DNA of 55,487 nt. Origin: a bacterium. Its GTDB lineage: Bacteria > Hinthialibacterota > Hinthialibacteria > Hinthialibacterales > Hinthialibacteraceae. A program made the translations under genes and the position numbers. Shown here one piece after another: positions 1 through 55,487 of this stretch. Within the stretch, counting starts at the first letter, position 1. Every line of letters starts with the position of its first letter. The DNA is taken from NCBI GenBank assembly GCA_963663405.2, contig CAXXSM010000035.1:1-55487 (forward strand). The letters run 5' to 3'. The notes beneath the pieces are model-generated. The model was not told where the DNA came from. It saw only the letters and a program-made list of their open reading frames with translations, and made no database searches.

Positions 1-1
1 C

Positions 2-1840
2 AAGCGCACTATACTTTCGATTGCTCTGAGTGTGGTATTAATAGTATTTCTCGCAGGAACGTCATACGCTCAGGCGCCCGATCCCGCCGGTCTTTGGGAA
101 TTTAATAACGCGTCCGACTTAACTGAAGCGGCTATTGGCGATTCTCTTGAATTGGTGGGTGAACATCAGGCGGTTGAAGGCGTCAATTCGCAGGATGGCG
201 CGGTGGCTATCGGCGCAGAAAGTTATTATATCGTTTGGCATTGGATCGATCCGAATGGAGGTGGATCTTATGTCAATCAATACACACTACTCTTTGATTT
301 CAGTATTCCCGAACTGGGAAATTGGTATTCATTCTACAATACCAGCTGGGATTCAGGCAACGACGGCGATGGTTGGGTCAACACATCGGGCAACATCGGT
401 GTTGGCGACACGGGGTATTCCGCGTTCGCTGTTTCTCCGCAACAGTGGTACCGGTTGATTATCGCCGTTGATTTGGCGGCGGGAACGATTGATTACTATC
501 TTAATGGAAATCTGATCCAACAGGGAACAGGCCAATCTCTGGATGGACGTTTTTCACTGTATGGGGCTGACGACGCGACCAATCCCTGGATGCTGTTTTT
601 CTCAGACGATAATGGAGAGGACAGCGAGTTTTTCATCTCCACGGCTGCGATATACGACCGGACATTAACAGCGGAGGAAGCGATGGCGCTGAAAGGACCA
701 TTGGGTGAAGCCGTTGCGCCGATCGAAGGGGAACCACCCGTGACGCCTACGCTTTCTCTCGCGAATCCAAATCCGCAGGGGTTGGATGACATTGAACTCG
801 TGGGATCGGAATTTCTTGGCGGCGGCGATGTCCGGCACGTGAAATCCGTCTGGGATATCGCATTGGATGAGAATTTCGAAACGATCTATCAAAGTTATGA
901 CACATCCACGGATCTTACCTCATTGACCTTCGAGAATAATCTCATGCCATTCGGCGTTCCCATGTATGCCCGCGTGGCGTATTTTGATTCTAACGGAATG
1001 GGATCTGAATTATCCAATACTCTATCGTTTACGCTGAACTCGTTTACCGGTTTAAAACCGGTTTTCGAGGAAGATTTCGAATCCACGCCGGAAGGCGAAC
1101 TCCCAGCTGGATGGAAAGCGGTCAGTTTTTCCACGGGCGGGGATGACTTATTCAAGTCGTGGACGGTTGAAACGTTGGATTTTCTGAATACATACACTTA
1201 TTATCCAGATTACGCAGACTCGCCCGAGACGGTGTTTGAAACGGCGCTTCCGATTGTAGAGGGCAAGAGTTGTCACGCCGATTCAGGACAGTACGGAGAA
1301 GGCTATTTCGAAGCGCATCTGTTCTCCAAACCGATGGATCTAAGTGGGATTACGGATGTTGTCATTACATTCAACAGCGATTACCTGCAAAACCAAGATA
1401 ACATCGCCGTGTTGGAATACACGACCGATGGCGGTGATTTGGATGAAAACGGCCGGATCACCGGAACGTGGATTCCCGTTCTATATTACCTCGATTATTG
1501 GGATATAACCTATGACGCTGATGGGAAAACTCCCGATGGGGAAGCCACATTCAGACCAGAGAATATCGCCGACGGCACGGAATACGCCTATGCGGATTTA
1601 GTGTTCGCCAAAGAAAGCATGCCTCTCGCCGAACTGGGCCCATACATATTTCCCCGCGCAGATGACAGCCGCATGGGGAGTAAACGATTCGAGAAATACC
1701 GTCTGCCGCTGGCCGACAATCAATCGAACGTACGGTTCCGGTGGGCCTATAACGGCACTTGGAGCTGGTATTGGGGAATTGACAACCTCGTAATCTGGGG
1801 AAATGATGGAACATCTGTAGATGAATGGGCGTTGTATTAA
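2..1840 (+). CDS. Secreted surface protein, 5'-partial: LamG/concanavalin-like domain plus further beta-rich domains; ends in TSVDEWALY
   Basis: The frame is open from base 2 (KRTILSIALSVVLIVFLAGTSYA, a signal peptide), so the start lies upstream of the window. LamG-like motifs include WYRLIIAVD..IDYYLNG and IYDRTLTAEE. The protein is acidic. Confidence 0.8.
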   Translation, partial: KRTILSIALSVVLIVFLAGTSYAQAPDPAGLWEFNNASDLTEAAIGDSLELVGEHQAVEGVNSQDGAVAIGAESYYIVWHWIDPNGGGSYVNQYTLLFDFSIPELGNWYSFYNTSWDSGNDGDGWVNTSGNIGVGDTGYSAFAVSPQQWYRLIIAVDLAAGTIDYYLNGNLIQQGTGQSLDGRFSLYGADDATNPWMLFFSDDNGEDSEFFISTAAIYDRTLTAEEAMALKGPLGEAVAPIEGEPPVTPTLSLANPNPQGLDDIELVGSEFLGGGDVRHVKSVWDIALDENFETIYQSYDTSTDLTSLTFENNLMPFGVPMYARVAYFDSNGMGSELSNTLSFTLNSFTGLKPVFEEDFESTPEGELPAGWKAVSFSTGGDDLFKSWTVETLDFLNTYTYYPDYADSPETVFETALPIVEGKSCHADSGQYGEGYFEAHLFSKPMDLSGITDVVITFNSDYLQNQDNIAVLEYTTDGGDLDENGRITGTWIPVLYYLDYWDITYDADGKTPDGEATFRPENIADGTEYAYADLVFAKESMPLAELGPYIFPRADDSRMGSKRFEKYRLPLADNQSNVRFRWAYNGTWSWYWGIDNLVIWGNDGTSVDEWALY

Positions 1841-1860
1841 AAACAATAGTTTAGAAAACA

Positions 1861-1890
1861 AAAGGGGGGCGTTTTCGCTCCCTTTCTTAT
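1861..1890 (+). terminator. Hairpin (terminator-like) between the surface protein gene and the pilin-like gene
   Basis: AAAGGGGGGCG-TTTT-CGCTCCCTTT followed by a T-rich tract. Confidence 0.55.
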
Positions 1891-1907
1891 TTTGAAGGAG
1901 ACGCCCG

Positions 1908-2534
1908 ATGAAACACCGGGGCTTTACGTTGATTGAATTGTTGATTGTTGTGGCGATCATCGGTATTCTCGCTGCGATCGCGGTACCCAATTTTCTGAAC
2001 GCCCAGATCCGCGCGCGGCTTGCGAAAGCCACCTCTGATATGCGCAGCCTGGGGACGGCGATTGAGATGTATCGCCTCGACAACAACCGCTATCCCTGCG
2101 ACGGGCAGGAACCTAGCTGCCCCTGGCCGTGGGCGACGAACGCCTGGCGGCTGACATCGCCGATTCCCTACATCGCCAGCCTGCCCCTCGATCCATGGGC
2201 CAATGAAACACCGTGGGAAGACGCGGCGGTAAAATATTATTGGTACACGACGCGGGAAGGCTACGGCGGCGCCCGCGCGCCAGGACGGCAAACCTCCGTC
2301 GCTGGACGCAACAACGTCCGTCTGTACGATCCCCCCCGTTTGGAGTTTCTCTTTGGATTGGTGACGCCGGGGCCGGATAAATGCTGGGAGTGGGACCGCC
2401 CGTATTTTCCACCGTTCAATCGGGCGTATGTGGGGGATGTGCTTTATTACGATTCCAGCAACGGCGTGATTTCGAATGGGGATCTTTACTTGTTTGGACC
2501 GGGGAATAATTATAATCCACCCGCGGAGTTTTAG
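1908..2534 (+). CDS. Prepilin-type N-terminal cleavage/methylation protein (GspG-like pseudopilin)
   Basis: MKHRG|FTLIELLIVVAIIGILAAIAVPNF class III signal with E5; RBS GAAGGAG. Confidence 0.9.
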   Translation: MKHRGFTLIELLIVVAIIGILAAIAVPNFLNAQIRARLAKATSDMRSLGTAIEMYRLDNNRYPCDGQEPSCPWPWATNAWRLTSPIPYIASLPLDPWANETPWEDAAVKYYWYTTREGYGGARAPGRQTSVAGRNNVRLYDPPRLEFLFGLVTPGPDKCWEWDRPYFPPFNRAYVGDVLYYDSSNGVISNGDLYLFGPGNNYNPPAEF

Positions 2535-2544
2535 ATTCAGGAGC

Positions 2545-2564
2545 GTAGGGTGGGTTGCGTTTTT
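2545..2564 (+). repeat. Degenerate half copy of REP family C (GTAG-type)
   Basis: GTAGGGTGGGTTGCGTTTTT resembles GTAGGATGGGTCGCGTCTTTTT at 17127. Confidence 0.4.
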
Positions 2565-2605
2565 GTGAGGCGCCGAATCGATAGTTCAAATGTGGTTTGG
2601 AATAA

Positions 2606-2640
2606 GACAAGGGCAGAAAAAAACCTTGCCCTTGCCACCC
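2606..2640 (+). repeat. Repeat family A, right hairpin only
   Basis: CAAGGGCAGAAAAAAACCTTGCCCTTG, a variant of CCAGGGCAG..CTTGCCCTGG. Confidence 0.7.
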
Positions 2641-2702
2641 TCTCGTCACTCCTTTTATACAATTCTAAAATTTCCGGAACCGCGTAGGAGCGCCGAACCA
2701 AT

Positions 2703-4961
2703 CTATTCTAAATTTTCTGGAACGGCGTAGAGTTCGTAGGGGGTGTGGGGATCGTTTCCGCTGATGATTTTTTGTAATTTTTGGCGGAAGATCCCTTGTT
2801 TCATTTTTGACATTCGTTTGAGGGTGTTTTCGAACATCGGTTGCGTAAAAACGACGTAGCGGACCTTGAATCGTTCGAGCATCGCTTTCACTTCGTTCCA
2901 ATTCTGGGATTCATAGATCCGGAAGACGTCTTCTTCCCGCTTAAACACTTCCGGTGGATGGCCGCGCCATAATCCCTCATGCCCGGTCCAGCCGATCAGC
3001 GATTGTCTGCCCGTCGCGGCGGAAACGAGGCTTTCGAGATTGCGGTAGGGACAGCCGGGCACTTCCACAATTCGGTCTGTTGGTTCTGTGTTTTCCCGCA
3101 CCCATTCGATGATTCGATGTAGATGCGGATGGCTGGTTTTCAAGAAGGCCAATCCATCCAATGTAATGGGGCGGTCAAGCGTCTTCGGGATGGTGAAAAG
3201 CATTTTGAAGGCGTAGAGAGGCGTGGTGAACGAGAGAATGAATAATCCCATCACGGGAATGAGCGTAAACCATTTGACGAATGGTTGTTTCTCCATCCGG
3301 GCGGCGGTGTAGACTAGATACGGCAATCCAATACCCAAAAGAATCCATGACGCGAAGTAGACTTTGAAAATCGTATTCATCCGCGAGCCATAGCCGTCGC
3401 GCAGATAGATGAATTCACAACCCGCCATCGCCGACCACGCCAATGCGCAGAGGATTAAAGCGAAGCGTTCTTGAGAAGAAACGCGGGTCGACTCTTTCGT
3501 CCCCAAACTGAATACCAGAACGAGCAGCCATAAAGCCGCCGCGAGAATGGGGAGCAGGGCGTAAACGATATATCCCACGCGCGCCCAAAGAATAATAAAA
3601 AGAATACCGAAAATGACAGCGACAAAACCGATCTCTTCTTTGCTTATATCCCGCGAGATCGATCGTATGCGGAAGATTAAATAGGCGATCATCGCGGTGA
3701 TGTGCGCTCCGCAGACGAGAAAGAATTCCGTCAGGCTGGTTTGATACTGGCAGAATTGAATCAAATCTCCTTTGATCGGGGATTCGAAATGCAGCCAGAA
3801 AGGCGCGGCGAGAAGAAAGCCCACGGCGGGAAGAAAGATCACGCCTGCCCAGGCGAGAACGCCGCCCCATGTGAGGGAGCGCCCTTTCCAGAAAACATAG
3901 CGGACAATTTGGAAGAAGATCAATCCCGCATACACCAGCGCGCAAATCGGAAAATCAAACACATTCGTTGGATAGAGAAAGCCACAGGAGACGGCGGTAA
4001 TCAAAAGGAGCGCGTCATAATATTTATAAAATTTCCGGCGGGGTGGATTTTCCAACGCTTGATAAACCATGTACGCAAGCATCAGGAAAAGCAGCGCGAA
4101 GGGTATATTGGAAAAATGAGGGTGCAAGTCGCCCCATAGGATCGTGAAGAGTGGATATTCGTTGATGGCTTCCTGGTTTGGCCCATCGACAATGATCCGC
4201 GTTGTGTTCCATAGATACGTCGCGTGATATTCGTACAGCCCAGTGTACCCCATTGGTTTTTCGAGAATATTGAAGGCGGAGGCGATATTGCCGGCGAAGA
4301 AGATGCAGAGCGCCGTCAGGGCTCCCCACCGGCAGCGGCCGAACAACGCGCGGCCTAATACGAACGCGATCGATACGCCCAGCGCCACAATCGCGGGGAA
4401 CGCCAGATTGTACGCGATTTCCGGACGTACGCCGGTTAGCTTGATCAATACAGAATGAAGCAGGTAACCGCCGTAATGGTAGTTGATGATTCCACCATCA
4501 AACCAGGGATCGGGGGGGGGGATCTCGGACGTGATCGACAGAGCGTTGAGCATCATGAGATCCATTGGTTTCTCGGTGGAGTCGATGGAGGGATCTTCCC
4601 TTCGCGCCAGCACAATTAATATAAAGGCCAGAATGGTGAGGATTTCTCCATTGAGCGCCGTTCGCCAATGCGCTTTCAAACGCCGCCACGTCCACTCTTT
4701 GCGCACTGTCAGCAGATAAAACGAGAATCCCAGCAGCGCGAGACCTACGATCCACAATCCCAGCGCTGAGAATGGCAGGATTTTAATATATGCGAGCAGC
4801 CACGCGCAATATGAGAGAAGCAGCCATCCAAGAGGCCGCGCGAGCAGGATTCCCCCGTCCGGCGATTTCCGGAACGCGATCATCGAGATGGGCAGGATGA
4901 TAATCCCCATGCACGTGAGCGTTAGATACCAGATACATGCGAGTAAAAGATCGTAAATCAT
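2703..4961 (-). CDS. DUF2298 (YYY-type) polytopic membrane protein, predicted GT-C glycosyltransferase
   Basis: Many TM helices; motifs TEKPMD, PPPDPWFDGGIINYHYGG, INEYP, GDLHPH, RMNTIFKVY, GWTGHE. Confidence 0.85.
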   Translation of the reverse strand: MIYDLLLACIWYLTLTCMGIIILPISMIAFRKSPDGGILLARPLGWLLLSYCAWLLAYIKILPFSALGLWIVGLALLGFSFYLLTVRKEWTWRRLKAHWRTALNGEILTILAFILIVLARREDPSIDSTEKPMDLMMLNALSITSEIPPPDPWFDGGIINYHYGGYLLHSVLIKLTGVRPEIAYNLAFPAIVALGVSIAFVLGRALFGRCRWGALTALCIFFAGNIASAFNILEKPMGYTGLYEYHATYLWNTTRIIVDGPNQEAINEYPLFTILWGDLHPHFSNIPFALLFLMLAYMVYQALENPPRRKFYKYYDALLLITAVSCGFLYPTNVFDFPICALVYAGLIFFQIVRYVFWKGRSLTWGGVLAWAGVIFLPAVGFLLAAPFWLHFESPIKGDLIQFCQYQTSLTEFFLVCGAHITAMIAYLIFRIRSISRDISKEEIGFVAVIFGILFIILWARVGYIVYALLPILAAALWLLVLVFSLGTKESTRVSSQERFALILCALAWSAMAGCEFIYLRDGYGSRMNTIFKVYFASWILLGIGLPYLVYTAARMEKQPFVKWFTLIPVMGLFILSFTTPLYAFKMLFTIPKTLDRPITLDGLAFLKTSHPHLHRIIEWVRENTEPTDRIVEVPGCPYRNLESLVSAATGRQSLIGWTGHEGLWRGHPPEVFKREEDVFRIYESQNWNEVKAMLERFKVRYVVFTQPMFENTLKRMSKMKQGIFRQKLQKIISGNDPHTPYELYAVPENLE

Positions 4962-5057
4962 AAGGCGTTCACCCGTTTCAGTGGACTCAGTTTGAATACA
5001 CGATACAACGTTCGATCCGGCTTCGAAAGCGGTGTAGGATTAGAAAATCTGTCAGGC

Positions 5058-5142
5058 GTTAAGGGGAAGGCTTTTTCTTCCCTTTGATAATTTTCAGAAT
5101 GTAGCGCCAGGGTAGATGAAAAACCTTGCCCTGGGCATCCGC
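5058..5142 (+). repeat. Repeat family A, diverged full copy
   Basis: AAGGGGAAGGCTTTTTCTTCCCTT...GCCAGGGTAGATGAAAAACCTTGCCCTGGGCATCCGC. Confidence 0.8.
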
Positions 5143-5227
5143 TGGATTCTATTTATTTTACTGATGTTACGAAGATTCGATAAATAATCCATTGATTTAA
5201 AGAGAAAAATAGATTGATTTATCTTTC

Positions 5228-5400
5228 TTTGTCTGAATCAGGATATCCAGGATGATTAGGATTTTCAGGATAGGAATCATCAGAGTGGAATCCGTCAGCG
5301 GATAGTAAAATCCATTAATCAAATAAAAAAAATCCTAAACATCCTTTAATCTTGTTAAAGCAGCCCTCGCGGTTGCTCGGTCTTACCTGATTCAGACAAA
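5228..5400 (+). repeat. Repeat family B (MITE-like)
   Basis: Terminal inverted repeats TTTGTCTGAATCAGG / CCTGATTCAGACAAA; periodic AGGAT on the left arm and ATCCT on the right arm. Confidence 0.85.
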
Positions 5401-5434
5401 AACAATCTCTATTTATAGATTCGCGTAACATCAG

Positions 5435-5743
5435 TTATTTTATTTCAAAGTGTGTGAGGTCTTCTGGCCACAGCGCTTTATATTTATCAGATTCAATATC
5501 CCGGTATGCCGCTTTCAGCGATGAAAGAAATCCATTCCGATCGAGATAGGAACGGATTGTTTCAAATGTTGTTTTTGGATCGTATGTAAAGATGAATATA
5601 TTCATTTCACCGCTTCCAAAATCGTGACCGTCAACTTCAGTGGTATCACCTAATATATCATCAAGTTCATCTTCAGCCTCAATAAGCCGGTCAAAATCAT
5701 CCAATGTAACTCCTGAATGTTGTAGCACAAGCTGGTATTTCAT
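5435..5743 (-). CDS. Small acidic hypothetical protein (102 aa)
   Basis: Likely start MKYQLVLQ at 5743; GHDFGSGEMNIFIFT motif; the longer ORF call overlaps the divergent PhzF-like gene. Confidence 0.65.
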   Translation of the reverse strand: MKYQLVLQHSGVTLDDFDRLIEAEDELDDILGDTTEVDGHDFGSGEMNIFIFTYDPKTTFETIRSYLDRNGFLSSLKAAYRDIESDKYKALWPEDLTHFEIK

Positions 5744-5872
5744 ATAAGTTTTCTTCCGGTTTGAATTTCGTTTGTGATTAAGGTTGAAAGAACTTTCCGC
5801 TTCACTACAATTTCTGACAATACAATAGCGCGGGATTGGAAAATAACAAATGTAAATCCAGGGGGTCCAATC

Positions 5873-6664
5873 ATGACAGTTAAAATCACCCAAGCCGACG
5901 CTTTCACGAATGCGGCTTTTAAGGGGAATCCGGCGGCGGTTTGTTTGTTGACGAGTCCGCGGGAGGAAGATTGGATGCAAAATGTGGCGCGGGAGATGAA
6001 TCTTTCCGAAACAGCGTTTTTAGATCCACGTGAGGATGGATTTAATCTGCGCTGGTTTACGCCGGGGGGAGAAGTGGATCTCTGCGGGCACGCCACACTC
6101 GCCAGCGCCCACGTTCTATGGGAAGAAGGAATCCTTTCGGAAGAGAAAACCGCCCGCTTTTTCACACGCAGCGGCTGGCTGACCGCGTCCTTGAATGATG
6201 GTTGGATCGAGATGGATTTTCCCTCTACGCCGGATGAGCCGTTTGTTCCTGATTTTGATTTGGCTGGCGCGCTGGGGACTGCGTTGGACTATATTGGGAA
6301 GAATCAATTTGACTGCATCGCGCTGGTGAAGGATGAAGAGACGCTGCGGAATCTGCGGCCTGATTTCTATAAACTGGCTTCGTTTCCGATTCGGGGCGCG
6401 ATCGTGACCTGCCGGAGCGATTCATCGGACTATGATTTTGTCTCCCGTTTTTTCGCGCCGGGTCTTGGGGTTGATGAAGATCCTGTCACCGGTTCCGCGC
6501 ACTGCTGTCTGGCGCCTTTTTGGAACCGGCGGATTGATCGAACTGAATTCACCGCCTATCAGGCTTCCATGCGGGGCGGCGTGGTCCGCGCGCGGTTGAA
6601 TGGAGACCGTGTGCTGTTATCGGGACAAGCGGTGACTGTTTTGCGGGGGGAACTTGTTTATTAG
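5873..6664 (+). CDS. PhzF family isomerase/epimerase
   Basis: DAFT..FKGNPAAV, EMNLSETAF, LRWFTP..EVDLCGHATLA, EDPVTGSAH; ATG at 5873 after a GGGGG RBS. Confidence 0.92.
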   Translation: MTVKITQADAFTNAAFKGNPAAVCLLTSPREEDWMQNVAREMNLSETAFLDPREDGFNLRWFTPGGEVDLCGHATLASAHVLWEEGILSEEKTARFFTRSGWLTASLNDGWIEMDFPSTPDEPFVPDFDLAGALGTALDYIGKNQFDCIALVKDEETLRNLRPDFYKLASFPIRGAIVTCRSDSSDYDFVSRFFAPGLGVDEDPVTGSAHCCLAPFWNRRIDRTEFTAYQASMRGGVVRARLNGDRVLLSGQAVTVLRGELVY

Positions 6665-6711
6665 AAGAAATTATTTTCGATAAATGAGAAAAGCAGATTA
6701 TGATCGCGTAT

Positions 6712-6749
6712 CGCCAGGGCAGATGAAAAACCTTGCCCTGGGCACCCGC
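6712..6749 (+). repeat. Repeat family A, right hairpin
   Basis: CGCCAGGGCAGATGAAAAACCTTGCCCTGGGCACCCGC. Confidence 0.8.
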
Positions 6750-6758
6750 TAAGTACTA

Positions 6759-7565
6759 TCAAATTACTCGTCTCTGACGTCTACGTGCAGATGTTTGCTT
6801 AGGTGGTATGCGAGACAATAAGACATCGAATACCAAGTGTTGATCTATTAGAAACGTGTCGTATTGATTCTCGATTGGCCCACGCCCATCTGTTTCGTGA
6901 GTCAGATCGTAGCCGACGATGCATTTAACAAATGCGTCATCAATCGTCTTTCTTTCAACTAGTCTATAAATTTCATCGCTGTTCTTATTATAATTTAATA
7001 CAAATTTTTCTAGTTGGCATGCTGACACGACACCTTGAACACCTTTCGGGGAATCGATTACATAGAATACAACGCAGCCGGGTATAACGTAGCCTTTATC
7101 CATCCAAGTATGGGTAAATCTTCTACAATCAGAACAAATTCGTATAATCTTCCTCAGTTGATCCTTGTCAATTTTCAGTTTAGATTTGCGATTTGCCTTT
7201 TTATGCTGGAATGCAGCAACTTTCTTGCCTTCTATTTCGTAGATCAGGTCTACTCCGTACACCTTTTCTGCTTGTCCACGGTGTGTAACAGTGATCTTAA
7301 CCTTTGTCCCCTTGATGTCGCGTTCCTTAACGTGAGGGAAATGAAATTGTCGTTCTTTTTTTACCATATTTTCCATATTTTCAAACGTTTCATTAAATGC
7401 TTCGTCAAGTTGTTGATATATAAAGGCTTCTTCATGAGGATAGTCCATTTCTTGATCTATAAGATTTAAGATAATTTGCCGTCGCGATACCGAATAGGTT
7501 TGCATTTTAATTTGTTCAATAGTCTCCAAGAGTTCATCGGGTTCTAGTTCTTCTAACATATTCAA
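6759..7565 (-). CDS. Hypothetical protein, possible PD-(D/E)xK-like nuclease
   Basis: AT-rich ORF with a GGAGA RBS; EKVYGVDLIYEIEGKKVAAFQHKK resembles an E..G.D...QxK restriction-endonuclease-fold motif. Confidence 0.55.
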   Translation of the reverse strand: MNMLEELEPDELLETIEQIKMQTYSVSRRQIILNLIDQEMDYPHEEAFIYQQLDEAFNETFENMENMVKKERQFHFPHVKERDIKGTKVKITVTHRGQAEKVYGVDLIYEIEGKKVAAFQHKKANRKSKLKIDKDQLRKIIRICSDCRRFTHTWMDKGYVIPGCVVFYVIDSPKGVQGVVSACQLEKFVLNYNKNSDEIYRLVERKTIDDAFVKCIVGYDLTHETDGRGPIENQYDTFLIDQHLVFDVLLSRIPPKQTSARRRQRRVI

Positions 7566-7603
7566 TCTCCTATTTACTAAATCAGGAATGATTTACAAAA
7601 AAT

Positions 7604-7635
7604 GGTGGGTCAAAAAGACGCGACCCACCCTACAT
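7604..7635 (-). repeat. REP family C single copy
   Basis: The reverse complement reads ATGTAGGGTGGGTCGCGTCTTTTTGACCCACC, nearly identical to the left REP at 17126. Confidence 0.85.
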
Positions 7636-7724
7636 GCTGGGTAGCAAGGGGAAGGCTTTATTCTCCCCTTGCATAATTTCCGGAACGTAGCCAGGGCAGA
7701 AAAACGCCTTGCCCTGGGTACCCG
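7636..7724 (+). repeat. Repeat family A, full copy truncating the IS110 transposase
   Basis: GCTGGGTAGCAAGGGGAAGGCTTTATTCTCCCCTTGC...GCCAGGGCAGAAAAACGCCTTGCCCTGGGTACCCG. Confidence 0.9.
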
Positions 7725-8091
7725 TGGTCTCCAATTGACGTTTCAGATCGAATCCACAGGGACCCGCTTCGTAGCAAATCCGTATAGGACCTGGGGCTTT
7801 CTTCTGAATGCTTCTTACAAAGCGTCTGATATCATGCGAGGTATTGTTGATGGTCATTGACTCCGGTTTTTTCCCGTTTGGAAAAATAATGTATAGCTGA
7901 TGATTCTTTTTGTGGGCATCTAATCCCACGTACGTTGTGGTATAATCTTTCATGACCGGCTCCTTTTCGTATGCGGCTCTGTGGCCTTTTGGTTATAATC
8001 CGCGATTCTAGGGATTTTTCTTCTCCCTATTACGTATCGGTCTATACCAATACGTCTTTACGATCGCGGAGCCGGTCGTTCCATATTGTCT
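7725..8091 (-). mobile_element. IS110-family remnant: non-coding left end (7954-8091) plus N-terminal DEDD transposase fragment (7725-7953)
   Basis: MKDYTTTYVGLDAHKK...CYEAGPCGFDLKRQL is the IS110 RuvC-like N-terminus; the upstream region is closed by a GACCGGCTCC...GGAGCCGGTC stem directly before the ATG. Confidence 0.85.
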
Positions 8092-8118
8092 ACATGTTGT
8101 TAGCTTGATGTAAATTTA

Positions 8119-8619
8119 TCAACTTGAAGAAGAGAAATAGAGGATAAAAAAGACGAGGGTATTGTGGAGGGCGTGGGCGATTGTGGTCAGGCGGTAGGCT
8201 TTAAAGAATCCTTCCCGGCGGCCAAAGAGGAAACAACCCGCTAGAATCCAACCCACGCCGATGTTCTGGATGACATACGCGGCGCCCGCCCGGATGTGGA
8301 TCAGCCCAAACCAAATCGCCGCGTAAAAAACGGCGTGCTGAGTGGGTTTCTTCAACCACTTGGTAAATACCATCGGCGCCCATTGGCCCACGATCGTCTC
8401 ATACAATGGGGCGCTGACCAGGATAAAATACGCGCCGATCAATCCTTTGTCTTGAATAAAAGCGTCAAACACAACCCGCGTGGATGAAAACTGCAGGGGA
8501 GCGATCAATAAGGAAATGAAACAATTAACGGCCAGCGCCGTCACTGCGAAGAATATAATTTGAGCCGGTTCGGACCAGCGGCGCAACGGGGGACAGTCAC
8601 CATCACCAAATAAAGGCAT
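8119..8619 (-). CDS. CPBP (CAAX/Abi) family intramembrane metalloprotease-like protein
   Basis: APLYET, WFGLIH and AHALHN motifs; hydrophobic. Confidence 0.75.
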   Translation of the reverse strand: MPLFGDGDCPPLRRWSEPAQIIFFAVTALAVNCFISLLIAPLQFSSTRVVFDAFIQDKGLIGAYFILVSAPLYETIVGQWAPMVFTKWLKKPTQHAVFYAAIWFGLIHIRAGAAYVIQNIGVGWILAGCFLFGRREGFFKAYRLTTIAHALHNTLVFFILYFSSSS

Positions 8620-8664
8620 TGTACTTAAATCTCTCTTAACAGGTCATGTCTATTTAAATAGAAA

Positions 8665-9097
8665 CCTCATGCGGTTTCTTTCATCGTAATTGATCAGCCA
8701 GTTGAAGTGATGGATACCTCCCTCAAGAACCGGCGCTTGGGGGGAGAATACGCTTCTTGACGCCTTGCTTCTCTATGATTGTTACTATACTGAGCGCGGG
8801 CATAATCTGAGCTTTTCAATCCATATTTAACTTTCAACGGGCTTGTTTCTGGTAATGAGAAACGAAGATTACGATCGCACAGAATATATATCAATCAGCT
8901 GGGTAGCAAGGGGAAGGCTTTTTTCTCCCCTTGCATAATTTCCGGAACGTAGCCAGGGCAGAAAAACGCCTTGCCCTGGGCACCCGCCGGTACTTGGGGG
9001 GAGAATACGCTTCCTGACGCCTTGTTTCTCTATGATTGTTACTATATCACTTCATGTGACTGAACTGTTACCATCATTCTAGTCAAACCGCATGAGG
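8665..9097. repeat. Nested repeat structure: 13-bp perfect IR enclosing 60-bp direct repeats
   Basis: CCTCATGCGGTTT (8665-8677) / AAACCGCATGAGG (9085-9097); direct repeats 8730-8789 and 8987-9046 differ at 4 positions. Confidence 0.75.
8898..8987 (+). repeat. Repeat family A, full copy
   Basis: Near-identical to 7636-7724. Confidence 0.9.
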
Positions 9098-9154
9098 AGC
9101 ATAGTGTTGAAACGGGGATGAATCAATCCATCGCTCAGTGACGCTCAGGAGGAA

Positions 9155-10582
9155 TTACTTCTTTTCTTTCGGTTTCCGGCGGGCGGCGCCGGTCTCCATC
9201 GCGGCGCCGGCGACAGCGTTGGACACCGATTCCACCACCCGGCGGTCAAAGACGCTGGGGATGATATATTCATCCGTCAGTTCGGATTCAGGAATCGTAT
9301 CGGCGATCGCCTGGGCGGCGGCCATTTTCATTTCCTCATTGATTCCCGTGGCGCGCACGTTCAACGCGCCCCGGAAGATACCGGGGAAACAGAGCACATT
9401 GTTGATCTGGTTGGGATAATCCGATCGGCCGGTGGCCATGATGCGGCAATGCCCCATCGCGATTTCCGGGGCGATTTCCGGATCGGGATTGGCCAGCGCG
9501 AAGACGATAGGATCACGTCCCATCGATTGCAGCGCCTCTAATGGGAATGTGTCGGGACCGGAAAGCCCAAGGAACAAATCGGCTCCTTTGGAAGCTTCGT
9601 GGATCGTCCCTTTTTGGTTTTCTGGATTGGTATTCTCCGCGAACCACCGTTTAGCCCGGTTCATCCCTTCCTCACGACCTTTGTAGACGATCCCTGATCG
9701 ATCAAGGCCGACGATATTTTTAACGCCCGCCCGCATCATCATTTTCGTGCAGGCGACCCCCGCGGCGCCCACGCCCAGGATGACCACTTTGATCTCCTCC
9801 ATGCTCTTTTGAACCAACTTGAGCGCGTTGAACAAGGCCGCCATGACTACCACCGCCGTGCCGTGCTGGTCATCATGAAAGACGGGGATATCGACCCGTT
9901 CCTGCAGCAATTCTTCGATCTCAAAACAGCGCGGCGCGGAGATATCCTCTAAATTGATTCCCCCGAATCCAGGCGTGAGGGCTTCAACGATTTGGACGAT
10001 CTCGAGGGAATCTTTGGTGTTCAAACAGATCGGAAAAGCGTCTATTCCCCCGAATTCCTTGAAGAGCATCGCTTTTCCTTCCATGACGGGCATCGCCGCT
10101 TCCGGGCCGATATCGCCCAATCCCAGCACCGCCGTGCCATCGGTCACAATCGCGACGGTGTTTTTCTTGATGGTCAGGTTATACACGGCGCTTGGATCTT
10201 TGGCGATCGCCATGCAGACCCGCGCCACCCCCGGCGTATACGCCATTGACAAGGCGTCGCGGGTATTGACCGGCACTTTATTCTCCACACTGATTTTTCC
10301 ACCCAGATGGAGGAGAAAGACTCGGTCCGATACGCTGCGGACTTCGATGCCCTCGACTTGCCGGACCGCTTCCACGATACTTTCCGCGTGTTCGTCTCCC
10401 CGCGCGTTCACGGTCAAGTCGCGCACCATGTGATCTTTCCCAACGCGGACGATATCAACCGCGCCGAGATTCCCCCCTTGTTCCCCAATCGCTGTTACCA
10501 CCTTTGCGAAATAGCCGGGATTGTTGGGCAATTCGATTCGAATGGTGATGCTGTGGCCTGGGCCGGTGGATAGATCCGTCAT
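9155..10582 (-). CDS. NAD(P)-dependent malic enzyme with N-terminal ACT domain
   Basis: AYTPGVA, VTDGTAVLGLGDIG, PVMEGKA, INLEDI, FHDDQHGTA, GVGAAG, TGRSDYPNQINN; ACT domain in the first ~80 aa. Confidence 0.95.
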   Translation of the reverse strand: MTDLSTGPGHSITIRIELPNNPGYFAKVVTAIGEQGGNLGAVDIVRVGKDHMVRDLTVNARGDEHAESIVEAVRQVEGIEVRSVSDRVFLLHLGGKISVENKVPVNTRDALSMAYTPGVARVCMAIAKDPSAVYNLTIKKNTVAIVTDGTAVLGLGDIGPEAAMPVMEGKAMLFKEFGGIDAFPICLNTKDSLEIVQIVEALTPGFGGINLEDISAPRCFEIEELLQERVDIPVFHDDQHGTAVVVMAALFNALKLVQKSMEEIKVVILGVGAAGVACTKMMMRAGVKNIVGLDRSGIVYKGREEGMNRAKRWFAENTNPENQKGTIHEASKGADLFLGLSGPDTFPLEALQSMGRDPIVFALANPDPEIAPEIAMGHCRIMATGRSDYPNQINNVLCFPGIFRGALNVRATGINEEMKMAAAQAIADTIPESELTDEYIIPSVFDRRVVESVSNAVAGAAMETGAARRKPKEKK

Positions 10583-10631
10583 GATTCATTTCTCCTTGGC
10601 GTCATGAATAATTTCATTTCATCCCTCGAAA

Positions 10632-10660
10632 ACCAGGGGCGGGGCTGATCCGCCCCTGGT
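10632..10660 (-). terminator. GC-rich hairpin between the oxidoreductase and malic enzyme genes
   Basis: ACCAGGGGCGG-GGCTGAT-CCGCCCCTGGT; a short T-run follows on the minus strand. Confidence 0.5.
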
Positions 10661-10691
10661 ATCAATTGTATGCCTATGTAGAGAACAATCA

Positions 10692-10784
10692 GCTGGGCAG
10701 CAAGGGGAAGGCTTTTTTTTTCTCCCCTTGCATAATTTCCGGGATGAAGCCAGGGCAGAAAAAAGCCTTGCCCTGGGCATCCGC
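10692..10784 (+). mobile_element. Repeat family A, full copy with 12-bp target-site duplication
   Basis: AGAGAACAATCA at 10680-10691 and 10785-10796 flanks the element exactly. Confidence 0.85.
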
Positions 10785-10859
10785 AGAGAACAATCATCTT
10801 CATCGATTCGATTTCGGAATCACTCAGCAGAGCAGCTATTGGCCATCCGCCGGGCGTCC

Positions 10860-12212
10860 TTATACAATATCCTGTATGTCTGGATTCCATTCCACCGTCC
10901 GTTTTTCGAAGTAGGAGACGACCGACATGATGCAGGTGACAGCTTCAACGAAGGCTTCATCCTCATTGCACTTCGGTTGTTTCCGGGAGCGGATGCAATT
11001 GACGAAATCCTGCATGTGGCTGGGTTGTTCGGGTGTTTTTTCTGGATCGAACCGGAGGATCGGCTCACCCGGCTTTATTTTCCCTGAGTCAAAATCTTCT
11101 TTGTATTTCAAGGAGACTTCTTCGGGGTAGACCTCAAAATCATTCATTTCTGTTTTCATCAAAGCGTCTTTCCCACGAATCTCCACATTGTCTGTGTTGG
11201 GGCCGAAGGTCATGCTGTTGAACAGGGAGGAGAACAGCACGGATGTACCCCGGTCTGGATATTCATAGATGACGTTCCATGTATCCGGCGCCTCGCGTCC
11301 ATCTTTGAGGAGATTGTTGTTACCGGAACATGTGCAGCTGTGGGGGATGCCCAGGCGAAGAATACAATTCGCGAAGTCAAACGCGTGCGAGAGCAGGTCT
11401 CCGGCGATCCCGGTTCCATAGTCCCAATAGCAGCGCCAATGCCAGAAGCGTTCCATGGAGAATGGATGATAGGGCGCCGAACCGAGAAAACGGCCCCAGT
11501 CAACAAGATCTTTCCGCACCTGGTTTTCATCGGGGCGGACGTACTGGTTGTATCCTCCATACCAGCGCCATTCATCTTCTCCGCGCGGGCGGTTGCGGAA
11601 GCATCCGAGGCGGATGAATGTGATCTCGCCGAGGATTCCCGTAGCGATCACTTCCCGCGCCTGAATCGCCGCCGCGCTCGCGCGCTGGTGATGCCCCAGC
11701 TGCATGACGGTTTTATTATATTTGATCGCCTTGAGCATATCACGCGCTTCAGGGACTGTGCGGGTCCAGCATTTCTCTACGTAGATATCCTTGCCCGCGT
11801 TGGCCGCGTCGATCACGAGCCGTGAATGAAGGTGATCGGGCACGGCGATGACGACCGCGTCAATGTCTTTGTCTTCCAGCATCTCGCGGTAATCATGATA
11901 CGATTTCGCTTTGGGATTGCCCGACAACCGCAATCCTTTTTGAAGATGGGGTTTGTAGAGTTCGCAAATCGCGCGGACCTGGGCGCCATCCGCACCCGGC
12001 CGTTCTTTATCCGGCTCTCCGGCGACATCCGTCACCAGTTCGCCGCCGCGAACGCCAACGCCGATATGGCCTACGCCAACCACATCATTCGGACTTTCCT
12101 TCGCCAGGACAGCGGGCGCGCCAGCGAGAAACGGCGCCGCCGCGGCCAGCGCCGCTCCTTTTGAAGAGTTCTCTAAAAATTTCCTGCGGTTTAATTCTTC
12201 TTTCCGATCCAT
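10860..12212 (-). CDS. Tat-exported Gfo/Idh/MocA family oxidoreductase
   Basis: NRRKFL Tat motif, GHIGVGVRG, AVPDHLH, GKDIYVEKC. Confidence 0.92.
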   Translation of the reverse strand: MDRKEELNRRKFLENSSKGAALAAAAPFLAGAPAVLAKESPNDVVGVGHIGVGVRGGELVTDVAGEPDKERPGADGAQVRAICELYKPHLQKGLRLSGNPKAKSYHDYREMLEDKDIDAVVIAVPDHLHSRLVIDAANAGKDIYVEKCWTRTVPEARDMLKAIKYNKTVMQLGHHQRASAAAIQAREVIATGILGEITFIRLGCFRNRPRGEDEWRWYGGYNQYVRPDENQVRKDLVDWGRFLGSAPYHPFSMERFWHWRCYWDYGTGIAGDLLSHAFDFANCILRLGIPHSCTCSGNNNLLKDGREAPDTWNVIYEYPDRGTSVLFSSLFNSMTFGPNTDNVEIRGKDALMKTEMNDFEVYPEEVSLKYKEDFDSGKIKPGEPILRFDPEKTPEQPSHMQDFVNCIRSRKQPKCNEDEAFVEAVTCIMSVVSYFEKRTVEWNPDIQDIV

Positions 12213-12516
12213 TATGATGTCTCCAATCTATCTTGCGTTTGTTAAACGTAAATCGCTCGTTTCATCCAATCCACGAGCGGATTTGATCTGGTGGTACCGA
12301 TGGCTCTATTAAACATCAAAAATCTGATCCGGTCACAGGTGATTATTTATATTTTTTTAGTGGAAGGCTGAAGGCATTTAACTTTATGTGTACATTTTTT
12401 TTGATCGAGAATCAGATAATCGACAAGTATCAAGATCCAACACGATGAAACGAACTCCGGTTTTGTATCGAAACACTCGGTCGATGTTTTTATTCCGGAG
12501 TCTATTAATTTTGTTC

Positions 12517-12544
12517 TCGACATTTTGCTATTTCGTTATATAAT
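12517..12544 (+). promoter_or_regulatory. Putative sigma70-type promoter
   Basis: TCGACA-16 nt-TATAAT in the divergent intergenic region. Confidence 0.35.
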
Positions 12545-12587
12545 GAGACGGCGGAAATCGTTATTTCGCAAGATGAAACAGTCTTCC

Positions 12588-12617
12588 GGTGGGTCGATAA
12601 TGTGTGATCCATCCTAC
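12588..12617 (-). repeat. Diverged REP family C copy
   Basis: GGTGGGTCGATAATGTGTGATCCATCCTAC versus GGTGGGTCAGTAAAGCGCGATCCACCCTAC. Confidence 0.65.
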
Positions 12618-12872
12618 GTTATCGCCACTCATTTTCAGTCGTAGCAGTGATCTCTATCATGATATTTTTTGAATAGGAAACTCTTTGAATTTTCTTGATT
12701 TTGAGATCATGCGGTTGGTTTCACTCATATTCTGTTTCATCGTTGCGTAAAAAAAAATGCTAAGTACTTCCTTTCCGTTGAAAACCATTGTAATATCCAG
12801 TATATTATTGTGGTTATAAATCTATTGAAATCGAACTTAGCGTGAATTTAAACCTTTGCGTTGGAGGAACTT

Positions 12873-14402
12873 ATGCTGAATCAATTGTGCTTGTTTAGAA
12901 AGAGAGTCACATCTCTGGGGCTTCTTTTTTGCTGCGTCGCTTTATGCGCTTTGGCGCCTTTCACTGTGTCCGCGGCAGAATCGCCGGTTGAAACGCCAAC
13001 GGACGTTCCTACCGCCATACCACCGACCGAGGTTCCTCCGACGGTAGCGCCTGAGACGCCGACGGAAATTCCACCGACTGTGGTTCCTCCAACGGCAGCG
13101 CCGGAAACGCCGACAGAAGTTCCGCCAACCGAGGTTCCGCCAACCGAAGTTCCACCGACAGTAGCGCCGGAAACGCCGACGGAAGTTCCACCGACGGAAG
13201 TTCCTCCGACTGAGATTCCTCCAACAGAAACGGCGACCGAAGTTCCGGTTCCGACGGAAGTTCCACCAACCGAGGTTCCACCAACGGAAACGCCTGAGAC
13301 GCCGACTGAGATCCCACCGACTGAGGTTCCTCCGACGGAAACGCCTGAGACGCCGACTGAGGTTCCTCCGACGGCAGCGCCGACGCCGGTTATGACACCG
13401 ACTCCAAGTGGTCCCGGCCCGGATCAATATCCTAATCCAAAGCAGGGGATCACCATTCTTGATGGATTTGGCGGTGTGCATGAAATTGGAGATATCTTAG
13501 GATTCTATGATCGGAATGGAAACGGAATACTCGACGATCCATCCACGACCGCTTGGATTCGTTATTTCGAAGGTCAGGATATTTATTGTGATCTCGAAGT
13601 GTATATAGAAAACGAAGGAACCGAAGACGCGAGAATTAAGGCGGCTCTGGCGATTACTGGTGACGGTTTGATTTCCTCCGCCTTGTTTGAACAGACCGTT
13701 TCAGGCGTCCAAGTCACGACGAATTACTTGATGCCGCTTGGGATTGATTTCTCAACGCCGGATACTGTACGGGATGTTGAATTCCATGCAGATGGGCAGG
13801 GGTATTACACCCTATTGAGCGATGGCTCCATTCTCTCCGCAAGCATGAAATCAGAATCCGTGCTTCTGCCGGTTTTGGTTCAGAGCAAATTAACCAATCC
13901 GAGACTCGATCCGGCCGTGGATCTGGAAATTGTGGAATCGGGCGATACATTTTCCGCTTATGTATTGACAGCGAAAGGCCGAATCTTCGCTATCGGCGAC
14001 GCTACGCCGCTGATAGGAAATGCGATTTCGAATATTCCAATCTATAAAGATATGGAACTGTATGGCTCTGGGGCGGTGATCGCCGACGGCTATGGGCGAT
14101 TCACCACGGTTACGCCGGATGGTTCGGAACTGGATATTCCTCTCTTCCAGTTGGACTTTGGTTTCGACGCGCTGGTTGATTTTGAAATCCAAGTTGATCC
14201 AGAATATGGTGTCGGTATCATCTCGCTGACAAACGTAGGCACGCTTCACACCTCCGGCGCCATAGATTTCTTCCTTACGGCGGAAGGCGCAGCCCGCCGG
14301 GACGACCTTGATATCATTACGACGGAAGACGGCGTCTCCTTCGCGACCTTGAATATCAACTTTGATATTCTCCGCGATTTGGAGGTTTGGCTTCTTCAAT
14401 AG
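12873..14402 (+). CDS. Secreted protein: long Pro/Thr/Glu repeat stalk followed by a beta-propeller-like domain
   Basis: ATG 12873 after GGAGG; signal peptide; PPTEV/PETPTE repeats; ILDGFGGVH and DVE/DLE/DME blade motifs. Confidence 0.8.
   Translation: MLNQLCLFRKRVTSLGLLFCCVALCALAPFTVSAAESPVETPTDVPTAIPPTEVPPTVAPETPTEIPPTVVPPTAAPETPTEVPPTEVPPTEVPPTVAPETPTEVPPTEVPPTEIPPTETATEVPVPTEVPPTEVPPTETPETPTEIPPTEVPPTETPETPTEVPPTAAPTPVMTPTPSGPGPDQYPNPKQGITILDGFGGVHEIGDILGFYDRNGNGILDDPSTTAWIRYFEGQDIYCDLEVYIENEGTEDARIKAALAITGDGLISSALFEQTVSGVQVTTNYLMPLGIDFSTPDTVRDVEFHADGQGYYTLLSDGSILSASMKSESVLLPVLVQSKLTNPRLDPAVDLEIVESGDTFSAYVLTAKGRIFAIGDATPLIGNAISNIPIYKDMELYGSGAVIADGYGRFTTVTPDGSELDIPLFQLDFGFDALVDFEIQVDPEYGVGIISLTNVGTLHTSGAIDFFLTAEGAARRDDLDIITTEDGVSFATLNINFDILRDLEVWLLQ
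12982..13405 (+). repeat. Intragenic tandem repeats encoding PPTE(V/I) and (A)PETPTE units
   Basis: Read directly from the translation and the DNA. Confidence 0.9.
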
Positions 14403-14430
14403 CCGTATTGAGTTTACTTGATTGCATTTA

Positions 14431-14473
14431 AAAAGGATGAGGTTTTGGAGCGCGCTCCCCTCATCCTTTTTTT
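14431..14473 (+). terminator. Rho-independent terminator
   Basis: AAAAGGATGAGG...CCTCATCCTTTT followed by a T-run, after the stop codon. Confidence 0.75.
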
Positions 14474-14696
14474 CTATTTCTAAATTTTGAACATATGGAT
14501 GTACAAACAAACTCGTATCACTGTTCCCGCAATTGTCTTACATTCCACTAAGAATTTTTCATCCTGATCAATCGATACCTTCCATTGCAGAATAATTAAT
14601 GTTATTTTAAGACAACCTATCATTCGAAAAATAAAACTTATACAAACAGTAAATAGCCACATTTAGGTTTGACCAAAACGAAAGGAGAAACAAAAA

Positions 14697-15962
14697 ATGA
14701 TCTCGATTACCCGCGAGTTTTTTATCTATTTCTCGAAGATAATCGGTGTTTGTCTGCTGGCCGTTTTTTTTATTACACCGATTGTATATTCGCAGGATTC
14801 AACCCACGTAGAACGGGAAGAGATTGATGGTCCTGGTGAGGGCTCCGCTCTTGGTGTTCTGACTTTAAACGCATTAGGGCAGATCTATCAGGAGGCGGAT
14901 GACACGCCGATTGTGGATCTTGAATTCCCCTTTCCTCTAGCCCAAGCGTTTGATATTACAACATCCGAAAACGGAGCGGTTATATTGGATAGATTTGGGC
15001 TGTTATACACAACCGGTGACGCTGATTCCTCGTTCCAAGGAGAGATGGTTGGCGTCAATATCCTCCGGGATGTGGAACTATCCCCCAGCGGGAACGGCGC
15101 GTATGTTCTTTCCGGATTCGGCGCGGTAATTACCTACGGCGACGCGGTCAATTATGGCGCGCCCTATTTTGGGACGCTTTGGAATCCGATGGACGCGGCG
15201 GAGGATTTGGAACTCACTCCAACAGGGCTTGGGTATTATATTCTGGATTGTTTGGGCGGCGTTCATCCATATGGCGACGCGGTTTTTTATGGGGATCTTT
15301 TTTTGGGATTTGACATTGTCCGCGATATGGAAGTCGCCCCCGCTGGAGATGGATATCTTATTTTAGATGGATTCGGTTTGGTTCATGGCTTCGGATCTCT
15401 TGAAGGCATCGCCTATGATTTAACGCCTAACGGTCCAGCGGCGGGCGCGAACCGGAATCAAATGCACTATGCGTGGGATCATGCGCGTGATATGGAACTC
15501 CATCTGAACGCTGCGAATAACGTTGATGGATGGTACATACTGGATGGTTTCGGGAATGTGCTCAATATCGGCGCCGCGGCGCCCATTGTGCCGGGAGGGG
15601 TAGCGGAGTTCGATATTTTCGTGGATCTGGAAATGGGAGTGGGAGGCTCCACAGGGCCAACACCCGTCCCATCAGTTGAACCCACGCCTGTTCCAACGGC
15701 GACGCCCCTTTATGTTATACCTACGGAGATTCCAACGCTTCCCCCGACTTTGATTCCTACCGCGACTCCGTATCCATCTATTGAACCTACATACGAGGTT
15801 CCCACGTATGAGATCCCGACGTATACGATTCCCACATTCCCGGCGCCTCCTGACACCCCCACACCGTTGTCTGAACCGGAAGATTTACCGGAAGAAGGCC
15901 CATCACCGCTTCCAACCGAAGCGCCAACTGTTACACCGATTCCACCAGGAGATCTCGAGTAA
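14697..15962 (+). CDS. Secreted beta-propeller-like protein with C-terminal Pro/Thr-rich tail; paralogous to 12873-14402
   Basis: Repeated DxELTPxGxGYYILDxxGGVH blades; PTxEVPT tail. Confidence 0.8.
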   Translation: MISITREFFIYFSKIIGVCLLAVFFITPIVYSQDSTHVEREEIDGPGEGSALGVLTLNALGQIYQEADDTPIVDLEFPFPLAQAFDITTSENGAVILDRFGLLYTTGDADSSFQGEMVGVNILRDVELSPSGNGAYVLSGFGAVITYGDAVNYGAPYFGTLWNPMDAAEDLELTPTGLGYYILDCLGGVHPYGDAVFYGDLFLGFDIVRDMEVAPAGDGYLILDGFGLVHGFGSLEGIAYDLTPNGPAAGANRNQMHYAWDHARDMELHLNAANNVDGWYILDGFGNVLNIGAAAPIVPGGVAEFDIFVDLEMGVGGSTGPTPVPSVEPTPVPTATPLYVIPTEIPTLPPTLIPTATPYPSIEPTYEVPTYEIPTYTIPTFPAPPDTPTPLSEPEDLPEEGPSPLPTEAPTVTPIPPGDLE

Positions 15963-15991
15963 ATCATCTTTATATATATAGGAGAAGAAAA

Positions 15992-17102
15992 ATGTTTAAT
16001 ATAAAGCATACAATTCAGATCTCATCTCTTTTATCATTCATCATAGTTATCTGTTTCGTATTAACTATGACGGCTTTCGCGGATGACAAGAAGGATTATT
16101 TCATTCAACATGCGCAGAATAAATATTTCGACACGCCAGTCAGCGCAAGATCGCTGGGAATGGGAGGCAGTGATCTCCCCACTATGGTGAACGCGTCCAG
16201 CCTTTTCAGCAATCCGGCTGGACTTGGTTGGCTGGTCAGACCGGCGCTCTCACTGAACTATGCCTTCGATGAGATCAGTGGTGAAGATTTTCCACAGGTT
16301 TATGGGATCGATGAAGATCTTAACATCGCGTTTCTACAAGGCGCGTGCCCGATCAAAGGGGGGGAATGGGGCGTCTTCGGTGGTGGATTTACGATGTATA
16401 ACACTGATGTCAGCAACCGGATCGACACTGAGACGGATGGATTCTCGATCCACGCCGCTTATGGCCTTCAACTCAATCCTGAATGGAGCGCTGGGTATTC
16501 GTTCGCGTATTTCGATGATGAAGAAGAGAACGATTACACAGATTATGAGATGGACGACGGCTTCAGGAACACGGCTGGGATTCAATTCCGGCCTTCGGAA
16601 GAATGGATGATTGGTTTGTATGGATTCTACGCGTTCGGCGATCCTGAATCGGAAATCGTTCTTCTCGGCGAGCAGGACGGGGACCGGGACAGCTGGGGTA
16701 TTAATATCGGCGCGGCGTGGCGCGCGCAGGAAAAGACTTTAATCGCCGTGTCATTTGATTATACGGATTACGAACTGGATTCCACGATCGTCAATCCCGC
16801 TTTGGGAGTGAATGAAGTAGTGGATGAAGAGGGCAAATCGTTCGGCGTGAGTGTCGGTGTGGAACATTCGTTCCTCGATTGCTTGGACGGCCGGTTGGGG
16901 CTATCGCTACCGCAATAATGATTATGATTTTCATGACGCTGGAGCCGCGTCTCATCTCTCCGGAAACGCGGACTTTCACGCCGCTTCCACGGGTTTGGGC
17001 TATTCCTTCAATGAACATGTCCGGTTGAACTATGGATTCGAATACCGCTGGATCGGCGATGGGGATATGACGCACGCGGTTAGTTTGGATTTGCTGTTTT
17101 GA
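15992..17102 (+). CDS. Outer-membrane beta-barrel, PorV/FadL-like; frameshifted near 16897-16900
   Basis: SARSLGMGG..SLFSNPAGL plug motif; alternating aromatic strands; continues in another frame (GYRYR...VSLDLLF) with a terminal Phe. Confidence 0.75.
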
Positions 17103-17125
17103 TTTCATTGTAGAAACGAAAACTT

Positions 17126-17213
17126 TGTAGGATGGGTCGCGTCTTTTTGACCCATCCTCGATTTAATTCACTATAATCGGTGGGTCAGTAAAGCGCGATC
17201 CACCCTACATGAC
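17126..17213 (+). repeat. REP family C doublet (REPIN-like)
   Basis: GTAGGATGGGTCGCGTCTTTTTGACCCATC, AT-rich spacer, then GGTGGGTCAGTAAAGCGCGATCCACCCTAC. Confidence 0.9.
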
Positions 17214-17450
17214 TGAAGGGCGTCAGGCAGGGAGATGCAACCTATGACATTAGCGCGGGAGTGTATACCGTAACCGGATCTAGTTCTCCTGTAAACATAG
17301 ATAGCATATACTGCCCACTTGAAGGCCATATTGTATACAAAGAACGAATCGCAGTATGAGTAAAAATAAACACCTTAGGGCCAGCGATCTCTTTGAAATG
17401 GTATTAATCTGCAATAGCTAGTTTAATCCAATAAAAGAAAGGAAGAGAAA

Positions 17451-18451
17451 ATGTATCGCAGGTATGTAATGTTCTTGGTCTTATTCTTTTTTTGTACAAG
17501 CGCAATGGCTCAGCCAGTAGCGGAGCGCAGTTTACTTGTTTTGGGATATACCCCTGGTTTCCCTGTCTATGTTTCCATCTCTGTTACGAATAATAATGAA
17601 GATATTTCTATGAGGGAAACAATTCCCGTCAATTGGGAAATAAATGAGATTATAACTGAGAATGGAAGCGTATCCAACGGTGTTATTACATGGAGTTTAT
17701 CAAAAAATATTAATCAAAAAAAAATTCTCTTACGTACTTCTTCCCCCTGATAACGCATCAGGAGACGCCGTCTTTTCTGGTAAAATTGGCGATGTCGATA
17801 TTGTGGGCGATACAACGATGATTTGCGCTTCTGAACCTTTAGGAATTTTCAAGTATCATTTTAATTATCCAGGTCACAACCCTCCTGGTGATGCGTATTT
17901 TGATAGTAGTACAGGAGAATACTATGTCGGAATGCGGTCCCCCAGAAAAAGACGAACTTTCTAGAATCAGTGGTCATTATTGCTTTTTACCGGTCTATGG
18001 ATCCTTTTCATTTGAGGCAAATTTCAAATTCGCCAATACATCATGGGGGAATATAGCAGTAATAATCGTACATAGACCATGGAATGATCCTTATGCCTCC
18101 TATCCAATGTACTACCTTTTTAAATCTACTGATGGAAATATCGACTATGGTTGGCAGAAATTCTTTTGATACTAATTACAACCATTTTGATTTTGAAACA
18201 CAAGGCGCTCTTAGAAATCAAAAATTAAAAATCGTTCGTCAAGGAGATCTTTTTTCAATCTTATTCATACTGATCCAGAAACAGGTGAGTGGATTCTAAT
18301 TAATTCAAAGACAATACATATGGTAGATCCAGTTTCTGCTGCTATAGGCGTAAGGACACATAATCAAAATAAAGCCCAAGTATATTTTTCTGATGTCGTA
18401 TTAGAATCGATATCCGATACTTCCCATGTTCAGAAATGGGAATTGTACTAG
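17451..18451 (+). pseudogene. AT-rich secreted protein gene broken by several frameshifts (decay or assembly error); ends SDTSHVQKWELY
   Basis: Overlapping ORF pieces at 17451, 17662, 17888 and 18084, plus a final frame ending TAG 18449-18451; signal peptide; GGAAGAG RBS. Confidence 0.7.
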
Positions 18452-18500
18452 AACACTATAAACTGAAAATTATATGGCCCGATAACAGTATAATCAGACA

Positions 18501-18589
18501 TGTAGGATGGGTCGCGTCTTTTTGATCCATCATCGATTTAATTCATTATAATCGGGTGGGTCAGTAAAGCGCGATCCACCCTACATGAC
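18501..18589 (+). repeat. REP family C doublet, direct repeat of 17126-17213
   Basis: Near-identical, including the spacer. Confidence 0.9.
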
Positions 18590-18598
18590 GTATTCGTG

Positions 18599-19675
18599 TC
18601 AGGCTTCGATTCGGGGGAAGTAGAGCCATAGGTGGCCTAGGTTGTCTTTTTCGCCGAAGTAGATTTCGCCATCTATTCCAACTGCCGCGTCTCCGAAGAG
18701 GTAGCCGTAACGGCGACGTTGGATGGTGGAGGCGGCGATCCATAAATCGCGGATTTCTTTGCGGCGGGGGATCGTAGGTGAAGAGATGTTCCATCTCAGC
18801 GCCGCAGGTTCCGAAGAGGCGGCCGTCCAAGGTCACCGCCCATCGTTGTGACGGGGGCCAGGGGTGTTTGTCCCAGTTGTTCGCTGAAGCCGTTTTTCTC
18901 ATCGAATGCGAACAGGTTTCCGTCGGAGTCCGCTATGTAGAGCAAACCGGATCGTGGATCGCTCGCCCATCGTGGGTCCGCATCCGTCCATGCGCCTTTT
19001 GGGAGAGGGATCGCATGGCGTTCCAACGTACGGGAAGGAAGGGTGGAAGCGCCAGAGGGTTTCCTTCGTATCCAGGCCATAGAAATTTTCTTCTGAGCCA
19101 ACGCCGACGCGTCCCCGCCCTTTTACTGCGCCAACGAGTTGGAATGATTTATCTTCCAGATTGACGACGAATAAATGGCCTTCCGATACGCCTACAGCGA
19201 ATTGACGGGATAGATCGGGGGCAGCATGAATGATACGCCCGCCATCTGGTATCACGCCTATCTCTTCGCACGGCGAACGGCGAAATCCCCATTCTTGAAT
19301 CAGATCGAACGGCAGCCCCTGCAGTCTATGGATCAGAATACGTCCCCCCTTGTCTCCATTTACGAACGCCGCGAACTCTCTTCGCCCGCAGCACACAGCG
19401 GCGCAGTGTTGGGCGTCTTTTATCGCAGCCATGTCGAAGACCGCGCCCGTGATTCCGCGAAACATTCCTACAAAGAGATGCGTTTGTTTGCCGCTCGTTC
19501 CACCGTATACGTCGCCATCCATTGATACATCCAACGCTGTGATCAAACTCTCATCGGCGGTTATGGGGACACTCGCGCCGGGGAAGCAGGTGGGAAATGC
19601 GACCAGCCGGCCTTCCGATGTAAACGCTCCGTGATGGATATCCCTGGGTGATCGTTTTGGTTTCGTTTCGCTCAT
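18599..19675 (-). CDS. Beta-propeller hypothetical protein, frameshifted
   Basis: Pieces 18899-19675 and 18796-19101, plus a final frame ...GEIYFGEKDNLGHLWLYFPRIEA* (TGA at 18599-18601). Confidence 0.65.
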
Positions 19676-19679
19676 TGAT

Positions 19680-21053
19680 TTACCCCCACATCCGTATTGG
19701 CAAATGCGCGTTCGTTCGTTTTCTGTGTTCGGGCATCGTCACTTTGAAGATTCCGACCGGATGCGGAGGTCCGACCGAACCAAAGAAGAGATCGCCGTTC
19801 CTATCGACTGCGCCCCGTGACACATACTGCGCGAATCCATCGGGGCGTTCGATAGTTGTTACTTCTTCTTTTTCATTCGTCTCTGGATCGATGCGCCAGA
19901 CGACGCCTTCCCGTTCTTTGTGCGATTCGGGCAATGGATTGTAGACCGGATCGCGCCACCTCGACGCGACAAAATAGACCTGCCGGTCTCCCGCGACGGT
20001 CAGCCCGCCACTGTGATCGAGAAATGTGTCTAAAGGAATGGTTGGATCGCGGGGCTGGGTCGCGGGGCCTAAATCTTCCACCCGGCCCCATTCGCCTTCG
20101 TTCGGCCAGATACGCATGAGGTATGGATTTGCGATCCAAGTCAGCGCGAAGACGCTTTCGCCGTCCGGGGCGTTGATGGCGTCGTAAAATACGCTGTGCC
20201 AGCCGGTTTGGAAATTGGAGTTATGCGGGAGAATGTAGGGCGAACACTCCAACCGGTCTTTTTCAGGATCATAACGGATCAAGCGCCCATCATCGCTGGT
20301 GGTCCAGATCCGGTGTTTTTTATCCATAAAGAGGACTTGCGCGTTTATGGAACCGATCCGGCCGATATCGCGGCGTTCCCGCTTCTCGATATCATAGATC
20401 ACGAAATGATCGCGCGGGTATGTCAGTGAATAAAGCAAACCGCGTTCTTCATCGTGCAAAAGACAGCGGCAGCCTTCTTTCGGCAGCAAGGTGTCCCACC
20501 AAAGGACTTCATCGCGCTGGGTGTCGTACGCCATTAGCGCGCTCCCCCGGAAACAGCGTTTGGGATCGTGCCAGGACCGCCAGGGGGAGTAGGCGGGTTG
20601 ATCGATGGGGGGGCCGGATAAGTGCGTGGCCATGTACATGACGCCATCATGCATGGATGGGGCGAAGCTGTAGTGGATTTTGCATTGCGTGGCGCGTCCG
20701 GAATCGCGTGGATCGTTTACCATTTTGTCGGCGTCGAAGAGGTAATCGAGCGCGTCGGTTTTTTCATTATACCGGACTACTTTGACGACGCCGCCCGGTG
20801 TTCCTTCCGCGCAGGCGGCGATGTAGATCCGGCCATCCGGTCCAACGGAAAGCGACCAGCAGGAATCCGAGATGGGATGCTCAGAAAATGGATACCACTT
20901 GCATGAATACTGTTCATTTCGTTTTTGGACACGTTGTTGGGACGCGCATCCCCCTGATTGAAGCGCCAAAGCGGAGATCCCCGCGACAGCGGCGCCGCCT
21001 GCCAATCGTTCCGCGAATTCACGCCGGTTGATATTTCGATTGTCCCGTTTCAC
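19680..21053 (-). CDS. Tat-exported (possibly lipoprotein) beta-propeller protein
   Basis: NRREF Tat motif, GGCAS lipobox-like motif, GPDGRIY and DRNGDLFF blades. Confidence 0.75.
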   Translation of the reverse strand: MKRDNRNINRREFAERLAGGAAVAGISALALQSGGCASQQRVQKRNEQYSCKWYPFSEHPISDSCWSLSVGPDGRIYIAACAEGTPGGVVKVVRYNEKTDALDYLFDADKMVNDPRDSGRATQCKIHYSFAPSMHDGVMYMATHLSGPPIDQPAYSPWRSWHDPKRCFRGSALMAYDTQRDEVLWWDTLLPKEGCRCLLHDEERGLLYSLTYPRDHFVIYDIEKRERRDIGRIGSINAQVLFMDKKHRIWTTSDDGRLIRYDPEKDRLECSPYILPHNSNFQTGWHSVFYDAINAPDGESVFALTWIANPYLMRIWPNEGEWGRVEDLGPATQPRDPTIPLDTFLDHSGGLTVAGDRQVYFVASRWRDPVYNPLPESHKEREGVVWRIDPETNEKEEVTTIERPDGFAQYVSRGAVDRNGDLFFGSVGPPHPVGIFKVTMPEHRKRTNAHLPIRMWG

Positions 21054-21339
21054 GTTTTACCTCCTGGTATTGAATCGAATATCGATGCACCTTCTTATTA
21101 TGCAGGAAGAAATGAAAGTTCGTAAAGGAAAGAGTAGTACAAATTTTCACTATTTACTCTATAATAAACAAAAACATATCAATCCATTGAGCGGCTGAAT
21201 TAAGGGCGCCAATTATAGTATTCACTCGCTCAATTGTTGATTTTTTTTAAGTTACGTATTCCCATCCGGTCAGTAAAAGAAAAAAACTATCTTGACGCTT
21301 TGTTACTTTTCATCCAAAATATGAAAGGGTTTTGAATCA

Positions 21340-22074
21340 ATGGAAAAAACTAATACTAATATCAACAAGAAATCAACAAGAAAAAAAACACCCCCCAAAA
21401 AAGCGAATTCTGGAGTACTGTCATCAAAAGAAAAAAAAACCGCAAAAGCAAAAAATGCCGCATTGAAAAGGAGAACGCCGATGAAGAAAAGTCCTGATCT
21501 TCCCTCCCCAGCGAAGAAGACAACCGATATTGCGAAAATCGCTCCGGAGAAAGACCTCGAGGCGCCTGGCGCTGAAAATCTTGATAAAGTTCGTGAAATA
21601 CTCTTTGGGATGAAAATGCGCGATTACGATCATCGAATTTCATCACTTGAATCGAACTTACGCAAAGAAATATCCAGCAACGCCGCAGAAATGGAGAAGC
21701 GCATTGATTCGCTTGAAAACTATTTTAAAAAAGAGATCAATACTCTCTCGGATAAAATACAGGCGGAACAGAATCAGCGCGATCAGGCTGTAAAGGAATT
21801 GAACCAGCGGTTAAACGAGATCGATAAGCGAATCTTATCATTGGATGACAAACTGATACAAGCGAACCGGAACAATCATGAGGAAATCCTTGAACAATCC
21901 AAGACACTCCGCAAGGAAATGAAGGATTATCATGATGAATTATGCCATTCGCTGACCGATTCCAGTAATGAATTAAATAATAAAAAAGCGGACTGTTCTT
22001 ATCTAGCGTCTTTATTTTCTGAAATGGCCATGCGCCTTAACAATGAACTGGATCTGAATTTTGATCTGAAATGA
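21340..22074 (+). CDS. Coiled-coil protein with Lys-rich N-terminus; first gene of the small-GTPase operon
   Basis: LDKVREILFG motif, long heptad region, C-terminal LASLFSEMAMRL. Confidence 0.8.
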   Translation: MEKTNTNINKKSTRKKTPPKKANSGVLSSKEKKTAKAKNAALKRRTPMKKSPDLPSPAKKTTDIAKIAPEKDLEAPGAENLDKVREILFGMKMRDYDHRISSLESNLRKEISSNAAEMEKRIDSLENYFKKEINTLSDKIQAEQNQRDQAVKELNQRLNEIDKRILSLDDKLIQANRNNHEEILEQSKTLRKEMKDYHDELCHSLTDSSNELNNKKADCSYLASLFSEMAMRLNNELDLNFDLK

Positions 22075-22086
22075 GAATGATGCGAC

Positions 22087-24252
22087 ATGCGGGAAAAGCC
22101 GGTTCCAATCCATGCCCAGGAGTCTTTCTCGAGTCACTCCACAGCCACTAACTCGGAATTTACCGAGTTGCAGCAGTTGTTATTTGGATTGGAACAGGAT
22201 CAGATTGCGGAACTGCAGGATCGGTTGAACGATCTTCAACTGCGCACACGGGATATCAGCGAAGTTCTTCCCGAAGCCATTCTGGAGCGCACCCGTCAGG
22301 ACAACCGGATTAGCGAAGCCTTGCTGCCGAATTTGGAACAGGCGTTAAAAGATTCCATCCAAAATGATCCAAAAACATTGGCTTCCGTCTTGTTTCCCAT
22401 CATGGTTCCTTCGATCCGGCGGGCGATTACCTCCGCGCTGCGGGAGATGATTCAATCAATCAATCAAACGCTGGAGAAAGCGTTTTCTCTGCAAGGTTTG
22501 AAGTGGCGGATCGAAGCGTTTCGAAAGAAGAAAACAATCGGAGAGATTGTTCTGCTGCATCAACTCATCTACCGCGTCGAACAGATTTTTCTCGTTCACC
22601 GCGCGTCCGGATTGGTGCTCCAGCATGTTGTTCTACCGGAGGTGGAAGATCAGGATCCGGATATTGTCGCGGGGATGTTAACCGCGATCAGGGATTTCGC
22701 TCACGATTCCTTCAACCTTCAAGACGACACATTGAACTCATTGGAACTGGGGGAATTGATCATCTGGATCGAAGAAGGCCCCCTCGCGTATCTCGCCATC
22801 GTGATTCGAGGGAACGCTCCCATAAAGATCCGCACGCAATATCAAGATATCATCCAAGACGTTCACCAGAAACATTATCAGAAACTCGAACACTTTAATG
22901 GAGACGTAACTCCATTCGAGCATATGCGGGAGAGATTGCAGGCCTGTCTGTTTCATGCAAAGCGTCCAGAGCAAGAACGCGGCCGGCCCTATTTGACTTA
23001 CGCGCTCGCTGGTATTCTACTGCTTTGGTTCGGATTATGGGCCTATCAGTCTTATCAGAAGCAGGCGCAGTTTTCGAGGTATGTGCAACGTCTGAATTCC
23101 ACTCCCAGTTTTATTATCACCAAGACAGGCAAGGAAAACGGGCGGTTTACCATCACCGGTTTACGTGATCCTCTCGCGCCGGAACCAGCGCGTCTTGCAG
23201 AGCAAGAACAACTGGATCCAAGCCTGTTTCGTGAGGAGTGGACTCCATATTGTTCGCTTCAGCCTGATTTCATTCTTCAGCGAGCGAATGCAATGTTAAA
23301 ACCCGGCGGCGCGATCCAATTGAAATACGATTCGGGGACGCTTTCCGCCGAGGGCTCCGCTTCACGGACGTGGCTTGAGACCGCGCAGCGTCTGGCTCCG
23401 ATCCTTCCCGGCGTATCCCGGTTTGAATCGAAGGATCTCGTGATCACCGACGCCCGGATCGAGCAGTTCATTGAATCACTGCGCGCTACACCCGGTTATG
23501 TAATTACTCATGTTGAAATTCAAAATGGAAAACGAATTTTATCCGGTTTTCAAGATCCTCTCGCGCAGGATTTTGAGGAATTGCTCCAAGACGCGGGGCT
23601 GCCTCCCGACGATTTCATTTTGCGGCTTGAATCCTATCAGGCGCAGTATCCTCGTTTTATCTTAGAGCGAATCCGGCGTATTCTCGATCCGGCGCCCTCT
23701 GTTCAATTGGAGCTGAAAGACCATGTTCTTCACGTTTCGGGCATGGCGCCTCAGTCATGGATCGACCGGCTTGTTATTCATAAAAACCTGCTCTCGATTT
23801 CCTTTGGGATTGATGCTATAAAGAGGAGTGGATTGCAAGCGTTGGAGGCCATGATTCAATCCATAGAGGAACGAGTTCTTTTTTTTGAAAAAAGTGAGAA
23901 TCGAATTCGCTCCGACCAAGAAGAAAAATTCGGCGAACTTGTCCGGGATATTCAACGATTGATCTCATTCTCAACGAAATCGGGATGGAGTATGCATATA
24001 ACAATTATCGGTCACACCTGTGACATTGGAACAACTGAAGAGAACAAACAACTCAGCCGGGAACGCGCGAAAAATATCCTCGATCGTTTTGTGGCGAAGA
24101 ATTTGGATTCAAGTTTGTTTACAATTCAGGAGATGGGCTATCTCAGCCCTCTGCGAAAAGGAAAAACCGAAGAGGACCGGCATTATAACCGCCGTGTCAC
24201 GTTTCAAGTGGAGGTGGACATGGAGAGCGCTGAAGAAGGGAAGCGCCCATGA
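22087..24252 (+). CDS. Bitopic membrane protein: cytoplasmic helical and longin/roadblock-like domains, TM helix, duplicated periplasmic repeat, C-terminal OmpA domain
   Basis: IIGHTCDIG..ENKQLSRERA..NRRVTF OmpA motif; TM YALAGILLLWFGLWAY; VEQIFLVHRASGLVL..GMLTAIRDF domain. Confidence 0.85.
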   Translation: MREKPVPIHAQESFSSHSTATNSEFTELQQLLFGLEQDQIAELQDRLNDLQLRTRDISEVLPEAILERTRQDNRISEALLPNLEQALKDSIQNDPKTLASVLFPIMVPSIRRAITSALREMIQSINQTLEKAFSLQGLKWRIEAFRKKKTIGEIVLLHQLIYRVEQIFLVHRASGLVLQHVVLPEVEDQDPDIVAGMLTAIRDFAHDSFNLQDDTLNSLELGELIIWIEEGPLAYLAIVIRGNAPIKIRTQYQDIIQDVHQKHYQKLEHFNGDVTPFEHMRERLQACLFHAKRPEQERGRPYLTYALAGILLLWFGLWAYQSYQKQAQFSRYVQRLNSTPSFIITKTGKENGRFTITGLRDPLAPEPARLAEQEQLDPSLFREEWTPYCSLQPDFILQRANAMLKPGGAIQLKYDSGTLSAEGSASRTWLETAQRLAPILPGVSRFESKDLVITDARIEQFIESLRATPGYVITHVEIQNGKRILSGFQDPLAQDFEELLQDAGLPPDDFILRLESYQAQYPRFILERIRRILDPAPSVQLELKDHVLHVSGMAPQSWIDRLVIHKNLLSISFGIDAIKRSGLQALEAMIQSIEERVLFFEKSENRIRSDQEEKFGELVRDIQRLISFSTKSGWSMHITIIGHTCDIGTTEENKQLSRERAKNILDRFVAKNLDSSLFTIQEMGYLSPLRKGKTEEDRHYNRRVTFQVEVDMESAEEGKRP

Positions 24253-24749
24253 TTTTGAAGAAAAAGATCTGCATGATCGGTTCCTACGCAGTGGGGAAAA
24301 CCAGCCTTGTCAGGCGTTTTGTAAAAGGGATTTTTTCGGATCATTATCTTACTACCGTCGGCGTAAAAATTGACAAAAAAACGATTATTATCGATTCGTG
24401 GACCGTGGATCTCCTGCTGTGGGATTTGGAAGGGAACGGGACCCTATCTTCTGTGAAGTCTACGTATTTAAAAAACGCGGCGGGTTATTTCCTGGTCGCT
24501 GATGGCGCCCGTGAGGCTACGTTTACAGACGCGCTTTCTTTGCAAAAGGAAGTGGAAGCGTTATTGGGGAAAGTCCCATTCGTCTTGCTGCTTAATAAAT
24601 ACGATTTGACGAATCAATGGTCGATATCCCCGGAAACCATTGCTGAACTCAAGACACAGGGTTGGTCTGTGCTCTATACAAGCGCAAAAGACGGTTTAGG
24701 AGTGGAAGAAGCGTTTACGCTTCTAACACAAAAACTCCTTGAGGTTTAA
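24249..24749 (+). CDS. Ras-superfamily Rab-like small GTPase (Rup-type)
   Basis: G1 GSYAVGKT, G2 YLTTVG, G3 WDLEG, G4 NKYD, G5 TSAK; 166 aa; ATGA overlap with the upstream gene. Confidence 0.92.
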   Translation: MILKKKICMIGSYAVGKTSLVRRFVKGIFSDHYLTTVGVKIDKKTIIIDSWTVDLLLWDLEGNGTLSSVKSTYLKNAAGYFLVADGAREATFTDALSLQKEVEALLGKVPFVLLLNKYDLTNQWSISPETIAELKTQGWSVLYTSAKDGLGVEEAFTLLTQKLLEV

Positions 24750-26411
24750 ATGAATTTACCGGCTCCCCTGCAATCTTATCTTTTACGCTGGCTCTCGGAT
24801 ATGTTCACCCCCGCTTGCCTGTATCTCGATGAGGAATACCGGTTAATTGACTGGGATGGGGATATCGAGGCGTTTGGATTTCCCTCTTTATGCGCAGGTC
24901 AATCCCTTATGGACCAGGTTCCTGTTTTTGAGGGCCTTTTTCCATTGGAACAATCCCCCTTTGTTCTCCCACGGGTGAAGTTGAAAGAAGAAACGTCTGT
25001 CGATCTCCATTGCATAACAGAGAATCAAAAGACCTTTGTATTGATTCTCGACGCCCGTCATGTTGAACAGAAAGTTCATATGGTCCAACAGCAGTTGGAA
25101 ACGCGAACGCAGGAACTGGCGCAAGTCAACGAGAAACTGCGCCAAGAGATCACCGATCATAAAAAAACAGAAAAGGCATTATATGAAAGTGAAGAGCGTT
25201 ACCGGACATTGATACGGAATCTGCCGGTCGGTCTTTACCGCAATACGCCTGGGGCCCAAGGAAAGTTTATCATGGCCAATCCGGCCATGGCGCGGATGTT
25301 TGGGTATAAAACCGTGAAGGAATTCATGAAATCCACAGTGGCGGATCTCTATCAGAAGGCGTCTGACCGCCGCGCATTTTCGGAGAAGCTCCTTATCAAA
25401 GGCCAGGTAATCGCAGAAGAATTGCAGCTGAAGAAAAAAGACGGCACACCGTTTTGGGGCGCCGCCACGGCGCGTTTGGTTTACGATGAGAAGACAAAAT
25501 CAGAATACTACGATGGACTCATTGAAGACATAACCGAACGCAAGCTAGCGAAGGAAGCGCTGAAACGAGCTTACGATGAGCTCGAGACGCGCGTCAAAGA
25601 ACGCACGAGAGAACTACAACAATCATACAAAGAATTAGAAAAAGAAATCATCGAACGAACCCGAGCGGAAGAAGAAGTAAAAAGACTGAATCAAGATCTG
25701 GAGCGGCGTGTAGAAAAACGGACGGCTGAACTGATCGCCGCTCTTAAGGAACTGGATTCCTTTTCGTATTCCGTTTCGCATGAACTTCGCACGCCTTTAT
25801 GGGCGATCGATGGGTTCAGTCAAATGCTGAAGAGTAATTACGCCGATTCGTTAAATGAGAATGGCCGCCGCTGCCTCGAACACATCAGCGTGAATAGTAA
25901 ACGCATGCTTCAATTAATTGATTCGTTTTTGAAATTAGCTCGTATGTCACGCCATGCGATCAAAAAAGAAACTGTCAATTTGAGTGATATCGCTTTCACA
26001 ATCGCCGATGGATTGAAATCCGCCCATCCGGACCGCCGCGTTAATTTCGTGATTTCTCCCAACGCGCGGACGGAGGGAGATTCGAGTTTGTTGTACCAAG
26101 TCTTAGAGAACCTGCTTAGCAACGCTTGGAAATTCACGAAGACACGAACGCAATCCCGGATCGAATTTGGCGTTATGATTGAAAAAAACAAGCCCATTTA
26201 TTACGTGCGGGACAACGGGGTGGGATTCGACACCGCCTACATGGATAAACTATTTTGCGCTTTCCAGCGGCTCCATTCTTCCGAAACCTTTGAGGGAACG
26301 GGGATTGGTTTGGCAACGGTTCAACGGATTATTCACAAGCATGAGGGCAGCGTCTGGGCCGATAGCGTTTTGGAGCATGGTTCGACGTTTTACTTTACGC
26401 TTTGGGAGTGA
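24750..26411 (+). CDS. Cytoplasmic PAS-domain sensor histidine kinase
   Basis: PAS domain, SVSHELRTPL H-box, NLLSNAWKF, DNGVGFD, GTGIGLA; the start abuts the GTPase stop (TAAATG). Confidence 0.93.
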   Translation: MNLPAPLQSYLLRWLSDMFTPACLYLDEEYRLIDWDGDIEAFGFPSLCAGQSLMDQVPVFEGLFPLEQSPFVLPRVKLKEETSVDLHCITENQKTFVLILDARHVEQKVHMVQQQLETRTQELAQVNEKLRQEITDHKKTEKALYESEERYRTLIRNLPVGLYRNTPGAQGKFIMANPAMARMFGYKTVKEFMKSTVADLYQKASDRRAFSEKLLIKGQVIAEELQLKKKDGTPFWGAATARLVYDEKTKSEYYDGLIEDITERKLAKEALKRAYDELETRVKERTRELQQSYKELEKEIIERTRAEEEVKRLNQDLERRVEKRTAELIAALKELDSFSYSVSHELRTPLWAIDGFSQMLKSNYADSLNENGRRCLEHISVNSKRMLQLIDSFLKLARMSRHAIKKETVNLSDIAFTIADGLKSAHPDRRVNFVISPNARTEGDSSLLYQVLENLLSNAWKFTKTRTQSRIEFGVMIEKNKPIYYVRDNGVGFDTAYMDKLFCAFQRLHSSETFEGTGIGLATVQRIIHKHEGSVWADSVLEHGSTFYFTLWE

Positions 26412-26482
26412 AGGATTGTTCTCGGTATTTGTAGAAGAAGACAAATGTTTTGCTCTTAGTACCTGTATAATTTTTGGAATTT

Positions 26483-26571
26483 CGCCAGGGCAGAAAAAAG
26501 TAAAGGCTCCGGCGCAAGCGCCGGTACTTGCCCTGGGCACCCGCAGAATAAAGCCCTTGCTCTGGGTACCC
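26483..26571 (+). repeat. Repeat family A variant with an extra hairpin in the loop, plus a partial tandem copy
   Basis: GCCAGGGCAGAAAAAAGTAAAGGCT-CCGGCGCAAGCGCCGG-TACTTGCCCTGGGCACCCGC. Confidence 0.8.
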
Positions 26572-26710
26572 TATAAATAGATTGTTTTTAATACGTAAAA
26601 TGGATCGTTATAAATATGTACTTATTTACTGAATGAACCGAGAATCAGAAACGAATTATTGATAAACCGCAACATGAGATCCAAGTCAGAGAAATTACGC
26701 ATAAGAGGTT

Positions 26711-28036
26711 ATGATGAAACGTAGAACTTTTTTATCCAATATTGTTTTATCGCAAGGCGCATTGTTAAGCGGGGCGCAGATCGCCCGCTCCAGTGATGCG
26801 GACACAAATGATTCACCTCGTTCTGGTAAGACTGTGATGGAACCGGCGCGGGAAATTCCCGTGATTGAAGAACCGGATGTATTGGTTGTCGGCGGCGGCC
26901 CCGCCGGTGTGACCGCCGCGATCGCCGCCGCCCGCGCGGGAGCCGATACACTACTCGTGGAACGCTACAATCATCTGGGTGGATTGTGGACGGGCGGATT
27001 GGTCTTGCCTCTCCTTTCCACGCACGCCATCGACAAGGACGGGAAATTTAAACAGGTCATTTTTGGGATCGGCGACGAAATGGCGAAACGGCTGAAAGCC
27101 CTTGATATGGCTATCAGCGAAGTGAATCCCGTTGTTGATCCGGAAGCGGCTAAATACATCTTTGATGTCATGACAAAAGAAGCGGGTGTGAAGACGCTTT
27201 ACCATTGTTGGGTATCGAACGTTCTACTCAACGATGGACGGATCGAAGCCGTCGTGCTCGAATCGAAATCCGGGCGTGTGGCGGTGGCTCCTAAAGTGGT
27301 TGTCGATTGCACGGGCGACGGCGACGTTCTTCATCTGGCTGGGGAAGAGTTTGAGAATTTTCACTATCATATCGGTCTCGTTCACCGTCTTGGAAATATT
27401 GACCGGATCGATACAAGCAAACCGGGGTATAAAGAATTGCGGATCGGCGATCCGACACCGATTCCCAGTGTGAATTGGGTTAACATGCACGGGAAAGACA
27501 ATCAAGACGGAATTGATATGTATACGTTGTCGGAATTGCAGCGGCAATATAGGATTGAGATATGGGAGAAAGTGCAGAAAATCCGTTCGACGCCTGGTTA
27601 CGAGTCTGTCTTTCTGTTGGATACCGCGTCGCAGTTGGGCGTCCGGATGTCGCGGATCTTAGCGGGGGCGTATCGTCTCACTCTCGCCGATTCGATGACG
27701 TATAAAAATTTCCCCGACGCGATTGGAATCAGCGGCGCTTGGACGAGTCTTCTCTATCAAGGGCGGCGGTATACAACCAGGGAGCGGCCCCTGTGGCAGA
27801 TTCCCTATCGCTCTTTGGTTCCCAGAAAGACGAAGAATCTGCTTGTGGCCGGCCGCTGTTTCAGTTTTGAAACGAAACTGGTGGAAGACGCGCGGATCAT
27901 CGGCACATGCATCATCACTGGACAGGGAGCGGGCGCGGGCGCGGCCGTCGCGGCTCAATCGGACAGCGCGGTTCAGGATGTGGATGTCAAGCGGTTACGG
28001 ACTATTCTTAAAGAACAAAACGTATATTTCGGGTGA
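26711..28036 (+). CDS. Tat-exported FAD-dependent oxidoreductase (FAD_oxidored family)
   Basis: KRRTFL Tat motif, [31 protein letters not shown]. Confidence 0.9.
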
Positions 28037-29187
28037 AAATTAAAGCGCATTTCATACGCTATGCTTCTCTGTTTGCGGCTGTCATTCTGTCTCTTCCCCT
28101 TCCCTTGGGGATTCTGACCGGATTCTATCTCTGGCTGAGTCCTTATCTCTTTATCAATTCAGCGCTCGCGTCCTGGCGGTTCGCGGCTTTTCATGGATTT
28201 GGCGCCGCGGTGTTATTGTTAACCATTTTATATCACCGGTGGTTCTGCCGGTTTGTTTGTCCTACGGGGGCGCTTTGTGATATAGCCTCGAAGTGGGGGA
28301 GCCGGAAGTTTACTCTGCGCAGAGTTCCTTCGATTCATAAACATCTCTTCGTGACGGCGCTCTGTATGGCGGTTCTGGGGATTCCTCTTTTAAATCTTCT
28401 CGATCCAATCAATGTCTTTACGATGTTTTTTGATGGTTTTCAATCTACTCCATTCGCGATTGTAGTATTGAAGTTAAGCGGTTTGATTCTGATTTTGCTG
28501 TTCAGTTTTATTGTCCCTCATTGTTGGTGTCAACGCTTATGTCCATTGGGAGGAATGCAGGTTTTATTGACGGAGATCAAGAAGGCGATTCAAGATAGGC
28601 TTGTTTCACAAAAACTTACATTCAATTCAGGGCGGCGTTATTTCGTGGCAAGTGTTATCGGTTTGGGGATTGGAGCGATATCACGGTCACTGTCTGCTGC
28701 GCGTTTGAAGAATCCGCTCCGGCCACCTGGCGCGGCGCCGGAATCCCGATTTGTTATGCTCTGCGCCCGATGTGGGAATTGTGTGAATGTGTGTCCGACC
28801 GATATCATTTACACTTCACTCGATATGAATGATCCAATCGGAGCGCTGGCGCCTTCGATCCGCTTTGAGGAAAGTTATTGTCTCCCGGATTGCGTCCGTT
28901 GTGGGAGCGTCTGTCCCAGTGGAGCGATAACCTCATTTTCTTTAGAAGAGAAAAAACAGTTGGTGATTGGGATCGCCCGGATTGATTTAAAAGACTGTCT
29001 TTTGACAAACAATCGGGAATGCGACCGGTGTAAGGCGTTTTGTGAATATGGCGCGATTCAGATTGTAACCTCCGAAGATGATTTCTCTTCCTACCCAGAG
29101 ATTGTGGTAGACCGGTGTGTTGGATGTGGAGCGTGTCAAATTGTGTGTCCCGTTGGGGTGATATCTGTTGTGGGGATTACGACATAG
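28033..29187 (+). CDS. Membrane 4Fe-4S protein (NapH/MauN-like N-terminus fused to a MauM/NapG-like polyferredoxin)
   Basis: [48 protein letters not shown]. Confidence 0.88.
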
Positions 29188-29237
29188 GTTAATGACACTT
29201 ATCGCTGTGGACGCTTTGAGAGTTTGTCTGAATTATT

Positions 29238-29380
29238 TTGTCTGAATCAGGATGGGCAGGAGAAGCAGGATATTCAGGATATGAATTATTAGTTTAACAT
29301 TGCTTAGCGTTACTTGATATCGATGAAGAAGGAGTTAATATCCTGGGCATCCTATCATCCTGGGTATCCTGATTCAGACA
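29238..29380 (+). repeat. Repeat family B
   Basis: TGTCTGAATCAGGAT...ATCCTGATTCAGACA. Confidence 0.9.
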
Positions 29381-29422
29381 GGAAAACATTGTTTGTAAAT
29401 CACTTCATGTGACCTGTTACGG

Positions 29423-30667
29423 TTATTCAATATACCCCATCTCTTTAAAGAATCTGCTCCTAAACCTGAAAATCCGAATTCTCTTAATAATTTCGGATAC
29501 TTTGTTCGGAAAATGATATGATTTGACATGAGAATAGTCCGCATATTTAATGCAGCAAATCGCTGTAAACTTAATATCGTTACAGAATTTGATTGTTTCT
29601 TGAAAATGTTCTTCTGTTTCACCTGGAAATCCGACAATAATATGAGTGCCAATGAAGACGCCTGGCAACGCGTTCCGTAATTCAATTAGATTCGTTTTGG
29701 TTTCTATGGCGTTATATTGCCGATTCATGAGTTCAAGGATTTTTTCGCTGCCCGATTGTAATGGAATCCACAACCGTTTTATTCTATGCGCATTTTGGGT
29801 CAATAGATCAATTAGGTCTGTTTTATACTTATTGATCCATCTCGGATTCAGGTCATGAATAACCAATTGAAAATCATCGTTATGATTGAACAGTTCTCTC
29901 AACAAATCTACAATAGTAAGATTGATATCTTGACCATATTGACCGACATCACCAGCCATTAGATGAAATGTATGATACCCCTGATCTAAACCTTCCCGGA
30001 ATTCTTCCAAAATCGTTTCTAATGGTTTAGAGACTAAATCCCCCATTGCCGGACGGACCGAACAAAAACTGCATTCACCGCAACATCCACGAGCAATATA
30101 TAAACGAGGCTCATAAAGACGTTTTTCGTTCTGCATGTTTAATCGTTTCATGCTAAAAGAACTAATCATTTTGTCGAGAAAATGTGATGTGAGTTGAATT
30201 GTCGCCCTGAAATTATCGATTAGAGTGAAACTACTTTGGGCTTGTTCAACGTATTGGTTAACTACTAAAGGTTGTTTGACATCTTTTATAGGAATTGTAG
30301 CGTGTATAATTTCATCTATACTGAAGACACGCTTCGGTGGAAGTGTGTAACAATGTAATTCATTTTCCAGCAGTTTATTTTCAATTTCAGCCAAGCAACC
30401 AAGGACAATAAACTGCGCGTCATCTCTTGCCTTCCTCTTTAAAGACTTTAATAAACTAATACTTTTATCGTTCGCGTATCTGTCAAAACCGCAAGTAAAA
30501 ACCAGAATCAATTTCACATCATAAGGATGAAAATAGACACACCACCCATTTTGTCTAAAATATTCAATCAATTTTGAGAGATCTGATCTTGATCGTTCAC
30601 AACCATTCGCATAGATTATGCTAACTTGTTTCTCATCAAGGATATCTTTTTTTAGTACGAGAGACAT
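29423..30667 (-). CDS. Methylthiotransferase-like radical SAM protein without an apparent TRAM domain
   Basis: N-terminal MTTase cysteines (NGCERS, FTCGF, LGCLA), CCGECSFC radical SAM motif, LQSGSEKILELMNR, IIVGFPGET; AT-rich. Confidence 0.85.
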   Translation of the reverse strand: MSLVLKKDILDEKQVSIIYANGCERSRSDLSKLIEYFRQNGWCVYFHPYDVKLILVFTCGFDRYANDKSISLLKSLKRKARDDAQFIVLGCLAEIENKLLENELHCYTLPPKRVFSIDEIIHATIPIKDVKQPLVVNQYVEQAQSSFTLIDNFRATIQLTSHFLDKMISSFSMKRLNMQNEKRLYEPRLYIARGCCGECSFCSVRPAMGDLVSKPLETILEEFREGLDQGYHTFHLMAGDVGQYGQDINLTIVDLLRELFNHNDDFQLVIHDLNPRWINKYKTDLIDLLTQNAHRIKRLWIPLQSGSEKILELMNRQYNAIETKTNLIELRNALPGVFIGTHIIVGFPGETEEHFQETIKFCNDIKFTAICCIKYADYSHVKSYHFPNKVSEIIKRIRIFRFRSRFFKEMGYIE

Positions 30668-31283
30668 AGCTCAATACTTTCTCGTATATATAAATATATA
30701 CAACTTATTAGACATTAAGACACCTACACAAGATTTTTCATTGATAAGACAATCTGTATTTGAAAAAAATGTTTACTGAGGACCTTTAATCGATTGTAAA
30801 GGAATTTGTAAAGTTTACTCAGCGTAATTAAGCATTATATGTATTCATTTTTTATATAGTAAAATTATTTGGCTACTTAAAGCGCCAATAACAGCGTTCT
30901 ATGATGAAAAGAATGGAACACATTATCCCATTTATGCCTCCTGATAATCATAATTTTTTACATTATAGCATAAAAAAGAGGATAAACACTATCTTTTTTA
31001 TTAAAAAACAATAGAAATTTAATATAACGTTACATCGATCTTTCGACCAACGATAATTAGTTTATTTTTTTGTAAATTCCTTCAAATTAGAAGGTTAGGA
31101 ATATTCAGCGAATGGATTCCCAAAAGAGTGATTACAGAAAAATCATCGATTCTCTACAATCATCGATTCTCTGCATTTGAGATATGTAAAGGTCTTATAG
31201 GAATCCTTAAATGGATCTGAAGAAAAATACAACTTATGATATAATTCATGATGAAAATCGAATGATCCTGGGGGGAGGCGTCA

Positions 31284-32510
31284 ATGGGTCATAGATCTCT
31301 CATCTATACAATTATTAGTATTTCCTTGTTTCTGATTCTCATCGCAGGATTATTGTATATCATCGCGATTCTTCTACATGCGCAGATCGCTCCGGATACT
31401 CCTATCACAATCCGCTCTATTGTGTTCCATGATGTTGCGAAGGAACGGATGGATGGTGTCAGCGTTTCTCCTGATTACTTCCGTGATACCCTTCGAATGA
31501 TTGAACTTTCGGGAAAGCAGAGTTTGTTCGCCAGTGAGATTGTCCGGATACTAAGGAAAGAAATTTCGCTCGAACGGAATGGCGTCGTTCTAACATTTGA
31601 TGACGGCTGGGCTGGAAACTTGGATTACGCGCATCCATTGTTGGAACGCTTCGGGATGCGCGCAACCGAGTTTGTCCATACAGCGGGAACCGATGAGGGG
31701 AGGCCCCGGCGCTTAGGTTGGGACGACCTGCAGGCAATGAAAGAATCCGGGATCTGGGAGATTCATTCCCACTCGGAGAGTCACGCCGATCTGACCGCGA
31801 TTGAGACTGATTTGTTGAGAGATGAATTATCCAACTCTCTTCACAAATTGCAGGCTCACGGATTCGCCGAAACGGCTTGTATCGCGTATCCATTCGGCAA
31901 GCATACAAAACGGGTAAGAGACGCAGCAAAGGAATGCGGCTATGCGGCGGGTTTTACAGCCGGTCCGATCGCGGAAGTGACGCGGGGCAGCGATCTTTAC
32001 GCGATTCCACGGACGACGGTCTGCCAATTATTCGATCAAGAATTGGTCTGCCGGAAATTGGGAATCGATCTTCAACAAATCCGGCGGGAAATCGCCATCT
32101 ATGATGAACCGGAAGGCCGATTCACAGGCAATTGGGAGACGATTCCCTCAAAAGATCGTAAGGGAGAATGCTTCACCGCCGGACAATACGGTAGATCATA
32201 CGCTATTACGAACGATAAAGACGCCGCTTGGACACTTACATTCACTATTCATCAAAAGGGTATGTATTCTTTCTCCATTTGGACACCTAAAACTATAGAA
32301 GGGATTAATACATCCTGTCAATGGCGTATTGATACATCACCAAATTTATCTATTGTCCAACAGGGGAAAATCTGTCACCGTCTTCCTAACGGATGGTCTA
32401 TACTTTCTACCATTGAATTGGGGGCTGGTTGTTATGAATTTGAACTCTGTTCAGGGCGGGAGCCTATCGGCGCCTTTGTTGTGGACGCTTTGAAAGTTGA
32501 ACGGGGGTAG
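31284..32510 (+). CDS. Membrane-anchored polysaccharide deacetylase (NodB) with C-terminal beta-sandwich domain
   Basis: LTFDDGW, HSHSESH, AYPFG; N-terminal TM helix. Confidence 0.88.
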   Translation: MGHRSLIYTIISISLFLILIAGLLYIIAILLHAQIAPDTPITIRSIVFHDVAKERMDGVSVSPDYFRDTLRMIELSGKQSLFASEIVRILRKEISLERNGVVLTFDDGWAGNLDYAHPLLERFGMRATEFVHTAGTDEGRPRRLGWDDLQAMKESGIWEIHSHSESHADLTAIETDLLRDELSNSLHKLQAHGFAETACIAYPFGKHTKRVRDAAKECGYAAGFTAGPIAEVTRGSDLYAIPRTTVCQLFDQELVCRKLGIDLQQIRREIAIYDEPEGRFTGNWETIPSKDRKGECFTAGQYGRSYAITNDKDAAWTLTFTIHQKGMYSFSIWTPKTIEGINTSCQWRIDTSPNLSIVQQGKICHRLPNGWSILSTIELGAGCYEFELCSGREPIGAFVVDALKVERG

Positions 32511-32538
32511 TTTGTTTGAATTTGTTAGTTTGAATTAT

Positions 32539-32682
32539 TTGTCTGAATCAGGATAGACAGGATTGGCAGGATATTCAGGATATGAATTATTGGTTTTACA
32601 TTGTTTATTGTTACTTGATATTGATGAAGTTGGAGAAAAATATCCTGGTCATCCTTTTATCCTGGGTATCCTGATTCTGACA
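32539..32682 (+). repeat. Repeat family B
   Basis: Same TIRs and core as 29238-29380. Confidence 0.9.
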
Positions 32683-32730
32683 GAAGAACTTTGATCACCC
32701 GGTTTTTGTATCATTGATGAATAGAAAGGA

Positions 32731-33774
32731 GTGATTATGAGAAAACTGGTTTTGTTCTTTTATCTTTTCTTTGGGGTGTTCATTGTTTCTGTTGATGTTT
32801 ATTCTCAGGAGGAGCCGATTTTACGAATTTTACCGAATCCTGCTTATCCAGCAACGATTAATCGCATTGACATTTCTCCCGATGAAACAAGGATTGCAAT
32901 CGCCGGAGACTATGATGTGATATATGATTTGCAGACTGGAGAATTGATTAAATTTCTTTATTTTCCTGGAAGATATCCAGGGCGTTCTGTTGACTACTCT
33001 TCCGATGGGAAACTGTTAGTCGTAGGATCGATGAATAAAGTAATCGTATTTGATACAAAAGGTTATGATGAACAGTATTCTCTAATCGTAGAAACTTCCG
33101 GATACAATGATTTTATAGGATGGGTTTATATTACTTTTTATCCTGATGACAGTCTTGTTCTATTTTCATCACATAAACAAATTTACATCTGGGATTACGT
33201 TAATGAGACGATAAACAAAACAATCTATAATCCAAATCCAAATGGTGCTTCCGTTGCTTTTTTTAAAGGAAATGAGAATATAGCGCTACTTGGCACTCCC
33301 ATAATTTTAAATCTCGAAACAGGTCTTGAAGTCGAGGATGGAATTGACATAAGTTCTGAGATACGTGAAAAAATGGTGTGGATTATCACTGACAATAATA
33401 AGTACATAATAACAAGTGAGTTTACATATAAAAATGATTATATAGATGGAACTAGGATCAATGTATATGCTCGAGATAGTCAAGAGATGATTGGGACATA
33501 TGCTCATAATACGCATAGTGTTATGGGAACCGTTCTTTCATCGGATGGAAAATTGTTGGCTATTGGTGATCGTAATGGTGTTCAGATCATTGATTTCTCT
33601 ATTCCTGAATCTCCAAAGGTTGTAAGAGCATTTCCAAACGACAGTAAGCCAACAATAAAAGGATTAAAATTTACCAAAGATAGAAAAAAGTTGATCTTAG
33701 CAACATTTTGGGAAGTCTTGGTTTATGATATCAGCGATCTGAATACGTGTGTTGAAAATGCGGTTTTGCACTAG
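32731..33774 (+). CDS. Secreted WD40-like beta-propeller protein; ends LNTCVENAVLH
   Basis: Signal peptide; ISPDETRIA, YSSDGKLL and LSSDGKLL repeats; AT-rich. Confidence 0.82.
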   Translation: MIMRKLVLFFYLFFGVFIVSVDVYSQEEPILRILPNPAYPATINRIDISPDETRIAIAGDYDVIYDLQTGELIKFLYFPGRYPGRSVDYSSDGKLLVVGSMNKVIVFDTKGYDEQYSLIVETSGYNDFIGWVYITFYPDDSLVLFSSHKQIYIWDYVNETINKTIYNPNPNGASVAFFKGNENIALLGTPIILNLETGLEVEDGIDISSEIREKMVWIITDNNKYIITSEFTYKNDYIDGTRINVYARDSQEMIGTYAHNTHSVMGTVLSSDGKLLAIGDRNGVQIIDFSIPESPKVVRAFPNDSKPTIKGLKFTKDRKKLILATFWEVLVYDISDLNTCVENAVLH

Positions 33775-33780
33775 GTTTGT

Positions 33781-33924
33781 TTGTCTGAATCAGGATGGGC
33801 TGGATGGGCAGGATTTTTAGGATATGAATTACTAGTGTTACATTGTTTATTGTTACTTGATATCGATGAAGTTGGAGAAAAATATCCTGGTCATCCTTTT
33901 ATCCTGGGTATCCTGATTCTGACA
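33781..33924 (+). repeat. Repeat family B
   Basis: Near-identical to 32539-32682. Confidence 0.9.
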
Positions 33925-33964
33925 GAAAAACAACCGCCAAATTTACGTATCATCAATATAAGAA

Positions 33965-34106
33965 AGATATTCAGGATATGAATTATTTAGTGTTACATTG
34001 TTTAGTGTTACTTGATATCGATGAAGTAGGAGAAAAGAATCCTGTTCATCCTTTCATCCTGTTAAAGCAGCCCTCGCGGATGCTCGGTCTTACCTGATTC
34101 TGACAA
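33965..34106 (+). repeat. Repeat family B, 5'-truncated; 3' subtype shared with 5228-5400
   Basis: Core TCAGGATATGAATTATT...; tail GTTAAAGCAGCCCTCGCGG.TGCTCGGTCTTACCTGATTC. Confidence 0.85.
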
Positions 34107-34125
34107 ATCCCTTTTCCCAGCCAGT

Positions 34126-34725
34126 TCAGGGCAGTGAAAAACTGACTTTGGGGCGTCCAGGCACATAGCGGCGGAGGAAGCCTATGCTGTAGACGCCGTT
34201 GGTTAGGTCGTAGGGATGCCAGTCGGTTGTGCTTTGGCCTTGGTAGGAGGTGGTGGGGCCCATTCCGAAGATGATGCCGATTGAATTTTTGCGCAAACCG
34301 AAATCTGGATTGACGTTTTTGTCGAAATAGACGGGAGTTAAGTTGGAATGATAGCGCAGATCGTATGGATCCCAATGATACTGCGCTTTGGTGAATCCCA
34401 GCCGTGTGTTATCGTTGAACAGCTCTTTGGCGGCGGGCATATCCTGAAAGGGATCGTAGAGAAATCCGGTCAGGTAAGCGACCGGTGTTGTGAGCCAGCA
34501 ATTCTGGTTGGCTTCGTGTGAGTGAGGGGGATTGTCGTTGTTGTCATTCATGTATTGTAGGATCGCGAGTTCCATTGTGCGCAGATCGGCCAGCGCCCGT
34601 GACACTTTTGCGCGGACCTGGGCGTTGAGAAAGTTCGGGACCGCGATCGCCGCGAGAATGCCGATAATCGCGACCACGATTAATAATTCGATTAGTGTGA
34701 ACGCCGCTCGCTGCGTCTCCATCAC
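34126..34725 (-). CDS. Prepilin-type N-terminal cleavage/methylation protein (GspG-like pseudopilin)
   Basis: AFTLIELLIVVAIIGILAAIAVPNFLNAQVRAK; LTTPVAY; YDLTNGVYS. Confidence 0.9.
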   Translation of the reverse strand: MMETQRAAFTLIELLIVVAIIGILAAIAVPNFLNAQVRAKVSRALADLRTMELAILQYMNDNNDNPPHSHEANQNCWLTTPVAYLTGFLYDPFQDMPAAKELFNDNTRLGFTKAQYHWDPYDLRYHSNLTPVYFDKNVNPDFGLRKNSIGIIFGMGPTTSYQGQSTTDWHPYDLTNGVYSIGFLRRYVPGRPKVSFSLP

Positions 34726-34833
34726 AACCCCTCCGCTAATAAAAATCGATCGTTCATATCAGACAATCAAGGTTTATCCAGCAATTGATCATTCATAAAC
34801 GCCACATGCAATATGTAGATTTATCGCTTTATC

Positions 34834-34909
34834 CCCAGGATTAAAATCCTGGGTTATTTTCTTTTGTCCCGGAGGGACATTGGACACTAGCCAGCCTTTT
34901 AAGGCTGGG
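34834..34909. repeat. Triple-hairpin palindromic element (single copy in the window)
   Basis: CCCAGGATTAAAATCCTGGG, GTCCCGGAGGGAC, CCAGCCTTTTAAGGCTGG. Confidence 0.55.
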
Positions 34910-35087
34910 TACTTTGCTGCAACAGGCTCATGACCATTATCCATAAAAGGATGGGAGTGTCTATAGCCCCAAAAATGGCGTATCTAGAAAGTGGGTCTTT
35001 GCTTGACCTTTGGCTTATTTTATACGATTATGGTTTTATCGCATCCATTATTATTGGGGGAAACGTTCTTTGTAAAAGGAAAAAACC

Positions 35088-36443
35088 ATGAAGAAACAAA
35101 CAACGAACGATTTACAGACATCTACTCATTCACGTATGGAACCGTTGAAATCCGATCGACGTAGTTTTTTGAAGACCGCCGGTATCGGTGTGGGGCTATT
35201 TTCGATCGTTCCATCCTCCGTGATCGGCAAGAGTGCGCCGAATGACAAAATCGTGATGGGATCGATCGGCCTGGGCATCCGGGGCACAAGTAATATGAAA
35301 CAATTCCTGACGCAGGACGATACTCGCGTCGTGGCGGTGTGTGATGTGTCTGAAAAACAGCGGAATGAAGCGAAGGAACTGGTTGACGGTTATTATGAAA
35401 ATGATGACTGCGCCGCGTATAATGATTTTCGTGAATTAATCGCGCGGAAAGACATCGACGCGGTCTGTATCGCTGCGCCCGATCATTGGCATGTTCTAAT
35501 GGGATTGGCGGCGTCGCGCGCGGGGAAGGATATGTATCTTGAAAAACCCGTCGGGGTGAGTCTGGAACAGGCGCAGGCGCTGCGCAAGGCGATCCATGAG
35601 AACAATAATGTCTTTCAGTTTGGGACGCAGCAGCGTTCCTCCGAGAATTTTCGTTATGTCTGCGAACTCGTGCGGAACAAGCATATTGGTGAGTTAAAAA
35701 CGATGTACGTCGGCGCGCCCGCCAGCTGGGCGATTCCACAAGATCCGATTATCCCCGTTCCCAAAGATCTGGATTATGACATGTGGCTTGGCGCCGCGCC
35801 GAAAGCGCCGTATTCCTACCAGCGCTGCCGTCCATACAATAAAGAAGAGAGTTACAGCACGTGGTACCATATCAATGATTACTGCCTTGGATTCATCGCG
35901 AATTGGGGCGTTCACCATTTGGATATCGCGCAGTGGGGGAATGGGACGGATCATACGACGCCTATTGAAGTGGAAGGTTCCGGCGAGTTTCCAAACGAGG
36001 GGATTGCGAATAACTGCATTCAATGGGATCTGGAATTTAAATACGCCAACGGTGTGAAGATGATCTATACCGATAACAAAGGCCGGTCAAAACAAGGTGT
36101 CCGTTTTGAAGGTACCAAAGGGTGGGCGCATGTCAATCGCGCAGGCCGGGATTCGGAACCGAAGTCGATCATTGAATCGAAAATCGGCCCGGATGAGATT
36201 CATCTGACAGTCAGCCCGGGGCATCACCGGAATTTCTTGGACGCGGTGAAAAGCCGGGGAGAAACGATCTGCCCGATCGATACCGCCGTACATTCGGATA
36301 CGATTTGTCAGCTGTCGAATATCGCGGTCAGGCTCAAACGAAAACTACGATGGGATCCGGAAAAGGAGAAATTCATCAATGATGAGGAAGCGAACACGAT
36401 GCTTTCGCGGCCCATGCGGGAACCGTGGGGGTTGGATGGGTGA
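35088..36443 (+). CDS. Tat-exported Gfo/Idh/MocA family oxidoreductase
   Basis: DRRSFLK, GSIGLGIRG, APDHWH, GKDMYLEKP, QFGTQQRS. Confidence 0.93.
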   Translation: MKKQTTNDLQTSTHSRMEPLKSDRRSFLKTAGIGVGLFSIVPSSVIGKSAPNDKIVMGSIGLGIRGTSNMKQFLTQDDTRVVAVCDVSEKQRNEAKELVDGYYENDDCAAYNDFRELIARKDIDAVCIAAPDHWHVLMGLAASRAGKDMYLEKPVGVSLEQAQALRKAIHENNNVFQFGTQQRSSENFRYVCELVRNKHIGELKTMYVGAPASWAIPQDPIIPVPKDLDYDMWLGAAPKAPYSYQRCRPYNKEESYSTWYHINDYCLGFIANWGVHHLDIAQWGNGTDHTTPIEVEGSGEFPNEGIANNCIQWDLEFKYANGVKMIYTDNKGRSKQGVRFEGTKGWAHVNRAGRDSEPKSIIESKIGPDEIHLTVSPGHHRNFLDAVKSRGETICPIDTAVHSDTICQLSNIAVRLKRKLRWDPEKEKFINDEEANTMLSRPMREPWGLDG

Positions 36444-36486
36444 TTGACGCTGGTTATCGCTCTATTCGAATGTTGATCGGGATGAT

Positions 36487-36586
36487 GCCAGGGCAGAAAA
36501 AAGTAAAAAGTTCCGGCGCTGGCGCCAGTACTTGCCCTGGGCGCCCGCGTACTGGGCGGCCACACCCTGGGCGGCCACGCACCCGC
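36487..36586 (+). repeat. Repeat family A loop-insertion variant with a duplicated tail
   Basis: GCCAGGGCAGAAAAAAGTAAAAAGTTCCGGCGCTGGCGCCAGTACTTGCCCTGGGCGCCCGC, then CTGGGCGGCCAC twice. Confidence 0.75.
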
Positions 36587-36590
36587 TTAA

Positions 36591-36680
36591 TTGTCTGAAC
36601 CCTGATTCTAAAGATTATAGGATTACCATGATTAAAAATCAAATTAATCAAGTAAATCAAGTGAATCAAGGTTCAGACAA
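36591..36680. repeat. Short relative of family B
   Basis: TIRs TTGTCTGAACC / GGTTCAGACAA; periodic GATT on the left arm and AATC on the right arm. Confidence 0.75.
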
Positions 36681-36759
36681 TATAGAAACCTGCATAATTG
36701 CGCAGGGTTTCAATATTTCCTAAAAAAAGTGAATGGATTGTTAAGAAGGAGAAATTTTC

Positions 36760-38109
36760 ATGAAATCTTATGTTTGGTTATTGGTCGCAGTATTTGTTCT
36801 AAGCGGGGGGGCGCCTGTGTTTGCGGCTGGGGCTGATCCTCTCTTTGCCGGTTGGGCGAGTGTTGATATTACGCCGGAAAAACCGGTCGCTCTGGTCGGC
36901 CAGCTGCATAAACGGATTTCCGAGCGGGTGCGAGATCCTCTTACCGCGACGGCGCTGGCGCTGGAAACGAAGAGATCGAATGGAGAAACCGAACAGGCCA
37001 TTCTAGTATCGTGCGATATTATCTCGACCAAAAAAGTGATTCAGGAAAGACTGCGGGATTTGGTCCGGTCTGAAATCCCCGATTTCGATCCGGATAAATT
37101 GTTCATGAACGCCACCCACACGCATACCGCGCCTGGTTTCATCGATGGCGCGTACAATGGGCTTTATGATGTAAGTGAAGATGAAGGCGTCATGAAAGCG
37201 TCGGAATATGCGGATTTCTTTTTGCCTCGTGTGGCCAAAGCCGTGACGCAGGCGTGGAAATCACGAAAACCGGCGGGAATGAGTTGGGCGTTGAGTCACG
37301 CGATGGTCGGCATGAACCGGCGGACGCATTATTTCGATGGAACCACCGTTATGTATGGCAAAACGGATAAGCCGGAATTTTCCAATTTCGAAGGCTATGA
37401 AGATCATGGAGTCGAACTGCTGTTTTTCTGGAACGCGGACCGGGAGTTGACTGGGATTGTGATCAACATCGCGTGTCCCTCGCAGGAGACGGAAGGCATT
37501 TCGGAAGTCTCCGCTGATTATTGGCATGATGTGCGGGAGATGATTCACGCCAAGTTTTCACCGGATGTGTTTGTTCTCCCCCAATGCTCATCGGCGGGGG
37601 ACCAATCTCCTCATTATCTGATCCGGAAACGCGCCGAGGAGATTATGCGTGAACGGAGGGGGCTGTCGAGCCGGCGGGAAATCGCCCGGCGGATCATCAG
37701 CGCCGTGATTGATGGGTATTCCACCGCCCGTGATGCGATCGAGACCAAACTGGATTTCCGGCATAAGACCATTCGAATGCCCCTCCCCGCTTATGATAAT
37801 CCTGTCCCAACTTTTTATTTGAAAGATCCACTCGATTCGGTTGAGTTTCACGTATTGCGCCTTGGCGCCATTGCGATGGCGACCAATCCGTTTGAACTGT
37901 ATCTCGATTATGGAATCCGGATCAAAGCGAGGAGCCCCGCTGTGTTGACATTTCTCGTTCAGTTATCCAATCAGAACAATGGTTATTTACCTACGCCAAA
38001 AGCGATTGAAGGCGGCGGTTATAGCGCGATCAAATTCGGGGTTGGTCCGGAAGGCGGGCAGATATTGGTTAATAAAACTGTGGAGACAATTCAGGCGATG
38101 TGGGATTAA
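36760..38109 (+). CDS. Secreted neutral/alkaline ceramidase-like hydrolase
   Basis: GWASVDITP, DPLTATALAL, NATHTHTAP, GYLPT..GGGYS. Confidence 0.75.
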   Translation: MKSYVWLLVAVFVLSGGAPVFAAGADPLFAGWASVDITPEKPVALVGQLHKRISERVRDPLTATALALETKRSNGETEQAILVSCDIISTKKVIQERLRDLVRSEIPDFDPDKLFMNATHTHTAPGFIDGAYNGLYDVSEDEGVMKASEYADFFLPRVAKAVTQAWKSRKPAGMSWALSHAMVGMNRRTHYFDGTTVMYGKTDKPEFSNFEGYEDHGVELLFFWNADRELTGIVINIACPSQETEGISEVSADYWHDVREMIHAKFSPDVFVLPQCSSAGDQSPHYLIRKRAEEIMRERRGLSSRREIARRIISAVIDGYSTARDAIETKLDFRHKTIRMPLPAYDNPVPTFYLKDPLDSVEFHVLRLGAIAMATNPFELYLDYGIRIKARSPAVLTFLVQLSNQNNGYLPTPKAIEGGGYSAIKFGVGPEGGQILVNKTVETIQAMWD

Positions 38110-38146
38110 TACGCAGCCACCCAAAGCAAAAAAGGAGACAGGAACA

Positions 38147-38977
38147 ATGGGGAAAATTTATGTGGGATTGAACGCGGAGTTTTCACGCAGTTCGGATAAA
38201 TCGTTTGAAGCCGCTGTAGAAATGGCGGCGGATATCGGCTACAAATACTATGAGCCGATGGTACATTTCGGGCGCGAGTTGATGAGTGAAGCGGGGTATT
38301 TTCATACCGTTTCTCTGTTTGACGATCCGTACCGCATTAAGGACGCGTGTGATAAAGCGGGATTGACGATATCCGGGCTTCAGTCGCATGGCCCTTTGGG
38401 ACGGCCCGATGTTCATGGTGAGTATGTAAAACTGGCGATCCGGACCGCGGCGGAAATCGGTGTTCCCGTGATCAATACCGATGAAGGCATCAAAGCGAAA
38501 TGGACCACCGAAGAAGAAGATTTTGTGTTGATTAAATACACGCTGCAAGAAGCGGCGTTCATCGCCGAACGGCGGGGCGTGAAGATCGGCCTGGAACCGC
38601 ATGCGCAGTATTCCCGCACGCCTGATGGATTGGACCGCATCTATAACCTTGTGGATTCTCCCGCGATCGGGATCAATTTCGATACGGGCAACGCGTATCT
38701 ATGCGGTCACGATGTGTATGAGTGGTTGGATCGCGTCGCGGGGCGGCTGGTGCATCTACACGCGAAAGATATCTCCATCGCGCAATCGGATACTGAGCGG
38801 GGAAAAGTGACGGGCACGGCGGTCGGCTGCGCTTGTGGCGAAGGAGTGTTGGATTGGGAAAGGATCACACAAATCGTGCGGGAGAAGACTCCCCGCGATA
38901 TTGTGTTTTCCGTCGAATGCGGAACGCCGGAACAAGCCGAAACCAGTTTCAAACATCTGAATGAGGTTTTATCGTAA
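38147..38977 (+). CDS. Sugar phosphate isomerase/epimerase (AP endonuclease 2 TIM barrel)
   Basis: ATG 38147 after AGGAG; GLEPH, NFDTGN, HLHAKD, SVE motifs. Confidence 0.88.
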
Positions 38978-38997
38978 TATACGGGAAAGCGAGGTGT

Positions 38998-39960
38998 ATG
39001 ATGCCGGAGGATTATAACCGCAGAGGTTTTTTAAAGAAGACCGCCGCTGTGTCAGCGATCGCCGCGACTCATATCAGTTTGGAAGAACAAGCGTCATCAG
39101 CATCATTGAAGGAAGCCACCATCGATCCAATGCCGGAGGATACCATCAAGGGATTGCCTGTGGCGAAGATCGGTCATGTTAAGATCACGAGGCTTATCTG
39201 CGGCGGGAATCAAATCAACGGCTACGCCTACGGCCGAAACTTGATTTTCGTCGATGGTTTAATGAAGAATTACCTGACTGATGATAAAGTAATGGAGATT
39301 CTCGAGACGGCGGAGGAAAACGGGATCAATACTATCATTGCGAATGTAGGAAGCCAAAGTAAAGGAGATTCGAATTCCATCCGCCTTCTCAAAAAGTATT
39401 GGAACGAACGGGGCGGGACGATTCAATGGCTGGCGCAGTGTAATATATACGAAAATGAAGTGACGTCCTTCATCCAAAAAGCCATTGATAATGGCGCGAC
39501 GGGCGCGTTCGTGCAGGGCGGCTGCGGGGACACATGCGTCAAGAAAGGCCGCGTCGATCTCCTGGCTGAAGCGGTCGATTTTATCAAGAAAAATGGATTG
39601 ATCGCCGGTGTCGGGGGACATATGGTGGAAGTGCCTATGGCGCTGGAAAAAGAGAAAGTCGATGTGGATTTCTATTTCAAAACATTGAACAATGTCCATA
39701 CTCCAGAAGTTCCCACCTATTCGGTCACACCGCAAAAGACCATTGAATTTATGCAAAATGTGGCGAAACCTTGGATCGCGTATAAGGTCCTTGGCGCGGG
39801 AATCCTTCATCCACGAAAAGGCTTCCCATTCGCGTATGAAAATGGAGCGGATATCGTCGTCGCGGGCATGCTGGATTTTCAGATTCTTGAAAACGTAACC
39901 ATCGCCAAACGAATCCTCAATGATAAAAACCTTCCCCGGCGCCGCCCCTGGCGGGCTTAA
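38998..39960 (+). CDS. Tat-exported TIM-barrel protein, aldo/keto-reductase-like
   Basis: NRRGFLK; [10 protein letters not shown]; [12 protein letters not shown]. Confidence 0.7.
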
Positions 39961-39977
39961 TTTGCCTTCTTTGTTTG

Positions 39978-40058
39978 AATCACGGATTGCTCGGATGGTG
40001 GTGGATTGCACGGAAAATGATTTTTGGTCTTTGTGCTTTTTCTGCGAAATCTGTGGTT
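39978..40058. repeat. Imperfect palindromic element with periodic GGAT motifs
   Basis: AATCACGGATT ... AATCTGTGGTT ends. Confidence 0.45.
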
Positions 40059-40098
40059 TTAAATTTAGTTTATTTAATGGAAGAATGTCTATCCCGGT

Positions 40099-40775
40099 GT
40101 GGATTTCAACGTTCGTTACGTCCACGATATCCTGAAAGTCGATGTGATCCTTGATCAGAGTTTCCGGGATATCCCGCGCGCCAGCGTCTCGAATGGAGAA
40201 ATCTCCAGTGAAGTGTACTTGACCACTCGTTTTCCAATCCCCAACGTTTACATCACCAGCCAAGCCCGCCAGGCGGGTCAACCAAGAGATCTCTACGCGG
40301 AACCCATCGACATCAACGAACGGCTGGAATTCGTGAAGGGAGAGTAAGTCGTGCATGGATTGCGGTCGGTTGACGCGTATGCGCTTAATGCAGACGGTAC
40401 ATCATCGGTTGACTTTGAGAATAAAATCCGCACATCTTCGCACTGGATACTAAACGAAAATAGTACGGGGCAGGCTGATATTTCAATGTCAATCGATGAC
40501 CTGTTCAAGCAAACAGAAGGCCGGATCGTTTTCGATCCAAGCACAGTTTTTCAAGAAGGCGTTAATGGATACACTGGTTGTCAAGACTCATTTTTATATA
40601 TTAATGAAAATGAGACTCCCGACCGAACAGATTATAACTATGGCGCCAGTACGACGTTAGCGCTTTGGGCGGTTATATTACCTAATGGCACTCATCATTC
40701 CGAAACGCGGCCGATTATTCGCTTCAAAGATATGGACGCTGTCAGCGGATTAGGAAAGGGACTCATAATAACAGA
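40099..40775 (+). pseudogene. Fragment of a secreted protein with a DNRLRE-like domain and an in-frame stop
   Basis: ORFs 40099-40347 and 40351- are in one frame, separated by TAA; GYTGCQDSFL..NYGASTTL..RPIIRF; no signal peptide or start. Confidence 0.6.
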
Positions 40776-40779
40776 CGCT

Positions 40780-41130
40780 GCGCAGGAAATTAAATCTTTA
40801 TCTACCCGTCATTCTTCACGATCAAATGGTACAATAAATAGAGAACGATCAGAATTACGAAGGCTTTTAAATTGGGCGCTTCAGACAGGTATGATTAAAA
40901 AATCCATTCCAGGATTTTCGGCTTTTAAAAGAGGAAAACCACCGGGAAAGAATATTAACGGACGAGGAATTGAAGCGCCTTTTAGCAACGATTAAAAAAC
41001 AAGAGTTTTCAGATTTTCGTTTGATAGTTTTCATTATTTATTTCAGTTAACGAAATTTCTTTTTTCTCTGGTATGAAAATATCGAAATCCGACATATGAA
41101 ATATGGGAATAGAATTACAGGATAAAAAGC
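40780..41130 (+). pseudogene. Tyrosine integrase remnant
   Basis: SNGTINRERSELRRLLNWALQTGMI, then after a frameshift NPFQDFRLLKEENHRERILTDEELKRLL, then a degenerate box I-like stretch (GMK..). Confidence 0.75.
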
Positions 41131-41355
41131 ACTTATCAGCAAAAATAAGTGTTATGTATTTACATCGATGTTGCTGATGACAGTTATGGTCTTGACCGTG
41201 ATCCGCGAAAGGTTGAATGAATCAACGTGAACGAATGAGTCGACGACGAAGTGTTCCGCTAGATGACGCTCAAGCACACGATGAAAATTACATAGCTCTG
41301 TGCAAATGATCTATAAGTTCGACATACTCTAGGATGCACCTTTGGAGGCCACAAA

Positions 41356-44300
41356 ATGAGATTGTCGATTCGCTCGAAGATCGTCTTGTTTACGATTATG
41401 CCCATCCTTGGGATCTATTCAGGATTTATGTTTTTTAATGTGCTCAAGATACGGCAGTTCACTTCAGTCAATATGGAAAGGCGCTTGAGTGAGCTAGCGG
41501 GACATGGCGCACATCAGTTTAACAGTCATCTTCGCGAAGCCGCGCAGATTGCGACGATGGCAGCTGTCTTTGTTGAAAACAATCCGGATTTAACATCCGA
41601 TCAAATATACACTCAGCTTCAAAGCAATCTTGAGATGAATCCCCTTGTTTATGGTTCTGCGATATGCTTCGAGCCCTACCAATATGATTCGAATCAACGT
41701 TTGTTTGTACGCTACGTCTACAGAGATGGCGAAATACTGCAACGGGCGGATCCCTCAACCACAGGCTATGACTACACCGACGAAATACAAGAGTATTGGC
41801 ATGCGCCTAGGGATACAGGTACGGCTTTGTGGACGGCTCCATATTATGACAAAGGCGCTGGAGACATTCTTATGAGTACCTACTCCGTTCCTTTTTTCCG
41901 CAATGGAACATTCTGGGGAATCGCAACGGTCGATATCCCTCTTGAGCCATTGCGGGAATTGGTCAATATCCAAATGCCTGAAGATTTCGATTTCACTATC
42001 CTTACAAAAGACGGTGTCTATGTCTACAGCCCGCATCACGAGAGAATAAACAAATCGATCTTTGAGATTCTCAGTTTAAGCCCCGGAGAGGACCGGTTCG
42101 AACTCGCTGAGGCGCTTGCTTCTGGCCAGACTGGCATAGCGAAGGTAACCGGTTGGGTATCCAATGAGCGTGAGTGGATTGGCTACGCGCCTGTGGAATC
42201 TGCGCAATGGGGTTTTGCGGTCAGCATCCCCGAACGGACAGCCCTGTCGGCTGTTCAAGGTCAGATCCAACGTACTTTGTTTGTGTTGACGACCTCTCTG
42301 ATTCTGATCGTAGCGGGTCTCTGGTTTATTTCTGTTCGAATATCACACCCCATCACACGGCTCGTGGGAACAGTCACAGAGATTGCCACTGGAAACATTG
42401 ATGTGAGAGCCGAGAAGATAAGCTGCGATGAGATTGGTCTTTTGGCGGAGAGTTTCAATGAGATGACTGAACGTATCTCGCAACGAGAGAAGGCGCTGCG
42501 GGAGAGTGAACAACAATTCAGAACGGTTTTTGAAAATTCAGCAGTTGGAATGGTCTTAACAGGAATTGATGGTTCCTTATTGAAAGTGAATCGGGCTTTT
42601 TGTAAAATGCTTGGTTTTTCGGAGAGTGAGTTATGCGCATTAAATTTTGTTGATATTACACATCCCGATGATCTTCCAATCAGTAAAGAATGTGTTCGTT
42701 GTCTTCTTTCAGGTGAACGCAATACCTACTACATGGACAAGCGATATCTTAAAAAAGATGGTCAATATACGTGGACGATTGTGAGTACGATTCTTCATAA
42801 AGATATAAACAATAATCCCTTATACTTTATAACCCATATCCAGGACATCAGCGAACGCAGGCAAGCTGAAGAGGCATTGCGGGAGCGGGAGGAAATGATT
42901 CGAGCATTGATTGAAACATCCAAAGACTGGATCTGGGCAATCGATTTAGAGGGAATGCATACTTATTGTAATCACGCAGTGAAGGAGATTTTGGGTTACC
43001 GGCCGGATGAAATTGTTGGTTACAATAGTCTTGATTTGATTTTTGAAGATGATCGCAAGATGATCGAGCAAAAATTACCCAGATGGATTCAAATGAAAAC
43101 GGGCTGGAATACTCTTTTGATACGATGGAAGCACAAGGATGGAGGGATTCGGTATTTGGAAAGCAATGCTGTGCCAATTCTTTCCGCTGATCAGGAAATC
43201 AGCGGATTCCGGGGTGTTGACAGGGATATCACTGAGCGCAAGCGAACGGAGGAGGCGCTGCAAAAGAGCGAGCAACACTACAAAATCCTTGCGGATAATG
43301 TAACCGATGTTATTTGGACGGCTGATATGAATCTTCGGTATACCTATCTCAGCCCATCTATTAAATACTTAGTTGGTTTTACCGTTGATGAGCAAATATC
43401 AAAGACTGTCGAACAGATGATTACTCCAACATCTTACGACTTAGTCAGGAAAGTTTTTGCGGAAGAACTTGCCATAGAAGAAACCGAAAAAAAGGAACTG
43501 CACCGGACACGGACGCTGGAAATCGAGCAATTCTGTAAAGACGGCTCCACAATCTGGACTGAGAGCAAAATGACTTTCCTGCGTGACCAGAATGACAGGG
43601 CTGTGGGAATTTTGGGGGTCACACGCGACATCTCCGAGCGCAAGAGGGCGGATCTGAGATTACAGGAGCGCTTACGGCATGAGGAGTACCTTGCCCTTTG
43701 TTCGCGTGACCTGCTTGAAGGCGGGGAAGATCCGCTGACGAAGGCAATCGGGCGGTTGCTTACCGCCGCTAATGCGAGTCGTGTCTATATTTTTGAGAAT
43801 ATTGTAGATCCTGAGGATGGACTCTGCATGAGGCAGATCTACGAAGTAGTCACCGAGGAAGTTCCACCTGAAATCGACAATCCGATCCTCAAACACTTAC
43901 CTTACGAGAATGGTGGTTTCTCGCGTTGGTCTGAGACACTGGCCAGGGGGGAATACATCGGCGGCAACGTTAAAACCTTTCCTCAAGGAGAACGTGATAT
44001 TCTTGAACCGCAGGGCATTTTTTCGATCCTCATCCTCCCTATCGAAGTAAATGGGCAGTGGTATGGTTTCATCGGTTTCGACGAATTGCGTTCAAAGCGT
44101 GAGTGGGGTGTGGAGGATGTGCGGCTGTTGCGCATTGGCGCGGAACTGATTGGAAACTTCATCAGCCGTAAACGGGCGGAAATGGAAATCAGAACCAAGC
44201 ATGAGCAACTCCTTTCGATCTTTGACAGCATGGATGAAGTGATCTATATCGCCGATCCGAATACTTACGAACTGCTCTACGCGAACGAGGTATTCGTCAA

Positions 44301-45684
44301 GAACTGGGGCCCTTTTCTTGGACGGAAATGTTACTGTATGCTTCAGAATCGAGAGGCTCCCTGTCCCTTCTGCACGAACCATCTAATCTTTGGCGACCAG
44401 TTGGGCTCAACATACATCTGGGAGTTCCAGAATAAACGGACGCAACGTTGGTATCGTTGCATCGACCGCGCTATTCACTGGACAGACGAGCGCATGGTGC
44501 GCTTCGAGATGGCGATCGACATTAGTGACCAAAAGAGCGTGGAGGATGAATTATTGAAAGCCCGTAAACTGGAATCCATTGGAATCCTCGCGGGTGGAAT
44601 TGCGCACGATTTCAACAATCTTCTAATGGCGATCGTCGGGAATATATCGTTAGCAAAAACATTGTCCGATTCTCCGGAGGAAGTTTACGAGTATTTAAGT
44701 CAAGCGGAAAAAGCATCGAAACGAGCGCAACATTTGACTCAACAATTGCTTACTTTTTCAAAAGGTGGAGCCCCTGTCAAGGAAAATGCAAATGTTTTTG
44801 ACCTTGTAAAAGATACAGCGACATTTTCATTGCGCGGTTCGAATGTATCTTGCGTGTTTGATTTTCCAAAGGATCTCTGGCTCGCCAATATTGATAAAGG
44901 GCAGTTTAGTCAAGTAATCCAAAATCTGGTGATTAATGCGGATCAAGCGATGCCGAACGGTGGAACGATCGAAATAAAAGGGGAAAATATAACAATTTCA
45001 GATTGTGATCCCAAGGTCCAAAAGAGTATTCCAGAAGGAGACTATGTCAAACTCTCAATTAAAGACCAGGGGATAGGGATTTCTGAAGAGAATCTACAAA
45101 ATATTTTTGATCCCTATTTTACGACGAAGCAAAAAGGCAGTGGTTTGGGATTAGCCACAACCTATTCCATCATAAAAAATCACGAAGGAAGAATAACTGT
45201 TGAATCGCAAATCGGAGTCGGATCTACGTTCATTCTTTATCTTCCCGTTGCGACAAAAAAGAGCGCGCCCGTTCAAGAAACCATCCAAGAAATATACATA
45301 TCAAGTCAAGGCCGGATATTGATTATGGATGATGAAAAAATGATCCGTGATGTCGCAGGAATGATGCTTCAACAAATAGGCTATACAGTTGATTATGCCA
45401 AAGATGGATATGAAGCCATTGAAAAATATAAAAAGGCGCAGGAATCAGGGAATGGATTTAACGCGGTCATTATGGATTTGACGATCCCTGGCAGCTTGGG
45501 AGGGAAGGAAACCATACAAAAACTTTTAGAAATAGATTCGAATATCAAAGCCGTTGTTTCAAGTGGCTATTCAAATGATCCGATTATGGCGGATTATCAT
45601 AAATATGGATTTACTGGAGTGATCAGAAAACCATATAAAATTGGAGAATTGAGAAAAGTATTACATGATGCGATTGGCGAGTAA
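41356..45684 (+). CDS. Hybrid sensor histidine kinase (dCache, HAMP, three PAS, GAF, PAS, HisKA, HATPase, REC)
   Basis: Two TMs around WTAPYYD..STYSVP; DEIGLLAESFNEM HAMP; repeated DISERK PAC motifs; AHDFNNLL; GSGLGLA; ILIMDDE..MDLTIPG. Confidence 0.95.
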   Translation: MRLSIRSKIVLFTIMPILGIYSGFMFFNVLKIRQFTSVNMERRLSELAGHGAHQFNSHLREAAQIATMAAVFVENNPDLTSDQIYTQLQSNLEMNPLVYGSAICFEPYQYDSNQRLFVRYVYRDGEILQRADPSTTGYDYTDEIQEYWHAPRDTGTALWTAPYYDKGAGDILMSTYSVPFFRNGTFWGIATVDIPLEPLRELVNIQMPEDFDFTILTKDGVYVYSPHHERINKSIFEILSLSPGEDRFELAEALASGQTGIAKVTGWVSNEREWIGYAPVESAQWGFAVSIPERTALSAVQGQIQRTLFVLTTSLILIVAGLWFISVRISHPITRLVGTVTEIATGNIDVRAEKISCDEIGLLAESFNEMTERISQREKALRESEQQFRTVFENSAVGMVLTGIDGSLLKVNRAFCKMLGFSESELCALNFVDITHPDDLPISKECVRCLLSGERNTYYMDKRYLKKDGQYTWTIVSTILHKDINNNPLYFITHIQDISERRQAEEALREREEMIRALIETSKDWIWAIDLEGMHTYCNHAVKEILGYRPDEIVGYNSLDLIFEDDRKMIEQKLPRWIQMKTGWNTLLIRWKHKDGGIRYLESNAVPILSADQEISGFRGVDRDITERKRTEEALQKSEQHYKILADNVTDVIWTADMNLRYTYLSPSIKYLVGFTVDEQISKTVEQMITPTSYDLVRKVFAEELAIEETEKKELHRTRTLEIEQFCKDGSTIWTESKMTFLRDQNDRAVGILGVTRDISERKRADLRLQERLRHEEYLALCSRDLLEGGEDPLTKAIGRLLTAANASRVYIFENIVDPEDGLCMRQIYEVVTEEVPPEIDNPILKHLPYENGGFSRWSETLARGEYIGGNVKTFPQGERDILEPQGIFSILILPIEVNGQWYGFIGFDELRSKREWGVEDVRLLRIGAELIGNFISRKRAEMEIRTKHEQLLSIFDSMDEVIYIADPNTYELLYANEVFVKNWGPFLGRKCYCMLQNREAPCPFCTNHLIFGDQLGSTYIWEFQNKRTQRWYRCIDRAIHWTDERMVRFEMAIDISDQKSVEDELLKARKLESIGILAGGIAHDFNNLLMAIVGNISLAKTLSDSPEEVYEYLSQAEKASKRAQHLTQQLLTFSKGGAPVKENANVFDLVKDTATFSLRGSNVSCVFDFPKDLWLANIDKGQFSQVIQNLVINADQAMPNGGTIEIKGENITISDCDPKVQKSIPEGDYVKLSIKDQGIGISEENLQNIFDPYFTTKQKGSGLGLATTYSIIKNHEGRITVESQIGVGSTFILYLPVATKKSAPVQETIQEIYISSQGRILIMDDEKMIRDVAGMMLQQIGYTVDYAKDGYEAIEKYKKAQESGNGFNAVIMDLTIPGSLGGKETIQKLLEIDSNIKAVVSSGYSNDPIMADYHKYGFTGVIRKPYKIGELRKVLHDAIGE

Positions 45685-45702
45685 ATTGTCGAAACAGATT
45701 CT

Positions 45703-46070
45703 ATGGTTGTGAAATTCATTAACGAAGATCGTTATGGGAATTTATGGGCTGGCACATTGCGTCATGGATTGGCACGTATTGATGGTCAAAACGGCCAAGT
45801 TTCTCGGTATGTAAAAGATCAAAGCGATCAGTTCAATCTTCAAAGCAACAATATGATGGCGTTTTGTGAAGACTCATCCGGATTGTTATGGCTGGGAACG
45901 AATGGAGGTGGATTTTTTCAATTTCGAAATCCTGAAGAAACTATGTTCAATTATAGATATTCAGTTGTGGATTCCAATAGTTTGTACTCTCATTCGTTTA
46001 GCTGACGACGCGTTATATGAAGCGAAAGAAATAAGGACGAAACAGAATAATGTATGCAACTATATAGTTA
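45703..46070 (+). pseudogene. Internally deleted remnant of a two-component-regulator propeller / GGDEF protein
   Basis: EDRYGNLWAGT and EDSSGLLWLGT Reg_prop repeats, followed directly by ADDALYEAK..(GRNR in a shifted frame), the end of a GGDEF domain. Confidence 0.65.
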
Positions 46071-46205
46071 ATTTGATCTAGTCTAAATCCTCTATGCCCA
46101 CCATATCAGAACAGAGGTAGTTTATTCTCAACTTTCCCGCCGGTGGACGATGTGGAACTGAACCGCTCAAAGGGAAGGGTAACCGCGACTGACTGGTTGC
46201 CACTG

Positions 46206-47303
46206 TCACTTCGCCGTAATCGCCTCACCGAGTTTCTTGATAAACGTGTTGTATTCGGCGTCAGTGATCACGTTCTGATTTTGATCTAGACCGAGCCGGA
46301 CGAAAACCATGTTCCAGGACGGGATCACAAACAGGTCATTGTTGTTGTAGCCGCTTCGCTCATATGTATCCAATGGCGCGTCTGGCCAATGCCGTTTTCC
46401 GTTCGCCGTGACGCCGTTCGGCCACCAGTGGTAGCCATAAATGCCCGCACCCTGGCGTTGCTTACTCACGTTGGGGATCGTGTTCGGAACCTGCACGCGC
46501 GTAGCCTCGTCGACCCAATCGACACGGATCAGTTGACGACCGTTCCAATTGCCGCGATTCAGGTACAAAAGGCCGAACCGCGCCAAGTCTGCGGCGTTGA
46601 TGTTGACGCCGCCGCACCAATTCAAGACCTTACCCGTCTCGTCCTTGTCCCACTTGAACGACGCAATGCCAATGGGATCGAGAATTCGTCGTTTCAGATA
46701 TGTTTGCAGGGATTCGCCGGCGATCTGCGTCAGAGTGTAGCCATAATGCTGCATGGCTTCGTCCCAATACATGAATTTTGTACCGGGAACGAAGAACGGC
46801 GGCTCCGGCTTGACCAAGGCGTTCTGATCACCGCGGCCGTCTGCCTGGATGTCGTAACTGCCGCCGGCGCCGTCGATTCCGCTCGTCATTGTGGCCAGAT
46901 GACGCAGGGTGACAGCCGGATAGTATTCCGCCAGCGCCGGATCGTAATCCTTAGCCAGCGTGTCGAGCGTACACTTGCCATCCTCGATCAAGAGTCCCTG
47001 CGCCGTGCTGGTGAACGCCTTGCTGATCGACCAGACGCGCTGCGCCTCGCCGGCTTCCGGGCCTTGCCAGATCATTCGCCCGTTGCGGATAACGACCGCA
47101 CGCTTCACGCCGTTCTTGCCTCCAGCGGCACGCAAGTAATCGAGCGCCGCTTGGAGTTTTACAGCGTCGATCCCTTGCGACTCGGGCGTGGCTTGCTGCC
47201 ACGTATTGCTCGGAAAAACCGGATTCTTTTCCGCTCCACCGACCGGACAAATTGCTGCGGCAAGAAAGAACAAGAATATGGCAGACAATCGCGTGACCAT
47301 CAT
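46206..47303 (-). CDS. Secreted serine hydrolase, beta-lactamase (class C-like) family
   Basis: WSISK SxxK motif, TLRHLATMTSG, DLARFGLLYLNRGNWNGRQL. Confidence 0.9.
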   Translation of the reverse strand: MMVTRLSAIFLFFLAAAICPVGGAEKNPVFPSNTWQQATPESQGIDAVKLQAALDYLRAAGGKNGVKRAVVIRNGRMIWQGPEAGEAQRVWSISKAFTSTAQGLLIEDGKCTLDTLAKDYDPALAEYYPAVTLRHLATMTSGIDGAGGSYDIQADGRGDQNALVKPEPPFFVPGTKFMYWDEAMQHYGYTLTQIAGESLQTYLKRRILDPIGIASFKWDKDETGKVLNWCGGVNINAADLARFGLLYLNRGNWNGRQLIRVDWVDEATRVQVPNTIPNVSKQRQGAGIYGYHWWPNGVTANGKRHWPDAPLDTYERSGYNNNDLFVIPSWNMVFVRLGLDQNQNVITDAEYNTFIKKLGEAITAK

Positions 47304-47756
47304 CGCCTTCCTAGAGGAATCGAAGCAAGCAAAAAGAGCGGCCTGAACGAGCGCCGTTTACCGTGGGCAATCCTATGATTTCGGACACCCATTCTAATCC
47401 GTTTCGAACAGCGTTCCGGGGTATGCCGGACAAATTTTGGAGCGAAGCGACGCTCTGCCGCAATCGTAGCAACTTTCCCATTTCTCGTATAGCCGAACAC
47501 TTTTTCTCGATCGTAAGCCAGAGGGGATATCGTTAATTCATGGGCACATAACGCAAAGGGGATGCCTGATCGTGCGTTCTGAATATTGCCTATGTTATAG
47601 AATTTAAGATTTTCCAAAAGATGCAGGCGTAGACGAAGATCATGGAACAAACATGGGCCCGCTCTCCTTCGGCTTCTTTTATGAAAGCGGCCGGCCGGAG
47701 CGATTGATGAATATGACTCGATTCCAAATAGTCAGCCAAATACATCGATCGAATGG

Positions 47757-50700
47757 TTACTCATTATAGGAAACGGAAATCTCTAATTTTTCCGGTGTAT
47801 AGGGGATTTCCACCCATTCTTTTTCCGGATTAAAACGAGTATGCGAAACGCGGTTCACAAAACACGCGGAGATTCGTTTCCCTTCCGGATGGCGGAACCG
47901 GGCGCGGATGATTTTCGGTGGATTGCGGCGCGGTGGATCGATCGTCATCTGAATGCAATCGCCAAATGATTTCATCGTCATACTGGTTTTTCCGAAATAT
48001 GTGGATGAATTTTGAATGCCGATTTCCTGACCAGCCGTCAGCCAGTATCGGGGAATAGCGGCGCCGTACCAGATTTCATCGCCTCGCTCCTGCACGAACA
48101 TGAGCCGCAGCCAGTAGGTCGAGTTCGCCTCGTCGGACGATTTGAAGTGATCGCCCCGCCAGTCGCCGATGTTGGGCAAGGCGTGTTCGGTCATCATCCG
48201 CGTATCGGGAAAATAACTAACCGCGAATCCATTGAAATAAGCCCGTAAAAAATGTTCGGGTTCATCGCGGAGAATGTAGGGAATGGGATTATGCAAGAGA
48301 TTGGCTTGCATCGATATACCGCCCCGGCTGAACCAGTAGCGATCGAAATCCTTTCCCGTCAGATCGTATCCATACTGCTTGGATAAATACAGATTGTCTT
48401 CGAAATCCTGAATGATGCTCGTTGCCAGCAAACTATTGGGATCGATGGCTTCCGTCCGCACTAGATGAATGGCTCCTTCCAGCGTTTCGGTAATCCACCC
48501 GAAGGAGCGGCCGCGCCGGTGCGCGTCGGAGGGAACATGGGGAATCCAGCGATTGTCGCGAAGGCGGACGACAGGAGATCGGCGCATGGCCTCGATGAAG
48601 GCGGAGAGAATGTCCTGACGGTAAGTTTCCGCTTCGTCGAGCAGCCGCTTCCCATCCGGATCGCCGATGTCCGCCAGCGCGGCGGCGGCGTTCTTCATGC
48701 CCCACCAGCTGTACAGATTGGAGGAGAGCCAGCAGCGCCAATCGCCGATATCCTCCAGACTCCCCGGCGGAAGCAATCCGCTTTCTATGGCGCGCAGTTT
48801 GGAATTTTGGGCTTCCTCTTTAGCGCGTTGACGTTGACCGACGATCCAGTCACACCCGAGAACGATCTGCGGGGCGGCGTTTGCCAGCCATTCCCTGTCG
48901 CGCGTATACCAATAATGTTCGCCCATGCACCAGAGAATCCAGCCGTGGTGTTGATTGTATCCGCCCGCCTCGTAACCGCCCGCGCCGTAGAATTCACCCT
49001 CCGCCGTCGAATAATCGCCGGGCAGCGCGACCGTTCCCTGATACTTCAGCCACGTATTGATGGCCTGTTCCGCGCGTTTGTGCAACCCGCGTCTGTCCAG
49101 ATCGCTGATCATCATGCACGATTCATTGCTGTAGACGCCGTAGTGAAACGTGCCCACCTTGGCCATGTAGCAGTCACTGACGCCCACTTCTCGTTCGGTA
49201 TTGATTAACAAATGCGTTAGATGGGCGTTGTAGAAATCGTCGATCGCCGGTTCGGGCGTGTGGATGCGAGCGCTTTGATCGAGGCGGTCGCTCCAATACC
49301 GGTATACCGCTTCATACGCGCGGTCGAAATTCAACGAACTCAATTGCGCGATCTCCTTCTCTTCCGTCAGGGTTATGTAGGGAATGGCTAATTCGAGAAC
49401 CTTGGCGGATGTTCTCGGCGCAAGTTCCGTTGCATACTCCAAGGCGTCGTTCATCTCCTGCAACGGCGAGCCTTGTTCATCGTGGATGAAAAGAATGAGC
49501 ATCCGGGTTTTCGAGTCGCTTCCGTCAACAGCGGCGATTCGATCGTCTCTCATTCGAAGCGTTTCCCATTCACCGCCGTGCTCCGAAGAAAGGGCCAGCC
49601 GCGCCTTGGCAGGCGCCGTTCCGGTATTCCTGCATTCAATACGCATCATTAAAACAAGAGCATCGTCGGCCCAGATCCGTCCGCCCGCATTGGGGACGCC
49701 ATTGAGGGGAATGACAAAACAGGTTTGCGTGTAGGCGATCTGATTCTCTTCCCATCGGCTGACGACGACGGGCAAATATCCATCAACCAAGCAGCGATCT
49801 TTCAGGCGGCTCTGTGGAAAACCGAAATCGTATCGAATCTCTTCGCCGGGCCAGTTGCATTTCGCCGTATCTTTTCCGGGGATGCGCTGAATCCAATTTT
49901 TGATGCAGGTGACGCTCCCCCGTTCGTCAAGCCGAAAATGCTGCCGTCCTCCCTCGAAACTGAGGGGTATGTAATGCGGATCCTTCGGCGGCGTATCGTT
50001 CCACGCCTGGGTAAACGTTTGCTCGGACATGGTGTTGACGCGCGTGTATAAATCCGAATCCGAAGGTTTCGTATTTCGCCAGGCCCGCTCGGCTTCAGCG
50101 TATGTGGTTTTATCGCCGGAGAGTCGAACCAATACGCCGTAATCCGGGATAAAAATCGATCTCCATTTTAAAAGATCGTTAGCCGAAAACGAAAAGGTCT
50201 CTTGCCGCGCTCTTACAGTAATGATGGTTTCATCGAATGAGTTGAACGCCGGTGATTCCGCGTATAAAAAGGACACGTGAATCCCGGCGGTTTGATTCTG
50301 GACGCTGGACCGCCACGAGCGGTCTTCCTGGAGGGAAACTTGACCGCCGCTCGACAGCGGCGCGACGTTCTGCAGAAATCCGTTGAAAATCTCCAGCCGT
50401 CCGTCCCAGTTTTGTGTTTCCTCGGCGGTTCCGCCCCAGAAGATTTCCGCCTCCAGGGATTTCAGCATGGAATCGGTGAAAGCCTGCAGGGCGGCGATTT
50501 TGGGAAGTAGATTGTTCGAAACGATCCTCAGTTTCAGGGTCGTGCGGTAAGGCGCGGCGAAATCCTTCAGATCGGGAAACTCTTTTTGGTTCACGGGATT
50601 CATGGTAAAAACGATCGCGTTCCCCTGCCGGCTCGCTTGCGCGTCGGCGGTTCGCCATTTCCCCTGAAACCAATCGCCGATATCCAGCCAGCCTGAACTT

Positions 50701-51030
50701 CCCGCTCCCGACGCTTGATCGCGGGGAATCCGGCGTTCCGGCCATTGCGACTGCCAATATTGCAATTGGATAGAACTCGCGCCGGGGATCGATTCCCCAG
50801 GCGCAAACTCGACCACGACCCGAAAGATGTCACGGGGATCCTCCCAAAAAAACGCCGTAATCCTTTCCGTCTGTTTCCCATTGATGCAGTTCGCCGAAGG
50901 GAGCCGCATCGAGTTGGTTTTCCTTTTCGGATGAAAAACCATTGATGGAGAACGAAAGAATTAGGAAACCGGTCAACCAAAAAATTGACGCTAAAAAACC
51001 TATCGTTTGATTTCTTCGATCTTGACGCAT
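47757..51030 (-). CDS. Large secreted (alpha/alpha)6-barrel glycoside hydrolase-like protein; frameshifted near 50845
   Basis: The signal peptide (MRQDRRNQTIGFLASIFW..., ATG 51030 with a GGAG RBS) is in a different frame from the 1061-aa body; HHGWILW..EHYWYTRDREWL helical-barrel motifs. Confidence 0.7.
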
Positions 51031-51141
51031 TTTTTTCTCCAGAGTTACGATCACGTTATATACTGGATGAATGTTGTTGCCATCCCTATACCATTTATTT
51101 ATTCACAACGTCGTAAGGTTTGCAAGAGAGGAGTTCATTCC

Positions 51142-52666
51142 ATGTACAAGAACGTCTTTCTAACTTCATCGCTTCTGATCGCTGTCTGTCTGTCATCCTT
51201 CGCCCAGCCGCTCGATCTTTCCGACCTATCCCAATTGACGCCGGGGCGGACCTACGCGCAAAACGCATTGTGGATCGAGAACGCATTGAGCGCTCGATTC
51301 AATACGTCCAAGAGCGTTGTGGTCGCCGAGGCGACCGGCCCGGCGGTTATAACCATGATTCATTTCGCCATGCCGCAGACGCTGAAGCTAAACCGCGATC
51401 TCCTTTTGAAAATGTACTGGGACGGCGAATCCACGCCCAGCGTGGAAGTTCCCCTGGTTGATTTCTTCTGCGATCCCGCCGGTCAAATGGATGAGGTCAA
51501 TACCGCTCTGGTGAACAAGGCGCGGGGATTCAACGCCTATTTCCCCATGCCCTTCCAGCGTTCGGCGCGGATCGAACTGGTTTACGATGGGCCGATCGAG
51601 CCGGGCAAAGACCTGTGGAAAATCATGCCCTGTTATAGTTACGTCATGGCGCGGACCCTGCCGGAGATCGGCTCTGATCGGGCATACTTTCACGCCTCCT
51701 GGCGGCAGGAAGGATTGCTGCTGGGCAAACGGGAATACGTTGCGCTGCAGGCGAAAGGGAAAGGGAAATTCATCGGCTGGAATCTGACCGTGCGGCGGCC
51801 TGGGCGATCCAATTACCCAGTGGATGAAAACGCCAAGTTTTACATCGACGGCGAGGCGGAGCCTTCCATCGAACTGCAGGGCATCGAGGATTCCTTCGGC
51901 TTCAGTTGGGGGTTCCCGCCTCAGAACGCCGCGTTCCCCTACACCGGATACGCCAAATATTTTCAGGGAGCCCTGGCCTACCGCTTCTTCATCCAAGACT
52001 CGATTTCTTTCGATGAATCGCTGCGCGTCACCGTCGATTACGGGGAAAACGAAGATCCGTTTTTCCGGCGGGAATACTCAAAACCGGGCAACGAACTGCA
52101 ACTCTCCAGCGTCGTTTATTGGTATCAACAGGAGCCCCATGCGCCACTGCCGCCTGCGCCCACCGCCGAAGATCGCCACCCCCGCTCCGGAAGATCCGTT
52201 CTGGCCGAGTGAAGAGAAACTTCCCTCGAAAGAGGAACTGCAGAGCCGGGGCGTAAAACTCCTGATGCTTTGCGGGCGCAAAAATCAGGAAGTAGTTTAC
52301 TCCGAAGACAGGCGCAAGGCGGAAGTGAAGCAGGGATTCAGCTGGGATGGCTTTCCGCCTCCGGTTTATCACTGCCGGGCTCATGAAAAAGAGTTAATCG
52401 TGGAGTTGACCGTTCCCCCGAAAACGGAAGGCGTGGTTCGTCTTTACGCCATCGATGCGGATAATTTCAAGGGCGGACGAAAAGAGGAAATCCGGGTGAA
52501 CGAAAAATCCCTGGGGGTACTCGACAAATTCCAGAAAGGGGCATGGGTTGAATGTCCCTTATCCGCCGAGGAAACTTCTCCGGGAAAAATTATCATTCGC
52601 GCCGTCAATCAACAATCCGACGCCAACGCAACGCTCTCCATTGTGGAATGGATCGAAAAGAAATAA
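51142..52666 (+). CDS. DUF2961 (GH172-like) secreted protein with a C-terminal accessory domain; frameshifted near 52180
   Basis: MYWDGE..PSVEVPLVDFF, NAYFPMPF, YFHASWR, GIEDSF, SSVVYWYQ; continues as PAPEDPFWPSEEK in the 51824-52666 frame. Confidence 0.8.
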
Positions 52667-52784
52667 ACCAGAGATTAATAACTGCTTGGAAGGTATTTTG
52701 AAGATAAAACAATCTGTCGCCGCGCTGTTTTTTACATTGTCGCCGATCGCCCCCGTATGGAGCCAAATTATAGCCTCCATGATT

Positions 52785-54101
52785 CTATTGGCTTTTCACT
52801 ACCAGCACCCAATCGGTATCGCCGGCATTATTCTTGCCGGGCGTGGAAAATTTATATGTCCCCGAATTTGAAAAAGGAGATCCTTCGATGGGATGGCTCT
52901 CTCCGTTAGTCGGATCGTACCAAAAGGCTTTACACTTTTTTGAAAGTGTAGATAAATTTACCGCCACGGTACGCGAACTGGGAATATATGCGACTGCGGC
53001 GTCTCCCGTATTAGTTCTACTCCCGGTTACATAATCTCCTTGTTTGAACGTTCCGTATCCATCGGTAATCCATTCATGCCGCTCGTCAGGAACCAGACGC
53101 TGCCATGGAAGCGTTTCCATTAACCTTCGAATCAAAGGAGCCTGCCGCGTCGATTCCGCATCAAGCACTTCCCGCCAATTCGATTCAAAACGCCAAAGCC
53201 GGGTACCCGCGCAATATCCGCAAGCGCCGGAAAGGATCGCCCACCAGGCGTTGCGTCGAATTCGGTATGGATTCCACAAATCACCCGCGTTGGCATCGGG
53301 TAAAAGTTCAATTGCATTGGGTTCCTTTTCATAACCCGTTTCACCGAGAATCACGGGCCGAATGGGATTGCTGCGATGATATTCGGGCAGGATGTGAAGA
53401 TAGGAAGCCCCATAAGTGTATCCCATGTCGACATCCAGCCATGAGTCATCATGATAAAATACGGCGCTGGCATACTCATGTTGATTGTGCGCTGTGTGCA
53501 TCTGCTGCGGAGCGAATGCTTTCATGATTTTGGCTAATACACGCGTACATTCGGCCAGGTTGTCATCGGGATTATGATCTCCGGCTTGCATCCACATCAA
53601 ATTGTCAAATCGCGCATACCGTTTGCCGATAAACTCTCCATACACTTTAGCATTATCGGGATTCACATGATGTAACCACAAACCTTTGCCATACCCGTAC
53701 CACAATTCGGACATGATCACAAATAATCCCCGCTTCTCCGCTTCCTCCAACACCTGATCGGCATAATGCCAATAAGACTCGACCGGTTGGGTGATGTCCG
53801 TATCGGGATGAAATGCTACGTTGCCATAGAAATCGCGGGAGGGGATGCGTTGATCGTCGAGAAATTCAAGGAACAAGGTGTTGAATCCCTTGGCGCAACG
53901 GTCGTCCATAATCCGGCGCACATCCTCGATCGGTAAATGCTGTAAAAACCAAGGCGTGTCGGCTAGAAGAAAAAAAGGCTGTTTGTTTTGATCGACGAGA
54001 TAACGGTGATTCTCACTGACCTTGAGTGGAAAAACAGGAGGTTCTGCAAAAGCGTATGCATTCATGAATAGAACAATGAAGACGATCGATCGATAGTTCA
54101 C
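52785..54101 (-). CDS. DUF4038 (GH140 apiosidase-like) protein with C-terminal collagen-binding-like domain
   Basis: PFFLLADTPW, KGFNT, GETGYE, WYDPTNG, DWVLV. Confidence 0.85.
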   Translation of the reverse strand: MNYRSIVFIVLFMNAYAFAEPPVFPLKVSENHRYLVDQNKQPFFLLADTPWFLQHLPIEDVRRIMDDRCAKGFNTLFLEFLDDQRIPSRDFYGNVAFHPDTDITQPVESYWHYADQVLEEAEKRGLFVIMSELWYGYGKGLWLHHVNPDNAKVYGEFIGKRYARFDNLMWMQAGDHNPDDNLAECTRVLAKIMKAFAPQQMHTAHNQHEYASAVFYHDDSWLDVDMGYTYGASYLHILPEYHRSNPIRPVILGETGYEKEPNAIELLPDANAGDLWNPYRIRRNAWWAILSGACGYCAGTRLWRFESNWREVLDAESTRQAPLIRRLMETLPWQRLVPDERHEWITDGYGTFKQGDYVTGSRTNTGDAAVAYIPSSRTVAVNLSTLSKKCKAFWYDPTNGESHPIEGSPFSNSGTYKFSTPGKNNAGDTDWVLVVKSQ

Positions 54102-54302
54102 GGCATATTCCTCTACGATCTAAAGTTTTATATATGGAATCGATCCATTGAAAGTAACACTCTCATCCGTCAATGTCAATTCTACGTTTCATCCTGTTGT
54201 TTATCATCGTTTGAGAATGTTTTTAGGGAGTTAATAATGTAGATTGTCTGGAATTACATGCGAACAGCCTGTACAACCAAGTACCCTTTGAGGGTGGTAC
54301 AT

Positions 54303-54349
54303 CAATAAGTATTCCCGCAATAAGTATTCCCGCAATAAGTATTCCCGCA
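54303..54349. repeat. Three perfect tandem copies of the 15-bp unit CAATAAGTATTCCCG
   Basis: 54303-54317, 54318-54332, 54333-54347. Confidence 0.95.
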
Positions 54350-54667
54350 GCGGAAAATTTGATCCCGGTAAAAAGCAGAATTGGATTTGCTCATTTCCTA
54401 TACCCGCGTCCGGATCAAAAACGCTTCTGAGATTGTCTTGACACTCGATAACTTTGGAAATCTAAACTAGGAGGCAAAAAATGGAAGGTTCGAATAAATA
54501 TCAACGGTCTAACTCTGTCAGCAGCGTTTAACCAAGTCGCATCCCCAGGGGAATAAAAAAAGATCATGAAAATACTGGTATAATTCTACGTTTTCGAGTG
54601 TTGGTTGTGTGTTGGTTGGAGGATTTTGAGGATTTATTCGAATTTCGTAAGTCTAGTGTTTTCAATA

Positions 54668-54741
54668 TCGGGGCGATTGGATTCGAACCAACGACCACCT
54701 GAACCCCATTCAGGTACGCTACCAGACTGCGCTACGCCCCG
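54668..54741 (-). tRNA. tRNA-Pro (GGG)
   Basis: CGGGGCGTAGCGCAGTCTGGTAGCG...CCTGA-ATGGGGT-TCAGG...GGTTCGAATCC...CGCCCCGA cloverleaf; CCA not encoded. Confidence 0.96.
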
Positions 54742-55057
54742 GTTTTATTCATTATTTTAATGTTTAATAGTATTTTAACGCTCCCTTAAATAGATTCCAG
54801 CCCTTTAGTCTACATCCTTATCAAAACTATTTAAAATCTGGAGCCGTGTAAATCTTTTAAAGGCATTTTAGCTTTGAAATGTTTAATTTGCAGATTGGCC
54901 TTGAAAGAATCGATTCGTTCTTTTCAGCCGCACTTTACTTTCCCGGCCAATCATCGCACCATAAATGAATCAACATTCGACCTGCGGAGAGATGGCGCCG
55001 GTCGGGAATTGGCTGACTAAATACTCAGACTCATAATTTTACAATATTAGGAGCAGA

Positions 55058-55487
55058 ATGATGAATACAGATCGAAGAGGATTTATAAAAACCGCTGGGC
55101 TCGGATTGACCGCGTTGGGCTTATTCGGCGCGAACGCCCGTTCTTCTGATAGCAGCGATTCATTTAAAATCGGTATGTGCGATTGGAATGTGCGTAATCA
55201 AAAAGGGGAAAGTGGAACCTGCCGCCCTGATTTCATCCCTATCGCCGCCGAAGCGCATTTAAAAGGCATCCAGGTCAGTGTAGGCTACCTGGACCAGCGT
55301 AACAATGACACCGTAGTTCCTCTCAGGATCCCGCCGTTCGCAATGAATACCTTGAATTGGGTAAAAAACACGGAATTCAATTCAACTCCGTCGCGGCGGG
55401 GAGCATCTGTAACAGCATTGCGCTTGGATATGAACCGGAATCAGCGATTTACGTCGTTGACGCGCTGGAAGCCGCGACCGCCTTAGG
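55058..55487 (+). CDS. Tat-exported sugar phosphate isomerase/epimerase-like protein, 3'-partial, probable frameshift near 55330
   Basis: DRRGFIK Tat motif; FKIGMCDWN; AGGAG RBS. Confidence 0.7.

Follow-up and report, generated by a model that had tools for sequence, protein, structure and literature searches.

Introduction

Elements of the IS1111 group within the IS110 family, e.g., ISEc11, ISPa11, ISKpn4, and ISPst6, are described as encoding a DEDD transposase with the domains PF01548 and PF02371 and as carrying subterminal inverted repeats (PMC11187229, PMC11208160), a short left and a long right end, and downstream of the gene a two-loop guide RNA in which the complement of the top strand comes first. 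These descriptions further include a promoter at the circle junction and, in case of ISPa11, REPs as targets. The lineage reported here shares these features, the promoter at the level of sequence and REPs as putative targets. It is set apart from the named IS1111 elements, as judged from their descriptions, by a 13-nt repeat of its own combined with an AG core and by its occurrence in soil and sediment phyla. In contrast to the described elements, the copy found in the window (the whole analysed stretch of 55,487 nt, contig CAXXSM010000035.1 of a member of the Hinthialibacteraceae) is a fragment without the RNA.

With IS621, a representative of the IS110 group, the lineage has in common the RNA-guided recombination at a 2-nt core (CT, i.e., AG when the opposite strand is read), a target loop distinct from the donor loop, the putative targeting of REPs, and guides of the dinucleotide handshake type, as described for IS621 in PMC13626964. 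IS621 differs in that its RNA is situated in a long left end and its subterminal repeats comprise only 2-3 nt, whereas the left end of the family considered here is devoid of a guide. At the protein level, the similarity of P0001, a protein nearly identical to the transposase fragment (see below), to the chains of IS621 and ISCro4 is confined to the C-terminal domain (E 1e-10 and 4e-13, respectively).

Two further systems resemble the locus with regard to the region in front of the transposase gene. In ISPpu9, the transposase, likewise of the IS110 family, has a structured 5' untranslated region by which its translation is blocked, an effect that in the present case is deduced from the fold; recombination at AG is a further shared trait (PMC12288879). 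ISPpu9 differs by its membership in the IS110 group and by a leader of which the bridge RNA is a part and which is under the control of the antisense RNA Asr9 and of Ssr9.

IS10 and IS50 are subject to fold-back inhibition, i.e., sequence from the element end pairs with the ribosome binding site, so that transcripts containing the end are poorly translated. These elements belong to other families and use other promoters; in our case, a transcript initiated at the junction promoter itself is predicted to have its first nucleotides at the stem base.

Identification of the Remnant

The locus is read on the minus strand throughout. It comprises the following features:

8619-8119, minus strand: CAAX-protease-like gene, upstream neighbour of the CATGTAG flank
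8090-8096, minus strand: left target flank CATGTAG, composed of left target bases and the core AG (8091-8090), the same 7 nt with which the local REP family begins
7954-8089, minus strand: left non-coding end of the element, 136 nt, complete compared to the family profile (nhmmer, profile positions 1-88, E 3.4e-15)
8085-8090, minus strand: GACAAT, -10-like hexamer of a putative circle-junction promoter; the flank hexamer TTTACA (8114-8109) lies 18 nt before it
8074-8086, minus strand: left copy of the subterminal inverted repeat, ATATGGAACGACC, whose inverse is present in the right end of each of 27 full-length relatives
8068-8077, minus strand: 5' arm of stem P1, GACCGGCTCC (anti-Shine-Dalgarno), from minimum-energy fold and covariation
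7954-7963, minus strand: 3' arm of P1, GGAGCCGGTC, which includes the Shine-Dalgarno sequence GGAG and adjoins the start codon (7953-7951), from fold and covariation
8009-8055, minus strand: two lineage-specific hairpins (8055-8032 and 8029-8009) within the central junction of the leader, from the fold; variable among relatives
7973-8003, minus strand: conserved stem P2, GCGG (8003-8000) with CCGC (7976-7973), which surrounds the loop letters TTA and CAGAG as well as a small distal hairpin, from covariation
7726-7953, minus strand: transposase codons 1-76, DEDD/RuvC-like N-terminus, start codon ATG at 7953, from homology to P0001
7637-7725, minus strand: MITE-like double-hairpin repeat of 89 nt in place of the remainder of the element, from BLAST matches in the genome
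7597-7636, minus strand: complete REP copy, i.e., CATGTAG, a hairpin (7629-7604), and a T run, terminator-like, from motif counts
6759-7565, minus strand: open reading frame of 268 aa downstream of the REP, for which a Pfam search up to E 0.1 gave no match

The fragment of the reading frame matches PF01548 with an E-value of 6.3e-6 and 26.5 bits, which is below the 29-bit cut-off. Its 76 codons are identical at 74 positions to P0001, a metagenome protein of 375 aa that carries both PF01548 and PF02371 and reaches 224.6 bits on NF033542 (cut-off 140), i.e., a full IS110-family RNA-guided transposase. The combination of a DEDD/RuvC-like N-terminal and a C-terminal Transposase_20 domain, which is characteristic of the IS110 family, is assigned to the fragment through its likeness to P0001, as the window retains the N-terminal 76 codons only. 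Domain match and identity to P0001 substantiate the view of the earlier note, made from the sequence alone, that this is an IS110-family remnant. The likeness to P0001 ends after codon 76, precisely where the MITE-like repeat starts. Considering that 74 of 76 codons are still as in the intact gene, the window copy appears to be a young, recently broken, and dead element of the IS1111 type.

No second copy of this element is present in its genome (82% complete), and searches of the 26 genomes of the order and the 35 of the phylum did not yield a full-length gene. Two apparently intact IS110-family genes of other lineages occur elsewhere in the genome of the window (C77:11919-12884 and C153:20282-21295), with 23-26% identity to P0001, as well as further IS110-family fragments on contigs C18 and C103.

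On the minus strand, CATGTAG (8096-8090) directly precedes ACAATATGGAAC (8089-8078). The earlier note had placed the end of the element between these two sequences, at an AG/CT dinucleotide. Left-end-like DNA is present in 7 of 60 related genomes, and the homology to the 12 left-end copies found therein starts at position 8089 with the sequence AC[AC]ATATGG. The dinucleotide before this start is AG in 11 of the 12 copies, while the rest of the preceding sequence varies. Because the 12 copies begin at the same base after differing flanks ending in AG, the proposed junction was right in both position and dinucleotide. Two public contigs, of which only the parts covering the stretch were interpreted, carry near-identical left ends at other sites, and the flank that they have in common with the window is restricted to TGTAG. 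The last two bases of the flank, AG (CT on the other strand), represent the crossover core. An exact ATATGGAACGACC occurs in the assembled genome only in the window copy.

Comparison with Full-Length Relatives

A protein-guided scan of species genomes yielded 80 loci, to which one metagenome locus (52% identity) was added, resulting in a total of 81 loci, and both ends of the element could be delimited in 27 of them. These 27 relatives have a length of 1463-1800 bp. The 13-nt ATATGGAAYGACC is set back by 3 nt from the left end, and its inverse by 1 nt from the right end. The non-coding end on the side of the start codon comprises 84-137 nt (136 nt in the window), and the right non-coding end following the stop codon 237-534 nt. 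AG is situated on the left flank in all 27 cases, and the right flank opens with AG in 23 of the 25 elements for which any right flank is available. The relatives delimited at both ends share 40-52% transposase identity with P0001 and do not include the right end of the window lineage itself. A variant of the window left end lies near one end of a contig of 1656 nt (run X3), a size that fits an element of approximately 1.6 kb.

The IS1111 group is described as recognisable by a left end that is short and a right end that is long, by extended subterminal repeats, and by an RNA that follows the gene (PMC11208160, PMC11187229). The 13-nt repeat falls within the range of 7-17 bp that is characteristic of the subterminal inverted repeats of this group, and the window keeps its left copy (8086-8074), the right one being lost. 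The combination of a short left and a long right end is displayed by the 27 relatives, the window contributing the left end only, and a guide RNA downstream of the gene is found in the relatives only. As judged from this comparison, the window remnant appears to be a member of the IS1111 group of the IS110 family that has lost its right end. From the layout of this group, a guide RNA is expected downstream of the gene and not in the left end. The lineage may already figure in the covariance models or IS lists that accompany PMC11208160.

Location of the Guide RNA

All guide functions of the relatives map to the right end. A conserved scaffold is located 35-200 nt past the stop codon, for which RNAalifold predicts two stem-loop domains with internal loops, and the right-end profile (HMM) was found downstream of the gene in 75 of the 81 loci. 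The same HMM gave no match in the 12 remnant loci of related genomes and no credible match in the genome of the window; a right-end copy is missing from the window and was not found in the assembled genome either. One profile match in this genome (C153, E 0.0067) is located inside a signal-peptide coding region and was dismissed as a chance match, and a search of this genome with an 18-nt right-end motif, allowing up to 3 mismatches, gave matches only at chance level.

In the target loop, complementarity between the 7 nt preceding CTA-TGCGA and the cognate right flank extends over at least 4 contiguous nt past the core in 17 of 24 elements, all except L023, L030, L033, L039, L079, L083, and L087, compared to 2% of 530 non-cognate pairs (permutation p<=1e-4). 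The opposite side of this loop repeats the last 2-4 bases of the left flank, followed by AG, with a mean run of 2.36 for cognate and 1.42 for non-cognate flanks (p<=1e-4). After that AG, base 1 of the left end follows in 26 of 26 and base 2 in 21 of 26 elements. These repeated left-end bases resemble the handshake dinucleotides reported for IS621 (PMC13626964). In the donor loop, NGTC complements the core G and left-end bases 1-3 in 16 of 26 elements, with N tracking C, A, or G at base 3, and ATATCAG corresponds to the right end plus core; it becomes ATAACAG in one element ending in ATAAC. The order found, with the complement of the top strand first, is the one reported for IS1111 (PMC11187229).

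The earlier note had proposed the left non-coding end as a bridge RNA of distinct architecture, in which the target-binding guide escaped recognition by eye. Such an RNA with unrecognised guide bases would agree with a left end that is strongly folded, conserved, and covarying, that lacks an Rfam match, and that occupies the position of the bridge RNA in the IS110 group proper (PMC11208160). Bridge RNAs and seekRNAs are recognised by loop bases that are complementary to both strands of target and donor and covary with them, but no such bases are found in the left end. Its longest match to the cognate target amounts to 4.65 nt compared to 4.71 nt for non-cognate ones (p=0.66), and to the left flank 5.09 compared to 5.08 nt (p=0.54), so that neither flank is matched in a cognate-specific manner; for the right end versus the target, the values are 6.96 and 5.69 nt (p=0.0005). 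Moreover, both binding loops are already placed in the right end, and what varies in the left end are plain hairpins, present in some relatives and absent from others, while the conserved loop letters of the left end are constant whatever the target. Among public sequencing runs, no RNA run was found that contains the stretch. We therefore regard a bridge RNA in the left end as highly improbable. The failure to find a guide by eye is explained by a left end without cognate complementarity and by guides that reside in the right end, and the supposed distinct architecture gives way to the layout of the IS1111 group. A search of Rfam returned nothing relevant for positions 7000-9200 (E up to 10) or for four full-length relatives (E up to 1). 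Most likely, the non-coding end is the leader of the transposase messenger and not a guide (bridge) RNA.

Promoter and Secondary Structure of the Left End

Circle junctions were built by joining the two ends of each element in silico (n=27). The joined ends contain TTGAC[A/G] and, after 16-18 nt, GACAAT, GACCAT, or CAGAAT across the junction. Among the 27 junctions, 19 reach a promoter score of 9 of 12 or more, and 26 reach 8 of 12 or more; of the controls, 2.1% of 1350 shuffles and none of 270 internal windows attain 9 of 12. In case of seven elements with a -35 hexamer located 2-3 nt nearer to the end, the -10 hexamer is shifted 2 nt further inside the left end. Junction promoters are known for the IS110 family, and the joined ends match those described (PMC11187229, PMC12288879). 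At the level of the hexamers and their distance of 16-18 nt, a circle-junction promoter (Pjunc) is present in the relatives, and the left end would hold its -10 half. Transcription is predicted from the hexamer positions alone to start approximately 7 nt past the -10 hexamer, which coincides with the first base of P1. In the window itself, TTTACA is located 18 nt before GACAAT; since one such site was found where 1.2 are expected by chance, the promoter-like site of the window is not significant on its own.

The 136-nt end folds with a minimum energy of -54.3 kcal/mol, compared to -27 +/- 3.3 for shuffled sequences (z -8.3; 0 of 200 shuffles as good). An alignment of the common core of 32 left ends provides a consensus structure in which 91.7% of the cells are paired and 13 of 22 pairs show compensatory changes; its covariation score was reached by none of 500 column shuffles, and slid controls are paired to 22-38%. 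The outer stem P1 (9-10 bp), formed in the minimum-energy fold of the window by GACCGGCTCC (8077-8068) and GGAGCCGGTC (7963-7954), is kept across the 32 left ends with compensatory changes in 4 of 9 pairs, and its 3' arm adjoins the start codon in most of them, L035 and L099 being among the exceptions with extra bases. The core further contains a short stem P1b, TCGTA with TACGA, and a central junction that carries zero to two plain hairpins. Stem P2 is paired in 99% of the cells and compensatory in 2 of 4 pairs, GCGG/CCGC being replaced by GTGG/CCAC or GTAG/CTAC. The distal hairpin P3 is variable, and the loop letters TTA and CAGAG between P2 and P3 are conserved. The left-end profile was found in 48 of the 81 loci, distributed over many phyla, and has no match in Rfam.

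These data refine the stems listed in the earlier note. The outer stem, which had been claimed to mask the ribosome binding site, is supported as to its pairing, the Shine-Dalgarno sequence in its 3' arm, and its covariation, and a block of translation would follow from this arrangement. Among the inner stems, ACGTATTGGT/ACCGATACGT (8055-8032) and TAGGGA/TCCCTA (8029-8009) do form in the window fold, but they are specific to the lineage and dispensable: they are absent from 17 of the 32 left ends, and in the public contigs of near relatives the two hairpins are skipped or replaced by 26 nt. The stem CCGCGAT/ATCGCGG exists in this lineage but is paired in only 68% of the alignment cells across the family, and it lies outside the minimum-energy fold of the window; its GCGG instead pairs downstream with CCGC as part of P2.

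The strand on which the fold acts has to be considered separately. The folds of the sense and the antisense strand do not differ in stability (mean -47.8 and -47.5 kcal/mol, respectively; the sense fold is better in 15 of 32 cases), and departures from the helices are more often C-A mismatches than G-U pairs. Due to these two observations, the fold might act on the other strand, either as an antisense RNA against the leader, of the kind on record for the leader of ISPpu9 (PMC12288879), or as single-stranded or double-stranded DNA, which would offer the recombinase a subterminal binding site or a hairpin. Five of 26 elements moreover have a P2-P3 region whose similarity to the reverse-complemented distal hairpin of the donor loop is above the level of shuffles (z approximately 1.7-3.4), but across the family a resemblance between the left end and the reverse-complemented right-end RNA, first seen by eye, does not exceed shuffles (mean 16.8 versus 15.4), and a search for an antisense promoter in the window found none. 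The outer stem has the Shine-Dalgarno sequence as its 3' arm, which in most left ends extends exactly to the start codon; this placement fits a role in the sense RNA, and it is solely on this coincidence of arm and ribosome site that the sense strand is preferred. We consider an action of the fold on the other strand unlikely and take the fold as acting in the sense messenger, where it would repress translation. The five elements with a similar P2-P3 region (L021, L101, L023, L051, and L083) may display the trace of an old inverted duplication between the ends.

Given the constant loop letters, it is tempting to speculate that the leader is a conserved riboregulator whose TTA/CAGAG internal loop is bound by the recombinase or by the right-end RNA, translation being released only if the guide RNA or the circle is present. 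We think that this extension of the leader model is rather doubtful; if it were true, the supply of the enzyme would be coupled to the supply of the guide.

Genomic Context and Loss of the Right End

As claimed in the earlier note, the flank CATGTAG is the start of a local REP family. Allowing up to 2 mismatches, CATGTAGGGTGGG occurs four times in the window, where 0.55 are expected, and the REP hairpin GGTGGGTCGCG...GACCCACC has 48 copies in the genome, preceded by AG in 38 and by the exact CATGTAG in 13 cases. As CATGTAG or AG precede the genomic REP hairpins, the flank of the remnant looks like a REP that was split after its seventh base. Such a split would fit a target composed of left bases, AG, and the REP stem. 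This comparison relates to one window copy whose right half-site is lost, and the two public left ends share TGTAG only; in the related genome G006, three of three sites with different surroundings follow one hairpin repeat. REPs of the CATGTAG family also occur as inverted, REPIN-like pairs (17130-17211 and 18499-18587).

The MITE-like double-hairpin repeat (approximately 85-90 nt) has 128 BLAST matches in the genome, and in the window its left end is situated exactly at the break of the transposase gene. Most of its copies run on into a shared segment, TGATTGATATATAC... A derivation of CATGTAG from this repeat was rejected, as none of 39 long copies is followed by CATGTAG. The block of IS remnant and MITE-like repeat lies between 7-nt direct repeats of CATGTAG (7630-7636 and 8090-8096), the right copy of which belongs to the complete REP. 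A simple insertion of the IS1111 type predicts only AG and the REP stem right of the remnant, but a complete REP including CATGT is present there. As there are four MITE-like copies in the first 11 kb of the window (5061-5141, 7637-7725, 8898-8986, and 10692-10783), our guess is that the complete REP was brought next to the remnant by recombination between nearby copies. A further repeat of approximately 55 nt (..GTAACAATCATAGAGAA.CAAGGCGTCA.GAAGCGTATTCTCCCCCCAAG..) occurs twice on the minus strand upstream of the CAAX-like gene (8735-8795 and 8990-9055), one copy abutting a MITE-like copy.

Left-end-only remnants are not restricted to the window. They occur in 7 of 60 related genomes that lack a full-length gene, and in the 12 remnant loci neither a right-end RNA nor a full-length gene was found. 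In three cases (L006, L008, and L020 in G024, G019, and G010, respectively) a host reading frame in the same direction follows the remnant. Together with the -35-like hexamer that the flank supplies at 18 nt in the window, this might suggest that the host has kept the left-end piece as a promoter and leader for neighbouring genes. Such a domestication seems very improbable in our view: the window copy is young, with 74 of 76 codons identical to the intact gene; the MITE-like repeat and the terminator-like REP separate it from the next gene; its promoter-like site does not exceed chance; and the remnants of the relatives have decayed to different extents.

Conclusions

Taken together, the locus is quite probably the dead left end of an IS1111-group element that inserted at CATGT-AG, the start of a REP, and later lost the end with the bridge (seek) RNA, its non-coding end representing half of a promoter, an inverted repeat, and a leader. 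According to this model, everything beyond codon 76 would have been lost after insertion, including the right end that encodes the bridge (seek) RNA. The core G and the first left-end bases would form the -10 half, which TTGACA of the right end completes to a promoter only in the circle; the first 2-3 bases of the left end would be recognised by the right-end RNA in donor binding and in the handshake, and bases 4-16 would represent the subterminal inverted repeat. From approximately base 13 to the start codon the end would serve as the leader of the messenger, in which the anti-Shine-Dalgarno arm pairs with the ribosome site and holds translation down.

The remnant is thus ordinary in the sense that it is another element of the IS1111 type, and its reading as a bridge RNA is unsupported. 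As the guide belongs to the right end, a remnant of the left end alone says little about target programming. For elements that combine a short left end with long subterminal repeats, the search for a guide RNA should be directed downstream of the gene. The description of this widespread lineage comprises its ends with the AG core, the location of the guides for target, donor, and handshake, the junction promoter, and a covarying anti-Shine-Dalgarno leader; it could seed an RNA family model and aid the annotation of elements and fragments in metagenome-assembled genomes.
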